From contig NW_024704742.1 in assembly GCF_018977255.1 (NCBI RefSeq), forward strand, positions 120,468,001-120,532,000: a DNA stretch of 64,000 nt, in the 5' to 3' direction. Below the pieces are notes generated by a model. It made no database searches. It saw only the letters and a program-made list of their open reading frames with translations, and was not told the DNA's origin. Position 1 is the stretch's first letter; each line of letters begins with the position of its first letter. This DNA comes from Callorhinchus milii (taxonomy: Eukaryota). A program made the position numbers and the translations under genes. Below, one piece after another: positions 1-64,000 of this stretch.

Positions 1-368
1 CTGGATGAAAATCAAACATTAGCATCATGACAGAATACTCTGTAAGCTATCAAACACAATACATAGAAAAATAAAACAATTATTCTTCTCAACCAGTTCG
101 TATAATTCAGCGATGACAAGTTGGACAGTGTGCAAGGTAACAGTTTTCATACTTGTTAAATACAACCAACATGCCAAAAGGTGTAAAACTAAGCAAAACA
201 ATTATGGTGAGGGTCACTGTGCAACCAAATATCCTTATCATACTATCCATTACTTCTAAAAATCATTATTTGGTATTTAAGTGCTTTTTTGTATGATCAT
301 GGTTTCTTAAAAAAATCTGAATGCTTCATTTACCTTCTATTGTTAACTGCATGAAACAGAAATGATAA

Positions 369-560
369 AATAATAATAATCCTTTCATTTGGTAAAGCGC
401 CTTATCACATCTTTGAGACATCTCAAAGCGCTTCACATAATATACTGTAAAGTGAATTGACTGTATATTTTGTGGTAGAAAGGTGGCAGTCAATTGCGCA
501 CAGCAGTGTCCCAAAACAATTGCCGATTGAGTGACCAAATTATTATTATTATTTGTTGGA
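369..560 (-). mobile_element. tRNA-derived, L2-tailed SINE, 3' part
   Basis: Body ...gggacactgctgtgcgcaattg...agcgctttgagatg... with (ATT)n tail on the minus strand. Confidence 0.85.
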
Positions 561-989
561 GGAATTATTACCCCTCAATTAAATCAATTAACCAAGGGTG
601 GGGTGAGGGGAATAAAACAAGGGGTTGTGATTTGAGAGTGCACTGATGGTCCACTGCTACTGTAAAGCAATGTAAGGTTACTTTACATGAAGGGTCCTAT
701 TCTAACGCAACTTGCTGTTACAGTATTTGGTGCACTGACAGAAAGATTATCTCTGATACATTTCGAGAATCCAGAAATAATGAGTTCCAGGATTATTAGA
801 TGGTGAGATAGATCTGTAGTTAGGAATATTTTGGGAAGCTGGCTGGGTTGGCTGGGTAAGAACAATGATCTGTTAACTATGTACCATACTCACAACTCCA
901 TGATCATTGGCAGTGTTTGTGTGAAATGGTGAAATTGTATCACGGTCATGTCATATGATGTCAAGACATGACTATCATCTCCAAACAAA

Positions 990-1215
990 TTAACCTGATC
1001 CCCTTCTTTTCCACCAACCATCAGCAAGCAGGCTTTCAGCCACTCTGCCCATGCTCCCTGGACTTCCTTTGACTCTCTCCCTCCCTCCCCTTTTTCAAGG
1101 CACATCTCAAAAACATATCTCTTTGCCTGCGCTTTCGATCATCTTTTACTTCCCCAACACCAGTGCCTATTCAGCACTGTGACAAGCCCGAAGTCAATGG
1201 CCTTATATTATTAAT
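990..1215 (+). mobile_element. Degraded L2 LINE 3' end
   Basis: ggctttcagccactctgccc...ctcaaaaacatatctctttg, similar to the L2 3' region of the younger copies in the window. Confidence 0.6.
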
Positions 1216-1284
1216 AGTAAATTGTATTGCATTTTGTGTTGTTACAACATATTTAGATTAAGAATTCACATTTAAGAATTGCCT

Positions 1285-1790
1285 TAAAGGGGGAAAGCTG
1301 AGGTGGGGAGAGGAAAGGTGGCCAAAAGCATGGTCGAAAAGTTAATAAATAATAATCCTTACATTTTATATGGTGCCTTTCACATTATCAAGACATCTCA
1401 AAGTGCTTCACAGGACTTTTCTGTAGAGAGCAACAACTGTGTAGTTTTAGGAGATAGTGGCAGCCAATTTATAGATCTCAAGGTGGGTTTTGTAGGCAAA
1501 GAGGGAGAGGGCAAGGTGGAGTTCCAGAGAGTGGGGACAGAATGGCTAAAGACTCACCTACATGATGATGATGATGATGGGGTAAGTGTGTTAGAGACAT
1601 GAAGCAGGCAAGTGTTTGTTGAGCAGAGCAAGTAGCTGGGGCTGAAGGTTGCAGAGGTAGAGTGGGGTGAGGCTAATGAGATATTTGAATGTGAGGATGA
1701 GAATCTTGAATTCGATCCACTGGGGGATGGGGAGTCGATGGAGCCACGGCAAGAACTGGGCTTGTGGAGTCTGGTCTGGGAGAGGACATG
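1285..1790 (-). mobile_element. Degraded L2 3' fragment, apparently interrupted by a SINE tail
   Basis: ORF 1591-1824 contains WLHRLPIPQWIEFKILILTFK, the L2 ORF2 C-terminal HWLP..RI.FK motif. Confidence 0.7.
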
Positions 1791-2497
1791 AACTGTACAG
1801 TTCTGAGGTGGGGAATCTGATCACCTGAGAAGTTTTTTTTTTAAAGTTGACACTTTAAGACTTACTCCTTTATCGCAAGAGATTTAATTTTAATCACAAA
1901 CTGAAGAGGTAAAATATCAAATATTTTCTAAAAAATAGACAATATCCATAAATTACTGTATTACCCTACAGTTGAACCATGATTATCTGCTATAATGGAG
2001 GGAACATGCCATTGTCTGCTGACAAGCGAACGTTTTATTTGTTTTGCAAAAGCAAACTGAGTAAGAGCTGATTTAGGATGCAAGCGTGGCAGATACTACA
2101 TATCCTCAAGAAATTCTACAAAATATGTTAGCCAAGATTTATCCTTTCAGACTTCTGTCACTTTGGAATTATTACCTTCACTCTTCACAAATGAAGTTGA
2201 ACAGTTTCTTTAAAAATTTATGGGATCCATTATTTTTTCTACCATAGATCTCGAGCTAATACCAGACTAGAATTCCCAGGTTTAGACTCCTGACTTTTGC
2301 TAGGAACTGGAATATCTTGAAATTTCTAGTAATAACCCTGTACAAGCAGTGGAATGTTTCAGCCGAACCTATGTCTACCATTATTTCCTCAAGCATCCTT
2401 AAATGCAATCCATCTGGTCCAGTTTTAGAATAACTATTTCATTACCAAGTCTGTTTTGTCTATTAGCCTATATATATCTTCTGGCATTTACCACAAA

Positions 2498-2750
2498 TGG
2501 GCAAGTTTCCTTACTCCACACAGAGCCTAATAATAATCCCTCCAAAAAACCAAAAACAATAATTAAATTGGTCATTTTCAATCTACGACTGTTTGTGGGA
2601 CATTGCTGTGCGCAATTGGCTTCCGCGTTCGCCCACAAATATACAGTCAATTCACTTTACAGTGTGTTCTGTGAAGCGCTTTGGGACGTCCTCCCGACGT
2701 GAAAAGCGCTATATCAAATGCAAGGATTATTATTATTATTATTATTATTA
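2498..2750 (+). mobile_element. Young L2-tailed SINE (5'-truncated)
   Basis: tgggcaagtttccttactccacac...agcgctttgggacgtcctcccgacgtgaaaagcgctatatcaaatgcaagg(att)n. Confidence 0.9.
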
Positions 2751-3086
2751 TCAGCATTGTTTTGACTGTGAAAACTTAATTTGAATTTATCGCATTTTTT
2801 TTTTTTTTTTTTATTTTTTTGACTGTGAAAACTTGTAAATTCTGCAAAGAATTCCAGATTCTACCATAGTTCCATGGCATTGGAGTTCCAAATGTTAATC
2901 CAGTATTTCTAATTCCAGTACAAACTCAATGGGGGCAAAAAGTCCTTCTGCGCTGTAAATGTCTAGGATTCTATGAAATCCAGTGGTGTAATATTTCAAT
3001 TCTTTCCAGAGCTTTGTGTTAGAACTTGTCGAGGTACTATATGGATGAGTACAATGATTCAGTTGCTTTTAAATAATTTTGGAATA

Positions 3087-3152
3087 CAACAACAACAAAA
3101 TTACATTTATAGAGCGCCTTTCACGTCGGGAGAACGTCCCAAAGCGCTGAAC
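3087..3152 (-). mobile_element. L2 3' tail fragment
   Basis: (caa)n followed by atttatagagcgcctttcacgtcgggagaacgtcccaaagcgctg. Confidence 0.75.
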
Positions 3153-3164
3153 AGTCAGATGTTG

Positions 3165-3233
3165 TATATAATATAATATATATGTCATGTATAATATATA
3201 ATATACATATTATATAGTTATAAATATAATATA
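3165..3233. repeat. AT-rich low-complexity (TA/TAA) tract
   Basis: tatataatataatatatatg...tataatatatg. Confidence 0.8.
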
Positions 3234-3389
3234 TGAACTCGTCTGGAACCAAAGCCTTTGTGTCAGATGGTTAGTCAGGGAGGGAGGAAACGGACAACTC
3301 AAAGTTGGAAATGGTTTGTGGGCCCAATTAAATCATTCCCCAGGCCAGTTGTGGCCCACAGCCTGTCAGTTGCACCACCTGGTTTAGGT

Positions 3390-3730
3390 TGACACTCCAA
3401 TGTAGTACTGCGGCAGCTTTGCATTGGTGGCCATGCCATCCTTGAGGTGAGATGTTAAACTAAGATCCTGTCTGCCTGTTCAGGTGGACAGTAAAGATAC
3501 CATGGCAGTATTCAAAAAGAGATGGGAAGTACTACCGATGTCCAGGCCAACAATTCTCCAGATAAAATTGGACAGTCATTTCAATGGATGTTTGTGGGAC
3601 ATTACTCTGCACTAATTGCATGATATATTTGCCTCCAAATACATATGAATTGCACTTAAAATTCTAGGAAATTCTTTGAGACGTTTGGACGATGTAATAT
3701 GGTCTACATCAAATGCATGAATTATTCATT
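3390..3730 (+). mobile_element. Older Deu-domain SINE (SacSINE1/AmnSINE1-like)
   Basis: gagatgttaaac...gtctgcctgttcaggtggac..aaagataccatggca core followed by the tgtttgtgggac body and tail. Confidence 0.7.
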
Positions 3731-4713
3731 ATTAAATTAGATTGAGTAGCCTCTGAAATAGCATTTTCTTTTAGCTTGTTTGGTGACTGAATTATTACCA
3801 GTAAAATTGTTTCATAGAAAACTTTTACAGTCTCAAACATCTAGTCAGAGAGTAGCAGCCCAGTGTGAACTGAAGTGTTTCTTCATAATGCTCATGAACA
3901 TTTTAGCACTGAGTGAATGGTGCTGATTTGGACTGTAGTGCTGTAGTCCAGCATACTGTCCTTTTAACCAGGCAATCCAGTTCAAATTCATCTGAAACTG
4001 ATAGGATGACAGTCTCATCTCTCAAATGGTTTTAAGAATGCGAAGTGAAAGAAGCTTAGGCAGCCTCAAGTATTTCCTAGTATTGTGGGATTGCAGCATA
4101 ATTTGTTCACAACATGAAAATTGCTTGCATGAGCATAATCACAGTCAAAGGAAATATCTTTGCGGTACCCTGTCATATAAATATTAGCTTAAAATGACTT
4201 TCAGATCATTGCCTAATAAATTAACTTAAAGTTAGTGAGAACAGCAATGATAGAATTCTGATGACAGTACAGTTGCTAGCACAAATATAACAGAAACATC
4301 TTTGATTTTGTTTATTTACAATAATATTTTGTCTTAGCCCATTCTCCACATAACCTTTGAACCTCCCTTTTTCTGTTTCAATGGTACTGCCTTCCGTAGC
4401 AATTTCAGACCCTGTAATGAGTTGCTTGCTATGATCATGCTCAGGGCTATTTGTTGCTTGGAACTGGTAGTGTTCTCACCCTGTTAACTTTATTTAACTT
4501 CAAACCAAGTTCCCTGCGAGTCCTTGAAATGTACTGACATCATGGCATTGCATATGTCAGGTCACATCCATTTTCCTCCATGGAAAGTAAATCAAGCCAT
4601 TTCAACAAAGTAAAGGCTGTAGCAAACCTCAACCCTGCTTTAGGCTTCCCTGTTAACAACTGCCTCAATCCAATTCAGAAATCAGGCCATTTCTAGTCAT
4701 ATGGTGAAACCTA

Positions 4714-5095
4714 TGGCAAGTGTTGTACTCCACACGCCTCGGTTTACCAAGCAGTAAGTAGGAACTTGTTAGTCATTTGGCGGATCGCTTTCTGGTGGTA
4801 CAACAACAAGATTACATTTGTATTAGCGCCTTTCATGTGGGGAGGACGTCCCAAGGCGCTGGACAGGCAGTGCCTTGGGACGTCCTCCTCGTCCTTGGTA
4901 ATAATTCCTCACCCAAAAAAATAATAATTTGGTCACTCAATCCACGATTGTTTGTGGGATAATTGCTGTACACAATAGGCTGCCACGTTTCACCCACAAA
5001 ATACATAGTCAGTTAATTTTACAATACATTCCATGAAGCACTTGAGACATCTTATAGACATGATAAGGTGCAATATCAAATGCAAGGATTATTAT
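4714..5095 (+). mobile_element. L2-tailed SINE interrupted by a fold-back L2 tail (4801-4895)
   Basis: SINE 5' and 3' halves flank a minus-strand L2 tail; tggta occurs on both sides (possible target-site duplication). Confidence 0.8.
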
Positions 5096-5220
5096 TAGTA
5101 ACATATTATTAAATGGTAACGTTTACACAGATAATCTACTTGTAGCTATACCTTTTGTGAGGTATAATGGAAATAGAGTTGCTAATTAAGAAATATCTTA
5201 ATCACTTTAGCAAATTTACA

Positions 5221-5308
5221 CATATTTGTGGGCGAAACGCAGCAGCCAATTGCGCACAGCAGTGTCCCACAAACAGTCGTGCATTGTAGCGACCAATTTT
5301 ATTATTTT
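5221..5308 (-). mobile_element. SINE body fragment
   Basis: atttgtgggcgaaacgcagcagccaattgcgcacagcagtgtcccacaaacagtcg. Confidence 0.8.
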
Positions 5309-5479
5309 TACACAGAGAAACTTTGGAAATCTTCCTGTTATTCGTTAAAAGACTGATTTCTTTAGTAGAGATATAAACAATTTATTAATTAAAAGATTCT
5401 ATTCAAGGAAATCAAAGTTTCTCTGTATCTCATCTCTCCCCTTTGTTTCACAAATCACTTTAATATCATAAACTACAAC

Positions 5480-5700
5480 TAGAGGCAGGTCAACCTCATA
5501 AATTGATCTCTGCTCCCTCACCCCACATACACACAGTTTTGATGCCCCCACCCCTCCATTTCATCCAGCCCATCCACTACTCTATAACCGGTATATCTTA
5601 TGTTTCTGGAAGGGAAACACAAAAATACTGCTTATGTGGTCCTCGGATGTTTTTCAAATAGGGCATCTGGCCCTCAGCAGCCAAAAGCACCCTGCCTTAG
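5480..5700 (+). mobile_element. Non-autonomous hAT-like DNA element (MITE), degraded copy
   Basis: Shares catttcatcc.gccca...gggaaacacaaaaata...catctggccctcagcagccaaa with 45680-45865. Confidence 0.6.
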
Positions 5701-6758
5701 AACTATCATGCTAAGGTTTACTCAATTTCAAATATATAAAATTAGATAAAATACTAGACAATGGAAGCTCAAAATGTTTCTTTTTCCAGTCTATCTGCTA
5801 GTAATCTGCCAGTAATCGAAACAGGCATACATCACATCACAGTAGCTATCTCGCCAAGCACATGGATTATATTTTGGACCATATTTCAGAATTGATGTGC
5901 AACAGAGAAACTATTGCAATCTTATAAACTTAATTTTGCTGAATAGTCTACATAATCCTCAGAGTCTTCAGTGAATAGGTTTGTTAAACCAAAGAAACAA
6001 CTCCATTGCTTCTGGACTGACCTACAACAAAATAGGTTTAAATACACATTAATCAGAATAATATTCTTATAACATTTAAAATGCAGTTATTGGGCTTTAA
6101 CCCTCCACAACTCAATACTGATTCAAACTCTGCAGTCCTGGTCCAGGCTCTACATACCCATTATTCCGATCTTTGCCAGACTCCAGTGACTCTCGTTTTC
6201 ACAGGGGATCAACTTAAATTTTTTGCCCTGACATTCAAATCCCTTCATGGACTAGCTATGGAATATGCTCTGAACTCTATTCTCCTTCCACTCCTTTTAT
6301 TTTAGTCTTTCCTCACTCCCTATATCCCCCTATTAGCAACTGAGCCTTCTGACACATCCCACGCTCACCCTCTATACCCTTCCAAAACCTATTTGTTCCC
6401 CCAACTCACGTACTATCTTCAAAACACTTGTAAAATTATCTTTTGATCATATTTTGATCAACATGCTCAATTCTCCCTTTTCCTGACTTGGAACATCCCA
6501 TCATATTTTTTAAGCTCTTCGATATTTATTCTACATAAAAGTTGTTGTAGAAGTGCTAGTTGTTAATGAAATATGTAGTGCCTAAAGCAAATTAGTAAAC
6601 CCTCAGTTCTCAGATGAAAGAATAAGCCCGAAATCTTAACCTACTTCTGCTTTTCAGATGCTCATGAACCTGTCGTTCATTATCAAATTTCTGCTTTCAG
6701 AGTGAATTTTTAAGCAGGAGTTGACATAAGAAGGCATTCTTCCCCAATTAGTAGTGGA

Positions 6759-7012
6759 TAATAATAATAATCTTTGCATTTGATATAGCGTTTTTCACCT
6801 CTTCTAGACGTCTCAAAGCGCTTCACAGAATATACTGTTAAGTGAATTGACTGTATATTTGTGGGCACAATGCGGCAGCCAGAAGCAGAAGTCGTGGATT
6901 GAGTGACCAATTTTATTATTTTTTTCTTGAGGGATTATTATCAGGTGTGTGGAGTAAGGAAACTTGCCCAAGGTTTCACCCTGCCAGGAATCGAACCTAG
7001 GTCTCTCCCAAG
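6759..7012 (-). mobile_element. L2-tailed SINE
   Basis: Tail, body and part of the tRNA head (B-box-like ggttcgattcc on the minus strand). Confidence 0.85.
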
Positions 7013-7129
7013 TGGATAAGTAGCTCCTAGGAAAAGTAATTAATGCAGTGCTGAAAAACACCTTTTAAATATTTGGATGAACATCTGGATAGACTGAGGG
7101 TAAGCATAGATAACAATATCGAATTGTTT

Positions 7130-8030
7130 TGTGGCATATGATTTCTAAACTGCAGTCAGTAGAGAGTTGACAAAGTCAAGCGAGGATATGATAAAAGCAT
7201 GGATAAAGGTCTCGGCAGCCTGCGGGTATCGGTGTGGCAATGTTGCAGAGGTGGGACATTGCCAGACTCCATCACTGTGTACAGGTCATGGCACATATGT
7301 GGGGTTTAAAGAACAGTTGAGAATCAAGCAAGATATCAAGGTTCGGCACTGCCTTTGTGAGGTGGAGTGGGCATCCATGTAGATTGACGTTGCCAGTGCC
7401 TGAGGTGAGAAGGCGCTGACGGAGCCTCTGTTTTGTTGACATTCAAATGGAGAAAGTTAACTCTCATCCAGGACTTGATGTGTCCGATAGGCTATCGGTC
7501 AGAACAGCAGTGATCCTGGACTTGAAGTTGGAGTCAAAGAGAGTTGGGTGTCATCCACATACATGTAGCGGGAGTATGTAAATATTAAAGAAAGGCCCAA
7601 GGATTGAGCCTGAGGAATGCCTCCAATGTGCAGGAGTAAGAGCCGATGGCAAATATGAAATGGAGTGGCTGGGAAAGGTAAGAATGAAACCAGGCAGAGA
7701 ACAAACTCTGAAAGTGGAGATGAGAGGAAAGGCGGTGGAGAAGAATAGAATGGTCAACGGTGTCAAAGGTGGCAGGAAGGTCAAGAAGGGAGAGGAGGCA
7801 GAAAAAGTCTTGGTCACAGATGGAGAGAATGTCATTTGTGACTTTGACCAGGGAAGTCTTGGTACTGTGGGCAGTGCAGAAGATGGATTGGATGAGTTCA
7901 TGCAGGGAGAGGAAAGAGCAAATCTGGGAAGCAACAACTCATTCCAGTAACGTGGAGACATGGAGGTTGGAGATGGGACAATAGTTAGGGGTAGGGATGG
8001 GATCAACGGAGCATAGGGTTCATTCATTCA
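7130..8030 (-). mobile_element. L2 LINE ORF2 (RT) fragment, degraded
   Basis: Minus strand carries degraded LVKVTND, AFDTVDH, GSILGP and ADDTQL motifs. Confidence 0.85.
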
Positions 8031-10576
8031 GGAGCTGACAGAGGAGAGAGAAGAGGGAGAGGCGGGATTGAAAGCGTGGAGGGAGGGACAGAAAGGGCAG
8101 CCTGTTTGCTTGCTCTTTCTCCAGGACTTCATTCCTACCACTGCAAGAGTCCTTGGAATGTTCAATCCCTAAGCAGGTACAGTATTTAGGCAATAGGTCT
8201 CAATGAAGAATTCTGCAGCTAGAAAAATGGTAGCAGTTACTGAGCTCTGATTGGGTTTACTCTAGAATCTTACTCAGAGTCTCTACATGCATTATAGGAT
8301 GTAACAGATTATAAACGTGTGGATTACTGAAAGAATGTGAAGTGAAAATTATTTGATAGTACAGATTATCTGTAGGTTTTGTACATAACAAGTGTCAAAG
8401 TATTTTTTGCTTGTAGCCATCTCCTGATATGACAAACAATAATCATACAAAAGAAACAAGTTAAACTAAACTATACGTGTAACAAAGTAACTCGCAGTGT
8501 GAAGCTCTGTGAAACAATTCAATGTGCTAAGGGACTTAATATTACTTTTATAAATTGTTTATGCACAAATTATTTATGTGTATAGAACTGGCAATCATTG
8601 TTAAATTAGTAAATATATGAGTTTAGAAATGAGTGTTGTAATACTAGGGAGTTTCAAATCTTTTATTAACCATAGGTGTTAATTAAGGCTGTTGAACATT
8701 TTCTGGTTGTGCATTGTTGCATTCAATGCAACAAATTAATACGATTTAAAAGGCTTTGAAGTTGTTCCAATGTCTACTCCTATAATCTTTCGGGGATTTT
8801 CCTTCAGGCCAAAAATGTGTCTGTTCAAGTAGAACTTGAATTATTTTTCTGAAAGATAGGCAGGGGAGTGTAAAATCATCAAATGGATTGAGTAACTCAG
8901 CTCAACATACATAAATAGTTCTTCAAAAACTTCTTACCTGGCAAAAGTGGGTGTTAAAATAAGATGGATTTATTAATGGCTATAGTGGTAAAGTATTAAG
9001 AATATAGGTTGATTGCTGTAAAAAAAATTAAAAATTGTAACAGAACTATTATATAGTGGTGTTTGATTTATAATTTATATTATACTGTGTTCACCAATAT
9101 TATTCAAAAAATTAAACTGATAACATTTACAGATGATAGTTTAAAGATCACAAACTACTGCAACTTAGTTATTGGTGTTTTACTTTTTTTTATTTGCAAA
9201 TGTACAGTTTACATTAAACAAATCAAAATTTTAAGGAGCTTTTGTTTAAAGCTTTGGATGAGTTGTGTGTTCGTTAAGGTGAAAGCTGTCTGGGGTGAAA
9301 CAATGATTTTTGAACATTTGCACACAATGAGTCTACCAAACATGCTTACATCAGGAACAATACAGGTTACATGCAGAGCAAAACCTTCTCTATTCTGATC
9401 CAAAATTGCTGTTAATCCAACCTCAAGTGAGCACTTCGCACCATATCAATGTGACATCTCCATTTCCCATTCCAGACATCCTTGTGACCTAAATGAGGTG
9501 CCAATTAGGGGCAATTTTGTGCTGTGGATTCATGCCCACTGAGAAACTGGTTCAGACTAGTAAAATGCATTTCAGTTAAAGACAAAGGTAACAAGGAGAT
9601 TTTTTTTATTCCATCAATTTGAGCTGGATTTTTACCTAAATTTTTAGAACTGTAATTCAGCATTGTAACTTGCTATGTCAACCACTCCTTTAAACTTCTG
9701 TTGTCAATAAAGTTTTTCAAGCTCAGTTTCAAACAAATTATAGTTTGCCATTCTCTTGACACAAAACTCGTCCAGGATTATACTTAAGTGATATATCTAA
9801 ATGGAAGGATTATTATATTTAATAAGTATTGAAAATAAACACATTTCTCTCTTCATCCATATACATTTCATTCTTTACTGCAGGGCACAATGACATTGTA
9901 AAATATATGGAACCCCTGAGTCAGCCCAGTGAACAGCTAGCTGCCAGTATTTTTACCTCTGCACAAATAAGCAACACTGTTTGGCTTTCTCTGCTTCTAT
10001 CTACTCTTTCACAATTTAATATTGTTTTCCTAGTAGCTTAACCCTTTACAATCCAAATTGTTCACCCATTTTTGATAACAGAATAACTTTCAGTGCATTT
10101 CTAACTGTCTACTAGTTCTCAGCATGGCTGGATCCAAATTTAGAAAAAGAAAAAACAGTCAGGGATCCTGCCCAGAAACCCTTGCTGGAGATGAGAGATG
10201 GAAGTCGGTTGAGTAATAGTCTAAGCTATACACTCCCTTGACATTCACCATAAAAGTTCATACGTGAATGAAGGCCACATGTCCAAGGTAACTGACGTCT
10301 GTGAAGTATACTGTGAGCAGAAGGAAAAAGAACAATTCAAAGCCTTTAGAATTCAAGGAGGAAACGTGGTGAGAAACCTCCCCTCCCAAAATGAACTTCA
10401 GGAACAATGATTTTATATTGAGTCAATTTATAGCATAGTAAATAGTGGCTCAATTGTAACATTCACAACACAACATTCACAACAAAAATGTCTGGAGGTA
10501 ACCATATATTCTGATTTTACCCATCTCAAATAGGTCAGGAAGTAGCTAGAAACATATTATTCTTGTTAGTCTTTAC

Positions 10577-10683
10577 CTGACAACTCTTTGTCTTCTTCTT
10601 CTTTTGTAGGAATTTCTTCCTTCTTTTGTTTTGCTGCCAAAAGTTCCCGTTTCAACTGACGCACTTCTTTGCGCAACTCTTCA
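10577..10683 (-). CDS. CWC27: CWC27 spliceosome-associated cyclophilin, internal coding exon (equivalent to human exon 11)
   Basis: Minus strand reads ttctcattgcAG|TGAAGAGTTG...TTGTCAG|GTaaag. The exon is 107 nt, phase 2 to phase 1, and translates (S)EELRKEVRQLKRELLAAKQKKEEIPTKEEEDKELS, matching recalled human CWC27 SEELRKEARQLKRELLAAKQKK. Confidence 0.93.
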
Positions 10684-11753
10684 CTGCAATGAGAACAGTG
10701 TTTACATAAGCACATAATTTACTCTGTAATAAAACCACTTAGCAGAAGAGAAAGTTCCAAGCAGATGCTTAGAAAATCAGAGCTGTAAACTGAGAGAATG
10801 TAGTTATTAAGAACACATGCCATCAATTATTCAGAAAACTTCAAGAATTTGTGGCAGATTTTATTATTTTTAAGCGGTTCAGACCCATAATAATGAATTT
10901 TAAAAGTCATTGCGTTTTAAATATTTTAATGTACTTCTTCAGGTCAGCAATGTTGCTGCCATGTTTGACATCCAAGCATGCAATCCAACTACTTGTTGCT
11001 CTGCTGCCTCTTCCATCAATCTTAGCGACACCTAAAACACATTTGTAATACTGTGCATGATGTTGCAACTATATTTCTTACGTCTTAGATCATAAAAGAG
11101 GAGCCATTAGTGGTACTGAATCTTTGTGCTTCAGCAGAGATTGCAAGAGGCCTGGAAAAGCAGCAACCTTCTTCCAGATGAATTTGAACATCATCAAACC
11201 ATTTTCTTGGAAGGAATTCATTGGAAATTGGTACTGCAAAGTGCTGATCTTTTCCAAAATACGCATTTACACATTTATAAAGAAAACATCATATTCGGAA
11301 GGCAAGGTAAGGTAAGGTTGTTTTGACATTTTAGAGCGCTGCAGGAATACAAATTCACAGAGGTAAAAGACCCAAAATACAATTCAAATTCAATGTAAAA
11401 AGGTTAACCTCCAGAAATCTTCTTATTACACAAATAATATTCAAACTTACAAGCTGTGATGACTCATGGATTCAAAGCAGACCTAATTCTGGAAGATTCT
11501 ATGTATTAGATTCCCCTCCCCCTTCCCTGCGCCAAACACATTTTGATAAATCAAATCAAAAAGCTCAAGTGGATTGAATTTTGTCTATTATTCCATTTGG
11601 ATAATGTTTTGGATTATGAGCAAAATGTATTTCAATAATCAACATATTTTAATTGTTAGATACTTATGGTTAAAACACATTGAAACTATTGCTTAACACC
11701 TTAAATGTGTAGTTTGATAATTTACAGTAATGTAGAAAAACAAGATTCCACAA

Positions 11754-12007
11754 ATAATAATCCTTGCGTTTGATATAGCGCTTTTCACGTCTTCTAGACG
11801 TCTCAAAGCGCTTCACAGAATATGCTGTAAAGTGAATTGACTGTATATTTGCAGGCGAAACGCGGCAGCCAATTGCGCACAGCAGTGTCCCACAAACAGT
11901 CATGGATTGAAAATGACCAATTTTTTATGTTTTTTTGGTTTTTGGAGCGAATATTATCAGGCGTGTGGAGTAAGGAAACTTGCCCAAGGTTTTGCCCTGC
12001 CGGGATA
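11754..12007 (-). mobile_element. L2-tailed SINE
   Basis: Same body and tail as the other copies. Confidence 0.88.
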
Positions 12008-12739
12008 GCAAAAGTTTTGAAAATAAGAACATGGACAATTTGCTAGGAGAAAGAAGACCAAGGTCTACCTAGTTGGCCTTCCACCATTCTGGCAGTCACT
12101 TGACCTGCCGTGTCCCAAACTATATACTGTATCCTGAGATATTCATTTCTAGCAGAAATCTATCTAATTTGTTCATGAAACAAACAATTTCTGCTCCCAT
12201 TGGCTCCCTAGGGAGCCATAAGTTTACTACTCACTCAGTGTTTCTAGAGATTTGTTCTGAATTTATAATCAGTCCGTGTCCTCTGGTTCTACTGTTCAAT
12301 ACAAGATAAAACAGCTTATCATGGTCTACATTATCTAGTCCCTTCAGAATCTTAAAGACTGTAATCATATCGCCCCTCAACCTTCTCTTCTCCAGCATGA
12401 ACATACCCAGTTTACCTTATCGTTCATCGTAAATTTGTTTAACTTAATTCTTCGATCGTGTGCTATTTGTGTTTTTTCATCTTCCATTAGTTACCAAAAA
12501 TTTTCTTTTATGTCTCTATAGTATAACTTTTGTCTTTAGTGTTTCTTCTAACTCTAAATATTTTTCACATTTCTTCTCAGTTTCCTTCTGACATTTTATT
12601 CTGAAGCTGTTTACTGATTTACATTCACACTCATTCCTTTTCTACTTCTATTACAAGCATCCTCTTTACATTTACTTATTAAAAACTGGTTGCCTTGGGT
12701 TACTTTGTGGCATGTGTGTATCCAATCCATCCTTGCATT

Positions 12740-13000
12740 AGTAATAATTCTTGCATTTGATCATTTGCACCTTATCATTTTGTTAAAACATCTCAAAGCA
12801 CTTCACAAGATTAAGTGTAGTGACTGCGTATTATGTAGGTGAACACAGCCACCAATTTCCACACAGAAATGCCTCACCAAGAACCACAAAGTGAAAGACC
12901 AATTTTATCTGGAGGATTGTTAGCCAGGATACTGGGGAGAAAGTAATTTTTTTTGACAATTGCCAAGGAATCTTCGATATGCACCTGAACGGGCAGTAAG
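12740..13000 (-). mobile_element. Deu-domain SINE, 3' half (split by L2)
   Basis: SINE tail and body continue after the L2 at 14015-14170. Confidence 0.65.
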
Positions 13001-13004
13001 TTCC

Positions 13005-14014
13005 CATACATCCACATGTATGCGGATGACACCCAACTCTACCTTTCCTCCTCTACTCTCAACTCCACGACCACCGATGTCCTGACAGCTGCCTGTCCGA
13101 CATCGAGTCCTGGACGAGAGACAACTTTCTTCAGCTCAACGTGCGAAAAACCGAGGCCCTCCTGATTGGTTCGCGTCAGCGCCTCCGCACCTCAGGCGCC
13201 GACACCATCAGCATCCAAGGCTGCACTCTCCACCTCTCAAAGCCAGTCAGGAACCTCGGCGTTTTGTTCGACCCTGAGCTGTCCTTTCTCCCTCACATCC
13301 GCACCACAACTGGCACCGCCTTCCATCACCTCCGGAACATCGCCAGACTACGGCACTACCTCACCCCTCACGCTGCTGAAACCCTGGTCCACGCCTTTAT
13401 CACCTCAAGGCTGGACTATGGGAACTCTCTCCTCGTCGGCCTTCCCGGCACCTCCCTCCACAAGCTGCAGGTCATTCAGAACTCTGCAGCTCGTGTACTG
13501 TCCCGCACCAGGCTTCGGACCACATCACTCCCACCCTCGCTCGCCTCCACTGGCTCCCCATCCCCCAGAGGATTGATTTCAAGATCCTCATCCTCACCTA
13601 CAAGGCCATTCACGGCCTTGCTCCCTCCTACCTCTCCAACCTACTATCCCCCTACCTACCTGCCCGTACCCTCCGTTCCTCCGGCTCCGGTCTGCTCCAC
13701 GTCCCCCGCCCCAATCGCCCTACCATCGGTGGTCGGGCCTTCAGCCTCTCAGCCCCTAGGCTCCGGAACTCTATCCCCCAGTGCCTCCGCCGCCTCCTCC
13801 CTTTCCTCCTTCAAGGCCGGTCTCAAAACCTTTCTCTTTGACCGAGCCTTCAGCTCCCCTCTCGACTCTCTACCCCCTCCTCGCTCCCTCCCTTCCCTCC
13901 CCTCACCCTGACCATTTCCCCCCTGCTCGGGTCATGACCCAACTGCAGCGCCTTGGGACGTCCTCCTGACGTGAAAGGCGCTTTATAAATGGAATCTTGT
14001 TGTTGTTGTTGTTG
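13005..14014 (+). mobile_element. Young 5'-truncated L2 LINE
   Basis: MYADDTQLY...KTEALLIG...VRNLGVLFDPELSF...LVHAFITSRLDY...HWLP, CpG-rich, ending in gcgccttgggacgtcctcctgacgtgaaaggcgc and a (TTG)n tail. Confidence 0.95.
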
Positions 14015-14170
14015 TAAGGACCTTGGTGTATCACCTTGTTTGAAGCACAGCACCTCCAACAATGCACTATATTGGAATGTCAGACTGTCTATACGACGTC
14101 CCAAGGGGGTCCCTAACCCATAACCTTCTGACTGAAGAGACGAGAGTGCTACTAACTGAGCCAAGCTGAC
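14015..14170 (-). mobile_element. Deu-domain SINE, 5' half with tRNA-like head
   Basis: acagcacctcc...ggaatgtcag...aaccttctgact...gagagtgctactaactgagcca. Confidence 0.65.
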
Positions 14171-15070
14171 ACCTCATTTACATTACTTTGAAATAAAGTA
14201 TAGCATATATTAACTTTGAAACATAATGTGCCTTGAAAAGAATTGCTGAGGCAAAGGGAGGGCACTTTGTCCCAAATCCCTGACTAGTCTTCAGTGGATC
14301 TCAATATTTTCGAAAAGGACTGAATCACACTACAGCACTTGTCAGGCTGCTCAGGAGAAGCACTTTCTATGAAAAAGTGAAGTTCACTGTCACAAACCCA
14401 CTTGGTTTGGGTCTCTTGGTTTCACACATCTGGGTGAGAAAAGCTTGACTATTTAAATACTGACAAGAGCTTGGTCACTGATAGAATCAGTGGAATCTGC
14501 CTTTAATAGAATTTTTGTTTACAGTGGAATCTGCTACGCAAAAGGGAAAGTCTAAAATTTCATCTTAAAATGAAGCGGCTGTTTTGGAAAAGGGAACCGA
14601 CCTGTTACTGGTTAAAGTGACATTAAAAAGTACTATATGTTGTAATTTTATGTTTCGTTCTGTCACGCCTTTGCCTATGCCTGTAAAAAAAAATTGTTTT
14701 AAACTGTCAATTGTCTACTGATTTCTACGTTGCTACAAAGACTAGAAAATATATTTTGCAAGGTCCCTGTACAGACTGTTGGCAAATTTGCTAGGGAATT
14801 TGACGCAGGCGTATGAGCTTTGCTTCAAAACGCAGGACTAATCAGGATACAAATCAATCTAGATATCTCTGAGGGAGACTAAATCCTAGCACCCATTAAA
14901 AACGAATGACAAAATAGAAATACGGTGTTTAATTAAGGTTTTAATTCATTATTAATTTAATAGAGATGTTGAATATAGAATTTACCCATGTCAGGAGGAA
15001 TGACTAAATCACAACTGCTTTAGCCACTTACCAAATTGTGAAGGTTCTATTATGCATACAATACATTTTG

Positions 15071-15256
15071 TAATAATAATAATCCTTGCATTTGATATAG
15101 TGCTTTATCACATCTTTGAGACGTCTCAAAGCGCTTCACAGAATATACTGTAAAGTGAATTGACTATATATTTTGTGGGCAAAATGCAGCAGACAATTGT
15201 GCACAGCAGTGTCCCACAAACAGTCGTGGATTGAACCCAATTCATTATTATTATTG
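15071..15256 (-). mobile_element. L2-tailed SINE, 3' part
   Basis: Family body and tail. Confidence 0.88.
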
Positions 15257-15687
15257 TATTCAGGTAATGTCACGATTCACAAATTTTAACAATTATACTG
15301 GATGTTTCAAGGACAAAGAACTCCTTAATTTTCCGGTAGTTTACATGAAACAGTTTCTATAAGGTCTTCTTTCAAGATTGGAGTCCTAACTTATCTAATT
15401 GTTGCTCATGCAAATCATCCTTAGTGCTCCCCTCTGAACTGTCATTGGGCCCTTATGTTGCAGCGACCAGAAGTGTATGCAGTAAATAAAATGAATGGCT
15501 ATTTTATCAATTTACTGGAGGATTGTTGGCCCTTCTTTTTTCAAATAGCAGCATATGATCTTTAATGTTCACCTGAATAGACAGATGAACATTGTCTCAT
15601 TCGAATGATGGCACTTCAGACTCAAACTCAGCACTCCTCAGTACTCCACTCCGTTGGAATGTCAGCCTAAACTGTGAGTATAAAGTC

Positions 15688-16300
15688 AACAACAACTTGC
15701 ACTTATATAGGCCCTTCACAAGGGTAGCATCTTGGAGTGCTTAAGTGGTGGAGTTTGACACCAAGCTGGGGGGAGGTGACCATAGGCACGGTCGAAGAAG
15801 ATCTTCACATGTGATCGAAGATGGGGAAGGAGGGGGCAAGGCGGAGGGAATAAGGGAGAAAGTTCCATAGTTTTGGGGTGTAGTGGCCGAAAGCACATCC
15901 GCCAATGCAGCAGAGGGTACAAGGTACATGCAGGATGTCAGAGTCAGCTGCCTGGAGGCAGCGGGTAGTTGAGTGAGTAGTAAGCAGGTTGGAGATGTAG
16001 GGAGGTGCCAGGACATGAAGCAAATTGTAAACGACTGTGAGAATCTTGAAGTTGATCCGTTCTGTAATAGGGAGCCAGTGAACTGGGAGGACTGGTGGGA
16101 TGGGGGTATGGAGTTTGATGCAGGTAAGTATATGGGCGGCAGAGTTTTGAATTAACTGGATTTTGTAGATAGTGGAACTGGGGAGACCAACAAGGAGGGC
16201 AATGGAAGAATCGAGGGGGGAAGTGAAGAAAGCTGGATTGGGGTTTCAGCTGCGTTGGATGTGAAGTAAGGCCGGAGGTGGCCGTAGTTTGCAAGGTTAA
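15688..16300 (-). mobile_element. L2 LINE 3' fragment
   Basis: (caa)n tail; minus-strand ORFs with LAPPYISNLL and IGG.AF...P.LWN motifs. Confidence 0.85.
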
Positions 16301-17219
16301 AGGGAGTTTTCATATGAACCCACACCTTCTGTCCCAGAAACAAGAGTGCTATCCCAAAATATTATTTTACACATTCCGAGGATAAAAATATCTCTCTGTT
16401 AGTGTACGTTTTGTTTATTGCCCTGCAGTTAATAAGTGGCCCATTCAACATTATTCTTTAAATTCCAAAAGAGAGCTAGGGACATCTAATGGCAAACAGT
16501 AAATTCTACATAATTCATCATGGCAAATATCTTATAAGTATTTAGATCATTCTACAATTAAATAAATTTGACCTAGACAAGAACTCGACATTCTACTGTA
16601 CACACAAATATAATGAAAGGCTACGTAAAACAGGCTGAAAGACCTCTACTTGCATTTGGCATTAAAAAAAGAAATAATGCCAGACAAAAACCAAACATAT
16701 TGAATTAATTATCTGTGCTCTTCTAATCTCAACACATTGCGAAACTTTGGCTTTTACTACTTCAGCTCAAAAACGTTCCATCTGTGACCCAATCATAGTG
16801 CACACAGTTCTTAAATGTAATTAAATGTTCACACCACAAGGTTCTCACTGATTTAACCCATTGCCTTTTCAGAAAATGTTCAACATGTCCCACTGACATT
16901 ATTAAAACCTGTTTTTTTGGCTTATTTCAATGTTTCATGAGCTCATATACAAGTGCATAGCCAATACCAAACTGCAATTTAATATAGTATGGACCAAGAA
17001 AATGCTATTCAACCCACTGAAAACATTGAACCTATCACATACAATTTGCTCTCTCATAGATTATCCACAATTTATTGGATGAACGACTAATACTTCCAGG
17101 AAAATAAAACTAAATAAGTTTGAAACCTTATTGTCTATATTTTACAAATACATCTATTTGAGCTGGAATTTAATTTTCTGTGCAGTATTTAATCGTTGAG
17201 GTCGACCAATAGATCCAAT

Positions 17220-17435
17220 TAAATTTACAGCACAGAAGGCCATTCGGTCAATCATATCTGTCCTCATTGTTTGAAAGAGCAACCCATGTGGTCCCATTTT
17301 CCTGCCTATTCTCCATACGCCTGAAAATGACCCTGTTTTAGCAATCTATCAACTTCCCTCTTGAACCACTGCATCTGGAAGGCCATTGCACACCCTAACA
17401 ACTCCTTGAGTCAAATAAATCCTCTTAATATGACC
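17220..17435 (-). mobile_element. CR1-like LINE 3' end
   Basis: tacagcacagaaggccattcgg tail; ORF shows YLTQGVVRVCNGLPDAVV (CR1 F.QRVV..WN.LP..VV). Confidence 0.75.
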
Positions 17436-17439
17436 TCCA

Positions 17440-17650
17440 AAGAAAAAGAAGGTTAAAGATGCCAAGAAGATGCTCGGGCAAATTAGCAAAAGCCAAAAAG
17501 GAGGATGACGCTGGGCAGAAAAAGGCAACCGTGGACTAGCTAAGTCCAACACAGAAAGCATTAGATAAAGTGCAGGAAAAGCAGCAAATTTTGAAGAAGG
17601 CATTAAAAACGCACAAGCAGAGCGTGGAGGAATTTAACAGTCATCTGGAT
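17440..17650 (+). pseudogene. FAM32A: Processed pseudogene fragment of FAM32A
   Basis: Translates KKKKVKDAKKMLGQISKSQK / (+1 frameshift in A-run ~17495-17500) EDDAGQKKATVD*LSPTQKALDKVQEKQQ---ILKKALKTHKQSVEEFNSHLD, versus recalled FAM32A DKRTPAQAAFEKMQEKRQMERILKKASKTHKQRVEDFNRHLD. No introns, TAG at 17537-17539, and a 3-codon deletion. Confidence 0.88.
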
Positions 17651-18021
17651 ATGGCATTTTTCATTCTATGATAGCCTCAAAGTCAGATGGACTAAATGAG
17701 GCCGTTGACAGAATTCCCCACTCATCTGTTCTTTTTTTTATGTTTTGAGGAGGAAGAGTTGCCCCTTGTGTCTCTGATAAAAACAATGGCTCTTTACTGG
17801 TTTTATTGATTGCTGAGTATTGCTGCTAGGCTGGATTCCAGTGGCATTAACTATACTATTCTACATAAAAATAATCTGGTTTAATTCCTGACCTGTGTTG
17901 AGCTTGCTGATCTCAGCCAAGGCAATGGTTGAGGCTCTATTTGGTCTCAGCATGTCCCAAGCTTAAAGGAGAGGAAATCAACCTGAGCCCCAACTCCTCA
18001 TCACTATCCATTATACAAATA

Positions 18022-18197
18022 AAATTTGATCACTCAATTCATGAGTGTTTGGGGGACACTGCTGTGCACAACTGGCTGCCGTGTTCCGTCCACAAGTTAT
18101 ACAGTCAATTTGACTTTAAGTATATTCTGTGAGGTGCTTTGAGACATCCCAAAGACGTGATAAAGCGCTATATCAAATGCAAGGATTATTATTATTA
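18022..18197 (+). mobile_element. L2-tailed SINE, 3' part
   Basis: Family body and (att)n tail. Confidence 0.85.
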
Positions 18198-18874
18198 CTA
18201 ATTGATAGCCTTATCCTTATATTCCCCAATGGCATTCCTAACCAAAATTCATCCAACTCTTGATTGGAGTCTATTTCACATGTTCATTATTATTTTCAAT
18301 TAGCTGTTTTGGGGAATCACAGCTAGGTGCAATCCACAAATTGCCAATGCAAGAGCACTTTCCACCAGATGCAAATGAGTAGAACTCAGGAGCAGAAACT
18401 CTGGTTGATTTGCGTATCTCTGATCCAAGGGGAGTGAGGCTAACTATAAATTCCCTACATTTGTTAAAGTGGGGATAGGAAAAGTCAGTGCAATACCTTT
18501 TTGACACGTACTGGCTTGTTCAGAGTAGAAACTAGGAGCAAGCTCATTCCACATTTCTGAACTGCATAAACTAAAATATACTCTAATATATATTCTATCT
18601 AGGTGCAGAAAGTAAATAGATCAGTGCTAGAGTTAGGACTAACCAGGTATTCCAATTACATAAAAATCTGACAACAGGGACATTAGGCGTATAATTACTG
18701 GAGTAATTCTCTAGTAATTCTATATCTGATGTCTAGAGTAATTCTACACCCAAGGTGATTGTTCACGATCACATTAGTACACAGAACAAGAGAGAAACTT
18801 TTTTGTGGTAGTGGTGATATAGGACAGTTGCCAAGTGAAGGCTTAAATTGGTACCAGTCAGTTGACAGGTGTCA

Positions 18875-19165
18875 GTTTGGTTCAGTTTGCAGCATGCTTG
18901 CTTTGGGTCAGAAGTGAAGTCCTGTGTCAGTTTTTCAGACTCACAATCTTGCCAAACACTCCAGTGCAGTACTGCAGGAATGCTGAGTTGTCCTTAATTC
19001 AGTCCTTTGAATTAAGTGTTAAAACCAAGGTGTTCAGACAGATGTTAAAGATATTAAAGATCCCATGAGATAATTCGAAAATAATCCAGGCAACAATTCT
19101 CCCAAATTCTATTTAGCTGTTTGTTGGCCCTGCTGTCTGCAAATTGGTTGCACATACATAGTCAC
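18875..19165 (+). mobile_element. Degraded Deu-domain SINE
   Basis: acactccagtgcagtactg...gatgttaaag...atcccatg. Confidence 0.55.
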
Positions 19166-20340
19166 TGTGATTTCACTGGGGAATTAAGTTCCACATTGGG
19201 GCTTGAAGTCTCAAAATATTTCACAGGCAACTGAAATCTTAATATTTTCATTTTTATTTCCATCATTTTGTTGAAGACTCTGCTGTGTATGTTAATGATG
19301 AATAAGAGAAGTATGTTGTGCATTTGTGAGAGAATGAAAGAGCAAGAAACAAAAATAGGTTTCATGGTAAAAGAGCACATGAAAAAGGCTCAAGAGAGAG
19401 ATAGACCAATCACACAGGGAGTGAAAAATAATAAAGAAAACACGCCAGACAGAAAAATGAGCGAAGGAAAGAAAAATAGACTCAAGAGATCATAGAGGAA
19501 GAAAAATAAAAAAATTCTGGAGAAACTGTACATGCACAGTATGAATGCTGGGATAACTGTGCATGTCGGAATGTGAAACCAGCAGGTGGGAATTTTTTTT
19601 AATATAGCTTAAGATTGATTGGGTTCTTCCCCGTAAGCGAAAGCCCACCCTATTGACATATGTGTGCATGTGGTGGCCCAATAAAATCTGGGTGAGTTAA
19701 AAGTTATGTTGTCCTTACCCAATGTCCACACATGTCCATTTTTCAACAGAGATCAATGGAGAGCAATCAAGAATCGGAATCCCCTCCCCCACCAATGCAG
19801 AAAATATATAGATGAGAGCTGGAACTAATCAGGTAAGAACTTACAGAAAATTGGCCTTAAAATTGGTTGTATTTGCCTAATTTTGGAACCTCTAAAATGG
19901 TACATAAATAGAGTAAATTGAGACCCAGGAAGAACTTCTCCCCATAACTGTGAACATTGAAATGAAATGTAAATAACTGCAGAATGAAAGATATTCATTT
20001 GGGTTTACTTTTTGCACTCTCAGCTTCATTTGACTGATTACAGTAGTCTCTGCCAACGCTGAAAGAAAATAGGCATTTTAAAATCCTATTTGTCTACAAC
20101 GTAGCACGCACATTGTTTAAGTATTTAAATGCATCAATAATAGATGCGTTGATCAGCTTTGAGTGTGTCTAGTGTGTAACAACAGAAAAAGATATGGATG
20201 AGATGTAAAAAAAGGGCACATTTTCTATTAAATTGAGACCAAAGGACTGAGACAAGGGATTTAGTATAATATATATATATATATACTAAATATTGGGGAA
20301 AATAAAAAAAGACATTGTGCATTGATGGAAGGGAAAACTA

Positions 20341-20433
20341 TACCAAAAAATAATTTACACAATCATATTATTACCAAAAAATAATTTACACAATCATACT
20401 ATTATCAAAAAATAATTTACACAATCATACTGT
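20341..20433. repeat. Minisatellite, 3 x 31 bp
   Basis: Unit TACCAAAAAATAATTTACACAATCATA(T/C)TAT at 20341, 20372 and 20403. Confidence 0.95.
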
Positions 20434-21234
20434 TGAGAGCAGGAAGCCAAAAGAGAGCTTGCACATGGACAGATCACTTAAAAGACCAAATTGCTTGAGA
20501 ATTGCTTATTTCATTGGCTACTGAAAGATGTGGGTGAGATAGAAAATGTGTCCAAGTAGGATGAAATGTGGGGTGAGTTAAATGAACTGGAGGTATTCTA
20601 GAAAAACTTCTACAACTGGGCTAGACTCAGGACAGCAACAGATAGTAGGATCTACAGTAAATTTTGAGTAAAATGCAAAGCAGAATCTGCTTACGTTGAG
20701 TGTCACCTGGAGTTTTTTTTTCTGAGAAAACCAAATAAAGCACTCACATCTTCATAGAATAGAACAAAAAGCTTGGTTAGGACATAATAATACAATACTA
20801 TTATTATAATAATACTACTTAGATTTTAAATGAAAATGCAGAACATATGTAGAACTCTGTCTGATTTGGATACTCTTAGGCATGGTGATGGGTTGCTGCA
20901 TTTGTCAGACATTTAACTGAACAACAATAAGATTTCATTTATAGAGCGCCTTTCACATTGGGAGGACGTGATTATTATTTATTTAATTGAAGGGGTGAAA
21001 GTGACTGAGCTAGAACCACCGCTGAATGCAATGTGTAATAGTGGACAGGAATATTTTCAATGTGGAATTTTATTGTTGCCAACTGTATTTTTCCTATGCA
21101 ATTGAGTGGGTTTATCTGGGAAATTACTTCTAAAGGGAAGCAAAACCTTAAGGAAGCAGCAGTGGATGCCATAGCAAGGGCTAAAATCTGGAAAAGGTAT
21201 ATAGGATGCTACATATCACCCATGTATTATTTTT

Positions 21235-21395
21235 GGTCTGACATATGTAGAAACCCATCAACATGCTTAAGAGTATCCAAACCAGACAGAGTTCTACATA
21301 TGTTCTACCGTTTCATCTACACAGGGAATTCCGTGTGTCTGGAATGACAGAACACATTCTCTCCAGGTGACACACCCTACTTACTAAATTCTGGT
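21235..21395 (-). mobile_element. 3' end of an RTEX/Crack-like LINE family
   Basis: Shares catgcttaagagtatccaaacca...ctctcc.gg..acac..cct.ctta with 31125, 34687, 57976 and the reverse complement of 63260-63420. Confidence 0.55.
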
Positions 21396-21579
21396 GCGTA
21401 GTAGGCAAAAGCTATTATTATAACAATAACCAAAACAATATATTATAATCCTGACATTTGGTGTAGCACCTTTCATGACAGGAGGATATCTCAAAGAGAT
21501 TCACAGGGTTACTCTAAAGTAAAGTGACTATGTATTTTATAGACAGAGTCCATTGGTCGAGGCAGAGAGTCCATTGTTG

Positions 21580-21727
21580 GTTTCAAGAGGGAAGTATATA
21601 AAAGATAGAGGCTTGAAGGGGTTTGGGATAGGGCAGGACAGTGGGATTGAAAGTGCAGCTTGCTCAAAGAACCAGAGCAATTCAATAGGCCGAATGGCCT
21701 CCATCTGTGCTGTAGATTTCTATGATT
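21580..21727 (+). mobile_element. CR1 3' end / CR1-tailed SINE fragment
   Basis: ggccgaatggcctccatctgtgctgtagatttctatgatt. Confidence 0.7.
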
Positions 21728-22342
21728 AATCCATCTTCTTTCAGAATTTTTTTTGTGAAAAAATGATAAATAATCCAAAAAAATCATCTTTTTCTTACAG
21801 GTAAAATGCTACAATCTATTTTTAAACAGCTCTGCTCATGTCTCTCTAGAACTTTAAATTTGTTATGTACAAATCAAACAAGTTCTCCGGCATTCATTCA
21901 TCTTCATGATAGAATGGAAACACCAATCTGGGCATAATTTATACTTTATATTTCTTGTTACTTTCTCATCTCTTAACTCTCTCAACAATAAATACACACG
22001 TAGGAGCAAATAAGTCAGAATTACCATTTGAATTCTATATTGACCTTTTAAAAATTGCCGCTTTGATGAAAGTGGGTATCAAACTAGCTGATACCAAGAT
22101 GAGAGCAGATCTCAGAAATTTAAGATATGAAAAAAGTTTGAGGAAATTTGTTGAGCTTGTTTTTGTTGGAAAAGAGGAAACCGATGTGGCTGAATATCAG
22201 TTTTTGAATTCATGATGATTCATTAAGTGGATACACACAAATTGCTTACACACTGATCAGTTTCAAAATTTTGAGTTAAAATGGAAAAATTAAATGGATG
22301 ATGGAGTATAAAAGGAACATTTTTTATTCAAACTCCTGTAAT

Positions 22343-22905
22343 ACAACAACAAAATTACATTTGTATAGAGCCTTTCATGTCAGGAAGACGTCCCAATGCG
22401 CTGGACAGTCAATGTTTCGGACCTGAGCTGAGGTTTGAGATCGGGCAGAGTGAAGGGTGGGGGGTAAGGAGGGTGACCTAAGGCATGGTGGAAGAGGAGG
22501 GTTTTGAGACGGGTGTTGCAAGAGGCAAGGGAGGGGGCGAGATGGAGGGCCTGTGGATGGAGTTCCAGAGGGTGGGTGCAGAGTGGCAGAAGGCCCGTCC
22601 GCTAATGGTGGAGCGAGTAAAGCGCGGAACTTGAAGCAGGCCGGAGCCCGCTAAGCGGAGGAAGCAGGCAGGCTAGTAGGGTGTTAGGAAGTCGCAGAGG
22701 TAGGGGGGAGCAAGGCCATGAAGAGCTTTGAAGGTTAGGGCCAGGATCTGGAAATGTACCATCTGTGTGATGGGAAGCCAGTGAAGTCGGACGAGGATGG
22801 AGTTGATGAGGGCGTGGAGCCGGTTGCAGGAGAGGACATGGCCTGCAGAGTTCTGGATGGTCTGCAGCCTATGGAGGAGGGAGTTGGGGAGACTGACAAG
22901 CAGGG
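22343..22905 (-). mobile_element. L2 LINE 3' fragment
   Basis: (caa)n tail and reverse complement of the L2 ORF2 C-terminus and 3' UTR. Confidence 0.88.
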
Positions 22906-23194
22906 AATAGGGGAAAAAGATTTTTAAAAAATATTCTCATGTCATTAGGATTGCCTCTTCCTGGACTAGACTTGTTCTGTGAGATATATATTCTCACTCT
23001 TGCTGTTCCACCAAGTTTAGTGAGGGTAATAGCTTTGAAAGAATATGAGAAGTATCGGCCAACTCCAGGAAAATGCAATACTTACTAGAAGGCAGGATAG
23101 TATAGAATATGTGCTGAGTGGAAATGTACTTGAGTATCAGAGCAAGAGAGAAAACTTGGGGTTTTGATGGGTGGGTCACTGAAATTATTAGTGC

Positions 23195-24519
23195 AGGCCA
23201 TAGTATGGAAACAGCCCTGGTCAAAGTCACTAATGACATTCTGAACATCTGTGATCAGGGCTCCCTCTGCCTCCTTGTCCTCCTCAATCTCTCTGCCGCC
23301 TTTGACACTGTCGACCACTCCATCCTCATACACCGCCTCTCCTCTTTACTTAATCTTTGTGGATCTACCCTTGCCTGGTTCGATTCCTATCTCTCTCACT
23401 GTCTCCACTTTGTTGCCTCTAATGGTTTCTCCTTCAGCCCCCGCACTGTCACATCTGGTGTCCCCCAGGGCTCTGTCCTTGGCCCTCTCCTCTTTAATAT
23501 CTATATGCTCCCCTTTGGTGATATCATCTGCAGACATGGGGTCAACTTCCATATGTATGCGAATGACACCCAACTCTATCTTTCTGCCTCCACCCTCAAC
23601 GTCAGAACCACTGCTGTCCTGACAGACTGCCTGTCGGACATCAAGTCCTGGATGAGGGTAAATTTCTTACAGTTGAATGTGAACAAGACTGAGGCCCTCC
23701 TGATTGGCTCGTACCAGCGCCTCAGCACCTCAGGCTCTGGCAACATCAACCTCCATGGTTGCACACTACAATTCAGCAAACCAGTCAGGAACCCAGGTGT
23801 CTTGTTTGACCCTCAAATGTCTTTTCTTTCCCAAATCCAAGTTATGACCCGCTCTGCACTTCCCTCACCTCCATAACATCGCCCGACTCCGCCACTACCT
23901 CACCCCTCAGGCCACTGAAACTCTTGTTCATGCCTTCATCACCTCCAGGCTCAACTATGCAAACGCCCTGCTTGTCGGCCTTCCCAACTCCTCCCTCCAC
24001 AAGCTTCAGATAATCCAGAACTCTGCAGCCTATGTCCTGTCCCGCACCAAACACGGTGACTCCATCTCCTGCATTCTCGCCCGACTCCATTGGCTCCCTA
24101 TCCTTCAGAGGATCCAGGTCAAGATCCTGGTCCTCACATACAAAGCCCTCCATGGCCTCGCCCCACCTTACCTCAGCGTCCTCCTAACCCCCTACCAACC
24201 CACCTGCTCCCTCCGCTCAGCCGGCTCCGGCCTGCTCCACATCCCCGACCCACCCGCCCCACCATTGGCGGGAGAGCCTTCAGCCACTCTGCCCCCAACC
24301 TCTGGAACTCCATCCCCCAGTCACTCCGCCTCGCCCCCTCCTTAGCCTCCTTCAAGTCCCGCCTCAAAACCCTACTCTTCGACTATACCATCGGTCGCCC
24401 CCCCTCCCTTCTCCGCGCCCCCCAACCCCAGCTTGGGTTTGAAATGCTGTACACTGTCCAGCGCCTTGGGACGTCCTCCTGACGTGAAACGCGCTATACA
24501 AATGTAATCTTGTTGTTGT
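23195..24519 (+). mobile_element. L2 LINE ORF2 RT-to-3' end
   Basis: HSMETALVKVTND...LSAAFDTVDH...[14 protein letters not shown]...YANDTQLY, followed by a (TTG)n tail. Confidence 0.95.
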
Positions 24520-24527
24520 ATTCTGCT

Positions 24528-24990
24528 GTTTCTAGATCAATTCCAGAATTCTGAGCTATGAGAAAGATTGGCTCCCTTAGAACGTTTTGGTCTTTTAAAA
24601 AAGGGGAAACTTGATAATGGTGTTTAAACTGTTAACATTTTTTGTAATATTGAATAAAACATAGTAGGCATGCTGAACCAACTACTGACGTCATTGATGG
24701 AACAAGCAATTATAAAGAGTTCCAAAAAGAACCTGGATAAGATTCTGGTGATTAAAATGATTAGGGTTAAAGTGATCTTCCTCATAGCTCAAAATTCTGG
24801 AATTGATCTAGAAACCCTTTGCTAAAGTGCATCTGATAATTGAATATCTTTTTTGAAACGTGGAGATTAAAATTGCACATTCCATAATTTGTCTCACCAA
24901 GGCCAGATATAATTTTAATATCACCTGTATCAAATCATACATTATTCCCTTAACTATACAACCCAACATTCTGTTTGCTGTCTTGATTAA
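24528..24990. mobile_element. Rearranged CR1 fragment with internal inversion
   Basis: LSYEE-like CR1 sequence on the plus strand at 24529-24770 and on the minus strand from 24775; 40-bp inverted duplication. Confidence 0.6.
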
Positions 24991-25509
24991 CTGGGAATAG
25001 GGATAGATGCGTGGAGGGAATATTTTAAGAAAGCTGGATAGGTAGGTTCGATGTTATATTCTTGCCTAAAATAATTACTATGTATAGAGTAAGTCCAGTT
25101 GGTAGCACTCTTGCCTCTGTGTCAGAATGTTATGAGTTCAACGCAAATGTTGGGGCTTTGAATGTTACATCACAGAAACAGGCTATTTGACCATCAAGTC
25201 TGCGTCAGTGTTTTAAACTACACTCCTCTTGTTCCCACACGCTTTTTCCTTGATTTTAATATATGCACAGGAAGAAGCTTCCTATGCTAAAAAAAAACCA
25301 AATTCATATCAGGCTGTCATCAATTACCGTGTATTGCACATGCGCAGGAGGCAACATGACAACCCAATGAATATCTTTCTTAAGCACACAGGAAGCTAGC
25401 CAGCATGTCAGAAGTCAAGTGGTTGGTCCATCTGTTAAACTAACAGCAGTTCCTGGAGCACATGGCTGATCAGCAAACCAGCCTTATAAGGGAGCTCTCC
25501 TACTGTACA

Positions 25510-25750
25510 CACAAAGATGAGGAAGATTATCCTTGTGTTCTGGCCAACAATCCTCTTGATAAATTGGTCATTTTCCCTATGGATCACTCCACAACTGTTT
25601 GTGGGACATTCCTGTGTAGAAAATGGCTACCAATCTCACTCACAAAATACAGAGTCACTTTACAGTACATCTTGTGAATCGCTTTGAAACACCTGGATGA
25701 CATGATGGGGTCCTTGCATATCAAATGCAAGGATTATTAGATTATTATTA
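25510..25750 (+). mobile_element. Degraded Deu-type SINE body and tail
   Basis: tgttctggccaaca...ctgtttgtgggaca...aaatgcaaggattatta. Confidence 0.7.
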
Positions 25751-28159
25751 TGGCTGTTTATGGGAACTCACTGGCTCAATTGGCTGCTGTCAAATATTGT
25801 CACTATATTTGACAGTAATTACCTGTGAAGTCCTCTTTAGACAATGTGATGCGAGACAATGCTACAATACTGTATATCAAACCCTGAATCAGTGCCCAGA
25901 TTCCCATTAAAAGCAATGGACACACTGTGGGACAAAGTGGGCTCTTCCCTCCTTTCTAGTTTCTAAATTATTTTCTAAATATTAGAGTAGAAGACACTAC
26001 TGTACAAAGTTCACTAAAATTCAAAGAAAGACTGTCACTACAGACAGATAAAAACTAGTATCTTAAAAGGTTATGAAATACTTTTTTCCATTAGATGCTG
26101 CTACCATAAATTTCAAACACTTATTTAGATAGTATATTACAAATAAAGTCAATGAAGCTACAGGAGAGGATTAAACTGGTCTCTGTTCCTAGAGATTTTT
26201 GTAGCTTTTCTCTGCTATGCCAAATAGGCTTTCTCATGTTCGAGTCTCAACACACCAAGAGAAATCCTTTGGAAAAAATAGGTTAATTTGCCAATCAAGA
26301 TCTTGATTAGTTTTAATTTTGGTGTTGAGACTTTTCTCTTCCCCCTACCACCATTCAACGTATAGCCTTCAGTATGTATATCCCAGGGAATCTGGTAAGA
26401 TTAAAATATTAAAAGATATTCATTTGCATTAAGTGAAACATTTTATTATTGGGTTTTAAAATGAGCACACACAAATTGTATATTTTCATGAATGGAACTC
26501 TGCTCTCTTTCAATACACTATAATCAATTAATCCACCTGAAAAAATACTTTTTTCAAATTGTGCATTATTGTAGGCAAATCAAGACATAAAAATTAACTA
26601 TTATTGAAACTTTTAAAATTAAAAAGACTACAGGTAGAAGGAAACTGTATTTTTATAATGCCTTAGCAGTAAACATGGCAACCATTGATGCAGCAAGATC
26701 CCGCAAATCAACTGTGAGGCAAATGACCAAATTAATCTACAGCATTGTTAGTTAATAGACACTGGGAATTTTTTTTCCCCAAATACAGGATCTTTGATTT
26801 AACATCTTGTTTGAAAAATGGCCTTTCTGGCAATGCAATACTACCTCCATACTGCATGAATGTCTTGAATCCATAGCCTTCTGGAATGGGACGTAAACTC
26901 CCAACCTTGTGCTATCAACTGAACCATTGCTCAACTAATACCATACAAAAATTGAGATCTTATTTTAAAAAGAGTAAAATGGATAATGTGGTTACTAAAT
27001 CAGAACTAGTAGCCACCAACTACCAGAGACAAAATGGTATTAAACAGCAGTGCCTACATTTAAAGTATTGTTGTTTATTTTAACAGTGATGCAAGTGCAA
27101 CAGTGTGTTAATAAACACTGCTGCAAGCCATCTGATAAGAATTTATAACAGATGGAAATGATTGGAAAATGAACAGCACCCTTCATGCTCTGTATTCAAA
27201 AGCATTAATCACACAAACTTGGATCTGTTTATAATGAAACAATAGCTCTATTGTCAATGAGATCATTGAATATCCCAGGAAAAACAGACACCGACAAATC
27301 TGAATGTCAAACATGTACTTTACACTTGGTTATGTTTATTTAAAACTTCATATATTTACGTAAATTCAGGACAATCCACGAAGCTTTGAGCACCTGGTTC
27401 TATGATTTTGGCACAATACCAAAAAATAATATAAACTCTTTTGCATGTTCCGAATTGCATCCAGCTTTCTCTGAACTGTGAACCATATTCCTATTATTTG
27501 CAATCTTTTGCAAGAAGAGTTAGTTATAATTTATGTTTATCTGTGGTGCATGAACCTATAATAATGGGCACGGTTTCGCTTCCATAATACTGGCTAATAC
27601 AGCAAAATTAGAAAGAAAAGATACAACATTTTAAGGTACGCATGTCTTTAGTGTAACAAAATCCTGAATTTAAAATAAATTTATTTTACAATATTATGCT
27701 TTTCCCTTACAAAGTAGCAATAATTTGCTATAATGCACTCAGTCTCATTTGAACATACCTTTCACTTAACCTCCTAGGTGTGCTGTCAGTAACTCCCATG
27801 GGGAAAGAAATGTGTGTGCTGTGTTTTTAGCAGCAATGAGTCACACAACTTCCACCCTATCATGATTATTTTCGCTATGATCCTTAAACAGTCACCATTT
27901 TACTTCTCTTCAGTTTTTATGATCAATGATGTTTGATTATTGCAATGGAGATTATGGAAATTGAGGTGTATAGGAGAGGCAATTAGGAGGGGAGGCTCAC
28001 GTGGATTAGTTGGGCTGAAAGGTCTACTTCCATGCTGTAACATTTTATGATATCTGATGTAAAGTTAATAAGAGAAACCTGCAATGTTGAGGCAAGCATA
28101 AATCAATCGCTGCAAAACATAAATTTTGTTTAATAAAGAAAAAAATACCTTGCTAATCT

Positions 28160-28355
28160 GAAAGGGTAGTGGAAGCTGATTCAATAACAACTTTTAAGAG
28201 AGAAGTCGATGGGTATTTGGGGAAGACAGGATTGCAGGGCTATGGAGAGAAAGTGGGCCAGTGGGATTGAGTTGGATTGCTCTTTTACGAGCTGGCGCAG
28301 ACGCGATGGGACGAATGGCCTCTTTCTGTGCTGGATGATTCGATGATTCTATGAG
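28160..28355 (+). mobile_element. CR1 3' end
   Basis: gtagtggaagctgattcaata...gatgggacgaatggcctctttctgtgctg...gattctatg. Confidence 0.75.
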
Positions 28356-28883
28356 AATCATTCATCGTTAGAAACACATTTGATTCAAAGAACTATAATA
28401 ATATGCTAGATATTTTCTAAACTGATACCATTTCCATAAAATGTGGGGTTCTTCAAACTACAGCTCAATTATCACATATGATTAGATTAGACACACTGTT
28501 CAGGAAAAGCATTTATCTTTGAAGGCTTTTAATCAATCATCACAAATACAAATAAAAAAGTAGATTTTATGAACAATCATTTTTGCTTTTCCAAGGGATA
28601 TTGTTGCAATCAGTAAAAGATGCCCCATATTTTTTTTAAAAAATCTTTATTTGATGTACCAACCTGTTTAGATGACAACTTATATAATAAAACATGGAAA
28701 TCAATTAATTTATTTCAAATGATTATGCACATAAAGTGCTGTTGACATCAACAAGCTGCTTGATTTGGCAAATGTATTAAAGATTGGCCTTTGGGCATTA
28801 TAAGAGATCTCCAAGAGAGACACTCTTTCCCTGGCATTCATATTAGAAATTAGACTTTGCGTCATTAAAGTTCTTGGTACCTA

Positions 28884-29200
28884 CAATAATAATAATAACC
28901 CTTGCATTTGATATAGCGCTTTTCATGTCTTCTTAACACCTCAAAGCGCTTCACAGAATATACTGTAAAGTGAATTTGACTGTATATTTGTGGGCGAAAC
29001 GCAGCACCCAATTACGCACAGCAGTGGCCTACAAACAGTCATGGATTGAAGTGACCAATTTAGAGTCCTGTAGCTCAGTGGTTAGAGCACTCGCCTCGCA
29101 AGCGAGAGACCTGGGTTCGATTCCCGGGAGGGCAAAACCTTGGGCAAGTTTCCTTACACCACACACCTGATAATAATCCCTCAAGAAAAAAACAATAATA
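28884..29200. mobile_element. SINE with inverted tRNA head
   Basis: Body and tail on the minus strand (28884-29061), with the complete tRNA-like head on the plus strand (29063-29200; A box tagctcagtgg, B box ggttcgattcc). Confidence 0.85.
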
Positions 29201-30459
29201 CATTGTTTTAAAAGGTTGAGGGGTGATTTGATTGAGGTATTTAAGATGATAAAGGAATTCGATGGGATAGATAAAGAGAAGCGGAACAGGCTCGAAAGGC
29301 TGAATGGCCGACTCCTGTTCCTATGACAGGGAGTTGTAGTCTGCGACAAACATGACAGTCCTGTTTAAATACCACCAGCTCCTAAGCTATTACTCTAGTC
29401 ATGGTGTTGTTAAGATTCATAGACTAACCACAGCAGTCTAATGCAATATTCACTATGCAATATTCCATCATAAAGCTTTATCATGGATGAAGATAATAAT
29501 ATCTAAAGTAAAAGGCATCCTCTGTTGGACTGTTTAATATTTTATTTGTGTTAAATAGAGGATAATGAACGCAGAATGTTTAAATGGGTCGAACCCTCCC
29601 ACCTACCTCTAACAAGGTTGGAGGTGTTCAGTTGGATTAAAAGATTTGAATTAATTCAAGGTAATGCAGGTTTGAAACCGCCATCCCAAAGCTCACCTCC
29701 TCAACCTGGTTAACCTGAACTAATCTCCTTGAAAGGTTGAAGATCCATTCAAAAAAAACTGGACACTGTGCAGTCTCTCTGGAGAGCAGCAAGACTCATC
29801 ATGTTGCCAAAAGGGTTTGGAAAGAGGTAAAAGAAAGTCTGTTCAACTGCAGGCTGCCAAAGTTTTACATCTATTGTTCAGTTTAACATGTATAATCACT
29901 CCCAGTCACTTAACAGGGATCTTGTGTCAGAAAACCAATGTTATTTTCAAATGGTCTAACAGCTCTGGTTTTGTACTCAGTTATGGCCTACTCACATAAC
30001 ACAGGTAAGCTGCAGTGTCTGCCAAAAGTTCACAGCATTGAAAGAATCCCACAGTAAAACAATCTCTAGTTTTGTTTCTCACATCTGCAACCTAAAGTAG
30101 GAGGCTTTGGGACGTATTTGCTCTTTTGATATTACTAGTACAACTAAAAAGTGCTTGCAACAGACAAAATATATCGGTACAAGAGAGGTGTGTATGACAA
30201 ATTTGATCTCATCCTTACTGAATATTAACTGACAGTGTTCCATCTTATATGTATTTCTAATACAGGTGCATTTTACAGGCCGCAAGAGTATAGCATCACC
30301 TTAACCAAAACAAACAGAACAGAACTTATTTTCAACCAAATTAAAACTTTTCAGGCAATTGCTTCACAAACAATTTCAGATTAAAGGTTACATAACTTTT
30401 TTTTAAAAATGGTAAACGGTGTTATCACAAGATAGCTCAAATAGTGTTGGTTACCCGTC

Positions 30460-30990
30460 AACAACAAATTACATTTGCATAGCACCTTTCACGTCAAGAT
30501 ATCCCAAGGTGCTGGATAGTCAAGGATTTGCATCTGAGTTGCGAATTGGGATCAGGAGGGGTGGAGGGCAGAAAGGGTGAGGGGTAGGAGGGTGACAATG
30601 CAAACCAAAACTTGCATTTATATAGCTTTGGATCATGTCTTGGAGCTCTTCACAAAGGTGGGGTTGGACACCGAGCAGGGAGAACGTGACCATCGGCGTG
30701 GCAAAGAGAGGCAGGACTGAAAGATAGAGAGGTAGAGGGAGCTCCAGAGGTTAGGGGCATATAATTTGAAAGCTCACCCACTAATGGTGGCAGGGAGAGG
30801 GCAGGGAACATACAGCAAGCAAGAATTAGCCAAGCATAGAGAACAAGCAGAGGTGTGGGGTTGGACTGATACTAGAACGTGAAGAGATTTATAGACAAAT
30901 ACCTTCAAATTGATCCATTGGGAGATAGGTAGACAATGGAACCTGGTAAAGAATGTGCTATTAGGCGTGTGGAGAGCAGAGTTTTGGCCA
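30460..30990 (-). mobile_element. Degraded L2 3' fragments
   Basis: Two L2-type tails (~30460 and ~30605) followed by purine-rich reverse-complement L2 3' sequence. Confidence 0.65.
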
Positions 30991-31124
30991 TTCGTGCTAG
31001 TAGTTTAGCTTTAACAGGGTTGTGGCAACCCAACCTACGCACACTGGTAGGTTAAGCTGTGTATAGCTATCATGCTCACCCTGGTAGGTTAGGCTGCACA
31101 TCATAAGAGTGTGCAATTTTTGGA

Positions 31125-32480
31125 GTCAGATGAGTGTCTGGCACAGGCAGAAGCTCATCACCATGCTTTAGAGTATCCAAACCAAACAGAATTCAATGCA
31201 TCCCACCTACACATGGAAACTCCAGAGATATTTATTGGAATGGGATGCGCACTCTCTCCCTGGAAGGACACATCCTGCTTGCCTAATTCCAGAGAGTTTT
31301 AGAATCATAGAATTATATAGCACAGAAGGAGGTCATTCAGCCTATCGTTTCTGTGACGGCTCTTTCAAAAGAGCTACCCAAATCAATCCCACTCTCCCAC
31401 TCTCTCCCCATTGCCCTGCAAACTTGTCCTCCCCAAATAATTATTAATTATCTACTTCTCTCTTAAAAGTTGTTATCAAATCGGCTTCTACCACCCTTTC
31501 AGGCAATGCATTCCAGATCTGAGTAACTCGCTGTGTGAAAAAATTTCTCCTCACCTCCCGTTTCTTTTAACAACTAATAACAACTATTTTAAATCAGTGT
31601 CCTCGGGTTACCGACTCACCCACCAGTTGGAAATAGTTTCTCCTTGTTCACCCTATCGAATCCCCTCAAAATTTCTATTAAGTCTCCTCTTAACCTTTTC
31701 TGCTCCAAGGAGAATAATCCTAGCCTCTCTAGCCTTTCTTCATAACTGAAGTACCTCATTCCTGGTACGATCCTGGTAAATCTCCTTTGCACCCTCTCCA
31801 ATGCCTTGACATCCTTCCGAAAGTATAGTTACCCAGAACTGAACACAGAACTCTAGTTGAGGCCTAACTAGTGTTTTATAAATGTTCAACATAACTTCCT
31901 GACTTTTGTATTCTCTGCCCCTATTTATAAAGCCTTGAATCCCGTATGTTTTTTTAATTTTTTTAAAAAAAAACAGCTTTATCTACATGCCCTGCCACCT
32001 TCAAAGATTTACTTATATGAACTCCCAGGTCTCTGTTCTTTCACCCACTTTAAGATTGTATCACCTAGCTTATATTACCTCTCCTCATTCTTCCTCCCAA
32101 ATGAATCACTCTGCATTTCTCCATGCTGATTGGCAAAGGCTGAGCTTTGGACAGTATGTGATGGGGTATTGCTGGAGTCCAACCAGCTAAAATTGCATTG
32201 CTTGCCATTGAAAGCAGTGTCTCACAAGCTTTCCCACTGCTTGTCCAGCTAGGACCAGTCTACCCATTATGGCTTTGGATTGAATTGTTCATGAGGTCTG
32301 AGTAGGAATAATCCCTGCCCCAGTGACTAGTCTGCCTTTCACAATCCTGCCGATGAGTTAGGTTGGGCTGTGTTGTCATCAGGAACCGGACTACTGAGAC
32401 CACAACAGAAGATTCGGACACTCTGTTGCCAAACATGTCACCTTGGAACCAGTTCAGTTCCAAGGAGACCCCATTCATCT
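31125..32480 (-). mobile_element. RTEX/Crack-like LINE 3' fragment interrupted by CR1
   Basis: 31125-31297 and 32125-32480 are collinear with the uninterrupted copies at 34687 and 62560-63420. Confidence 0.6.
31299..32122 (-). mobile_element. CR1 LINE ORF2 3' fragment
   Basis: ORF 31616-31801 [42 protein letters not shown]; tail tagaatcatagaa. Confidence 0.93.
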
Positions 32481-34686
32481 AACCCTCACAACTAATTGTG
32501 GTTGCGTGTTTGAGTGTTCCAACTATGCTTGTAAATCAAACTGAATAATTTTCTGCAGGTATGTTGAAATAAAATGGCTGCCCTCTGTGAATTGAGTTCT
32601 ATATCAGATTAGAACAAATACTGTCTAAGGTGACCAACTTGACCGAAGAGTGATCTCAACTCTCGAGTACCCTTCAACAAAGCAAAGTACGTTTTATGAT
32701 GCCGATTTAGTCTTTATTTTTCCAACGATTTACTCAAAGTTAGTAATTTAGGTGGCAAAGTAGCCTTGCCTAAGCAATGACTAGTTATATACAGAAAGCA
32801 TGTAACCCACCAAACATATAATTAACATAGCACCGGTTGAAATTGAACCGCTACTGAAACTTCCTCCTCAAGGCAGTCTCAGCAGCAAGGCTTTCACGGT
32901 GAAATATAAGTTATAAACATCATTACATTTATCATTGAGACACATAACAGTGTCACTGGCAATTTTTTAAAAAAAAAGTACAAGGACACCAGTCCAATCT
33001 CATTAATAGTGTGAAGAACAAGAAATTCAGAACAAAAACCTGCAGAACTCCACGATCCCATTGATTGTTGTCTTCTACTTTCCTTTGCTAAGATAATTTT
33101 CATGCAAATCCTATAATAATCAATTCAAATTTGCCAATAATTTCACGAGCTTATATTTTGTCAAAAATCACAAGAGAAGCTTCATTCAACATCTTCAATT
33201 TTTAAAAAAAATTGTATCCAGATAAATTACCACCTCAAAACAGTTCCAGTTAATCTGTAAAATACAGTGGAAGCTGCTTAAGGCGGACCCATCGGGGCCA
33301 AGCATTTTGTCTGATTTACTTGGCGTCTGGCAGATAAATTGGTCATTATCTTCATAGCTGTTTATGGGACTTGACTGTGCACAAATTGGCTGCTATGTTC
33401 ATCTACAAATAGGCATTTCACTCGAACATGTGAAACACTTTTCAAGATACTTCGACACAAATGCAAGGATTATTATTAATTTGAAGGATGGACAAATACA
33501 TTGTTCATCCCAGGGATGACTTTGATAGCATCTGGTCTCTTTTTATAAAGATATATGTAATCTTTATATTCTCCCTCAAAGAGTTGCAACACTTATTGGT
33601 GAAAAAAGGCCACCAAATTTGATTTTTTGATCAATCCTCATCCGGGGCCTGCTCTGTTGATCTTTTACCTCGTCTAGGTTCTTTTTTTTGCAAGAATGAC
33701 TTCATATATAAATGGAACACATACAATTATGAAAAAATATAAATGGATTGTTTTCTCACTGGTGTATACCCCTCAGTGCCAGCTGGCATAGAGCTGGCTC
33801 TCTGGATTTTATCAGTGGTCAACGACATTTCCCAGGCCTTCTCCAGGGCTGATATGTTGAAATCAATTGGCACCGAACAGATGCCAGGGAAAACACATCA
33901 ATAGAAGTAGAAGACCACGTACATTTACTATTACAGTGAAGGCATTCTTCAAAACGGCCTGTTATTATAGGCAGTTCCAGTGGGTGTAGAATGAAGCGCC
34001 TAGAAATATACTGCAGGCTGCTATGTTGGCGTTTGAGGATGTGAGCCTCAAGCACCAGGCACAGTCAAAGCACCCTGAAACCCAACTTTAATCCAGTTGA
34101 ACAAACTAAAATTCTGAAAAAATGAAAAAGATCAGTTTAACAAATGAATACAAAAACATTATTGATGTAGAACTACCAATGTAATGTAGAAATGCAATAC
34201 AGAAAATCACACATACTTTGCTTTGAACACTCAGGATGATACCCAATTTTATCATTATTGTCAAAATACGTTAAAGGGAGATTGCCACTTCCAGTTTTCT
34301 TTCTCCATTTAGTAAGGTATTGACTCAGTCAATTCCTGCAATCCATGGCTAAAAAAAACCCAATACTTGGTTTGTCCATTCTCAAAATCTGTACACAAAC
34401 TGTACACTAAAACCAAAACAATGTTTTAAAATACTTTTTTTAAAATTAAGTAACATTGTTATGCTTAAAAATATTAATCAATCCAATATTATTTGATAGT
34501 ATATATTGAGCATTGATGTAAGGATTCTGGAAAATACAAATTTCTGTTATTTTTTTAAAGTAGATGGAAGAGAAAGCATAGGAATAGATACCCCTGAATA
34601 GGGCAATCCATGCATTCTAATATTTGGTTATTATATGAAATAGTAACATTAATAATACAGGAAAAAAAGACTATGTTTTGTTCAAC

Positions 34687-35530
34687 CGAGTGTCTGACAC
34701 ATGCAGAGACTCATTACCATGCTTAAGATTATCCAAACCAGAAGACAGAATTCCACATACATATGCCACCTCCATATGGAAATGTCCCTATGTCTGGAAT
34801 GAAATGTATATTCTCTCCCTGGAGGGATACACTCTGCTTACCTAATTTTGGGAAGTATTAGATGGAGATTGGTAAGAGTAAGTTTTGGGGTACTGCTGCA
34901 GTTTAACCAGCTAAAACCACATTGCATCACCGTTGAAATTCACTGCTTGGCAAGTTTCCTACTTCTTGTCCAGCTAAGAGCATGCTACCCATTGGGACTT
35001 TGGCTTGCAGTAGCTGTATGTGAAGAATCCCTGCTCTCAATGACTGGTCTGCCCCTTCAAATTTTGCTGACAAGCCAAGTGGGCTAGACTGTCACCATAG
35101 ATGCCAGACGTACTGTGCAGCCAGAACAGCTCAGAATATATATGGTAGCAATTCTGCCACCAATACCATCTTCCAACATACATCCCTACCCAATGAGCAA
35201 TGGTTCCATCAATTATAGGTGTGGTGCATGAGCAGCAGTTGTTTAACTCTGCATACCAATCAAGGCGGATACCAAGCCCTGGATTTATGTTCATGAACCC
35301 GGAACCTAGGTTTTTAGCATCTGTTGTCCTAATCGTCGGAGTTTCCTCATCAGCTTTCAGCATGGTGGAAGGATGATTACAGGACAGTTTGTGACATGCC
35401 AACCACCTTGATGTTCTAGAGGTCTAATCTAAGACTGATGTTGTTTATTTAGCACCAACTGCTTAACCTCGGTTCTTATGCGAGAGGCTTTGGCAAACAG
35501 ACAAGCCTGCCATGAACCTGACTCTACCTC
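34687..35530 (-). mobile_element. RTEX/Crack-like LINE 3' fragment
   Basis: Collinear with the reverse complement of 62560-63420. Confidence 0.6.
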
Positions 35531-35548
35531 CATTATGCCCAGCAACAG

Positions 35549-35680
35549 ATAATAATAATCCTTGCATTTGATATAGCACTTTTTACGTCTTCTAGATGTC
35601 TCAAAGCGCTTCACAGAATATACTGCAAAGTGAATTGACTGTATATTTTGTGGGAGAAACGCGGCAGCCAATTGCGCTCA
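35549..35680 (-). mobile_element. L2-tailed SINE, 3' part
   Basis: Family tail and body. Confidence 0.88.
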
Positions 35681-38614
35681 GTGTGGATGAGAGACCTCCT
35701 TCCTTGCAGCCACTTCTCCATTAAATTCACCTCACTGCTTGATCCTGGACTTCACAAATGTGCCAATGGTACTTGTTTGAAAACAAATACCAGTAAATGC
35801 AAAGCACTTGGGTTGATTTTGTAATAATCAGTAATAATTTCTAAATTGTTCAGAACAAAAATACCACCTGGTAACAAATCAATACAGTGAAATGCAAGTG
35901 CATGTGTTTCACATGAGCTTCCACACAAACAGTAATCTTAGCAAGAATTAATGTAAAATGCCCAGATTATGGTTGGTCACACAAAAACCAAAACAATGCT
36001 ACTTAAAATTTCAATAATAAATCTATCAAAAACAACTATCAAATTAAGAAAAGATCTTTAAGATATCTCAACTGCCCTCCCTTTTAAATTACAGTAATAA
36101 ACTTCAAAAATAATGCAGGTCATTGTGCCATTATGTTACAATGAGCTTTCTCACCATCATGGGTACATGCTAATTTATAGCCAATGCAATCAAAAGAGCT
36201 CATTTGTATGGTACAAAATAATGATTTTGTTTTATGTTAATTCAAGAACTGCAACCATGTTCAAGCACCAAGTTACTGCCACAGGTTTACTCACTTCAGT
36301 AAACAGATATCATAATAATTTATAGATACGACTATACACTATGATTAAGAAAGTAGCATCTTTCAGCGCTACTCCATTATTGATTTTGTGTTCAACTTGG
36401 CTGTCATGTTTCATTTTACACCTGTTTCATGCATGAGAGGTTATCACCCTTGGAGATCAAAAAAGGCAATCCAAGAGAAGAACAAGAGCTTATTCAAACC
36501 TTCTCTGTTCAACATCCAAAAGTGAGCTGTATACTACTCTCCCTGGCAGAAACTATTCTTTCTGACAATATGCAGGTGAAAGATGAACAAGCTGATCACT
36601 GTGCCATACATAATGATTTTCACATTCACCCATGGCAACAAGGATAAGTTGGCTTTAAATCTAGCCTGTCATAAAAACAAAGAAACAGTCTTCAAGCAAA
36701 ATACTGTTCTAACTTTTTTTTCTTTAACACAATGCCAGTATGTTCGTACAAGTTTGAAATGAGATCATCACTAATGCAAGCCAAGTTGATAGAACATGCA
36801 TTAACTTGCATTAAAAGAACTTCAGCATTTAAGACAATATTTAACTCTAACCCTCTGTATAAAAGTTGACCTCGAGAGCTATACAATAAACATTATACTG
36901 AGAGGGCATAATTTTTCATTTTCTGACGGAGGCAGAAATAGTGATTGTTTTATCTAAGTCTCTAATGTATTATAGGGATCTATTGCACGCATGTAATTGA
37001 GATATTTGTGCATTCAGAGTTAGACCAACCCAATTAAAAAAACAGATACAAGATAACCACATTATAATGTGTTTTTTGAGTCCATCTAAACACCATGCAC
37101 TAATGGGTTTGGAAAAAAAAAGGCTGCCAATCCTACTTGTGGTTGCTGTTGACTTCACTGCTAGCGTGGACTGACTGGCTTCCTGTGCTCGCATCCATCC
37201 GTTCTACGGCCCACACTTTACCAAGGTGTCTTATAATGGTGTTGTCCCGTATAAGGTGGGGCAAGCGGGAAAGCAAATAACAACCATTTGGGCATTTTAC
37301 ATTAAGTTCTTGTTAAGCATTCGATTTGTGTAGATGTTCATTGGAAATGCACTGTTCCAAAAGAACAAAGGGGGAGAATCACATGAGATGCATCAGGCTA
37401 TCGAAAAAAATTCAGGGAAATGAGATTAAAAGATCTGCCATAATGTAATAAAATGGAAGATAGGCTCAATGAGCTGATTTGCCTACTCATGTTCAAAACA
37501 AGATAATGGACTTGAAACTAAGACATCGTGCGTAAGTATAAATTCATGAGAAATTCCTGGGGCCTAGTGTCTTGACACTTGAAGTCGATGTCTTGCTCAT
37601 CATGGAACAAAATCTGTCGACTGTTTATACAAGCATGAAGGCTCTTTAAACTTTAAAGTAAGTCATATTAATCTACACTATCTCAGCTCCTAGTTTATAC
37701 AGCTAGCATTTCCCTACTTTCCCATTAAATAACAGAATAAAAGTACAAGTTAAAGTATGATTTCAGCCCTGGACATGAAAGAGTTTCATTTTGAAAAGCT
37801 ATTCAGTTCAAGTTTAACATTTACAAAGCAAAATAAACATATTTATTTATATTGCGCCTTAAGGCCAGTTGCAAACTATATTCTAGTGAATAGCATTACT
37901 CACACACTCAAATTATGGTCTATTAGATTAACACTTCATTATTTATGGTTGACTATCACTTTTGCAATTCCATTGTAAACAGATGAGTAACAGCTTGTTT
38001 ACAAATTTAACCAAGGACTTAGTAATCTTCAGTACTCTTCATTTTGTGCTGTAATGGACCATGCATATTAACTTTGAAATTATCATGAACTTTTACATAG
38101 TCATTATACTTGTTTCAATGTTTATAGTTTTGACCTGCTGGCCAGCATAGATTGCATATAAAATGTTTTCACTTGAGGAGCCAACTAGTTTTAAAGGCGA
38201 GAGTTTTATAAAATAGAAGTAAATCTACCACATTTATTAGGTCAGCACTGTACTGATAATAAAACGGCAAATAACAGACTTGAGCAATTACATGTCTATT
38301 AACTTACCGATAAATTAATCCAGCTGTGCCCTTGGAATAATAAATTAATAACCTGTGAGGATTGAGGAAAGAAAGAGTGGCTGACTAAACCTACTTGACT
38401 TCTTTAATATTGTTTCAAATAAGGTAGATAGTAACACTACCTGTGATGCATGTAATGATGTAATTTCAAAGAAATTAGGAAAAAATGTATTTGCTCAATA
38501 AATAAATGTTTGGAATAATCTTCCAAGCAATTTATTTAAACAAATGCCATGATGAGAAAATGATGTACTAAAGATATGATGGATTAAATAATCTTTTTCT
38601 CATCAAGGAATATA

Positions 38615-39040
38615 TTAATAATAATTCTTACATTTGATATAGTATCTTAAAGTGTCTCAAAATGCTTTATAGGATTCACTGTTGAGTGTAGTGATCGCAA
38701 ATGCAGCACAAACTTTGCACACGAGCAATGTCCCACAAACAGCCACAAAATGAATGACCAATTTTATCTGGAGGATTAATTGTTGGGCAGGGCAATGGGG
38801 GAAACTACCTTCAATGTTTGACTAGTGTAACAAAATTTTTAACGTCCACCTGAACCAGTGAACGGGGCAAGGAACTTTGGTTTAACATCACATTCGAAAT
38901 GGTACCTATGACGATGCAGTGCTCTTGCAGCGCAGCAATGGAGTGTCAACCTAGACTATCAGTTTCAAAAGTCCTGACACGACATTTGAACCTAAAACCT
39001 TCTGATCCCAAGGCGAGACTGGTACACCAGTGCCAGGTTG
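38615..39040 (-). mobile_element. Degraded near full-length Deu-domain SINE
   Basis: tcccacaaacagcc...ttttaacgtccacctgaac...tttaacatc...gagtgtca...accttctga..caaggcgag. Confidence 0.65.
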
Positions 39041-39542
39041 ATATTTCCATTATAGAAACCTCTATAATCTCCAACTGTATAGCAGACATAGAAGGCTATA
39101 AGTGTTTGAAAAGTGGCAGTTATGTATGCACATACATCAGAAACCTATTCAGACAAACATGGTGTAGCTTTTTGGCGAATTTGTTTTTTATGCTATTGAG
39201 AACCTGATGTACTCTCAGATAGCGATCATTTATGGAACAAGGATTCCTGCACAAAACATGATTATTAAACTATGGAAAATCTGAAAGTTGCTCATTAGGA
39301 ACCCAGTACACTTTCGCCAAATCTTTTTATGCTATCAGCAACTTCCAGCATCAATTTTGAGACATGATTTGTCCTTGGTGAACCTATAATTATACAAAAC
39401 AATACACACTTATGTAGCGCCTTTCATGTTGGGAGGATGTCCCAAAGCATTTAACACAACTGGCTGGGCAGCCTAGTTGGAGGTGGGAGGGAGCTGAAGA
39501 GGGCGGAGAGGGGAAAAGAGACCAAAACACAGTGAAAGAGTT

Positions 39543-39765
39543 ACAACAACAACAACAAGATTCCATTTATAAAGCGCCTTTCACGTCAGGAGGACGTCCC
39601 AAGGCGCTGCACAGTTGGGTCATGACCCGAGCAGGGGAGAAATGGTCAGCGTGAGGGGAGGGAAGGAGGAGGGGGGAAATGGTCAGGGTGAGGGGAGGGA
39701 AGGGAGGGAGCGAGGAGGGGGAAGAGAGTCGAGAGGGAAGCTGAAGGCTCGGTCAAAGAGAAAAG
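39543..39765 (-). mobile_element. Young L2 3' end
   Basis: Nearly identical to the reverse complement of 13830-14014, with a short internal duplication of aaatggtcag.gtgagggga. Confidence 0.9.
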
Positions 39766-39894
39766 AGTTAGGTCTTAAGGCAGGCCTTGAACAAGGTGAG
39801 GGAGAGAGCAAGTTGCAGGACAGAAGATGTTGACGGGAACTAAGGAATAGGGCTTCCGTCTTGCCAAAATTTAGTTTTAAGAAGTTTGAACCCA

Positions 39895-40013
39895 TGCGTT
39901 CGCCCACAAATATACAGTCAATTCACTTTACAGTGTGTTCTGTGAAGCGCTTTGGGACGTCCTCCCGACGTGAAAAGCGCTATATCAAATGCAAGGATTA
40001 TTATTATTATTAT
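39895..40013 (+). mobile_element. Young SINE, 3' part
   Basis: Reads as identical to 2626-2740. Confidence 0.9.
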
Positions 40014-40014
40014 A

Positions 40015-40800
40015 ACTGCCCTGCCTCTCCCCGCTGCTGGCCAATAGTCACAGCTCTCCTCAGGCTCCATTCCTTTGCCCTTAAAACAATTGTCATAACT
40101 CCTCAAAAAATCCACCCTTGACCCCTTCAACCTTACACTGTTCCATTTCTAATCTGCCTTTCTTTCCAAACCTCTGCAAAGAGTTGTCACTAACCAGCTT
40201 TGCTCACACCTCTCCCTCCTCAAGCTCCTCCAATCTTGCTTCCGCCCTGCGGAGTCTTCAAATTGTCTGGCAGACATCAAGCCCTGGATGAGCGCAAACT
40301 TCTTAAAACTAAATATCGACCCTTGGCTCCCGTCACCATCTTCTATCCTGTGGCTCTGACTCCTCAACCTCCCCAGCCTATCGCTCAGACTCACTAAACT
40401 AATTTGCAACCTTGGCGTTAGGTTCAACCCACAGTTGTCCTTCTTACCTCACATCCGGTTCCTGACCAGGGACACTTCCCTCCACCTCCCGCCTCAACTA
40501 TTCAAATGCCCTCCTCACTGGTCTCCACAGCTCTACCAGCCTCCTGCATGTCCCTCATGCCTTCCGTTCCACAATCGGTGGTCACGCTTTCAGCCATTAT
40601 GCCCCAAAACTCTGGAAAGTACCTCCTCTATTCCTCCCTCCGCCTTGCCCCTTCCTTCCCCATCTTCAGATCACGCCTGAAGACCTTCCTCTTCGACTGT
40701 GCCTACGGTTACCTCCCCCTGGCTTGGCATCATGCTCCACCACAGTTAAGCGCTCTGGGATGCTAGCCTGTGTGCTATACAAATGCAAGATGTTGTTGTT
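40015..40800 (+). mobile_element. Degraded, internally deleted L2
   Basis: DIKPWMSANFLKLN, NLGV, RSRLKTFLFD motifs and a (ttg)n tail. Confidence 0.75.
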
Positions 40801-42817
40801 GGGGTGGAGTTCCAGAGAGCATGGGCAGAATGGCTGAAAACCCATCAATTGAAATTCAATAAAGAAAAGTGACAAAAGGTGAGGCTATTGATGATAAAAT
40901 ATTAGATAAAATATTAAAATAAGCAATGCTCGTAATCCTTCCCTCTTTCATGGTGTTGATTGTGCAATTCCTAAAGGATTTTCAAAAAAGAGACTTTACA
41001 GTAAAGTAGCATTTCAAAAATTTCCAGACTACTTACTAGAAACGTGATTTGGCACCAAATAATAATCACAAATACAGAATGCAATGAAAAGATGATATTG
41101 ATGAAGCTTTTTATGAATTTTGATGGTGTCATTTGAGATAATTTTTTTTAACAATTTAAAAATATTCTACTGAAATGTCTGGGGTCGTAGTGGAAAGAAA
41201 TGTAATTAAAAGAATATTTGAAACTATAGTCGGCAGAGAAAGACAAAAAAAGGCTTATAATAAATGGTTTGGGTTGTATTTTAATGTTCTCTGTACATTG
41301 GAACATAGAAATATGCAACCAAATTTAACAACATCCCTAAAAACTAGAGCTGAGGTCAAGCAAATATGACACACACCAGAAAAGTCTCATCTGTTAAGTG
41401 TGCACTTTGGCCTCAACTATTGATACATTCCAAAATGAATAGCCCAAACGGATGTGGATTATCTTAATGGATCTAAATTATATTTTTTTATTTTTCTGGA
41501 TTGGGTAAAATCTTAAGTAATGGCTTGAATCTTACATTGTTCACATAATGTACTTGGTCTAAAATCCACTAAGTACCCCCAGAAAAGGCACACAAAAGAA
41601 ACAGCAGGTTTTATATCATTACACAAAAATGCACAAAGAGCAGCTAACATGTGCAATCATTTAAATCAACTGTCTTGAAATACAAGCATCCTTAATCTTT
41701 CAATAACAATCTACAGAGTACAGATTATGGGGCACGAACTGTTCTGGCCTCAAGGAGAACGACCAATAACTGAGTGGAACACTTCATCATTCTGCAGGTG
41801 TAAAGGAGATCAAAGCTTCCTTTAGGACTTAATTTCCTGAACTGCTACTGTTTCAGTTTGCCCCTGGGAGTAACTCAAAGCAACCGAGGAATTAAATTGG
41901 ATGAACGAGACATTAAAATAGTGGAAAATAGATTTTAAGACCATTTTAAGGGAAAGAATAAAAATACATTCCTATGAGGAGAAAGGTAATATAGCATGAC
42001 GACAATCACAATAGATAAATACAGATAAATGCTTCTACTCGCTTGATTTGTCTACTCTTTTAAGGCCAATCTTAAGACATCTTTGACTGCACTTTCGGTC
42101 ATCTTTACTCTTCCCCTCTTTTTTCTCTTTTCGGTGCCTACCACCAGCTCAGATGCCCAGCCAGCAATATCAAATGCTTTGAATTATCGTCCCGACATAA
42201 TAGGCACTATATAAATGTAAATTGTTTTTAACATACGTCTTTTCGTAGTCTTTTCTAGTTTGCTTTCTGAAGAAATACACCCATCAATCAAAAAACATTA
42301 TTTCAAGCTTTATGTATAATATTAATAACAAAGCTACATCTGGAATATGCGTACGTTTGAACATTTGAACTTCAAAAGCTCACTGAAGCTTTGGGAGACA
42401 GACAAAGCAGGTTGAAAAATCCTGGGCGCTGCCAACCTTGATATAGTCTAGCACAAATAATTTTTTAGCAGCAAAGCATTCCTGAATTTATTCAGGGAAT
42501 ACTGGCTTAAATCAAGCAGTTTTCTGCACTTGCACACAGCAATTGGAGGCCTCGTTAAAAATCTTTGGACCTACAATAAATGTAGTCCAAGATGGAGGTT
42601 CACAAAATTTTCATCCTTCTTTGGGACCTCCCACCATTCACAAGTCAATGAGGTAATTTAACACAAGTTTAACACAGTCTTTACATAAGGGATGCATGTA
42701 TAGGAATATCACAGTGACTTAAAATTAAAGCAGCTGATGCTTAGCTATGTCAATTATCTTCTTCAAGCAAGAACTGTTACTTTACAATACCTTTATAGAT
42801 CATTATTTGTCCATTAC

Positions 42818-43195
42818 GTCCTGTAGCTTAATGGTTAGAGTATTTGCATCACAAGCGAGAGGACCTGGGTTCGATTCCCGGGCAGAGCGAAATGTTGGGC
42901 AAGTTTCATTACCCTACACGTCTCTATTTACCTAGCAGTAAGTAGGAACCCAGTTGTTAGTCGATTGGCGATCTCTTTTCTGGGTGTAATAAGTTCTTAA
43001 GAAAAACAATTAAAAAAAGTAATAATTTGGTCAATCAATCACAACTGTTTGTGGGACACTGCTACGAGCAATTGGCTGCCATGTTTCGTCCGCAAAATAT
43101 ACAGTCGATTTACTTTACAGTATATTCTGTGAAGGCTTTGAGACGTCTTAACAACATGATAAAGTGCTATGTCAAATGCAAGGATTATTATCATT
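42818..43195 (+). mobile_element. Full-length tRNA-derived SINE
   Basis: Head gtcctgtagcttaatggttagag...ggttcgattccc (Pol III A/B boxes), body and L2-type tail. Confidence 0.9.
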
Positions 43196-44359
43196 AACCT
43201 TTACCAATAAAAAACTATAACTCTTCAAATTATTTGCATAGATTATGCAAATTGTTAAGGCTACGTCAATAGCCAAGGATCCCAAACAGCTTTCTTTTTT
43301 GATTTAGAAGCCCTGTACTATTTCCTGTCTAATCCTGCCATTGAACAGAGACCCTATCCTGCATGAAAAGGGTGCTTTATAAATGCAAGTTGTTGTATTC
43401 CTTTTCAACATTATATATGTTGGTTTAATAAAACTACAACTCTAGGAATTCATTTATTAGAAAGCAAATTCTAGAATACGGGAGAAAGCAACATCATTTT
43501 TGCAGGGAACATTCCTCCTATCCATTAGCCAGAGGAACAGAAATAAAGAAAACAATAAGCAGTATTTAAAGGTTGTTATTCTGCATTCAGGCAGCAACTA
43601 TCATTTCACCAATCACTGCAATAACAAAGCACAGACAAATCTGGAAGGCTTTATACAGTACAAACAAATTCTATTTAATTTCCCTGAAATCAAACCCATA
43701 CAAGTATAATAGTTCGCATAATTCAAATAAAGAACTAAAGAAAATTCCTCTGCTCTGTAAGCAGATATTTGATGATCTTGCAATTACTGAGCACAAAATG
43801 GGTGTACATAGGTCATTCTAATAATAATATTCGTAGCTTAGTTGTTTAATACAAATCAGAATTTGCACTTTTACCAAAATACAATGAAATTACTTCAAAT
43901 AATGCAGAAAAATTGCAAAATCTATGTATAGGATAATAGATAGTCGGCAGCAAGCTACAAGGTAGCATTCAACAGAGCAACTTAAGACCAGTGCAAAGTT
44001 CAAATTGTGGAGAAGGGAGTTTCTTAGTTTGACCTGACCAACAAATTCTCCAAATAAATTTACTGTTCACCTCATGTTTGTTTGCGGGACCTTGCTCTGT
44101 ATAAAATAACTGTTAGGCTTGCCTAAAAATACAGTCACTATATGTGACAGCAATTATCCATGAAGCACTTTAGAGACTATGATGTTATAGGCCCTGTACG
44201 AAATCTGATTTAACACATGTTCAACTCAACAATGACAATAAAGAATTTATAAACCTATTTTTTTATCTCCTTTTCCAACAAAAAACAAAAATGACTTTAT
44301 GCATATATAGTATGAAAACATCACATTTCAAAGTAATTAATTCTACAACATAAATGAGG

Positions 44360-44700
44360 AATAAATCCTGCATTTGCATTGTATACAGGCTTATTAAGTT
44401 AAATCATTGAAAAACACCACTGAGTTTTTTTTGCAAAGTATTGTGACTGTGTATTTGTAGACAAATCCAGCAATCAATTTGTGTCCACAATGTCCCACAA
44501 ACAACCATGTAGTGAATGGCCAATTTTGTATCGGAGGATTGTTGGCCTCTCCTCTCCTTTTAAATAGAGCCATTGAATCTTTAAGGCCTTTAACGTCCAC
44601 CTCAACAGGAGGTTGGGACCTCTGCTTAATGTTTTATTTGAAAGATAGTACCTCCAACAAAGCAGCATTGCCCCAGCACTGCACTGGGGTGTCAGTCTGG
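44360..44700 (-). mobile_element. Deu-domain SINE
   Basis: tttaacgtccacct...cagcactgcactggggtgtcagtct core. Confidence 0.7.
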
Positions 44701-45679
44701 AGGAAATAGATTAAATTCTTATTAATGTGAGAATCTACATCTGCAGTTCCTGACCATTGAGATTGACAAGTTATTAACATAAGATTTTTAATTTTGAAAA
44801 CTACAGAATAAAGGAACAAAACAGGCCTATAGTTTTAGCAGTAAAATAACTCATCCAAAAGGCATGAATTTAAATTTCATACCAAACTATCATTGAATCA
44901 GAATAACCTGATTCTTTCTATGCCAGAACATTAATTGGAGCAGGGTGGTAGAAAGAGAAGATTTCCTGAAGATGGCTAATTATACAGCCCGGATGGGGTA
45001 GAATATAAAGTACATGACTGACATATTTAATGGACAAAAAAACAAAAACTTAGCAATAATCTAAAACCATATTTGAAAGGGCCCAGTATTGCACTTCTCT
45101 TTCTTCCATCCAAAGAAATGTTTTGTATTTTAAAATTAGGATAGATCAGGCTCAGGAAGTTATTATTTGTTAGCTAAGTCTGTAAGACTCATTTAATAAT
45201 AGCCTTTCAACACACAGTAATTTTCAAGTAATTTTAGAAATGCAGTTTTTTTNCCGCCGCTCTCAATGACAAGAGTTTTCATTGCAGAACTGTAGAAAAA
45301 TCTAATGCACACAATCTGTAGCTATGGATTAAATGTTTGGACGCTAACATTAATTTAAGATTTTTTTTACAATCAAATGAAAATAACTTCATAAATGGTA
45401 AAAGGATTCATTCAAATGAAAGAAAAAAATCACAGCTACCATATTCTGTCATTTTAAAGTGAAACCATTAAAAATAATTTGTGGTTTAGGAATGATAGAA
45501 AAATTCATTATTGCTATAAAATGATACTACAACCTCTGGTAAGGTGGGGGAGAGCAGAGGAGGTCATTGTTTTTGTGGGAATCAATTATCAACAAAATTA
45601 CCTATGAGAAGTTAAAAAATGAGCAGAGAAAAGTGAAATACCATTATTACGTGTTCCTGGAACACTTGTTATCTAAGAC

Positions 45680-45865
45680 TGTGTGGTCCAACTGGCGGCC
45701 CGTGGGCCGCATCCAACCATTTCATCCGGCCCACCTGCTCCCTCCATAACTCGTAAATATTATGTTATGCTTCTCAAGGGGAAACACAAAAATATCGTTA
45801 TGCGTCCCGCGGATGTTTCCCAAAGAGGACATCTGGCCCTCAGCAGCCAAATGGTTGGACCACTC
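45680..45865 (+). mobile_element. hAT-like MITE
   Basis: Terminal inverted gtggtccaac / gttggaccac, subterminal gcggcccg.gggccgcatcc; second copy at ~5480-5700. Confidence 0.65.
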
Positions 45866-48800
45866 CAATTATCACAAAAATACGCAATTAAAACTACTGC
45901 AGAAGTACTGTACAACTACTGGATTGTTGTGACAGGAGGGCAACAATTTGACCCATAGTCAAAAATTCTAATTATTTTGCCTAGCTGATATCTCAACAGT
46001 TCCCTCTAGGATAGGAAGAATTTAATTTGAAGTCTTTATTTCAAAGAACTATTACAGGGAAATGTATTGTGAACCAATGCAATGCCTGTGGCAGATTTGT
46101 TTTAAAAAAATCTTTCTACCCTCCTCACAGTTCACTCTCTTTCAGTATCTATCAGAACTACCAGCCAGGTATACAGGCCAACGAAAATGCAGACTTGTGT
46201 GTAGTTCTGACAAGAATGCTGGTTTGTGGAATGGTTAGTTAAAACATCTGGCCACATGATTGATGGGTGACCTAGACATCTCAACCCCTCGTCTGCAACC
46301 ACAACACAACTGGTAGGAGTTTCCATCAAACAACTGAGTTGTTTTACTTGAGGAAACAAATACACTACAGGTTCATTTCTACAATGCCTATTAGTCATGT
46401 AAGTTCTAAAAGGATAGATATTTAGAACAAAAAAAAATCCAAATCAGACTGATTTAATACCATAATTCTTGAAATAGTTTGGAGGCTCCACAACAGGGCA
46501 AATTACCATAAATGTACAATTGTGAATGATGCTTATAATTTAATGTAATAAAATCTGTACACCAGTATACCACATTTTTAAAATTTATTCTAGGTTGTAA
46601 CTTTAGAAACATTTTGCTGGTCTTTGTTTTCCTTGTAATTCTCCACCTCAAAATTATTTTAGTCTAGAACTAAAGAGCAATGAACAATAATAACATTGCC
46701 TAGACTATTCTAAACTACAGAGTGCAAATCTGCAGTTGTGGAGTTTTAGACAAATACTAAAATATATTCCAATTAAATAGCCAATGTCTATTTGCACTAA
46801 ATGTAGTTTGGTTACAGGTACAAAGCTACAAAGATTTAACAACTTTAGAAAACCAAACTGCATAATGGTTTGGTGACCAGAGGTTTGTACAAGAGTTTGA
46901 AGAAATAAACTAACATCCATGTAAACACACGTGTCAAGCATGAAATAGCTACTTAATTATAAAATTCCCATCAGAGTACAAGGAGGAAAAAAGTCTACAA
47001 ACTAATTATCAAAATCAAAAGGGCTCTAATCCAGTACTGCATCAGCCATTCTGTAACTTTGGCAGTACATGCCAATTCATGGAAACATTTGCTCAAGCAT
47101 TTAAGTTTAAACATAAACTGAACATATAAGGACAAAAAAACTGCTTGGTTATAGAATGCAAATAGATTACATTGAAATGTTCTTCTTTCAAAGGCATATT
47201 TTAAAATCTTAGATAAACCACTACAAAGAGCAGAAAATAATAATAATTAGTTTACATCCAGGTAATACCTAGAATAGTGTTGTCAAGCTCTCTTAACCCA
47301 CCCAAGTTTAATATAATACAAATTTACATTTATATAGCTTGTTTCACATCAAAGACATTTCAAAGCAACAGCTAGAACTCTATGTCACAAGAATCTACTT
47401 GGAAGTGTTTAGAGTGCTGTGGGTACCAGTGTAACTCATATTTGTTTGTGTAATGTGCACCACCATTAGACTGACTTTTTCAAATTGTTTAATGATGTTC
47501 TGTCCTGATGTAACAAAACTCTACAGAGAAGATTTGAACATAAGTCTGTGGAGGAGTGAGCTTCATTGCTAAACAGATTTTTCTCACTTCCATGCTCTTA
47601 AGAGTCAGAAATGAAACAAATGCTTATAAACAAAAATCTTCCGTAAGAAAAGATGAACAGTCGTGAAAATAATTCCAAAGGGGTCAAAATGTAAAAAAAA
47701 CTTGCTAATTAAAAACACAACGTAAAAGTACCTTATTTTCTCAATGTCACTTTAGTAAAATAGTATGAGGAGAGCACAAGACTACAAGGAAGAATTTGCT
47801 AGTTCAATGTTTGGTGGTTGGGTTTTCCTTGACCTTAGGTCCGTAGGCTAACAGGTGGCCACACAATTTCAGGAAGGCTTAATAGGATTGATGTAGCAAG
47901 CTATGGCTTGCTTAGGGTAGAACTGGAATGTCCTCTCTACCTCCAAGGTTTAAAATGGAAAAGGCTCAGGGGGTGGGGGGCGAGGGGAAGAGGAGAAGAC
48001 AGACTAAAGATTTAGTTTTTCTTCTGTTGAGACTGGGGAAACAGTCTCCAACAAAAATAGTTAATGCTTATCGATTCACAGTTTAAAAATTGTTTTGTAA
48101 AATATCCCACTGGGAGAGCATTGGAGGATATAGTGATGGGTATAAACTGTGCTAAACACATCCTACAGGGGGCACAATGGTTTCTGTGCTGCTGGAACTG
48201 AAGGAGGGGCACCTATCATCTATCATAGCTAGGTTTTTATTATTATTATTCTTTAAATATATTTCTTGCATTTAATATAGCACCGTTGATGTCAGGAGGA
48301 CATCTAGATAATATCATAAGTAAAATGTAGGATAATGCATAATATGAGGGAATGTTTCAACATTGGGAACTTTCAAAGACATTAAGGAATATTCTGGCCT
48401 TTACAATTCTTGTGCACAAGAAAATATAGAAAACTTATTTTTTTCATTTTCTAATCTTAGACTTTTAGAAAATAATCTTATCTGTAGGAAAAGAGGCAAT
48501 ACTGATTTGACCAGAGGTAACTGTAAGCACCAACCAAAAANCATTTTAATTAAAGGAAAAGTAAAGATTCAAAAAATCAATTGCTCAATTCTTTGGTAAA
48601 CCTATGGGAAAAACACACACACCAGGGTAAAAATAATCATACTCCTTACACTTGGTTTAGTAGTGGTTTTGTGGGCAAACGTGGTAACCAATTTGCGCAC
48701 AGGACTGTCCTACAAACAGCCAAGAAGTGAATTACCAATTTTATCTGGGGCATTGATGGCAATGAAATTTTAAGAATCAGGCACTTGTTGAGAACAAAGG

Positions 48801-49019
48801 ATCAGAACAGGATCAAGGAAAGTTCTCAATGTCAGACTACGAGCGTACTGGAATATGATTATAACATATGTGGCTTGCTTTGGAATTATAATAGAAAAAC
48901 AGACACAAAAATTATAGGAATTTAAAATAGCCTTTAAGATAAATTATTAAATATTATGAAACTTTTTTGATGAGAAACGTAAACGTTACTTACAATGAAA
49001 CCACAAAAAAATACAACAC

Positions 49020-50130
49020 AGTTGGAGGACATTTGTCCATTATTTTGTGTTGATGTTATTTCCCCCAAGAAGCCATCCTATTCCCAGTTTCCCTGCTCTT
49101 TTCCCATACATGCTTGTACCTGTTCAATTTTTCTTTTAAATGCCTCCAATTGACTCTGCTCTAAAAGCCACCAGACAACTCTCTTGGAGAAGTTATTCTA
49201 AACCTCTGCTTTTCCAACAAAGCTTGCATTTATATAGCATCCTCACATAGGATAACATCTTGGAGTGCTTCACAAAGATGGGGTTGAATGTTGAGCAAGG
49301 GAGGAAGGGGGCAAAGTGGCCAGAGCAGTCAAGGAAATAGGCTCTTAGGTAGGATTTAGACAGATGGAAGGAGGAAGACAGAGGGCGAGAGTTCCAATGG
49401 ATAGGGGCATAGTTGCTGAAGGCTCAGCGACCAATGGCTTGCGGAGGATGCAGGGGACATACAGCAAGCCTAAGTTAGCTGAGCAAAGTGGCAAGCAAAA
49501 GAGGGTGGAGAAGATCCCAGAGATAGGCAGGTAACTAGAGCATGAAAGGATTTCTAGGTCAAGGTGAGGACCTTGAGATCTAGGGAATTTTTACTCCCCT
49601 CGACATGATCTTGAATCTATGTTCTTGTATCCTTGAATTTTCTACCATCAGAAAGGGTTCTTCATGATTAATGCTCTCTTTAATTATCTTAAACATTTCT
49701 ATCATATAATCTCATCTCTCTAAACGTTCTTCATAGCTATATCCTTAGATCCCCAGTATCCTTGTAAACATATTCTAGGCACTCTCCATAGATTGAATCT
49801 CCTTTCTGTTTTGTGGTATCCAAAAGTGCACACAATATTCCAAGTGCGGTCCAACCTATGCCATACAGATTCACTTCCTTACAGAGGTAGATGGCCTTCT
49901 CTACCTGCATTCCCATTTTCAATGAACTATGCATTAGTCCTCCCTGATCCCCCTGTTCCTCCACTCCATGAAAATTCTTTTACTCAGGATATAATTCTAC
50001 TCCCTAATCTTTCTCCCAAAATTGACCACTTCACATTTTTCTATATTGAGCTCTATTTTCCACAAATCTGCCTGTAGCTTCCAGCATTCTTCATTAACAC
50101 TTCCTAATTTAGTATTACCCAAATAATTCA
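49020..50130 (-). mobile_element. Degraded CR1 with nested degraded L2 (~49215-49580)
   Basis: CR1 motifs (gcacacaatattccaagtgcggt) flank an L2 tail (acaaagcttgcatttatatagca). Confidence 0.6.
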
Positions 50131-50454
50131 CTGAAAACATATATGAAGTAATTTCACTCATTAATACATGTGAAATATCAGTAAATATTCAGTTACTTTG
50201 ACGTATTTGAATTTTATTTTCATATCTACCCAATTAAACTTCCAAAATATTTATACTGATTTATATTTGGCTCCAATTTAATGCTAAATGTGAATTACAA
50301 ATTAGTTTTGAGAGGAATCAATTTGATTCTGAACTCTATTCCCATAACCACCACAGGAGGTAAATTTTGGAATCAAATTGAGGCAAACTGCAGTAATAAC
50401 CTTTTTCTGCAACTCATCGACAAAAATTGTGAAATTTAATTTTTTTTTAAATCT

Positions 50455-50538
50455 CAGGAGATCGATTAGGGTCACACTAATGCTTTTAATCCATGATAAT
50501 GGATTAAAAGCATTAGTGTGACCTTAATGGATCTCCTG
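50455..50538. repeat. 84-bp near-perfect palindrome (40-bp arms, 4-nt loop)
   Basis: caggagatcgattagggtcacactaatgcttttaatccat-gata-atggattaaaagcattagtgtgaccttaatggatctcctg; 38 of 40 positions complementary. Confidence 0.95.
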
Positions 50539-51679
50539 TATTAAACTGAAGTGATGTTGACAACTTCCTTATTAGAGAATGAATCACTAAGGTATTCTTT
50601 TATTTGTACTCTATCCCCAAGTGAAAAGTAAGAGGGAATCTTTTAACATTGGAGCCCTCAAGAAAACATCAAGGAGTTTCCTAACTTTTCTAATTCTCAT
50701 TGGTAGTAAAACAGATTTTTTAAATTATTCTTTTGATATTTCTCAGTGAGAGAAGTGGCAATACTGAGCTAACTGCAAAGCACATGTCAAGAACATTTTT
50801 ATAAAAGGAAAAGATTTAAAATTACCAGATGACATTTTGTAAAGAAAATGAAAGATCAAACATTGTAAATGTCACTAAAGTCCAAATTAAAAGTTCAATT
50901 AACACTACACACAAATGCACAGAAAAACACAACAATTCTTATCTCATAGAGAAGCTACCAGTTCTTAACACTACCACTTTCACTGAATGAGAGTCTGCAG
51001 GGCAGGCCATGGAATCTTTTGGGAAATGAATAAGAAAGTTTGCGACATTTTGAAAATATCAATGAGGGCACTAGTGGGAGTCTTGAGTTCAAATAGGATT
51101 CTAATTTTTCTTATTGAAATTTTATTGATAATTAGAAAATACCCTTTATACATTTTTAATCTACTTCAGCATATTTTAATTTGAATTATGAATCATTGAG
51201 AGCACCTACTGAACTGAGATGAGCCATTTCAAGTAGGTGAGAATTTTTCTCCATGATGAATAGTGTATTAAGAGTTAAACCATGGCAAAGCACACTTATT
51301 TCTAGTGAGCAGCAATGTTTAAAGTGAAAACAGTCACTGCTAATGGTGATCCAAGCCACTGATACTTTCTGTGCTGACCGTGTTTGCAATTATAGTACTG
51401 CTTGCTCATCAGCCATTACATCTTAAATTGTTGAAATTCTTTTTGGTATTTGTGTTCTAGTTATAAAGGCCCCAATTTGAAGAGAAAGTTGGCTACTGCA
51501 TGTTACATCAAACAGTATTAAAGTAAGTGTTCTGTTAGAATCAGCATAACGTTCCAATGTATTTAGCAAGGCAGTATATGCACTCACCAGAATTATAAAC
51601 TTCTATTGAAAGGAATGTTTTTTGGTGGTTTCCCCTGCAAGTGTGTAGTTAATTACAGAAACTCAAACAAATCCAGTAA

Positions 51680-52030
51680 AATCCACACAGAGTCAGCTGT
51701 TCAAAACGTACGCAATCCAGGATTTGTCTGCTAGATGATAACAGCTGCACGAACGGTCAAAATCATGTCTAAGGGGATTTGTTTGATTTCTTGCAAGATA
51801 CTGGCCTTAAGCTATTCTAGGGTATTGAAAATGTCAGCACAAGCATGCTCTTTCTGGTAATCCCAAACGATGAAATTACAGGGATTGAGTTCTGATGGAT
51901 GTGAAGGCCAGATCTACTCTGTGCACAAAGAAAGGTGGTGATCTCCAGAGAACGTTCCATGAACCTAACTTATTTGTGTAGCATTCAGTACGCTTTGATT
52001 CAAAGCAAGTGTTTATATCAACTCCTCTGA
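51680..52030 (-). mobile_element. Tc1/mariner transposase fossil (C-terminal catalytic region)
   Basis: Minus strand translates IWPSHPSELNPCNFIVWDYQKEHACADIFNTLE*LKASILQEIKQIPLDM, resembling the WPPRSPDLxPxDFFLWGYLK...TLEELK..I..EI..IP motif. Confidence 0.75.
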
Positions 52031-52927
52031 GGTTTGCAGAAAGCAAATTTGTTTAGAGCAAACCAGGATAAGATACAGGTAGGTAAACATTTTATGTAAC
52101 TCTTATTATCACATGTGATATAGTTCATTATGTTAACTGAAGTTACAGTGATTGAAAAATACAATTATCTTCGCGACTTTAAAAGGGATTACAATACTGA
52201 TATTCCAGATGGTCAAACACAAACGTACTGCAATATTTTAGGAGCATTTGATTTAACTGGAGTGTTAATTTCATAAATCAAGAGTGTTTTGAAAATATGG
52301 ATCAGTAAAATAAAATTTTACTATAAGACAGGGATATGGTCAAGTAAATCATGAACAATTTAAACATTTTATTTAAATGTTTGGTAATTAAATACGTTAC
52401 ATGTAGAAGACAGATTTGACAACCTACAAAATAAATTGCAGTAATTAATTTGTGACAGTGTCAGTCTTCTGGTATTACTTTTTTAAAGTTGTACAAACCT
52501 TTGTATGTTAATTGCAAAAGTGCTTGCTTGCACACACACACACTTTCAGTTACACAATCTTAGGCATTAGTTAGCACATAACCAATATGTAAGCAGTGAT
52601 TTAGTGAAGCCAAATAAACAATGCACTGTTCTATTCTGTGATGATCCTATTCAGGAAGTCTATAGAGCATATTAATAGTGCCCCCTACTGGCTACAGAAG
52701 TTCAAGCTTGTATTAGTTTGCTGCACAATATTTATAGACAAGAGTGGCACTTCCATTGAGTACCCCAAATATTGGACAGATAATGGATAAGCAGTGTATA
52801 GCATGTATTGACAAAGCAGTCTGCTTAAAGCACATAGCTATGATCTTTGTTTATTTCAAACAGTATTTCAAAGTGAAAATTAAATTTACCAAATAAAACC
52901 ATTGAAGTAAACAATTACATTTCTACC

Positions 52928-53223
52928 TAATAATAATAATCCTGCATTTGATATAGCGCTTTTCACGTCTTCTAGACGTCCCAAAGCGCCTCACAGAATA
53001 TACTGTAAAGTGAATTGACTGTATATTTGTGGGAGAACGCGGCAGACAATTGCGCACAGCAGTGTCCCACAAACAGTCGTGGATTGAAAATGACCAATTT
53101 ATTATTGTCTTTTTTGGAGGGATTATTATTAGGCGTGTGGAGTAAGGAAACTTGCCCAAGGTTTCGCCCTGCCTGGAAATGAACTCAGGTCTCTCACTTG
53201 CAAAGCGAGTGCTCTAACCACTG
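52928..53223 (-). mobile_element. Near full-length tRNA-derived SINE
   Basis: Tail, body and head up to gtgctctaaccactg. Confidence 0.9.
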
Positions 53224-55864
53224 TAGCTCAGTGGTTACCTAATGGCCAAGCAATTTAAGATTTAGCCCAAGTAGTGTTACCATACTGTATGTCGTTATAA
53301 GAACTTAAAAAAGTATTAGTCTATAAAATTGAAAATTGCTTTCCACAAAAAATAGTTAACTAGACAATATACCAAGAGTATACTGAAGGACATTGTAAAA
53401 AGTGCAATTTACTTTCAAAACTTCTAAATGGAATTATTTTTAATATACAAGATGGCATATTCATATAGTTCATAATACATTACAGATAACCAACATTAAT
53501 TTAATTTAAGCCATTGTTAAATGCAAGCTGCAAAAACCTAGATAAAACCACAGGGAATGTCTCCCATATTTGCTGACTATAATATTGTGGTGCTTGTAAT
53601 TATAGTACTACGCATAATATAGCGATGCAGCTTGGTTCCTTCGGCTGTACTCTTGTTTCTGGATTAGAAGGTAAGAAGAGTCCAAAACCCATGTCAGGAC
53701 TTTGAGTTCTCAATCTGACACTTCCATGCTGAACTGGAAGAGCACTCTATTGAACAATTTGAGCTACTGCATTTGCCTAAAATTAGTCACAACTCTTGAC
53801 AGCAATTACTTGTGGAAACCACAACTTGCATTTATTTAGCATTCTATTTATTTAGCATATATACATGGTGGGTGCAATTTGGACTGAGCCAGGACACATT
53901 AAATGTTAGATAGCCCTGGAACTCTGAACAATGGATTTGTAACAGTCAATCACACACAGAATACCCATTCTGGTTAGGAATTTTATGGCGGTTTAAAAAC
54001 AATTTGGAGCAAGCGGCATAAACCCAGCTTCCTGCTCTAAAGGACACCATAAATGTCAGAAATACACAGTGAAGCAAGTGTAAAAGGTCCCGCAGTGCTT
54101 TGAAATAACATACGCTTCCTTTCCACACGATCAATTAATCTTGTATGTAAGACAACACATTCTTGTCTCCAGTCACATAGGTATTCTATTCACTGGTCAT
54201 CTGAACATCTTTTTTCCAGGTGACCAGACAAGTGAACACAGTCTTACCTAAACACAGATTGAATACTGCCAAACAGCAGCAGGATGAAGTACATCAAGGC
54301 TACAATTATGTCTTTGTCCTTGGCCCATATTATACCCAATAAGAACGTATGATGCATAGCCAAGAAAAACCTCTGTGCAGGGTTACAGCACTCATACCCA
54401 AACAATCTATTCTGTGTTTAATATACTTCAGTCTGTCTGCCTCAAAGTCACTGCCAATCATCTGCAAGGGCATATTGTCTCGATTAACAAGTACATTTGT
54501 GATTTAATTTACAGTAAATAGTAAGTATTTTTTCTATGAGGTTCACAAAAAGTCTTATTCTCCTTTCTTTATATAACAATTTCAAACACTGATTTCAAAT
54601 AAGTTTTACTTTGCTTGTGTAAGACTATTCAATTAGATCTGTACTCAAAGAAAAATAATTCAAGGGACCAAAACTTAATCCTTTAAACCCAATTTCAAAA
54701 AGATTTAAAGCCCTACTTGCACAAACTAATATTTCCTCTGTGATACTTATAAATACAATAATAAAGTTGCAAAATCAAATGCATCATCATTGATCCTTAA
54801 ACTACACTTGTGCACATGCAAAACCTTCTGATGGGGACAGCAGATATGGCACGGACAACCGGGGGAGGAAGTGGGGTGGGAAAAAGAGAGAGGTCGGATA
54901 GATGGCTAAATTTTATTTACTTTGAGGAGAACTGAGGAGCACAAGCAAACAAAGTAGAGAGACCTGAAGTTGCAGTCAGCTAAATTAGCCAGATCTAAGA
55001 AAAACCTCACCACATGAATACCCATTTACCACAAATATCTAAAAATATGAAATGTCTTTGAAATTCAAAACTGTGCAAAATCATTCTCATACACCAACTT
55101 TAAAAAGGTTTTAATTCTGTGCATTACCAAAAGATGGCGTTTTTAGGGAAGGCATCTTATTTTGATTCTTTTTGACAAGTGTTATACAAAATTCACCTGG
55201 TGCCTCTGGCGATTTCCTGCAGCGTAGAGGGAGGAGGAGAAGGAAAACTTTATTTTCACTGCTTTGATGTAACAAAAAAATTTACTTGTCTGGCCTTGTA
55301 CAACCAGAAGAAAAAGAAATTTAATACAACATAAATTATCACCATTTCCTTTGTGGTGGTGTCAGGGATTAAAAAGAAAGTAGAGTGTTTGATTGCTATC
55401 AAGTGACTGATGCTTGAAAACATGTAGGTGTGGGCATTAGATTGAGGGCAGTTCTAACTCAGCTGTCTCTCCCTCTCCCTGGTTGTCTGCTGCCAAATCT
55501 ACTGTGCTCCTCAGTAGGTATTTTGGGAAACAAATATGCCTGCGAAACTCACTGTATGGACCCATGCATGAAGAAAGGCCATTTGGGTGAAACTTCAGAG
55601 GGTAGATGGTGCTCCTGGAGTAGTACTTCAGCACAAGTCAATGTTTAAGAAACAAACAACAATTTGCATTAAAAATACAAAGGTATTGTCTCAGAGTGCT
55701 TAAAAAAAGGAGAGAAAAAAACTTCCACTTATACAAACACATAGGAAAAGAACTCAAAAACTTCGCTAGACTACTTAGGCCAAAAGGCCTATTTGTGTGC
55801 CATATCATTCTATATAATTCACAGACAGAATCAGGGGCCAAGCATAACCTTAACCCAAACACTT

Positions 55865-56920
55865 CTATCATCTAGCCACCGCACCATCTCATGCGGCGTT
55901 CCTCAGGGCTCTGTCCTTGATTCCCTCCTCTTCAACATTTATCTGCTCCCTCTTGGTGCATCTACAGACATGTTTGCGGATGACACCCAATTGTACCTCT
56001 CTGGCTCCACCCTCGACTCCAGGACCACTGCTGTCCTGACAGAACGTCTGGCAAACATGAAGTCTTGGATGGGAGCTAACTTTCTTCAGTTGAACGTCAA
56101 CAAGACCCTCCTGATTGGTTCCCTGTCAGCGCCTGGACACCTCAGGTGCTGACAGCATCACCATCCATGGATGCACACTCCACCTTACTAAGCCAATCCG
56201 GAACCTTGGTGTCCTGTTTGACCCTCAAGCATTCTTTCTACCCCATATCCATGCCATGACCCACACTGCCATCCCTCACCTCCACAACATCACCCAGCTC
56301 CGCCACTGTCTCACATCGCAGGCAGTTGAAACCCTCATACACGCATTCATAACATCGAGGCTTGACTGCAAACTCCTTGTTTGTCGGCCTCCCCAACAAC
56401 TCCCTTCATAGGTTGCAGATAATCCAGAACTCTGCAGCCCGTGTCCTCTCCCGCACCAGGCTCCGTGACCCTATCACCCCCATCCTCGTCCGACTCCACT
56501 GGCTTCCCATCACACAGAGGATACAGTTCAAGGTCCTGGTCCTCACCTTCAAAGCCATTGTGTTGCTCCCACCTACCCCTGCAACCTCCTAATCCCCTAC
56601 CCTTCTGCCCGCTCTCTCCGCTCAGCAGGCTCCGGCTTGCTTCACATCTCCCACCTCACCCGCCCACCACTGGCAGGCGGGCCTTCAGCTACTCTGCTCC
56701 CATCCCACAATCCCCCGCCTCGCCCCCTCCATTACCTACTTTGAGACCCATCTCAAGAACCTCCTCTTTGACCGTGCTTTCGATCACCCTGCTTCACCCC
56801 TGCCCTCTACCCTCCCCAAACCCGACCCCCAGCTCAGGTTCAAAACATTGACTGCCCAGCGTCTGGGACGTCCTCCCAACATGAAAGGCGCTATACAGAT
56901 GTAATTTTGTTGTTGTTGTT
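55865..56920 (+). mobile_element. L2 LINE ORF2 3' fragment
   Basis: GVPQGSVL...FADDTQLY...IRNLGVLFDP...HAFITSRLD...HWLPITQRIQFK and a (ttg)n tail. Confidence 0.93.
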
Positions 56921-56953
56921 TTTACTAACCTGCACCTTTCCACACCAATTATC

Positions 56954-57870
56954 TATTATTATTATTATTATTATTATTATGAGCCCTACGAGTACTCCAA
57001 TGAGGTATTGGTCTAATGCTAAACTCCAGCCCTTGAAATACTCCGATAGGACGTCAGTCTAAATTTAAATTAAATTAACCTGCCTTGGGGATAGTGAGCG
57101 TGGGAGAGAGAAAGGATTTTTTAAATTATAAAAATTTATATCTCCAACACAGGAGCCTCCACCTTTGGGATAACTCCTGAACTTTAAACCAGACAGGCTG
57201 GTAGATGGCAGCAGTCCCTAGGGTCTGCTGGCTGGCTGCACAAATCCTGTAAACAGCTAAAGTAGTTTCTGCCCCCCAAAAAGCAGCTCGTGAATTTTAC
57301 AGTTTGGACTCTAATACTAACCTGAAAAGAATTAAATTAATAAAATGTAGAAAGAGCCCCCTTTGGTAAAATCCAAGCCTGTTCTGTTAAAGCCTAACCG
57401 AGATCCAAAACCTAACCCCAAAACCTAACCCCCAAAAGATCAAACACCCCCAAGGACTGCTAACGTGAACCATATTACCTAACGCTTCAAATTACAACTA
57501 ACCTCTACCAAATTCCCCAACCCCAAAATTTTTTAATAAAATAGCTTTGAACCCAGTCTAGACTGTTAACCTTAATTGGAACCACAAAACTAACCCTAAA
57601 AGAGGAAAACGCTTTAAATTACGACAAAGCTTAACCAAAACCCCCTAGCCCTCATCTTACACCCCTATGTCTAAAGCCTAAGGCGAAAATTAAAGATTAA
57701 AGCTACCTAACCCAGATAAAATTAAAAAGATTTTCCTCCCCAGAGCAAATTCAAATGTTTTTTTTAAACAAAACTATTACTCCGAGACCACATTCAGTAC
57801 GAGTGGCCCAAGGTAAATTAAAGCTCCAGCTCATGGAGCACCGGGAACAGAAATCATGTTAAAGTACCAC
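56954..57870 (-). mobile_element. Unclassified non-LTR retroposon 3' region with (ATA)n tail
   Basis: (tat)n run at 56954-56980 directly abuts ~900 bp of strand-skewed sequence (G+T-rich on the minus strand) unlike its flanks. Confidence 0.5.
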
Positions 57871-57975
57871 TCGACATGTCACAGCATATCCCTAACTATC
57901 ATTTGTAGAATGGTACCTCAGATAATGCAGCACTGCCCCAGCCCTGGACTGAACTGTCCGCCTAGCCTATGAGCT

Positions 57976-58258
57976 AGGTTAGCCGGGTGTCTGAGACATA
58001 CAAATACACCATGCTTAAGAGTATCAAACCAAAATGAGAGTTCCATGCATCCCACCAACACATGGAAATTCCAGAAATATTTATTGGAATGAAATGTTCT
58101 TCTTGGAGGGACGCATCCTGTTTTCCTAATTCCGGAAAATATTAGGCACAGGTTGGCAAGAGTCGTGGCTTGGGGGCCCCAGAGTGTAAAACCTTATAGA
58201 TTTCCATTGAGAGCACTGTCTGGCAAGCTTTCCTGTTGCTTGTCCAGCTAGGACCATC
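57976..58258 (-). mobile_element. RTEX/Crack-like LINE 3' end
   Basis: Matches the reverse complement of 63105-63423. Confidence 0.65.
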
Positions 58259-59249
58259 CAAACCTTTTTTGGTTAACCAACCAAATATTTTTTTCTTGAT
58301 TGGATACTTCTAGATTTAGGGCCACGCCATAAATATTACTCAGTAGCTACCAGAAACAAAATATTGATTTCATTCAGACTTTCCTAGATAAGTGCAAATG
58401 TTCAGCAGTTCACTTTTGGCTCTAGGAACGCTCAACCTTTGATTCAACCAAGGACCACTATATTATTGTAATAATCATTTGATATACCATCATATCACAT
58501 TGGTGAGACATCTCAGTGTTTCACAGGAGTTTGGTACCCATGGAGTGGTACTTCTCCAGGAATTGATCTTTTCAGGAAAAAAGGGAGAAGCAATCTGCAC
58601 TTATATAACACATATGAAAACAACTCAAAGCACTTCACTATTGATAGACTTTACTGTGAAGTGTAGTGACTGTATATTTGTAGACCAACATAGGTGTAAC
58701 GTAGGTGGCTTGCATCGAACTGTAGTTTGGATAGTCTTAAATGATGGGTTCTGCATGTGTCAGACATACAGCTGACTAAAAAAGAAACACAGCAGTCAAT
58801 TTGCACACAGTGCAAACAGCTGTCCCACAAACAGCTATGGTGACCAATTTTATTTTGGGGATTGTTTACCAGGTCTGCAGGACAAAGTCCCTTCACTCGT
58901 CTCCTGATAGATATCAAAACTCTGTTAACCTACCTCAGTTGATAGCATTCTCGCCTCTGAGTCAGCAGATTGTGGGTTCAAGCTCCACGTAGGCACCTTG
59001 AGCTCATAGTGGTGCTTCAAGTAGTCACTGCACGTCTATCACACTCACCAGAGGCTCAGTTTCATCAGGAAGGAACAGGCTGGTAGCCATTCTCCTGAGG
59101 AATGTATGTGATAGGGTGTGGCTTTGTACAAGATGACAGAACATTGTAAGCCAAAGGGAAAATCCACCTACATTGCATTGATCAACTTCTGCAAGGCATT
59201 TGACCTAGTGCCTAGACCTCATGATGAAACTGGAAGCTATGGGAATACA

Positions 59250-59584
59250 TAATAATAATCCTTGCATTTGATATAGCGTCTTATCACATCTTTGAGACAT
59301 CTCAAAGCACTTTACAGAACATACTGTAAAGTGAATTGACTGTATATTTTGTGGGCGAAACGCAGCAGCCAATTGCGCACAGTAGTGTGCCACAAACAGT
59401 CGTGGATTGAGTGACCAATTTATTATTTTTTCCTTTACCCCCAGTAAAGCAATCTGCCAATTCCTAACTGGGTTCCTATTTACTGCTAGGTAAACAGAGG
59501 GGTGTGGAGTAAGGAAACTTTACCCAATGTTGCCAGGTCCCTCGCTTATGAGGCGAGTGCTCTAACCACAGAGCTACAGGACTC
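59250..59584 (-). mobile_element. Full-length tRNA-derived SINE
   Basis: Head gagtcctgtagctctgtggttagagc on the minus strand from 59584, body and (att)n tail. Confidence 0.9.
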
Positions 59585-59709
59585 CACGTGCCCTGGGAGG
59601 GTGGTCGAAGGCACGATTGAAGAGGAAGGCCTCTAGACAGGACTTGAAGGAAGCAAGAGAGGGAGTGAGGCAGAGGGATTGCGGGATAGAGTTCCAGAGT
59701 GTGGGAGCA
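59585..59709 (-). mobile_element. Short L2 3' fragment lacking its own tail
   Basis: Minus strand reads APTLWNSIPQSLCLTPSLASFKSCLEAFLFNRAF. Confidence 0.85.
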
Positions 59710-60102
59710 TTTGGGAAGTCCAGCGAGCAGGCAGTTGGTGTAGTAACAAGTGGCGCAGAAGTAAATACAAAATTTGAAGCAACAACGCTACCCAACATTA
59801 TTGTGGGTTATGATAAGGCCATAGGACAAGTATATACACGAAAGTTTGATTATGTGCAAAAAGCTGCACTGACAAAGAAATTCCACGACGAGGCAAACAG
59901 AGTACAGTATTACGAAATAGTAGTGTTGTCAAGATTACAAGAAACATACCACGGTGAGAGTGATGTACAGGGAGGATCACAATGTCTCAATACTTACTAC
60001 ACCTTCATTCAAAAGGCAAAACGAGCGGAAGTAATGGTTGATCTGTTTGCGAGGGTGAATTTAGAAGATTTTGGAACTGTGGACTTAGAGGAGGACTTGT
60101 AG
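59710..60102 (+). other. Unidentified coding-like insert (~130 codons, no internal stop); candidate endogenous viral element or foreign retrocopy
   Basis: Non-L2 part of ORF 59617-60102 (FGKSSEQAVGV...EDFGTVDLEEDL*). I count 11 CpGs in ~390 bp. It does not resemble the local repeat families and lies within an insertion that splits an older RT gene. Confidence 0.5.
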
Positions 60103-61019
60103 CTAGCAACTGATTCATAAATTATATAGTCAATATTGCACAACAGGACAAATGAATGCATCCACACACAAATTAGGCTGAAATGCATCAAAGCACATGT
60201 AATGACAATTCAGCAACTGAACTACAATGCCCAAATAGATAGGTGTTCATTTTTACAGATAACATGCAATCTGCTATCTTCACAGCACATGGAGAACCCA
60301 GTGATCACCTGCTGCATTAAAGAAGCAACACACCTTACAGCATGAACAGTCACCTCCCCTACATGAACCAAGTGCTAGAAGAGACAGAATATTGAGGGGC
60401 ATTTACTTAACAGTGAAAGTGCTAATTAGTGGTGAATTACAGGTAGTTTTCTGCTATAGAATGAAAGCCACTAGAAACTGGGTTGACACTGTCTAAACTT
60501 GTTTCACTTAGGATCCTTGCAGCCAGAAGACGGAAAAATACTTTAATCTCATCAGCCTCAATGAATTTCAACCCAAGTCCATCCAAATTATGTTATACAA
60601 CTGTTACCTACACATGCATTACCTACAGCCCCACTGAGCCAGTGGTCACATTCTATATTCCACTGGCACTCATAAATGTTTAAGAACATTTAAACAATGT
60701 TCTGTGAATAAGGGCAAAGGAAAGAGTAATAGATAGCCACTTCCATTCTTTATGCCATTTATGGCTATTCACCTTTGATGCTCAAGTGGAAACATGCTGC
60801 TGAAGAAATAGATTCTCTATTGAAATTTCAAATTTTAACTGCTTCAAAGAATTTTGAAGAGTAGTGGCATTGTAACTTTCTCTGCTGGGTCTCCGCCAAA
60901 TCAAATACAAAAATAAAATCACAAGATGGGATGAAGAAGGCCCTTCCCTCCCATCACAGCACTAAACTGGTGTCCTGATCTCAACCACACTTCCTGACAA
61001 ACTGTTCCAGCAGTTAAGT

Positions 61020-61370
61020 TACCCTCTGATTAAAGAAACACGACCTGATATCAGTTCTTAATTTGCCCTTTACAACTCTAAACTCATGTCCTCATGTTCT
61101 GGTGCATCCTAAACTATTGTTCTGAGTTTACTTTTGCAATGCCATTTACAATTTTACACATCTCTGTGAGGTCCCCACTGAGTCATTTTTTCTCAAGAAT
61201 GAAGAACTCTAGATTTCTAATCATTGTTTAAAGCTAATTTGTCTGAACTGGGCATTATCCTCATTGCTCTCCTCTTTCTCTAGGGCCTTGGCAGCTCCTT
61301 TATGTTGTGGTGACCAGAACTGAATACAGTAGGTGAGGCCCGACTACAGCATGATACAGCCAGAGAAGAC
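61020..61370 (-). mobile_element. Degraded CR1 fragment
   Basis: gtggtgaccagaactgaatacagta...gaggccc motif. Confidence 0.55.
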
Positions 61371-62559
61371 ATCTGGGGATCTAAACAGACGGTTACTATA
61401 CTGATTATTTAATGAGTCTGCACTGTACTGATAGTTAATGATTTTGTCAACAAGCAAAATAATCAAATGTTTTGTAATTAGTTTAAATCATAAATAATCA
61501 ATACCTAATATTTACCCCAAACCTTTCAGTGCTTACATTTAATTAAATTAAATTCCAAGTATTATAACTGGATTCTAACAGTACAGTCTAGTACAACACG
61601 TCCATGCCGGTGTTTATACTCCGTACAAGCATTTCTGCATACCATGTCATGCATTTATTTATGTATTTTTACAAATGTCTGACTCGCTATTCCAGATCAC
61701 TTGTCACTGAATTCCTTTCCTAGGAGTTGTCAGGAGTTTACTGTAAATGTCAAGTGTATTGTATTCATCTTTTATCTTTTCATCTTTCTAGACTCAACAA
61801 CTGTAAATCTAATCAGTTTTTCTTAAATTGAGTTTTAACATTATTATCAACCGTCAATCAGTTTTGTTTTTCCAAAACAAAAATCATTCATGACCCTTAT
61901 GCTCTTTAAAAGTAATTTGTACTTGTTCACTGCGGTTTTTCAATTTAAACACTGATATTATGGTACCTTTGAGTTAAATGTTAATTAGAAGTGATTTGTG
62001 ATACTGTAACCCAGGTCCTGCAGATACATTTCTCCAGATTTGCAATTTCCATGACTATGAAAACATCAAACCATGGATATCCTCATTCCAAGATTATCAT
62101 GTCAATAGGTTCCAGCATAATCCACGCCTATGGAGGTCTGCCACATGCCAAACAATAAGCCTTATAATTCAATTTATGCACCATGGTTAATATTCATGAT
62201 TTCCTGATATAATCAGGGACTTTGTTGCATTAAAGTGCAAAATTTGTGGCACCTAATCCTCCGCAACTGATCTTCCATTTCATCATGCTGTTCCAAAAAG
62301 TCACCCATTTATAATGTAGGGAGATAGAATCAACAATAGCGATTTCATTACCATAAACTGCACATGGTTTGATACTATCATTTTGAAAATAATCGAATTT
62401 ATTTCTATATTATTGTGTTAATTATTTGGGTTTCAATCCATTATAGTCCAAATCATAAAAAGAAAGAAGCTCTGAGGTAAGTCACAAATTCACCAGAACT
62501 AAGCAACTAAGAACTAGCTTGATCAAGCAGTGAGGTGGATTTGTTTTAAACAAGGGAAG

Positions 62560-63423
62560 CGGCTGCAGGGAGGCGGAAGTGGCTTTACAGCTGGTACATG
62601 GGGACCTGGATTAAGCAGCTGGTGCTGAGCAACCCTTTATGCAGCATTGAATTTAGACCTCAACAACATCAAGGTGGCTGTCACGTCGCAAGCTGTCGTG
62701 TAAAAGTCCTCCCACCACACTTAAGGCAGATGTTCGCCAGATAGTTGATGCGGGAACTTTGAGGCTTGGGACGGTTTCTGGAAAGCATTACCTGGAGTCC
62801 AAATTTGTGAACACGGGTTCGTACATCCAGCATCCAGAATCCACCTTGATTGGTTCACAGAGAGGTAAGCGGCTGCTGCTTAAGCCCCGAACCTCCAAAT
62901 GGTGGAACCATTGTTCAATGGGAAGGATGTATGGCTGAGCAGCATTCAGGAAGATGGTAGTAATGCTTGCACGCATTCCATGTTGCCAGTTCCTGAGCCA
63001 GGTGGGTCCACACTATTCCAGGGCACTGCTGATAGCCAGGCTGGCTCATCAGCAGGACTTGGAAGGGCAGACCAGTTATTGGGGCAGGGATTCTTCCCAT
63101 TCAGCTCCTAGCTGGACAAGCAGCGGGAAAGCTTGCCAGGCAGTGTTCTCAATGGCAAGCTATGTGGTTTTAGCTGGTTAGATTCCAGCAGGAACCCAAC
63201 GCACACTCTGAGGTCCCCAAACTTCAGCTCTGCCAACTTGCACATAATACTTTCCTGAATTAGGTAAGCAGGATGTGTCTCTCCTGGGAGAGAGTGCACA
63301 TTCAATTTCAAAAAACATCTCTGGAATTTCCATGTGTAGGTGGGATGCATGGAACTTTGTTTGGTTTGGATACACTTAAGCATGGTGCTGGGCTTCTGCT
63401 TGTGTCAGACACCTGGCTGACCA
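62560..63423 (+). mobile_element. RTEX/Crack-like LINE, ORF2 C-terminus and 3' end
   Basis: Degraded RALLIARL...LEGQT.YWGR, (L)ARQC and PTHTL.SP.F resemble the R..L.RLR...L..ETGRW...RLC..C....H.L..CP tail; ends gtcagacacctggctgacc plus an A-rich run. Five copies in the window; clade assignment tentative. Confidence 0.55.
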
Positions 63424-63559
63424 AAACAAAATCAGTGATCTATATACAGTATTGCATCAGAGAATAAACGTCTCTACAGTACTGCATACTAAGTTCTGCC
63501 ACAGTTCTCTAAGTATTAGTCTCTCCAAATGATACTCCAAGATTTTATAGCACCATCTA

Positions 63560-63995
63560 TTGACTGAATAGCAGTACCGCAGAACTATACTCAAAACACA
63601 CTCGTCGCTGGTGTTCCACCATCCATAGGTCCAGTTCAGAAACACCACCACCACCTGTACCAAACTCTGCACAACAATCAACCCTCGTCAGTGTCCACTG
63701 GTTCACCATCTCCAAAAGGATCGATTTCAAGTTCCTGACCCTCACATACAAATCCCTTCACAATAGCACCTCCCTTCCTCTCTGACTGGCTCATACCCTA
63801 CACCTCTGCCCATCCACTTCACTCAGCTGGCACAGACCTGCTGTGTGTTCCCCCGAACCCTCCACATTACTATCAGTAGCCAGGTCTTTAGGCACGATGC
63901 CCCTAACTTCTAGAACTCCCTGTCTCGCTCCCTTTCTATTTATCTTAAAATCCCACCTCAAGACTTACCTCCTTGCTCACTTCACTTGCCCCTTG
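63560..63995 (+). mobile_element. Degraded L2 3' fragment
   Basis: cactggttcaccatctccaaaaggatcgatttcaagttcctgaccctcacatac (HW..I.KRIDFK.L.LTY). Confidence 0.75.
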
Positions 63996-64000
63996 CTTAG

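Follow-up and report, generated by a model that had tools for sequence, protein, structure and literature searches.

A long intron of a CWC27-like gene of Callorhinchus milii carries a single-copy segment of about 350 nt that is derived from coding sequence and is fixed in the germline. Our preferred reading, to which we give a probability of about 0.5, is that the segment is a dead 3' fragment of a foreign coding sequence that arrived together with a SINE and a piece of an L2 LINE in one insertion. The window, by which we mean the whole stretch of 64,000 nucleotides that was analysed, lies in a 992-Mb genome with abundant L2 and SINE repeats, and the locus itself is a pile-up of repeat fragments. 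From left to right it reads RT fragment (plus strand), SINE (minus), L2 piece (minus), unique coding-derived segment and old repeat. In window positions the features are:

10590 to 10700 (approximate ends), minus strand: exon of the CWC27-like gene, with upstream exons beyond the window
59008 to 59250, plus strand: left flank, an internal, decayed fragment of the reverse transcriptase (RT) of an old non-LTR retrotransposon, ending ...KLEAMGI
59249 to 59592, minus strand: full-length tRNA-derived SINE whose (TTA)n-type 3' tail abuts the RT
59594 to 59744, minus strand: 3' piece of an L2 LINE, tail-less and 5'-truncated, which may extend to 59750
59752 to 60102, plus strand: unique coding-derived segment of 116 open codons and a TAG, with 10 CpGs and 36% A
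60103 to 60170, no strand: junction zone, within which the right end of the insertion is not fixable more closely
60171 to 60400, plus strand: right flank, an old low-copy dispersed repeat of unassigned class, with no CpG
62521 to 63422, plus strand: 3' part of the left-flank LINE family, starting about 640 nt further along the element

The SINE-L2-segment unit is bracketed by minus-strand exons of the CWC27-like cyclophilin gene and therefore sits in a long CWC27 intron, of up to about 59 kb, with the frame of the segment antisense to the gene. PF00160 matches are found 13-16 kb to the right of the window, and other exons are at L127-L129, at L140-L143 and near 10.7 kb of the window. We take the gene to be CWC27 from its motifs together with the PF00160 matches. 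The whole window falls inside this gene and consists mainly of long introns. Some 255 kb to the left of the window, separate matches to the cyclophilin domain that contain stop codons (NW_024704742.1:120212273-120214232, minus strand) are possibly a pseudogene.

The earlier note on this DNA had described a full SINE followed by a tail-less L2 piece, both on the minus strand, and both are confirmed at 59249-59592 and 59594-59744. The tRNA-like head of the SINE occupies 59525-59583, where it falls slightly short of the Rfam gathering score (E 0.004). The L2 piece is missing the last 126-147 nt of L2, as measured on three copies, and about 300 nt have been deleted from its interior near 59709-59711. 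Only 1 nt separates SINE and L2 (59592/59594), and this fusion occurs in none of the other scored matches; the joint between L2 and the unique segment falls at 59745-59751. The pieces are thus directly fused, and the retroposable tail is on the first-copied piece, as the SINE tail at 59249. With a divergence of 7.1% from the majority of 9 copies for the SINE (7 of 19 CpGs kept) and of 5.8% from the majority of 10 copies for the L2 piece (3 of 6 CpGs kept), the two are similar in age and younger than both flanks (12% left, about 17% right), which, as far as divergence can tell, would fit one composite insertion. Another L2 copy (L011:1408-1537) lacks nearly the same internal stretch of about 300 nt, its breakpoints differing by about 10 nt, possibly reflecting a recurrent skip site of the L2 reverse transcriptase.

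It had also been proposed that a single RT gene was split by an insert from 59250 to about 60100. A decayed RT ending near 59249 is present at 59008-59250; it differs by 12% from the majority of 11 copies (40 matches were scored among 167 candidates) and keeps 1 of 12 CpGs. Past ...KLEAMGI, 9 of the 11 copies run into HG-x-IL-D/N-FI-type sequence, and none of the 11 matches the window at 60050-60700, where the RT was thought to resume (60107, QLIHKLYSQ). The right flank is an unrelated, older repeat and the split gene has to be abandoned. Because the RT does not resume, the right boundary drawn from it falls away, as does a proposed test in which the empty site in related species would be a contiguous RT. 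The next 640 nt or so of the element after ...KLEAMGI are absent at the left-flank junction, and the piece at 62521-63422 is either the left-flank RT's own copy or a separate insertion. Three pieces of this one low-copy old LINE family lie within 5.5 kb, at 58045-58255 (minus), 59008-59250 (plus) and 62521-63422 (plus). The first and last are probably separate insertions, since they overlap in the element and yet are just 71% alike.

The right-flank repeat is about 17% from its majority, a figure based on 72 columns, and its family was matched at 13 places in one search and 10 in another, with about 62-79% identity to the window copy. Similarity to the family is clear from 60171 onward, the flank beginning at about 60150-60170. 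Over 60011-60170 the comparison with 16 repeat copies is ambiguous, with a weak colinear similarity (z up to 2.3). When 59225-59262 was compared with 60090-60180 and with 62490-62540, no shared repeat of at least 6 nt appeared, and thus no target-site duplication was found. The repeat (60171-60400; L040-L052, L080-L087) has at least 17 copies with a core of about 150-300 nt. None of 145 frames of the window reaches a Pfam cut-off, and a RING-finger reading of the flank was dropped on that ground. A further abundant old repeat, with copies about 75% alike and 2312 candidates, occupies 60967-61300.

The unique segment itself had been noted as an unmatched open frame of about 390 bp. The stop-free plus-strand frame and the peptide quoted for it are both exact, and the frame is open from 59566 (178 codons) to the TAG at 60100-60102, but its first 12-14 residues are antisense L2 and the unique part is about 350 nt. 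All 39 non-self genome matches of the ORF query fall within query nt 1-53, the L2 part. The 11 CpGs counted in 59710-60102 are there, at an observed/expected ratio of 0.71 compared to 0.33 for the window and 0.08 and 0.00 for the flanks; for the unique segment the ratio is 0.75, a level reached in 43 of 1273 overlapping windows. The length of the frame is unremarkable, with a mean of 4.3 frames of at least 119 codons per simulated 64 kb, while any open frame is seen in 165 of 20,000 shuffles of the unique segment itself. The protein-like composition also holds up: of 1000 nucleotide shuffles, none attains the amino-acid log-odds score of the segment and one attains its codon-position asymmetry. 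When 834 host frames of at least 80 codons are scored, 35 and 40 reach one score or the other and 7 reach both. The signal persists up to the stop codon and is lost beyond it: the two scores are 0.23 and 40 in the last third of the segment and −0.19 and 7.7 just past the stop.

The unique segment is derived from coding sequence, and it is probably the 3' end of a longer, foreign gene. Its only Met is residue 98, with no start codon earlier, and no acceptor-like AG was seen near its start. There is no poly(A) after the stop; the first poly(A)-type signal comes 214 nt past it, inside the old repeat. In DNA and protein searches of the host genome the segment matched only itself, in keeping with the earlier observation that the ORF could not be matched to a host gene or transposon: neither a parent nor a second copy was found, in searches that score first-look candidates only, so that distant paralogs may escape them (just 1-2 candidates were scored in the tblastn first look).

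The segment is present in 9 of 24 listed runs, which come from 7 samples in 3 studies and all bear one organism label, and 4 of the 9 were checked at contig level. Single contigs of three samples (X1 59715-60700, X2 59680-60700, X3 59715-60591) cross both the L2/segment joint and the stop, reaching at least 65 letters into the L2 side in X2 and about 30-37 in X1 and X3. The RT/SINE joint is bridged in X1 and X2, and no contig spans the entire stretch. Since contigs of several samples span the joints, contamination or misassembly is unlikely; the segment is germline-fixed and inherited. No carrier is listed as an RNA run; that X3 is RNA is a guess, and the site is intronic.

The frame holds four variants, of which two fall at CpG. 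One is silent, two are missense and one, at 60022 in X2, is nonsense. Random change would be expected to give 22% silent, 72% missense and 6% nonsense. The variants fit neutral decay, four being too few to measure selection, and the segment most likely makes no protein today. In simulations an open frame survives in 1-18% of cases at 6.5% divergence (the age of the SINE) and in 0-9% at 12-17% (the flanks). Because an open frame so seldom survives at flank divergence, the segment is unlikely to be of the age of the flanks; its age probably does not exceed that of the SINE and may be less.

The earlier note had put the segment forward as a candidate endogenous viral element (EVE), and a homology check on sequence and fold libraries found no homolog, either viral or cellular. 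Pfam (best E 0.17), PDB sequences and PHROGs with NCBIfam (best E 0.013, far below the cut-off) gave no real match to the peptide, nor did tblastn of plasmids and phages. Among word-indexed homologs 0 of 184 candidates held at longer lengths and 0 of 2 at near lengths, and no vertebrate homolog was found there or among 1.84 billion protein representatives. The sole match in the latter (E 1.4e-4) was a HEAT-repeat protein with a score summed over repeats and was rejected. An IMG/VR pattern scan passed 2 of 5 candidates and yielded no locus (shifted patterns 0 of 2). Matches in metagenomes and GTDB were put down to chance on inspection of two of five loci (L089 and L090), as they lie within an unrelated protein of 445 aa and within a frame that runs antisense to ribosomal-protein-like genes. 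Fold searches used a single-sequence model of pLDDT 52, with which Foldseek gave no PDB or BFVD match at E ≤0.001. Literature listings showed no earlier description of this locus; the 12 text supplements of PMC11089739 contain no mention of one genus name, and locus tables may lie outside them. As the viral homology that defines an EVE was looked for and not found, the segment cannot be filed as one.

We hypothesize that the L2 reverse transcriptase primed on the SINE tail at a break and jumped from SINE RNA to L2 RNA, skipping about 300 nt. A copy of foreign nucleic acid would then have joined, through another template jump to an antisense strand or through twin priming of the second end on a sense RNA. 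Loss of the target DNA that lay between the unrelated flanks would explain the absence of a target-site duplication. The locus works like a chimeric retro-insertion with foreign cargo. As to the donor, within this preferred reading we lean somewhat towards an unsampled virus, the alternative being a parasite or microbe, because of base rates and the lack of CpG depletion; the latter also fits a parasite or bacterium.

Successive template switching had already been suggested for the locus; the unique SINE-L2 fusion and the similar ages agree with it, but there is no target-site duplication and one event is unproven. Other points also count against the preferred reading or its single event. No homolog of the segment was found, both SINE and L2 are so common that one could have landed in the other by chance, an arrival somewhat later than that of the SINE would suit the open frame and high CpG at least equally well, and there is the weak similarity to the repeat back to about 60011. 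The antisense ORF had further been taken to fit a negative-strand or dsRNA virus. Antisense partners are however common in LINE-1 chimeras, where they are put down to twin priming (10.1101/2025.02.02.635956), so orientation is uninformative on the type of virus.

Alternatively the segment may be left over from a rare or extinct transposon or from an accessory ORF of a retrovirus, or may be an incomplete copy of a host gene with a lost or unassembled parent, SINE and L2 being neighbours or later arrivals. Such an origin is unlikely. A makes up 128 of the 351 nt of the coding strand, and A-rich coding strands are common in retroelements; the surroundings are a heap of repeat fragments, and few candidates were scored in the tblastn first look. 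Against it stand the lack of a second copy at the DNA level and of any Pfam or protein match, the lack of poly(A) past the stop and a CpG content that is high for host-derived DNA. The segment resembles a processed pseudogene as an intron-free coding 3' end beside retroelements but differs from one in having no parent found, no poly(A) and high CpG.

It is also conceivable, although we consider it improbable, that the segment is old DNA of the intron, whether unique or an upstream portion of the repeat, with a frame open by chance. Chance alone yields about 4 frames as long as this one in 64 kb, other copies of the repeat lose detectable similarity 130-200 nt upstream of the core, and two of them (L047 and L049) align weakly into the last 26 codons of the ORF. 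In L049 (about 1590-1646, minus strand) a 19-residue stretch resembles residues 80-98 of the peptide (9 of 19 identical) and beats 100 of 100 shuffles; it is 160 nt out of register and the resemblance is probably chance. In contrast 59751-60010 resembles none of 16 repeat copies (48 tests, best z 2.4), the 10 CpGs compare with 0 next door, both coding scores are extreme, and at 17% divergence an open frame would survive in 0-5% of simulations. That the segment is a functional host exon or a small antisense gene within CWC27 is hardly credible: the reference frame is intact and CpG-rich, as in selected exons, but X2 carries a nonsense allele, and the late sole Met, the missing acceptor-like AG and early poly(A) signal and the lack of a vertebrate homolog all argue the other way.

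A few non-retroviral EVEs (paramyxovirus-like, hepadnavirus, benyvirus-like) are reported from cartilaginous fish in PMC11089739 and PMC11521997. The segment is like them a short, single-copy, decaying coding fragment in the germline among retroelements, but those EVEs are defined by viral homology, of which the segment has none, and it also has neither poly(A) tail nor target-site duplication. Bipartite and tripartite LINE chimeras such as WEIRD/Mg-SINE/MGL have been described (PMC2104539) and share with this locus the direct fusion of pieces of different RNAs and a retroposable 3' tail, antisense partners being known among LINE chimeras as well. Here, by contrast, the SINE supplies the tail, the LINE belongs to L2, the origin of the third piece is uncertain, and the flanks are unrelated with no duplication.

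As it stands the segment is a short, apparently neutral fossil with no sign of function and with its donor unnamed. Because surveys for EVEs depend on similarity to known viruses, they are blind to inserts such as this one. If the donor was viral, the segment would be a dated sequence tag of an unsampled lineage, and L2, rather than L1, machinery would have captured a foreign RNA. The segment can be used as a probe of fish viromes and transcriptomes.

One lead concerns the identity of the former protein, and is compatible with the proposed capture: the peptide may come from the core of a beta-pore-forming protein of the aerolysin type, belonging to a virus, parasite or bacterium. We regard this as doubtful. 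Among its nearest language-model neighbours in the ESM Atlas (0.87-0.90) are clusters in which PF01117 is carried by 17-38% of members and PF03318 by 22-32%, and when those families are skipped a monalysin cluster appears at 0.85, the two results counting as one kind of evidence. The single-sequence model predicts four long strands, the aerolysin core having five (PMC3110756), and a dsRNA satellite encodes an aerolysin-family toxin, K62 (PMC12691639). Long predicted beta-strands and language-model proximity are thus what the peptide shares with aerolysin, ETX/MTX2, monalysin, natterin-like proteins and K62.

It differs from them in the lack of any significant profile, pairwise or structural match and in its low Ser/Thr content. 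The peptide has an Atlas recognition of 1496, most known families reaching 2300, and shares 129 of 256 features. Probability in hhalign against 8 aerolysin cores is 0.1, and an hmmsearch with the 8-sequence aerolysin profile scores −0.7 bits, a value that 918 of 2000 shuffles reach. That profile finds natterin-like and SaroL-1 chains and detects Cry51, parasporin and LSL only at E about 0.1-0.25, so distant members of the clan could escape it. Of 300 shuffles, 11 reach the score of the best of 8 aerolysin pairs, the comparison with a member that has a small core fell below most of its shuffles, and AlphaFold with 4 aerolysin rows gave a predicted model of pLDDT 33.7. Ser plus Thr amount to 12% compared to 18% and 27% in two aerolysin cores, with a single Pro. 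A Ser/Thr-rich amphipathic insertion hairpin is absent and could have been cut off at the 5' junction; strong strand alternation is confined to residues 1-19 and 91-115. By-eye alignments to aerolysin-like cores did not survive shuffling. The absence of an aerolysin-clan chain among the 50 VIA matches listed carries no weight, and a search of the Callorhinchus milii genome for an aerolysin/ETX_MTX2 gene gave no match, with controls equally silent. A search for homologs with which to enlarge the aerolysin profile yielded nothing, and scans of IMG/VR, of plasmids and of 200 relatives of the bacterial genome G174 were equally empty.

Taken together, the profile, pairwise and folding tests do not support an aerolysin identity. 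The fuller scenario, in which the segment would be the fossil of an undescribed virus of the host group with an aerolysin-type protein, captured antisense by the L2 reverse transcriptase in a SINE-L2-virus tripartite chimera, is very improbable. In a review, Chondrichthyes were found to have no natterin-like genes (PMC8402412). In G174 (L113:928-1977) we observed a bacterial protein of 349 aa that is similar to fish natterin-like chains in its C-terminal half (E 2e-4) and that was found in 1 of 201 related genomes.
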